This document shows, piece by piece, positions 1-12,005 of a stretch of 12,005 nt of DNA. The DNA is from Chlamydiae bacterium RIFCSPHIGHO2_12_FULL_49_11 (GTDB taxonomy: Bacteria; Chlamydiota; Chlamydiia; Chlamydiales; 2-12-FULL-49-11). The stretch covers positions 1,727-13,731 of the forward strand of contig MGLW01000056.1 of assembly GCA_001794905.1 (NCBI GenBank). The letters are read 5' to 3'. The position numbers and the translations under genes are program-made. The first letter of the stretch is position 1. Each line of letters begins with the position of its first letter. The notes under the pieces were generated by a model. The model ran no database searches. It worked only from the letters and a program-made list of their open reading frames with translations, and had not been told where the DNA came from.

Positions 1-1398
1 TTTATCGGAAGAGTGCAAAAGAGGCGGGCAAAACACTCTTTTTGGGCCGGCATATTCGGCGCGCGCCGCATCTTGTGGAGCGGAGGGCACCACACTGCCT
101 TGTATCAGGCTATTGCAGGGGTGTCGCAACTTTCCGAAGCACCGCTATGGCAGCGGAAAAAGGCGACGGGTCCATTCCGTATCGGAATCAACCCGGGAGC
201 AAGCTACGGATCAGCAAAATGCTGGCCGCCCGAGTATTTTCGCACGTTGATCAGGCTGATTCTTGAGACAATGCCCCGGGCTGAGGTGCGGTGCTTCGGC
301 TCGTGGGAGCAGCGGGATTTGGTGGCATCGATCACGGAAGGGTTTGATGCAAGGGTACAAAATCAGGCGGGAGAGACGAGCCTCGGAGAGCTTATCGATG
401 AAATCGCTGCCTGTCATGTTTTTGTCACAAATGACAGCGGGCCGATGCATATTGCGGCGGGCCTGCACCTCTCGCTGATCGCCCTCTTCGGTTCCACTGC
501 GCCGGAAAGTACGGGGCCTTTTCCAAACGGGATCGTACTGACGGAAAAGGTCGAATGCTCGCCCTGTTTCAAACGGACGTGCCCGATCGATTTTCGATGC
601 ATGGTGCGCCTCACTCCCGAAAAGGTAGCACCTTTGCTGAGCAGGAAACTCATCGTGATTCTGGCAGGAGGAAAGGGAGTGCGTCTCGGGGCTGAAGGGC
701 CCAAGGCAGCGGTAGAGGTGCGAGGAAAAAAACTCTTTACCCACCTGCTCGAAAAGGTATCCTCCGAAGATAAGGTGATGGTGCTCACATCACCGCACAA
801 TGACGCTGCAACGCGGGAGATGGTCCGGCGGGAAAACCTGTATTTCTACGTAGGCAAAGAGTACCCTTCTTTTAACCGGGACCGGTCGGAGCTTTATTCC
901 GATGACCTCTTTCCGGAAGGGAACGGCGCTTTTCTCGACGGCCTCGAAGAGATGTGGCAAGAGGGGCTTCTCGACGACGTTGACCGGATTCAGGTGGTGC
1001 CGATAGACAATTACAGGGCGCCCGTGGGGCACAAGCTTTTTTTTGAAACCGAGAGTGACCTGGTGGTGCTGGAAACGGATAAGCTCTCCCCGGAAGAAAA
1101 GATGGGGGTGGTTCAAGTCAAAAACCGTCTTGACGTCCGGGAATACCTAGAGGGGCCGATCGAGTGCCCTCGCGGGTTTACCGGGATCTTCTCCTTCAAA
1201 GCGAGATGCCTGCCAAGTTTATTTTCTAAAACATTTCCCGAGCATGTCGTGGAAAAACGGGGAAGATTTCATAGTGAAAGATTTGCTTTTGATATTTTTC
1301 CTTACTTTGACTCGTTTTCTGTGGTGTATTTGCCCCGCGAGGAGTGCTTTATGCCGGTGAAAACACAGGAAGACCTTGTCAATGTGAACCGATTCTAA
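1..1398 (+). CDS. 5'-truncated fusion protein: GT9 (WaaF/heptosyltransferase II-like) C-terminal domain joined to a UAP-type UDP-sugar pyrophosphorylase-like domain
   Basis: Frame +1 is open from base 1, so the true start probably lies upstream of the window. GT9 motifs: IGINPGASYGSAKCWP (181-228), NDSGPMHIAA (from 430) and the Cys cluster CSPCFKRTCPIDFRC (556-600). With no stop in between, UAP/AGX-family motifs follow: ILAGGKGVRLG..PK (from 658), PEGNG (913-927), IDN (1003-1011), EKMGV, VREY, ERFAFD and REECFMPVK. Stop TAA at 1396-1398. Confidence 0.85.
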   Translation, partial: FIGRVQKRRAKHSFWAGIFGARRILWSGGHHTALYQAIAGVSQLSEAPLWQRKKATGPFRIGINPGASYGSAKCWPPEYFRTLIRLILETMPRAEVRCFGSWEQRDLVASITEGFDARVQNQAGETSLGELIDEIAACHVFVTNDSGPMHIAAGLHLSLIALFGSTAPESTGPFPNGIVLTEKVECSPCFKRTCPIDFRCMVRLTPEKVAPLLSRKLIVILAGGKGVRLGAEGPKAAVEVRGKKLFTHLLEKVSSEDKVMVLTSPHNDAATREMVRRENLYFYVGKEYPSFNRDRSELYSDDLFPEGNGAFLDGLEEMWQEGLLDDVDRIQVVPIDNYRAPVGHKLFFETESDLVVLETDKLSPEEKMGVVQVKNRLDVREYLEGPIECPRGFTGIFSFKARCLPSLFSKTFPEHVVEKRGRFHSERFAFDIFPYFDSFSVVYLPREECFMPVKTQEDLVNVNRF

Positions 1399-1410
1399 TA
1401 TACTATAGGT

Positions 1411-2406
1411 ATGGCTAAAGTCGGATTTTTAGGAACGGGAGCGTGGGGGATTACCCTTGCTGATTTGATCGCGAAGAATGGGCATGAAGTGCTTCTCTGG
1501 GGAATTGAGGAAGATGTGCTGGACAGCCTTGAAAAAGGCAAAGGCCACCCCAAATTTCCTGCTTTTCCCGTCTCTTCCGCCCTGCGTGTAGTGCGATCGC
1601 TCCAAGAAGTGGTGGAAGAATGCGACCTATTTGTGGAATGCGTTACTGCCAAAGGATTTAGACCTGTACTGGAAAAATTGTTTACATTGGGCGGCCTTGA
1701 CCGTCCCTTTATCATTACCTCGAAAGGGATCGAGCAGGAGACGGGGCAGCTCCTTGCTGAGGTGGCTTTGGAATATATCTCTTCCGATTTGATCGGATAC
1801 ATGAGCGGACCGACCCTTGCCAAAGAAGTCATGCAAGGGCAGCCGACCGCCGCTGTTGCTGCCGGAAAGAATCCCGAAATGCAAGAGCTCGTGTGCCGGC
1901 TGTTTGATTCGCCCACATTCTGTATTGAAACGAGTTTTGACATCATGGGCGTTGCTCTTGGCGGCGCCATGAAAAACGTGATTGCCATTGCGTCGGGGAT
2001 TGCCGAAGGGCTCGGTTTCGGACACAATACAAAAGCAATGCTCATCGTCCGGGGTCTACGTGAAATGTGCCGGATGGCAAAACTCAAAGGGGCCCGGGAT
2101 GAAACCTGTTACGGCCTCGCCGGAATCGGCGACCTCATCGTGACCGGAGTATCCAACCTCAGTCGCAATTTTCAGTTCGGCCGCTTTTTGGGGGAGGGAG
2201 TGGACATCGATGAGGCGCGTAAAAAAGTCGGCATGGTGATCGAGGGGGAATATACCGTTCTATCCGCGTATCGTCTCGGACAAAAAAATCATTTGGATTT
2301 GCCCATCACTTATGCTATGTACCAAGTCTTGTACGAAGGGAAAAATCCAAGGGAGGCGCTGCTTCATCTTCTGGAAGAGAGAGAAGCCGCTGCCGAAATA
2401 CAATGA
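1411..2406 (+). CDS. gpsA: NAD(P)H-dependent glycerol-3-phosphate dehydrogenase
   Basis: 331 aa. Rossmann motif GTGAWG plus SKG, SGPTLA, GGAMKNVIAIA, GLAGIGDL, SRN and IEG motifs typical of GpsA. Confidence 0.97.
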   Translation: MAKVGFLGTGAWGITLADLIAKNGHEVLLWGIEEDVLDSLEKGKGHPKFPAFPVSSALRVVRSLQEVVEECDLFVECVTAKGFRPVLEKLFTLGGLDRPFIITSKGIEQETGQLLAEVALEYISSDLIGYMSGPTLAKEVMQGQPTAAVAAGKNPEMQELVCRLFDSPTFCIETSFDIMGVALGGAMKNVIAIASGIAEGLGFGHNTKAMLIVRGLREMCRMAKLKGARDETCYGLAGIGDLIVTGVSNLSRNFQFGRFLGEGVDIDEARKKVGMVIEGEYTVLSAYRLGQKNHLDLPITYAMYQVLYEGKNPREALLHLLEEREAAAEIQ

Positions 2407-3926
2407 AACATAACGATACTCCGATTCCGCTCGAAGGAATGCCGATATTGACGGCTCATGAAATGGCCCGGATCGAACAAAGAGCCATTGCCGAAGATCC
2501 TTCTCTCGATGAATTGTTCATGGAAACGGCTTCCCGCGGAATGTTCGAGCTTGTGCTTGGCACGATACGCCAGAAAGACTTTTCCGATCATGCCATATTA
2601 GTGTGCGGCAAGGGGAATAATGCGGGGGATGCCTATACCATCGGGACCCTTCTCCTGGCCGAAAGTATCGAGGTCGATGCCTACCAGCTATTTCCTCTCG
2701 ACGAGTGTTCGAAACTGTGCCGGAAGCATGCTGCTGCATTTAAAAGCAGGGGTGGTGTCATTCATACGATTGCAAGACCGGAAGAAATGGAAATTCCGTC
2801 GAGACGAGATATCATCATTGACGGCATTGTGGGAACGGGATTTACGGGAACCTTGACCGGGCTTGCGTCCGATATCGTACAAAAAATTAACCGCTCCGAG
2901 AACTGTGTTTTTGCAATCGATATTCCTTCAGGCATTCACGGCGGTACGGGAGAAATCGGGGAGGCTGCGATCGAAGCCAATATCACCGCGTATCTGGGCG
3001 CTCTAAAAATCGGCCACCTGTATAACCAGGGGCTCGAAAATGTGGGCGATTTGTACCATATCGATTTTGGTTTGGAAACTCGTTTCTACGATGGCGCACA
3101 CTTTTTCGGGCACGTCATCAACCCCGAAATTTTGCGTCACAATCTACACAAACCACGCCGCAAGGCGCACAAGTATGAAGTAGGACAAGTAGCCGTCGTT
3201 GCAGGCAGCCCGAACATGCCGGGTGCGGCTGTTCTTGCGGCCAATGCCGCCCTGCGCTCCGGAGCGGGAATGGTGAAAGTATTCTCTTCGCCGGAAGCGA
3301 TTTCTAAAATGCACGGGCTATTTCCCGAGGTGATTTTGATTCCGATGGAACCGGAAGCGTTGCAGAATGAAATGCACCGCACCCGATCTCTTGTCGTCGG
3401 TCCCGGTCTGTCTCGGACGAAAGAAGCCGAACAACTTGTCCACCATATTTTCAAACTCAATGCTATGAAGGTGATCGACGGGGACGCCCTCTATTTTATG
3501 ACGGATAAACCTCCGCCCCGTTCGATTTTGACACCACACGAGGGGGAACTCAGGCGTCTTTTACATGCGGAACCTGAAGTAGGCCAGTTGGAGCTTGTCG
3601 ATCTGGCACAGAACTATGTCGATCGGCATGACGTCATTCTCGTTTACAAGGGGGCGCCGACTACCCTTTTTGCAAAAGGGCTTCCCAAGCTTGTATTTCC
3701 CTTCGGCAATCAGGGGATGGCAAAGGCGGGAATGGGAGATGTGCTTGCGGGGATGATAGGTGCCTTCCTCCTCTTTCACGACGACCTCCGCGAAGCGGCT
3801 GCGATGGGGACCCTCTTGCATCAACGTGCAGGCGACCATGTCCAAGCACGCTCTTCCATACACTCTCTCATTGCCTCCGATCTCATTGCCGATCTTGGCC
3901 CTTTATTTCATCACCTTGAGAAGTGA
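2403..3926 (+). CDS. nnr: Bifunctional NAD(P)H-hydrate epimerase/dehydratase (YjeF; NnrE-NnrD)
   Basis: 507 aa. YjeF_N motifs GKGNNAGD, IDGIVGTG and DIPSG. Carbohydrate-kinase-fold motifs GPGL, DGDAL, TPHEGEL and GMGDVLAG. The start overlaps the gpsA stop (ATGA at 2403-2406). Confidence 0.95.
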   Translation: MKHNDTPIPLEGMPILTAHEMARIEQRAIAEDPSLDELFMETASRGMFELVLGTIRQKDFSDHAILVCGKGNNAGDAYTIGTLLLAESIEVDAYQLFPLDECSKLCRKHAAAFKSRGGVIHTIARPEEMEIPSRRDIIIDGIVGTGFTGTLTGLASDIVQKINRSENCVFAIDIPSGIHGGTGEIGEAAIEANITAYLGALKIGHLYNQGLENVGDLYHIDFGLETRFYDGAHFFGHVINPEILRHNLHKPRRKAHKYEVGQVAVVAGSPNMPGAAVLAANAALRSGAGMVKVFSSPEAISKMHGLFPEVILIPMEPEALQNEMHRTRSLVVGPGLSRTKEAEQLVHHIFKLNAMKVIDGDALYFMTDKPPPRSILTPHEGELRRLLHAEPEVGQLELVDLAQNYVDRHDVILVYKGAPTTLFAKGLPKLVFPFGNQGMAKAGMGDVLAGMIGAFLLFHDDLREAAAMGTLLHQRAGDHVQARSSIHSLIASDLIADLGPLFHHLEK

Positions 3927-6900
3927 CCGGTATTTGTCGATCATAGAGGCGGCAAGGGGGGCGCATTCTTTTCCGAAGTCGCCGTAGCGCAAATATACCA
4001 CGACGACAAGTTCCGGAGAGGTGAATGTGTGGGCTTCCTTGAAAGAACCCGCGACGAACCAGGTGTCTTTGGTTAAGGCTGCCGGGACTTTGGCATTAAG
4101 ATACGGCTTGATCCGCTTTTCGGCGGTCGATGTTTTTCCGATCATGAAGGGGGCAAGTTTGCCGTAGATGTCCCTGAGCTCTTTTTGTTCGTGCAAGGTA
4201 CGGATGGCCGTTTTGCGTGCGGTACCTCCATTGCTGTTTACTACGCTGTAGAGTCCCTCCAGAATGAGCCGGCGGAGAGGCTCCGGAAGAAAGATGCGTG
4301 CTTGAATCTCCGTATGCAATCTTCTCACATACGGCTCATCGCTGCCCGTTTCCCCGGAAGTGAAGAGGGGGAAAAAAATCCCCATATTTTTGAGCGCTTC
4401 ACGGAAGGCAAATTCGGTGCGGAACAAGACCTGCTCTTTTTCTTGCGGTTCCAGGTTCAAAAGGTGCAATGCGATCCGAGGCACAACTACATTGCCCCCG
4501 TTCATAAAAGCCGACAGCATGACCGCCGTCTGCAGCGGGGTGGTAAGCAACGTGTGCTGGCCGATCGCAAAAGAATATAGATTGGAAGGGTTGTCGAACA
4601 GGTCAAACGGTACCTTGCCGGTCGCTTCGCGGTCGAGTTTAACACGGGTGGGAGAACCGAACCCCATTTTCATCGCACATTTTGAAAGGTCGGTCGGGAT
4701 GGACAAGTGGTCTTTTGCGAGAAGGGAAAAATAGAGATTGCTCGACTTTTCAAAGGCACCGCAGAGATCGATTTTTCCGATATTGGGATGGCTGCGCGGG
4801 AGGCGTCCCCCTTTATACCAGCGGCAGATGGGGGTGCCGGACAAAGTGTATCCCAAGACGGTACCGGCTTTCATCGACATGGAATAGGGCGGAGATGCAT
4901 CGACGATCACAAGCGGGTTGGGATCACCGGTATCCCGTTCAATTTTTTGTCTGGCCGCTTCATATCCGGTGACAATTTTGAAAATAGACCCCAGGGGGGA
5001 CGCCTCCTGAAATGCGGAGGATGTAGCAAAACCACAGCCGCCTGCAGGGTAGGCATGCAAAATCAAATCCTGCTCCGTCTGTTCTTTTCCCGGCTTTTGC
5101 CGGAAATGATACCGACCCACGAGAGACTCATCCCGTTCGTAAAAGGAGCGGCAGGCGCGGAAAAAGGCGCGTACTTGTTCGGAGTTGAATTCGGCTAGAA
5201 ATTGTTTCAACGCTTCGATTTCGACAGCGGAGGACTCCAGACTCTTGGAAATGATTTCTTGAATAAAAGGATTGAGCCCGGGTTGCAATCCGGCTCTTTT
5301 TGTGAGAAAGGCCTCTAGAAACAGTTCGCGATTTTGGTGGAAAAAAGGGCGGAAGAGAATCTCTTTTGCTTCTTCCAGATAGACGGTATAGGGTTTTTGA
5401 GAAGATTTCTTCTCTTTTTCTTCTTTTCTTTTTTGCTCTAAAAAATGGGTGAAATACGCCTCACGCCATGCGGGAAAGTCGGTTCGGGTAAAAATTTTTT
5501 CGGCGATCCGGTACACCTCTCCACGTGCCGTTATGACTGCTTGTTCCAGAGATCGGAAACGATCGGGAGAGAGGGTGCCAAACGATCCGAGAAATTCGGG
5601 TCCGGCAAGTTCTTTGGAAATGAGAACAGCACACAAATCACGAAGAAGGTCCCGGTCTTGCGTGCTCAAAGCGGGATTTTCTTCCTCGTCCGCTTTTATG
5701 CATAAGTTGAGGGTAGAAAAGGAGGAAATTATCCGGTCAACGTCGCTCCCTTTGGCTACCAGCTGGTGCACAAACCGTTTCCATGTCCATTTTTTCGGGG
5801 TGCTTCCCGGTTTGGGGATATTGTCCAGGCCGTCCCATAACCGGCGTACATATTCGGGAGTTTCGAGCCACATCCGGCGCCTGCTTGATTTTCCATGTGT
5901 GATGAAATCGGCAGGATCAAAGCCGGGATAGGAAGCAAGAGCCAGAATATCGCCGGAGGTAGGCTCGATCGCTACGATCGCCCCTCCGCATACCCACGGT
6001 CTGGGGAGGAATTTATGATCGGGAGAGCTTTTATAAAACCGTTTTTGCCTTTCGCTGTCGGATTGCATCAGGATCATTTCGGCATGTTTTTGCAACTGTG
6101 CCGCAAGGGTGAGAAAAAGCCTTCTGCCGCTGACCGGATTTTTGGAATCGGGGAGTTCCCGTATGGTGTTTCCCATGGGGTCGATTTCAAACCGTTTTTC
6201 GCCGAACCGGCCGGCAAGGTCGGCCTGAAATGTTCTTTCCACTCCGGCTTTGCCTTGCAGTGTGCCTACGAATTTCAGGTCGGTTTGGAGTTCATGAATC
6301 CTTTCCACCACCTGTATTTGCGACGTGAAACCGGCAGGAAGTGGAGAAGGGATCAACTCTTCCACATCCTGCATGTAGGCGAGGAGGCGGGATAATTCTT
6401 CTTTTTTACGGATGCCCGACTGAAAATCCATTTTTCCCAGATACCCCAACACAGAGGAAGCGGTTGTGCCTTCGGGGTAATGGCGGACGGGAAAAATTTT
6501 GGCTCTGAGGCCCGGCCACTCTTTTTCGAGAAACCGGAGTTTGTAGTAGGTTTGTTCGTCGACCGCCTCATAGACGGTGAAGAACATGGACGGGAAGATG
6601 GCTGCCTGGCTATAGATCAGGTCTACGATATCTGTGGGGTCCACATCGAACTGGCCTGCTAAAAAGCGGGCCAGTTTTTCGGTGTATTCTTTGCGCGGAA
6701 AAGTCCTGGTGCGTGTTTTTCCGTTCGTCTTCCACCGGATGCGGGGGATCGATAACAGATCTTCATACATGATGCCCACCGAATACGAAATTTTATTTGT
6801 CACCAAAACTTCGTTGAACCGGTCGCGGATCGTTCCTCGGAGCGGTTCGACAAAGACCGTCTTGTACTTGGGGCGCCTGGAGAGTTTTTCATACCGCTCG

Positions 6901-6998
6901 GTTGCCACGGTGGTCAAAAAGAAAAGACGTAGGGAAATGATGATGCCGATGATACCGAGAGCCGTATAAATTTTTTTTAATTTGAGTTCCAAAAGCAT
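3903..6998 (-). CDS. mrdA: Class B penicillin-binding protein 2, large chlamydial type
   Basis: 1031 aa. N-terminal TM segment, pedestal motifs RGTIRDR, RHYPEG and GKAGVE, and ILALASYPGFDP. Transpeptidase motifs SxxK (SIFK, 4977-4988), SxN (SSN, 4737-4745) and KTS (4128-4136), plus AIGQ and TPLQ. Confidence 0.92.
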   Translation of the reverse strand: MLLELKLKKIYTALGIIGIIISLRLFFLTTVATERYEKLSRRPKYKTVFVEPLRGTIRDRFNEVLVTNKISYSVGIMYEDLLSIPRIRWKTNGKTRTRTFPRKEYTEKLARFLAGQFDVDPTDIVDLIYSQAAIFPSMFFTVYEAVDEQTYYKLRFLEKEWPGLRAKIFPVRHYPEGTTASSVLGYLGKMDFQSGIRKKEELSRLLAYMQDVEELIPSPLPAGFTSQIQVVERIHELQTDLKFVGTLQGKAGVERTFQADLAGRFGEKRFEIDPMGNTIRELPDSKNPVSGRRLFLTLAAQLQKHAEMILMQSDSERQKRFYKSSPDHKFLPRPWVCGGAIVAIEPTSGDILALASYPGFDPADFITHGKSSRRRMWLETPEYVRRLWDGLDNIPKPGSTPKKWTWKRFVHQLVAKGSDVDRIISSFSTLNLCIKADEEENPALSTQDRDLLRDLCAVLISKELAGPEFLGSFGTLSPDRFRSLEQAVITARGEVYRIAEKIFTRTDFPAWREAYFTHFLEQKRKEEKEKKSSQKPYTVYLEEAKEILFRPFFHQNRELFLEAFLTKRAGLQPGLNPFIQEIISKSLESSAVEIEALKQFLAEFNSEQVRAFFRACRSFYERDESLVGRYHFRQKPGKEQTEQDLILHAYPAGGCGFATSSAFQEASPLGSIFKIVTGYEAARQKIERDTGDPNPLVIVDASPPYSMSMKAGTVLGYTLSGTPICRWYKGGRLPRSHPNIGKIDLCGAFEKSSNLYFSLLAKDHLSIPTDLSKCAMKMGFGSPTRVKLDREATGKVPFDLFDNPSNLYSFAIGQHTLLTTPLQTAVMLSAFMNGGNVVVPRIALHLLNLEPQEKEQVLFRTEFAFREALKNMGIFFPLFTSGETGSDEPYVRRLHTEIQARIFLPEPLRRLILEGLYSVVNSNGGTARKTAIRTLHEQKELRDIYGKLAPFMIGKTSTAEKRIKPYLNAKVPAALTKDTWFVAGSFKEAHTFTSPELVVVVYLRYGDFGKECAPLAASMIDKYRSLLKVMK

Positions 6999-7007
6999 CG
7001 TTTTCTG

Positions 7008-7013
7008 ATTATA
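7008..7013 (-). promoter_or_regulatory. Putative -10 element (TATAAT) for pbp2
   Basis: Perfect TATAAT on the - strand, ending 9 nt before the ATG at 6998. No consensus -35 at 16-18 bp spacing. Confidence 0.45.
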
Positions 7014-7015
7014 CG

Positions 7016-7047
7016 ACTTTTTTGATCGAAGCGTGTATCAAAAAAGT
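7016..7047. repeat. 11-bp perfect inverted repeat upstream of pbp2
   Basis: ACTTTTTTGAT (7016-7026), a 10-nt spacer, then ATCAAAAAAGT (7037-7047). Confidence 0.85.
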
Positions 7048-7111
7048 TGCAAAGTCAAGTTGCTAAAAAAAGCCGGATGTGAAAAAATTTGCTCGCAAAA
7101 GTTTTAAAAAC

Positions 7112-7140
7112 TTGCTTTGCGCCATATTTCACCGTATTTA
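7112..7140 (+). promoter_or_regulatory. Possible sigma70/sigma66 promoter for tRNA-Gly-rpsB-tsf-pyrH-frr
   Basis: TTGCTT (7112-7117), N17, TATTTA (7135-7140), with AT-rich sequence upstream and the tRNA 14 nt downstream. The -10 match is only 3/6. Confidence 0.35.
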
Positions 7141-7146
7141 CGGTGA
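7129..7146. repeat. 8-bp perfect palindrome just upstream of tRNA-Gly
   Basis: TCACCGTA-TT-TACGGTGA. Confidence 0.8.
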
Positions 7147-7154
7147 GGCTTAAA

Positions 7155-7225
7155 GCGCCTGTAGTTCAATGGTAGAACAATAGCCTTCCAAGCTATTAGT
7201 GTCAGTTCGATTCTGATCAGGCGCT
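7155..7225 (+). tRNA. tRNA-Gly(TCC)
   Basis: Acceptor stem GCGCCTG/CAGGCGC, D stem GTTC/GAAC, anticodon stem ATAGC/GCTAT with loop CT-TCC-AA (anticodon 7187-7189), T loop TTCGATT and discriminator T. CCA is not encoded. Confidence 0.97.
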
Positions 7226-7255
7226 AGAAAAAAATTAAAAGTAGAGGAATTACCT

Positions 7256-8026
7256 TTGACCACGCAAGAACAAGAGAAAGAAACATATCAGCTCAGCGTA
7301 ACGATTAAAGACCTATTGGAATCGGGAGTCCATTTCGGCCATCAAACGCACCGTTGGAATCCGAAAATGGGTCAATACATCTACGAAGTGAGAAACGGCA
7401 TCCACATTTTGGATTTGTCCAAAACGATCCAGCAACTGAGGGCAGCATGCCATGTTGTCCGCGATGTAGTGGGCCGCAAAAAAAGCATCCTTTTCGTAGG
7501 AACGAAAAAGCAGGCTAAAATCGTCATCAAAGAGGTGGCGGAAGCGTGCGGTGAATTTTACGTATGCGAAAGGTGGCTTGGCGGCATGCTCACCAACCTC
7601 GTGACGATCCGGCAGTCGATCAAAAAACTCGAAAAAATCGAGAAAAAGGTGGCGGCGGGCGGCGAAGGACTCAAGAAAAAAGAAGTGTCGCGTCTTACCA
7701 AGCTGCAAGAAAAGCTTGAACGCAATCTGTCAGGTGTGCGTGCCATGCGCAAAGCGCCCGGACTTGTCATCGTCGTCGATCCGCATAAAGAACACATCGC
7801 GGTAGCCGAAGCGCGCAAGCTCGGTATCCCTGTGATGGCGATTACCGATACCAATTGCGATCCCGACCTCATCGACTATGTGATTGCCGGTAACGACGAC
7901 GCCTTGAAGAGTAACAAGGTAATGCTCGATGCCATTGCTAAAGCAATTGCCGACAAAAAAGAAAGTTTGGGGCTGGCCATCCGGCCTTCGAATGAAGAGC
8001 ACGAAGAAAAGCCGGAACAACGATAG
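7256..8026 (+). CDS. rpsB: 30S ribosomal protein S2
   Basis: Motifs GVHFGHQ, WNPKM, FVGTKKQA, RWLGGMLTN, DTNCDPD and GNDDA. TTG start with SD-like GAGGA at 7244-7248. Confidence 0.98.
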   Translation: MTTQEQEKETYQLSVTIKDLLESGVHFGHQTHRWNPKMGQYIYEVRNGIHILDLSKTIQQLRAACHVVRDVVGRKKSILFVGTKKQAKIVIKEVAEACGEFYVCERWLGGMLTNLVTIRQSIKKLEKIEKKVAAGGEGLKKKEVSRLTKLQEKLERNLSGVRAMRKAPGLVIVVDPHKEHIAVAEARKLGIPVMAITDTNCDPDLIDYVIAGNDDALKSNKVMLDAIAKAIADKKESLGLAIRPSNEEHEEKPEQR

Positions 8027-8036
8027 GGGGACGGGG

Positions 8037-8870
8037 ATGATTACTGCATCTTTGATTAAAGAATTACGGGAAAGAACGGGCGTCGGCATGGCAAAATGCA
8101 AAGAAGCGCTGGAAGAAACTTCCGGCGACATCGATGCCGCTATTGATTTTCTTCGCAAGCAGGGAGCCGCGTCAGCCGTCAAGAAGGCCTCGCGCGAGAC
8201 TAACGAAGGGTTGATCCGGTATAAAGAAATGGATGATGCTATTTTTATTCTTGAGCTCAATGCCGAAACCGATTTTGTGGTGAGTAACGAACGTTTCACA
8301 AAATTCCATGTCGATTTACTCGATGAAATGCACAAAGGAAGACCTCATTCACCGGATAGTTTGCTCCAGATGAAATCAACGCGAGAAAAATCCAAGACTC
8401 TCGATGAGCTCAGAAAGGAACTCATCAGCGTGATTGGGGAGAACATTGTTGTGTCACGGGCGATCACCGTAAAAAAAGAAAAAAACGCTTCTTACGGCGT
8501 ATATTCTCACATGGGCGGGAAAATTTTATGCCTCGTGGAACTTTCGGGAGGCACGGGAGCGGAAGCTTTGGCTCGAGAGATTGCGATGCATGTGGCTGCC
8601 GAAAGCCCTGAATATCTTGTAGCCGCAGATGTACCGAAAGAGGTTGTGGAAAAGGAACGAGAGATTGCCAAAAGCCAGGCGCCCGGAAATAAACCGCCGC
8701 AGATCATCGAAAAGATTATCGAAGGGAAGCTTAAGGCCTATTTCGATCAGGCGTGTTTGCTGAACCAAAAGTTTATCAAAGATCCCTCGATCACGATCGC
8801 CGACCTCGTGCAGAAGGCAGGCAAGGGGCTCGCATTGACCAAGTTTATCCGTGTACAGGTAGGGCAGTAA
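8037..8870 (+). CDS. tsf: Translation elongation factor Ts
   Basis: Start reassigned to ATG 8037 (MITASLIKELRERTGVGMAKCKEAL), 10 nt after the rpsB stop. ETDFV and IAMHVAA motifs. 277 aa. Confidence 0.97.
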   Translation: MITASLIKELRERTGVGMAKCKEALEETSGDIDAAIDFLRKQGAASAVKKASRETNEGLIRYKEMDDAIFILELNAETDFVVSNERFTKFHVDLLDEMHKGRPHSPDSLLQMKSTREKSKTLDELRKELISVIGENIVVSRAITVKKEKNASYGVYSHMGGKILCLVELSGGTGAEALAREIAMHVAAESPEYLVAADVPKEVVEKEREIAKSQAPGNKPPQIIEKIIEGKLKAYFDQACLLNQKFIKDPSITIADLVQKAGKGLALTKFIRVQVGQ

Positions 8871-8878
8871 GTAAGATT

Positions 8879-9616
8879 GTGCAACACAGTCAAAAACGAA
8901 TTATCCTGAAGCTTTCCGGTGAAGCGCTCATCGGAGATCAAAGTTACGGGATCAATTATCAGGCGTGCCATAACATCGGAAAGCTCATCGAAAAGCTTGC
9001 CGGCCACGAAATCCAGATCGGGGTTGTGATTGGCGGCGGCAATATTTTCCGTGGCCGTACTGCGGCCGATTTTGGTTTCGAGCGCACTCCCGCCGACCAT
9101 ATCGGCATGCTCGCAACCTGTATCAACGGTCTTGCGCTCCACCAAGTCCTCATCACTCTCGGATTGAAAACACGCGTCATGAGCTCGCGCAATGTCGACG
9201 GGATCATTGAGCATTTCAACTGGCATCAGGCCCACCTTGCCTTAGAGAAAGGGGTAGTGATGATTTTTGTAGGGGGCACAGGCAACCCCTATTTTACGAC
9301 AGACACCGCGGCGGCCCTCAGAGCAGCTGAAATGAAAGCTGACATGCTGGTCAAGGCGACGACCGTCGACGGGGTTTATGACAAGGATCCGAGGCTTAAT
9401 TCTGATGCCAAGCGCTATGACCGGATCACGTATGAAGAGGTGCTCCGCCTGGATTTGCGGGTGATGGATTCGGCAGCGATTGCTCTTTGCCGTGATAATC
9501 ATATTGAAATCCGAGTCGTACCCGTCTATGATGAAGAGGCGATTTTGAATGCGATCGTGCACCGAAGAGGGGGCACCAGGGTCACAAGCGGGGAGGATTC
9601 ACATGGCATTCCATAA
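8879..9616 (+). CDS. pyrH: Uridylate kinase
   Basis: Motifs KLSGEAL, GGGNIFRG, GMLAT, GTGNPYFTTD, DGVYDKDP and VMD. The likely start is GTG 8879, just after the tsf stop. 245 aa. Confidence 0.96.
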   Translation: MQHSQKRIILKLSGEALIGDQSYGINYQACHNIGKLIEKLAGHEIQIGVVIGGGNIFRGRTAADFGFERTPADHIGMLATCINGLALHQVLITLGLKTRVMSSRNVDGIIEHFNWHQAHLALEKGVVMIFVGGTGNPYFTTDTAAALRAAEMKADMLVKATTVDGVYDKDPRLNSDAKRYDRITYEEVLRLDLRVMDSAAIALCRDNHIEIRVVPVYDEEAILNAIVHRRGGTRVTSGEDSHGIP

Positions 9617-10154
9617 AAAAGAAATTCAGGACAAAATGCAGCATGCGTTTGAACATTTGCAGTCCGAGTTCAATGCGCTGAGGACAAGCCGCGTCAATCC
9701 TTCCATGCTCGACCATGTCAAGGTGGATGCTTACGGAAGCGAGATGCAGCTCAAGGCGCTGGCGACCGTTTCGGTTCAGGATCGGCAGCTGGTGGTTTCA
9801 CCCTTTGACCCTTCCCTTGCCGCTTCGATCAGCAAGGCGATCCAGCAGACCAACATGGGGCTCAACCCCATCCTGGAGCGCAACGTGATTCGGGTACCGG
9901 TACCACCCCTTTCGGAAGATTTACGCAAAGTCATTGCCAAAGATGCGAAAGACAAGGCCGAGAAGGCAAAAGTCGTCGTTCGTGAAGTAAGGCGCAAGGG
10001 AAATGATCTCATTCGCGATGCCAAGCAGAAAGGGGACCTCACCGAGGACCTCCAGAAGAAATCGGAAAAAGAAGTGCAACTGCTTACCGATGAGTACTGC
10101 GAAAAAATCGACAAGCTTTTTGTGCAGAAAGAAAAGGAGATTCTTACAGTTTAA
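9603..10154 (+). CDS. frr: Ribosome recycling factor
   Basis: ATG 9603 with GGAGG at 9592-9596, overlapping the pyrH end by 14 nt. Motifs LRTSRVNPSMLD, YG, PFD, VPPLSED and VREVRR. 183 aa. Confidence 0.96.
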   Translation: MAFHKKEIQDKMQHAFEHLQSEFNALRTSRVNPSMLDHVKVDAYGSEMQLKALATVSVQDRQLVVSPFDPSLAASISKAIQQTNMGLNPILERNVIRVPVPPLSEDLRKVIAKDAKDKAEKAKVVVREVRRKGNDLIRDAKQKGDLTEDLQKKSEKEVQLLTDEYCEKIDKLFVQKEKEILTV

Positions 10155-10156
10155 AA

Positions 10157-10186
10157 TTGCAAAAAAAAAGCAATCAGGTATAAAAT
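10157..10186 (+). promoter_or_regulatory. Putative sigma66 promoter for tRNA-Glu/tRNA-Lys
   Basis: TTGCAA (10157-10162), an A-tract spacer, then TATAAA at 16 bp (10179-10184) or TAAAAT at 18 bp (10181-10186). The tRNA starts at 10204. Confidence 0.6.
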
Positions 10187-10203
10187 TGCTAGTGAAATAA
10201 TTT

Positions 10204-10278
10204 GGCCCCATCGTCTAGCCCGGTCCAGGACACAAGATTTTCATTCTTGCAACAGGGGTTCGAATCCCCTTGGGGTCA
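10204..10278 (+). tRNA. tRNA-Glu(TTC)
   Basis: Acceptor stem GGCCCCA/TGGGGTC, anticodon stem CAAGA/TCTTG with loop TT-TTC-AT (anticodon 10240-10242), T arm AGGGG-TTCGAAT-CCCCT. CCA is not encoded. Confidence 0.97.
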
Positions 10279-10281
10279 ACA

Positions 10282-10305
10282 AGAGCAAGTGGCAGAACTT
10301 GCTCT
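10282..10305. repeat. Perfect 9-bp hairpin in the inter-tRNA spacer
   Basis: AGAGCAAGT-GGCAGA-ACTTGCTCT. Confidence 0.85.
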
Positions 10306-10312
10306 CTAAAGA

Positions 10313-10384
10313 GAGCCTTTAGCTCAGCGGTAGAGCATCTCCCTTTTAAGGAGAGGGTCGATGGTTCAAATCCATCAAGGCTCA
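10313..10384 (+). tRNA. tRNA-Lys(TTT)
   Basis: Acceptor stem GAGCCTT/AAGGCTC, D stem GCTC/GAGC, anticodon stem TCTCC/GGAGA with loop CT-TTT-AA (anticodon 10345-10347), T arm GATGG-TTCAAAT-CCATC. CCA is not encoded. Confidence 0.97.
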
Positions 10385-10563
10385 TATTTTCATCCCACCC
10401 CAACTCTGTGTGGGCCTAGCTTTTTGAAGTGCCCTTTTGTCTGAATACGGTATTTATTTCGATAACAAGAGGGGAAATTTTTTGGGCTTTGACATAGCCG
10501 AAACGGGGAATCATTTGACGGCCCACCTTAAGGATTAAATCAACTCGTGGCAACAACTTGCGA

Positions 10564-10592
10564 TTGCCAAAAATCCCTCATCCATTTAAAAT
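10564..10592 (+). promoter_or_regulatory. Putative sigma66 promoter for the methyltransferase gene
   Basis: TTGCCA (10564-10569), N17, TAAAAT (10587-10592). Both boxes match 5/6 and the -10 ends 15 nt before TTG 10608. Confidence 0.6.
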
Positions 10593-10607
10593 CAGCTCAC
10601 AAAAAAC

Positions 10608-11474
10608 TTGAGATTATTTATACGATTCCTCATTTTCCTTTTTTCCTTGTTCTGCATATGCAGTGCTCAGGCCGATCATTGGAACGGGCTGGAATATGCA
10701 TACAATTCGTCTGTTCAAATGTCCCATGCAGAATGGGTATTGAATAGCCTCCCCCTCGCCGGCAATGAAAATATCCTCGATGTGGGGTGCGGCAACGGAA
10801 AATTGACTGCTCGTCTTGCCCAAAAAGTTCCGGACGGAATCGTGATCGGAATCGACCCTTCCGATTCCATGTTAGCTGGTGTGTTGCAAATGCAGGCATC
10901 AACCCGTAATTTAACATTCCTGAAAGCATCGGCAGAATCTTTTTCTCTCCCCTACCAATTTGACCATGTCATTGCAATTCATGTCATGCACTGGATACAA
11001 GAGCAGGAAAAAGCTTTGGCAAACATTTTCGCACACTTGAAACCCAATGGGAAGGTGCATATCATTCTGGCTCCCTCTAAAGAGGGTTTGCCTTTTTATA
11101 CCGCATTGAAAAACACCATGCATGAGTGGAAAGATGATTTTACCGGTTTTGTCAACCCCCAACAAACCTTTGATTTGGAAACCTACCGCACCTTAATGGT
11201 TCGTGCAGGCTTCCATATCGATTCAATCCATTACGTTTATCACAAATCAATGCATGAAAATCGAGATGCCTTGCAACAATGGATCAAGCAATGGCTCCCG
11301 CACAGAAAGCACCTTCCTCCGGAAAAACAAAATGCCTTTTTGGATTCACTCATGCAATATTACCTTGCGGCCATGAATATCGATCCTCAACAAAATAGCC
11401 CCATCCCTTGGGGAGAATATGTGCTTATCGTACACGGAACAAAACCAGCACCAACGGGAAAAATTCCAGGCTGA
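10608..11474 (+). CDS. Class I SAM-dependent methyltransferase (Tam-like) with predicted N-terminal signal peptide
   Basis: Motif I ILDVGCGNG (10773-10799), GIDPSDSML, FDHVIAIHVMHWI and LKPNG, plus a Tam-like W-x4-Y element (HWNGLEY). The hydrophobic N-terminus ends in AQA. The TTG start is uncertain. Confidence 0.85.
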   Translation: MRLFIRFLIFLFSLFCICSAQADHWNGLEYAYNSSVQMSHAEWVLNSLPLAGNENILDVGCGNGKLTARLAQKVPDGIVIGIDPSDSMLAGVLQMQASTRNLTFLKASAESFSLPYQFDHVIAIHVMHWIQEQEKALANIFAHLKPNGKVHIILAPSKEGLPFYTALKNTMHEWKDDFTGFVNPQQTFDLETYRTLMVRAGFHIDSIHYVYHKSMHENRDALQQWIKQWLPHRKHLPPEKQNAFLDSLMQYYLAAMNIDPQQNSPIPWGEYVLIVHGTKPAPTGKIPG

Positions 11475-11513
11475 TACCCAAAAATATGGATAAGATTGCG
11501 ACACCCTACGAGA

Positions 11514-11946
11514 ATGACTATACAGTTACGGTGTACCGATTTGGTTCAAGAGTTCCCTCCTCTGTTTTTTACGCTATCGGAGGAGCAATTACGGCGGGTG
11601 GAATTTGTTTGATGAAATATTCAAGGCATCTGCAATCTACAAGTTTTGCCGCTCCTCTCACATCGCTAGGGTAAAAAAATATCTCAAAGCGAGCGAAGTT
11701 GCGGTCATGAGGCGCGAACAAGAGGGAGATTATGGCAGCGCATTAATGATAGCGCGAAGTGTGCATCATGACTTCAAAAAATTTGGTTTGACCCATGAAG
11801 CCGATACCTGCGTTCAAAAGGTAAAATCTTTAGAAGAAAAATTATTAACTTTGGGTTTCACAAGGCGTCTATTTGATGAAAATTTAATGCCGAGAGAGAA
11901 CCTTTTGCAGCTTTTACAACTTCTAGGGGCGTTGTTGCGTAAATAG
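11514..11946 (+). pseudogene. Hypothetical helical protein, probably split by a 1-nt frameshift (alternatively an intact 113-aa ORF at 11605-11946)
   Basis: A 32-codon ORF (11514-11612) overlaps the 11605-11946 ORF. Removing one T at 11604-11606 gives a continuous 143-aa frame. I do not recognise a family. Confidence 0.4.
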
Positions 11947-12005
11947 TCACGGATAACGGAATTCTTTGCGCTTAAATTCTTGATTCTATAAATTTTTTGT
12001 TAGTA

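What the first reader, a model, noticed from the sequence alone, without database searches (positions are those of the whole stretch)
1..1398. GT9 (WaaF-like) glycosyltransferase fused in frame to a nucleotide-sugar pyrophosphorylase
Seen: one stop-free frame runs from a GT9 C-terminal domain (ending ...RCMVRLTPEKV, about 627) through a linker of about 6 aa into the UAP-family start KLIVILAGGKGVRLG (646 onward). Established: characterised WaaC/WaaF enzymes use ADP-heptose, whereas UAP/AGX enzymes make UDP-GlcNAc. Chlamydiaceae carry a stand-alone UAP next to gpsA and have heptose-free LOS. Inference: this is either a donor-synthesis and transfer channelling enzyme that adds a non-canonical sugar to the LPS core, or a streamlining fusion of two neighbouring genes. 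I do not know of this architecture being described.
Basis: partly seen in the sequence, partly recalled or inferred. Interest (0 to 1): 0.72.

Follow-up and report, generated by a model that had tools for sequence, protein, structure and literature searches.

The report
Recurrent chlamydial heptosyltransferase–UAP neighbour fusion
In a family of environmental chlamydiae, a likely LPS heptose-adding enzyme is fused to what is likely the cell's only UDP-GlcNAc-making enzyme; the two halves likely work independently, because relatives that lack the heptose genes have lost or decayed the first half while keeping the second intact.

Summary
The fusion is real: one 551-aa frame (86 aa lie upstream of the window), bridged without differences by contigs from 3 runs in 2 studies, and shared by 19 of 22 genomes of this Chlamydiales family. 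Most related families carry the same genes separately, usually as neighbours (waaF-like, uap, gpsA, nnr). The GT9 half passes the heptosyltransferase II cut-off, and the genome has gmhA, hldA, hldC, hldD and two further heptosyltransferase-like GT9s. The C-terminal half is a minimal UAP/NagU-type uridylyltransferase, the only such domain found, in a genome with no full GlmU. A natural experiment argues against channelling: in 12 relatives without gmhA, the GT9 half has lost its catalytic motifs (9) or is gone (3), while the UAP half stays intact. Chlamydial UAPs fused several times independently, also to a different upstream GT9. Best reading: streamlining fusion of operon neighbours. Open points: the family's UAP lacks the Gln196 and Asn327 equivalents, all 19 fused genomes lack the UGP3-like enzyme, and the dead GT9 remains under purifying selection. 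Ten literature searches showed no description of the architecture.

The parts
1..639 (+). GT9 (GT-B fold) WaaF/HepII-like domain, window part; the N-terminal 86 aa, with the PNWVGD motif, lie upstream of the window
   Evidence: PF01075 E 4e-29; full protein P0127 TIGR02195 142.4 bits vs cut-off 134.6; best PDB sequence hit E. coli WaaF 1psw E 4e-21; Foldseek 1psw E 1.3e-16
430..450 (+). NDSGPMH motif, matching NDSGxMH of E. coli WaaF (role in nucleotide-sugar binding recalled); lost in all 9 genus-g2 relics
556..600 (+). Four-cysteine motif CSPCxxxxCPIDFRC at the GT9 C-terminus; metal binding is a guess, untested; lost in g2
   Evidence: invariant columns in alignment A1
616..648 (+). Junction: last GT9 helix runs directly into the first UAP strand; the UAP N-terminal domain is absent
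   Evidence: model helix 279-286, strand 288-294 in P0002 numbering; bridged by contigs of 3 runs
646..1398 (+). Minimal (about 250 aa) UAP/AGX1/NagU-type nucleotidyltransferase domain
   Evidence: PF01704; profile of 19 chlamydial domains hits UAP/AGX1 at E 1e-47 to 1e-58 against UGPases at E 1e-24 or weaker; top Foldseek hits are AGX1/AGX2
667..705 (+). GGxGxRxGxxxPK signature (AGX1 G110-K122 equivalents, including R115 and K122)
   Evidence: UAP motif as given in PMC9332809
853..855 (+). Gly at the position of AGX1 Gln196; none of the 22 family genomes keeps Gln here
1177..1179 (+). Phe at the position of AGX1 Asn327 (Tyr in the other 21 family genomes)
1411..2406 (+). gpsA, NAD(P)H-dependent glycerol-3-phosphate dehydrogenase; conserved downstream neighbour
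   Evidence: NF000942 338 bits vs cut-off 257; synteny
2403..3926 (+). nnr/yjeF, NAD(P)H-hydrate epimerase/dehydratase; overlaps the gpsA stop; conserved neighbour

Best explanation
[quoted passage not shown] Shown: the frame, both folds, the conserved catalytic motifs, the family-wide fusion, the separate adjacent genes in other families, and the gene inventory. Inferred: both activities, the absence of channelling, and the history. The likely history is a fusion in or near the family's ancestor that removed the UAP N-terminal domain; genus g2 then kept a catalytically dead GT9 after losing the heptose genes, and genus g5 deleted the GT9 half.
For: Fused in 19 of 22 family genomes. Not fused in any of the 18 other-family genomes that have both genes; 9 of these have them directly adjacent and 4 have one gene between. 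Full protein passes TIGR02195. G000 has gmhA, hldC, hldA and hldD, a HepIII-like GT9 over cut-off, a HepI-like GT9 below cut-off and kdtA. gmhA was not found in g2 (0 of 9) or g5 (0 of 3), and hldC not in g2 (0 of 9). In g2 the GT9 half has lost PNWxGD, the His, AKxW, NDSGPMH and the Cys motif; g5 has no GT9 match (0 of 3). The UAP half keeps the R115, K122, G222, N223, D253, G290, E303, Y304 and K407 equivalents in all 22 family genomes, with dN/dS about 0.05 in the closest g2 pair. No full GlmU in 0 of 41 genomes. GlmS, LpxA and MurA match in 5 of 5 tested, MurA in G000 cut by a contig end, and a stand-alone GlmU-type acetyltransferase is present. bioRxiv 10.64898/2026.06.23.733835 shows that the S. 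aureus homologue NagU makes UDP-GlcNAc but not UDP-Glc, and proposes this acetyltransferase-plus-NagU pairing for PVC bacteria. Fusions recur: P0131 and P0132 fall outside the family's clade (AU p 0.0002), and 17 proteins join UAP to a different GT9.
Against: No activity was measured. The UAP half lacks the Gln196 equivalent in 22 of 22 family genomes and the Asn327 equivalent in 22 of 22; both positions are listed as substrate-binding in PMC9332809 (insect numbering Gln197, Asn327). gmhB was not found in 5 of 5 genomes tested with either of two models, including the unfused G040. glmM was not found in 0 of 22 family genomes, so a PGM-type mutase would have to stand in. The dead GT9 in g2 is still under purifying selection (dN/dS 0.11-0.15), so the fusion is not wholly neutral. 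Repeated fusion to GT9 genes could reflect a benefit beyond adjacency. All genomes are incomplete drafts (68-100%). The position of G000 inside the family is unresolved, so its short junction may be a separate event.
Confidence: 0.66

Rival explanations
1. The halves are independent, but the minimal UAP domain has broadened specificity: it makes UDP-GlcNAc and also UDP-glucose (or accepts other NTPs), which made the chlamydial UGP3-like enzyme dispensable; the GT9 half may also tether it at the inner membrane.
For: The UGP3-like protein was found in 0 of 19 fused genomes, 3 of 3 unfused g5 and 18 of 19 other-family genomes (name from the Atlas, and PMC7935935). It is missing from its usual place beside prfB in G000. 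No GalU over cut-off in 5 of 5 tested. Gln196 and Asn327 equivalents are replaced family-wide. In RmlA, Q83D/S changes the NTP preference (PMC9415975; that Q83 is the equivalent position is recalled). g5 is nested among fused lineages (AU p 0.013) and its UGP3 looks inherited, which implies several separate losses.
Against: g5 has the same altered pocket yet keeps UGP3. Asn327 is also replaced in other chlamydial UAPs that keep Gln196 (G022; P0290, P0291, P0294). RmlA-type enzymes in 4 of 5 genomes tested or host import could supply UDP-Glc. S. aureus NagU does not use Glc-1-P. Kin are not independent, so 0 of 19 is a few events.
Confidence: 0.2
2. One reading: the C-terminal half makes an unusual nucleotide sugar and channels it to the GT9 half, which adds a non-heptose sugar to the LPS core.
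For: One polypeptide with no linker and a model pTM of 0.75; two changed substrate-contact positions in the UAP half; repeated fusion of UAP to GT9 genes; gmhB not found.
Against: GT9 integrity follows the ADP-heptose genes, not the UAP. The altered UAP pocket is shared by genomes with a dead or absent GT9. The independent fusions P0131 and P0132 keep Gln196 and Asn327. The domain is the only UAP found, so it is needed for UDP-GlcNAc.
Confidence: 0.07
3. The UAP half is catalytically impaired and serves as a scaffold; UDP-GlcNAc comes from the host or from another nucleotidyltransferase.
For: Loss of Gln196 and Asn327 equivalents, loss of the N-terminal domain, glmM not found.
Against: All catalytic positions examined are invariant; strong purifying selection; kept as a stand-alone gene in g5; GlmS and the acetyltransferase are retained.
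Confidence: 0.05
4. Assembly artefact or a recent private read-through.
For: The contig has an N gap inside this gene, and one cluster member (P0128) diverges after the junction.
Against: The gap is about 630 bases from the junction; 3 runs bridge the junction; 19 other fused proteins at 30-38% identity.
Confidence: 0.01

Closest known systems
WaaF/RfaF, ADP-heptose:LPS heptosyltransferase II (GT9; E. coli 1psw; TIGR02195)
   Same: GT-B fold, PxWxGD, AKxW and NDSGxMH motifs, passes the TIGR02195 cut-off, occurs with ADP-heptose genes and HepI- and HepIII-like paralogues
   Different: Shorter (about 300 aa), carries a C-terminal four-Cys motif, fused to a nucleotidyltransferase; far below the RfaF model NF008162 cut-off (93.7 vs 569); donor and acceptor untested
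UAP1/AGX1 UDP-GlcNAc pyrophosphorylase and its bacterial form NagU (S. aureus; bioRxiv 10.64898/2026.06.23.733835)
   Same: Same fold and signature, catalytic positions kept, sole uridylyltransferase candidate in a genome with only the acetyltransferase half of GlmU
   Different: About 250 aa core only, no N-terminal domain, fused to GT9, Gln196 and Asn327 equivalents replaced; His331 is absent in all chlamydial sequences examined
Chlamydial fusions of a second, divergent GT9 with UAP (P0280-P0283, P0285-P0297) and independent waaF-like fusions (P0131, P0132)
   Same: GT9 followed by UAP in one chain, formed from operon neighbours
   Different: Separate origins; a different GT9 in the first set; their UAP halves are longer and keep Gln196 where read
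Bifunctional GlmU and HldE
   Same: Two enzymes of envelope-precursor metabolism in one chain
   Different: Those join steps of one pathway (recalled); here the halves likely belong to different pathways

Membership tests
GT9 / heptosyltransferase II (TIGR02195) | Score over the curated family cut-off | tested here: met
   P0127 142.4 bits vs 134.6; 7 of the 8 other fused proteins scanned also pass, the g2-type P0142 does not
GT9 / heptosyltransferase II (TIGR02195) | GT-B fold like WaaF | tested here: met
   Model pLDDT 83, Foldseek 1psw E 1.3e-16, TM 0.71 by target length
GT9 / heptosyltransferase II (TIGR02195) | Motifs shared with WaaF (PxWxGD, AKxW, NDSGxMH) | tested here: met
   Aligned to 1psw; their catalytic roles are recalled
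GT9 / heptosyltransferase II (TIGR02195) | ADP-heptose pathway in the genome | tested here: inconclusive
   gmhA, hldA, hldC matched strongly but below cut-off, hldD over cut-off; gmhB not found
GT9 / heptosyltransferase II (TIGR02195) | Transfers heptose from ADP-heptose to Hep-Kdo-lipid A | not testable with these tools
   Needs assay or complementation
UAP/AGX1/NagU | PF01704 domain closer to UAP than to UGPase or USP | tested here: met
   Profile E 1e-47 to 1e-58 for UAPs, 1e-24 or weaker for UGPases, 1e-20 or weaker for USPs; top Foldseek hits AGX1/2
UAP/AGX1/NagU | GGxxTxxGxxxPK signature and R115, K122, D253, K407 equivalents | tested here: met
   the signature's Thr is Val here
UAP/AGX1/NagU | Sugar and N-acetyl contacts N223, G290, E303, Y304, F381, F383 | tested here: met
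   All six kept in the window protein (lists)
UAP/AGX1/NagU | Gln196, Asn327 and His331 substrate contacts | tested here: not met
   Gly, Phe and Phe in the window protein; so it is filed as UAP-like, not as a proven UAP
UAP/AGX1/NagU | UTP + GlcNAc-1-P gives UDP-GlcNAc | not testable with these tools
   Needs assay
Donor-synthesis/transfer channelling enzyme | The two halves are kept or lost together | tested here: not met
   GT9 dead in 9 and absent in 3 genomes with an intact UAP

The most novel reading that the evidence does not exclude
This family runs its UDP-sugar supply on one stripped-down, roughly 250-aa pyrophosphorylase with a rebuilt base and sugar pocket that makes both UDP-GlcNAc and UDP-glucose (replacing UGP3), held at the membrane site of LPS assembly by a GT9 domain that is kept as a pseudoenzyme tether even after heptose synthesis is lost; recurrent GT9-UAP fusions across Chlamydiota would then be convergent selection for that tether.
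Probability: 0.17. Interest if true: 0.62.

Novelty: new variant of a known kind. Interest (0 to 1): 0.4.

Why it matters
It fixes an annotation blind spot. Where databases name these fused proteins at full length, they call them heptosyltransferases only, so the likely sole UDP-GlcNAc synthesis step of a whole chlamydial family is hidden, and the dead g2-type copies are still named heptosyltransferases. It gives a clean natural series (separate, fused, pseudoenzyme, deleted) for studying gene fusion in reduced genomes. It also offers a minimal UAP/NagU core with two unusual pocket substitutions, directly testable for specificity and possibly useful for nucleotide-sugar synthesis. It does not look like a new kind of system.

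Tried and rejected
Artefact at the junction: rejected. Channelling of a non-canonical sugar: disfavoured. A single origin of all waaF-like/UAP fusions: rejected (AU p 0.0002). Genus g5 as a never-fused sister group: borderline on three local genes (p 0.05), rejected on RpoB/RpoC plus five neighbouring proteins (p 0.013, 21 genomes); both are quick LG+G4 trees without a mixture model. The first tree run timed out and was redone with FastTree, leaving out 7 genomes with fewer than two markers. The grouping of the window protein with P0021 carries a long-branch warning and is not relied on. A single-sequence fold of the g2-type protein P0142 failed (pLDDT 34.5), so the relic's fold is untested. 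No RNA holder listed. The promoter/terminator scan gave chance-level counts. otsA was not found in 5 of 5 genomes, so it does not explain UGP3 retention in g5. The BrnQ-UAP fusion P0284 is a single sequence and may be an artefact. Earlier findings: none returned. Literature searches that showed no description of the architecture; the others sought residue or family facts. InterPro and CDART were not available.

Full report
Observation. Frame +1 is open from base 1 to the stop at 1396-1398. The window lies on contig C56 of a 1.26-Mb, 82%-complete genome. The gene begins 258 bases upstream, giving 551 aa, and the stretch just before window base 1 reads N. A gap-free 551-aa database protein, P0127, has the same frame. 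Pfam finds Glyco_transf_9 and UDPGP over cut-off. Contigs from 3 of 4 runs laid (2 studies) cross the junction with no differences; one may be the source sample. An AlphaFold2 model (20 sequences, pLDDT 83, pTM 0.75) shows the last GT9 helix running straight into the first strand of the second domain. Foldseek returns human and mouse AGX1/2 and E. coli WaaF.

Distribution. A protein search returned 19 other proteins of 567-628 aa covering both halves at 30-38% identity, among 120 listed. One cluster member is named 'lipopolysaccharide heptosyltransferase II [Chlamydiota bacterium]'; the family name is not given by any search. Among 41 genomes, the fusion is in 19 of 22 of the window's family (G000; g2 9, g3 5, g4 2, g6 1 cut by a contig end, g7 1). 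Genus g5 (3) has a stand-alone UAP of 246-263 aa with no GT9 upstream. Of 19 genomes from other families, one has neither gene and none of the other 18 is fused: 9 have the two genes directly adjacent, 4 have one gene between, 5 have them further apart. gpsA and nnr usually follow.

GT9 half. P0127 scores 142.4 bits on TIGR02195 (cut-off 134.6) and aligns to WaaF at PxWxGD, AKxW and NDSGxMH. G000 has gmhA, hldC and hldA (strong matches, below cut-off), hldD (over cut-off), kdtA, a HepIII-like GT9 over cut-off and a HepI-like GT9 below it. gmhB was not found in 5 of 5 genomes with either of two models, including an unfused one. gmhA was found in G000, g3, g4, g6, g7 and 18 of 19 other-family genomes, but in 0 of 9 g2 and 0 of 3 g5. 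hldC was found in 0 of 9 g2; two g5 genomes give only weak matches. PF01075 matches in 1 of 9 g2 (weakly, the relic itself) and 0 of 3 g5, while kdtA matches in 22 of 22. In all 9 g2 proteins the GT9 half has lost every motif above and the four-Cys motif. It is relaxed but not neutral: dN/dS 0.11 and 0.15 for its two lobes against 0.05 for the UAP half in the closest pair; the other 11 pairs are near or at synonymous saturation. GT9 integrity thus follows the heptose genes.

UAP half. A profile of 19 chlamydial domains hits UAP/AGX1 at E 1e-47 to 1e-58, UGPases at 1e-24 or weaker. It is the only PF01704 match in G000, and 0 of 41 genomes have a GlmU over cut-off. GlmS, LpxA and MurA match in 5 of 5 tested, and a stand-alone GlmU-type acetyltransferase is present. 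The NagU preprint (10.64898/2026.06.23.733835; abstract, passages and sections 5 and 15 read, supplements not seen) shows UDP-GlcNAc synthesis by the S. aureus homologue, reports homologues in Chlamydiales, proposes the acetyltransferase-plus-NagU route for PVC bacteria, and has no occurrence of 'fusion' or 'fused'. The R115, K122, G222, N223, D253, G290, E303, Y304 and K407 equivalents are kept in all 22 family genomes (numbering, residue lists from passages of PMC9332809 and PMC3610160). Against a simple reading: Gln196 is kept in 0 of 22 family genomes but in 16 of 16 other-family UAPs aligned, and Asn327 in 0 of 22 against 15 of 16. glmM was found in 0 of 22 family genomes and 13 of 19 others; one PGM-type mutase remains.

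History. The family is one clade. g5 falls among fused lineages (SH-aLRT 99; AU p 0.013 on 3493 columns; p 0.05 on three local genes), so it likely lost the GT9 half secondarily. The place of G000 within the family is unresolved. A search of 1.84 billion representatives found two more waaF-like/UAP fusions, P0131 and P0132, which fall outside this clade (AU p 0.0002); each is a one-member cluster. A search for longer proteins found 17 that fuse UAP to a second, divergent GT9. That GT9 is a separate gene just downstream of waaF in 4 genomes and matches in 5 of 41. In the UAP tree these 17 fall in two places, with an unfused genome among them. So chlamydial UAP has repeatedly fused to whichever gene lay upstream.

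Unexplained correlation. A second, 650-820-aa UDPGP-family protein, UGP3-like (PMC7935935 passages name UGP3 as the non-GalU UDP-glucose pyrophosphorylase of two chlamydiae), was found in 0 of 19 fused genomes, 3 of 3 g5 and 18 of 19 others. g5's copy lies beside prfB, as in 7 other-family genomes, and groups with a sister family's copy; G000 lacks it at that place. No GalU passes cut-off in 5 of 5 tested. This is the basis of the broadened-specificity rival. g5 has the same altered pocket and keeps UGP3, and RmlA-type enzymes (4 of 5 tested) or host import are alternatives.

Verdict. A real, family-wide, recurrent fusion of two known enzyme types. Most likely (0.66) a streamlining fusion of neighbours with independent activities; broadened UAP specificity 0.2; channelling 0.07. 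All activities are inferred. Searches of an open-access library showed no description of the architecture (listings seen); subscription papers and domain-architecture databases were not searched. New variant of a known kind, interest 0.4.

Noticed in passing
P0280-P0283, P0285-P0297; separate genes at L049:5235-6179, L046:5167-6045, L052:5678-6574, L043:5590-6558: A second, divergent chlamydial GT9 (DSG kept, the following His replaced) sits just downstream of waaF and is fused to UAP in 17 proteins. Its donor is unknown; it is a better candidate than the window's gene for using UDP-GlcNAc.
   Followed up: partly
L022:5279-6994 and the other 8 genus-g2 loci: Catalytically dead GT9 kept in frame with UAP and under purifying selection in genomes with kdtA but no heptose genes found; suggests a Kdo-only LPS core and a non-catalytic role for the relic.
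   Followed up: partly
whole genomes G000-G022, G025, G028, G031, G035, G040: glmM not found in 0 of 22 family genomes nor in six other families, although glmS is kept; one PGM-type mutase remains.
   Followed up: partly
L195:1804-3747 (G013) and homologues: UGP3-like pyrophosphorylase beside prfB: found in 0 of 19 fused and 21 of 22 unfused genomes.
   Followed up: partly
L162:711-1994 (G000 C35): The HldA-like heptose kinase carries an extra C-terminal stretch of about 115 aa with no NCBIfam match at the threshold used; gmhB was not found in this clade, so the phosphatase step is unassigned.
   Followed up: no
window 556-600: Four-Cys motif at the GT9 C-terminus, conserved in intact chlamydial waaF-like proteins; a possible metal or iron-sulfur site (guess; search gave nothing relevant).
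   Followed up: no
P0298-P0328 (most rows): UAP-type domain fused to a phosphohexomutase, some named from Fibromonadales; a pathway-consecutive fusion, unlike the window's.
   Followed up: no
window 3903-6998 (-), 7256-10154 (+), 7154-7226, 10203-10384, 10608-11474: Ordinary neighbours: a 1031-aa PBP-type transpeptidase, ORFs that read as rpsB-tsf-pyrH-frr (recognised from sequence, not scanned), tRNA-Gly, tRNA-Glu and tRNA-Lys, and a SAM methyltransferase.
   Followed up: no
L001:2-1444: An outer-membrane efflux protein gene lies directly upstream of the fused gene in G000; this neighbour was not seen in the other 40 loci examined.
   Followed up: no
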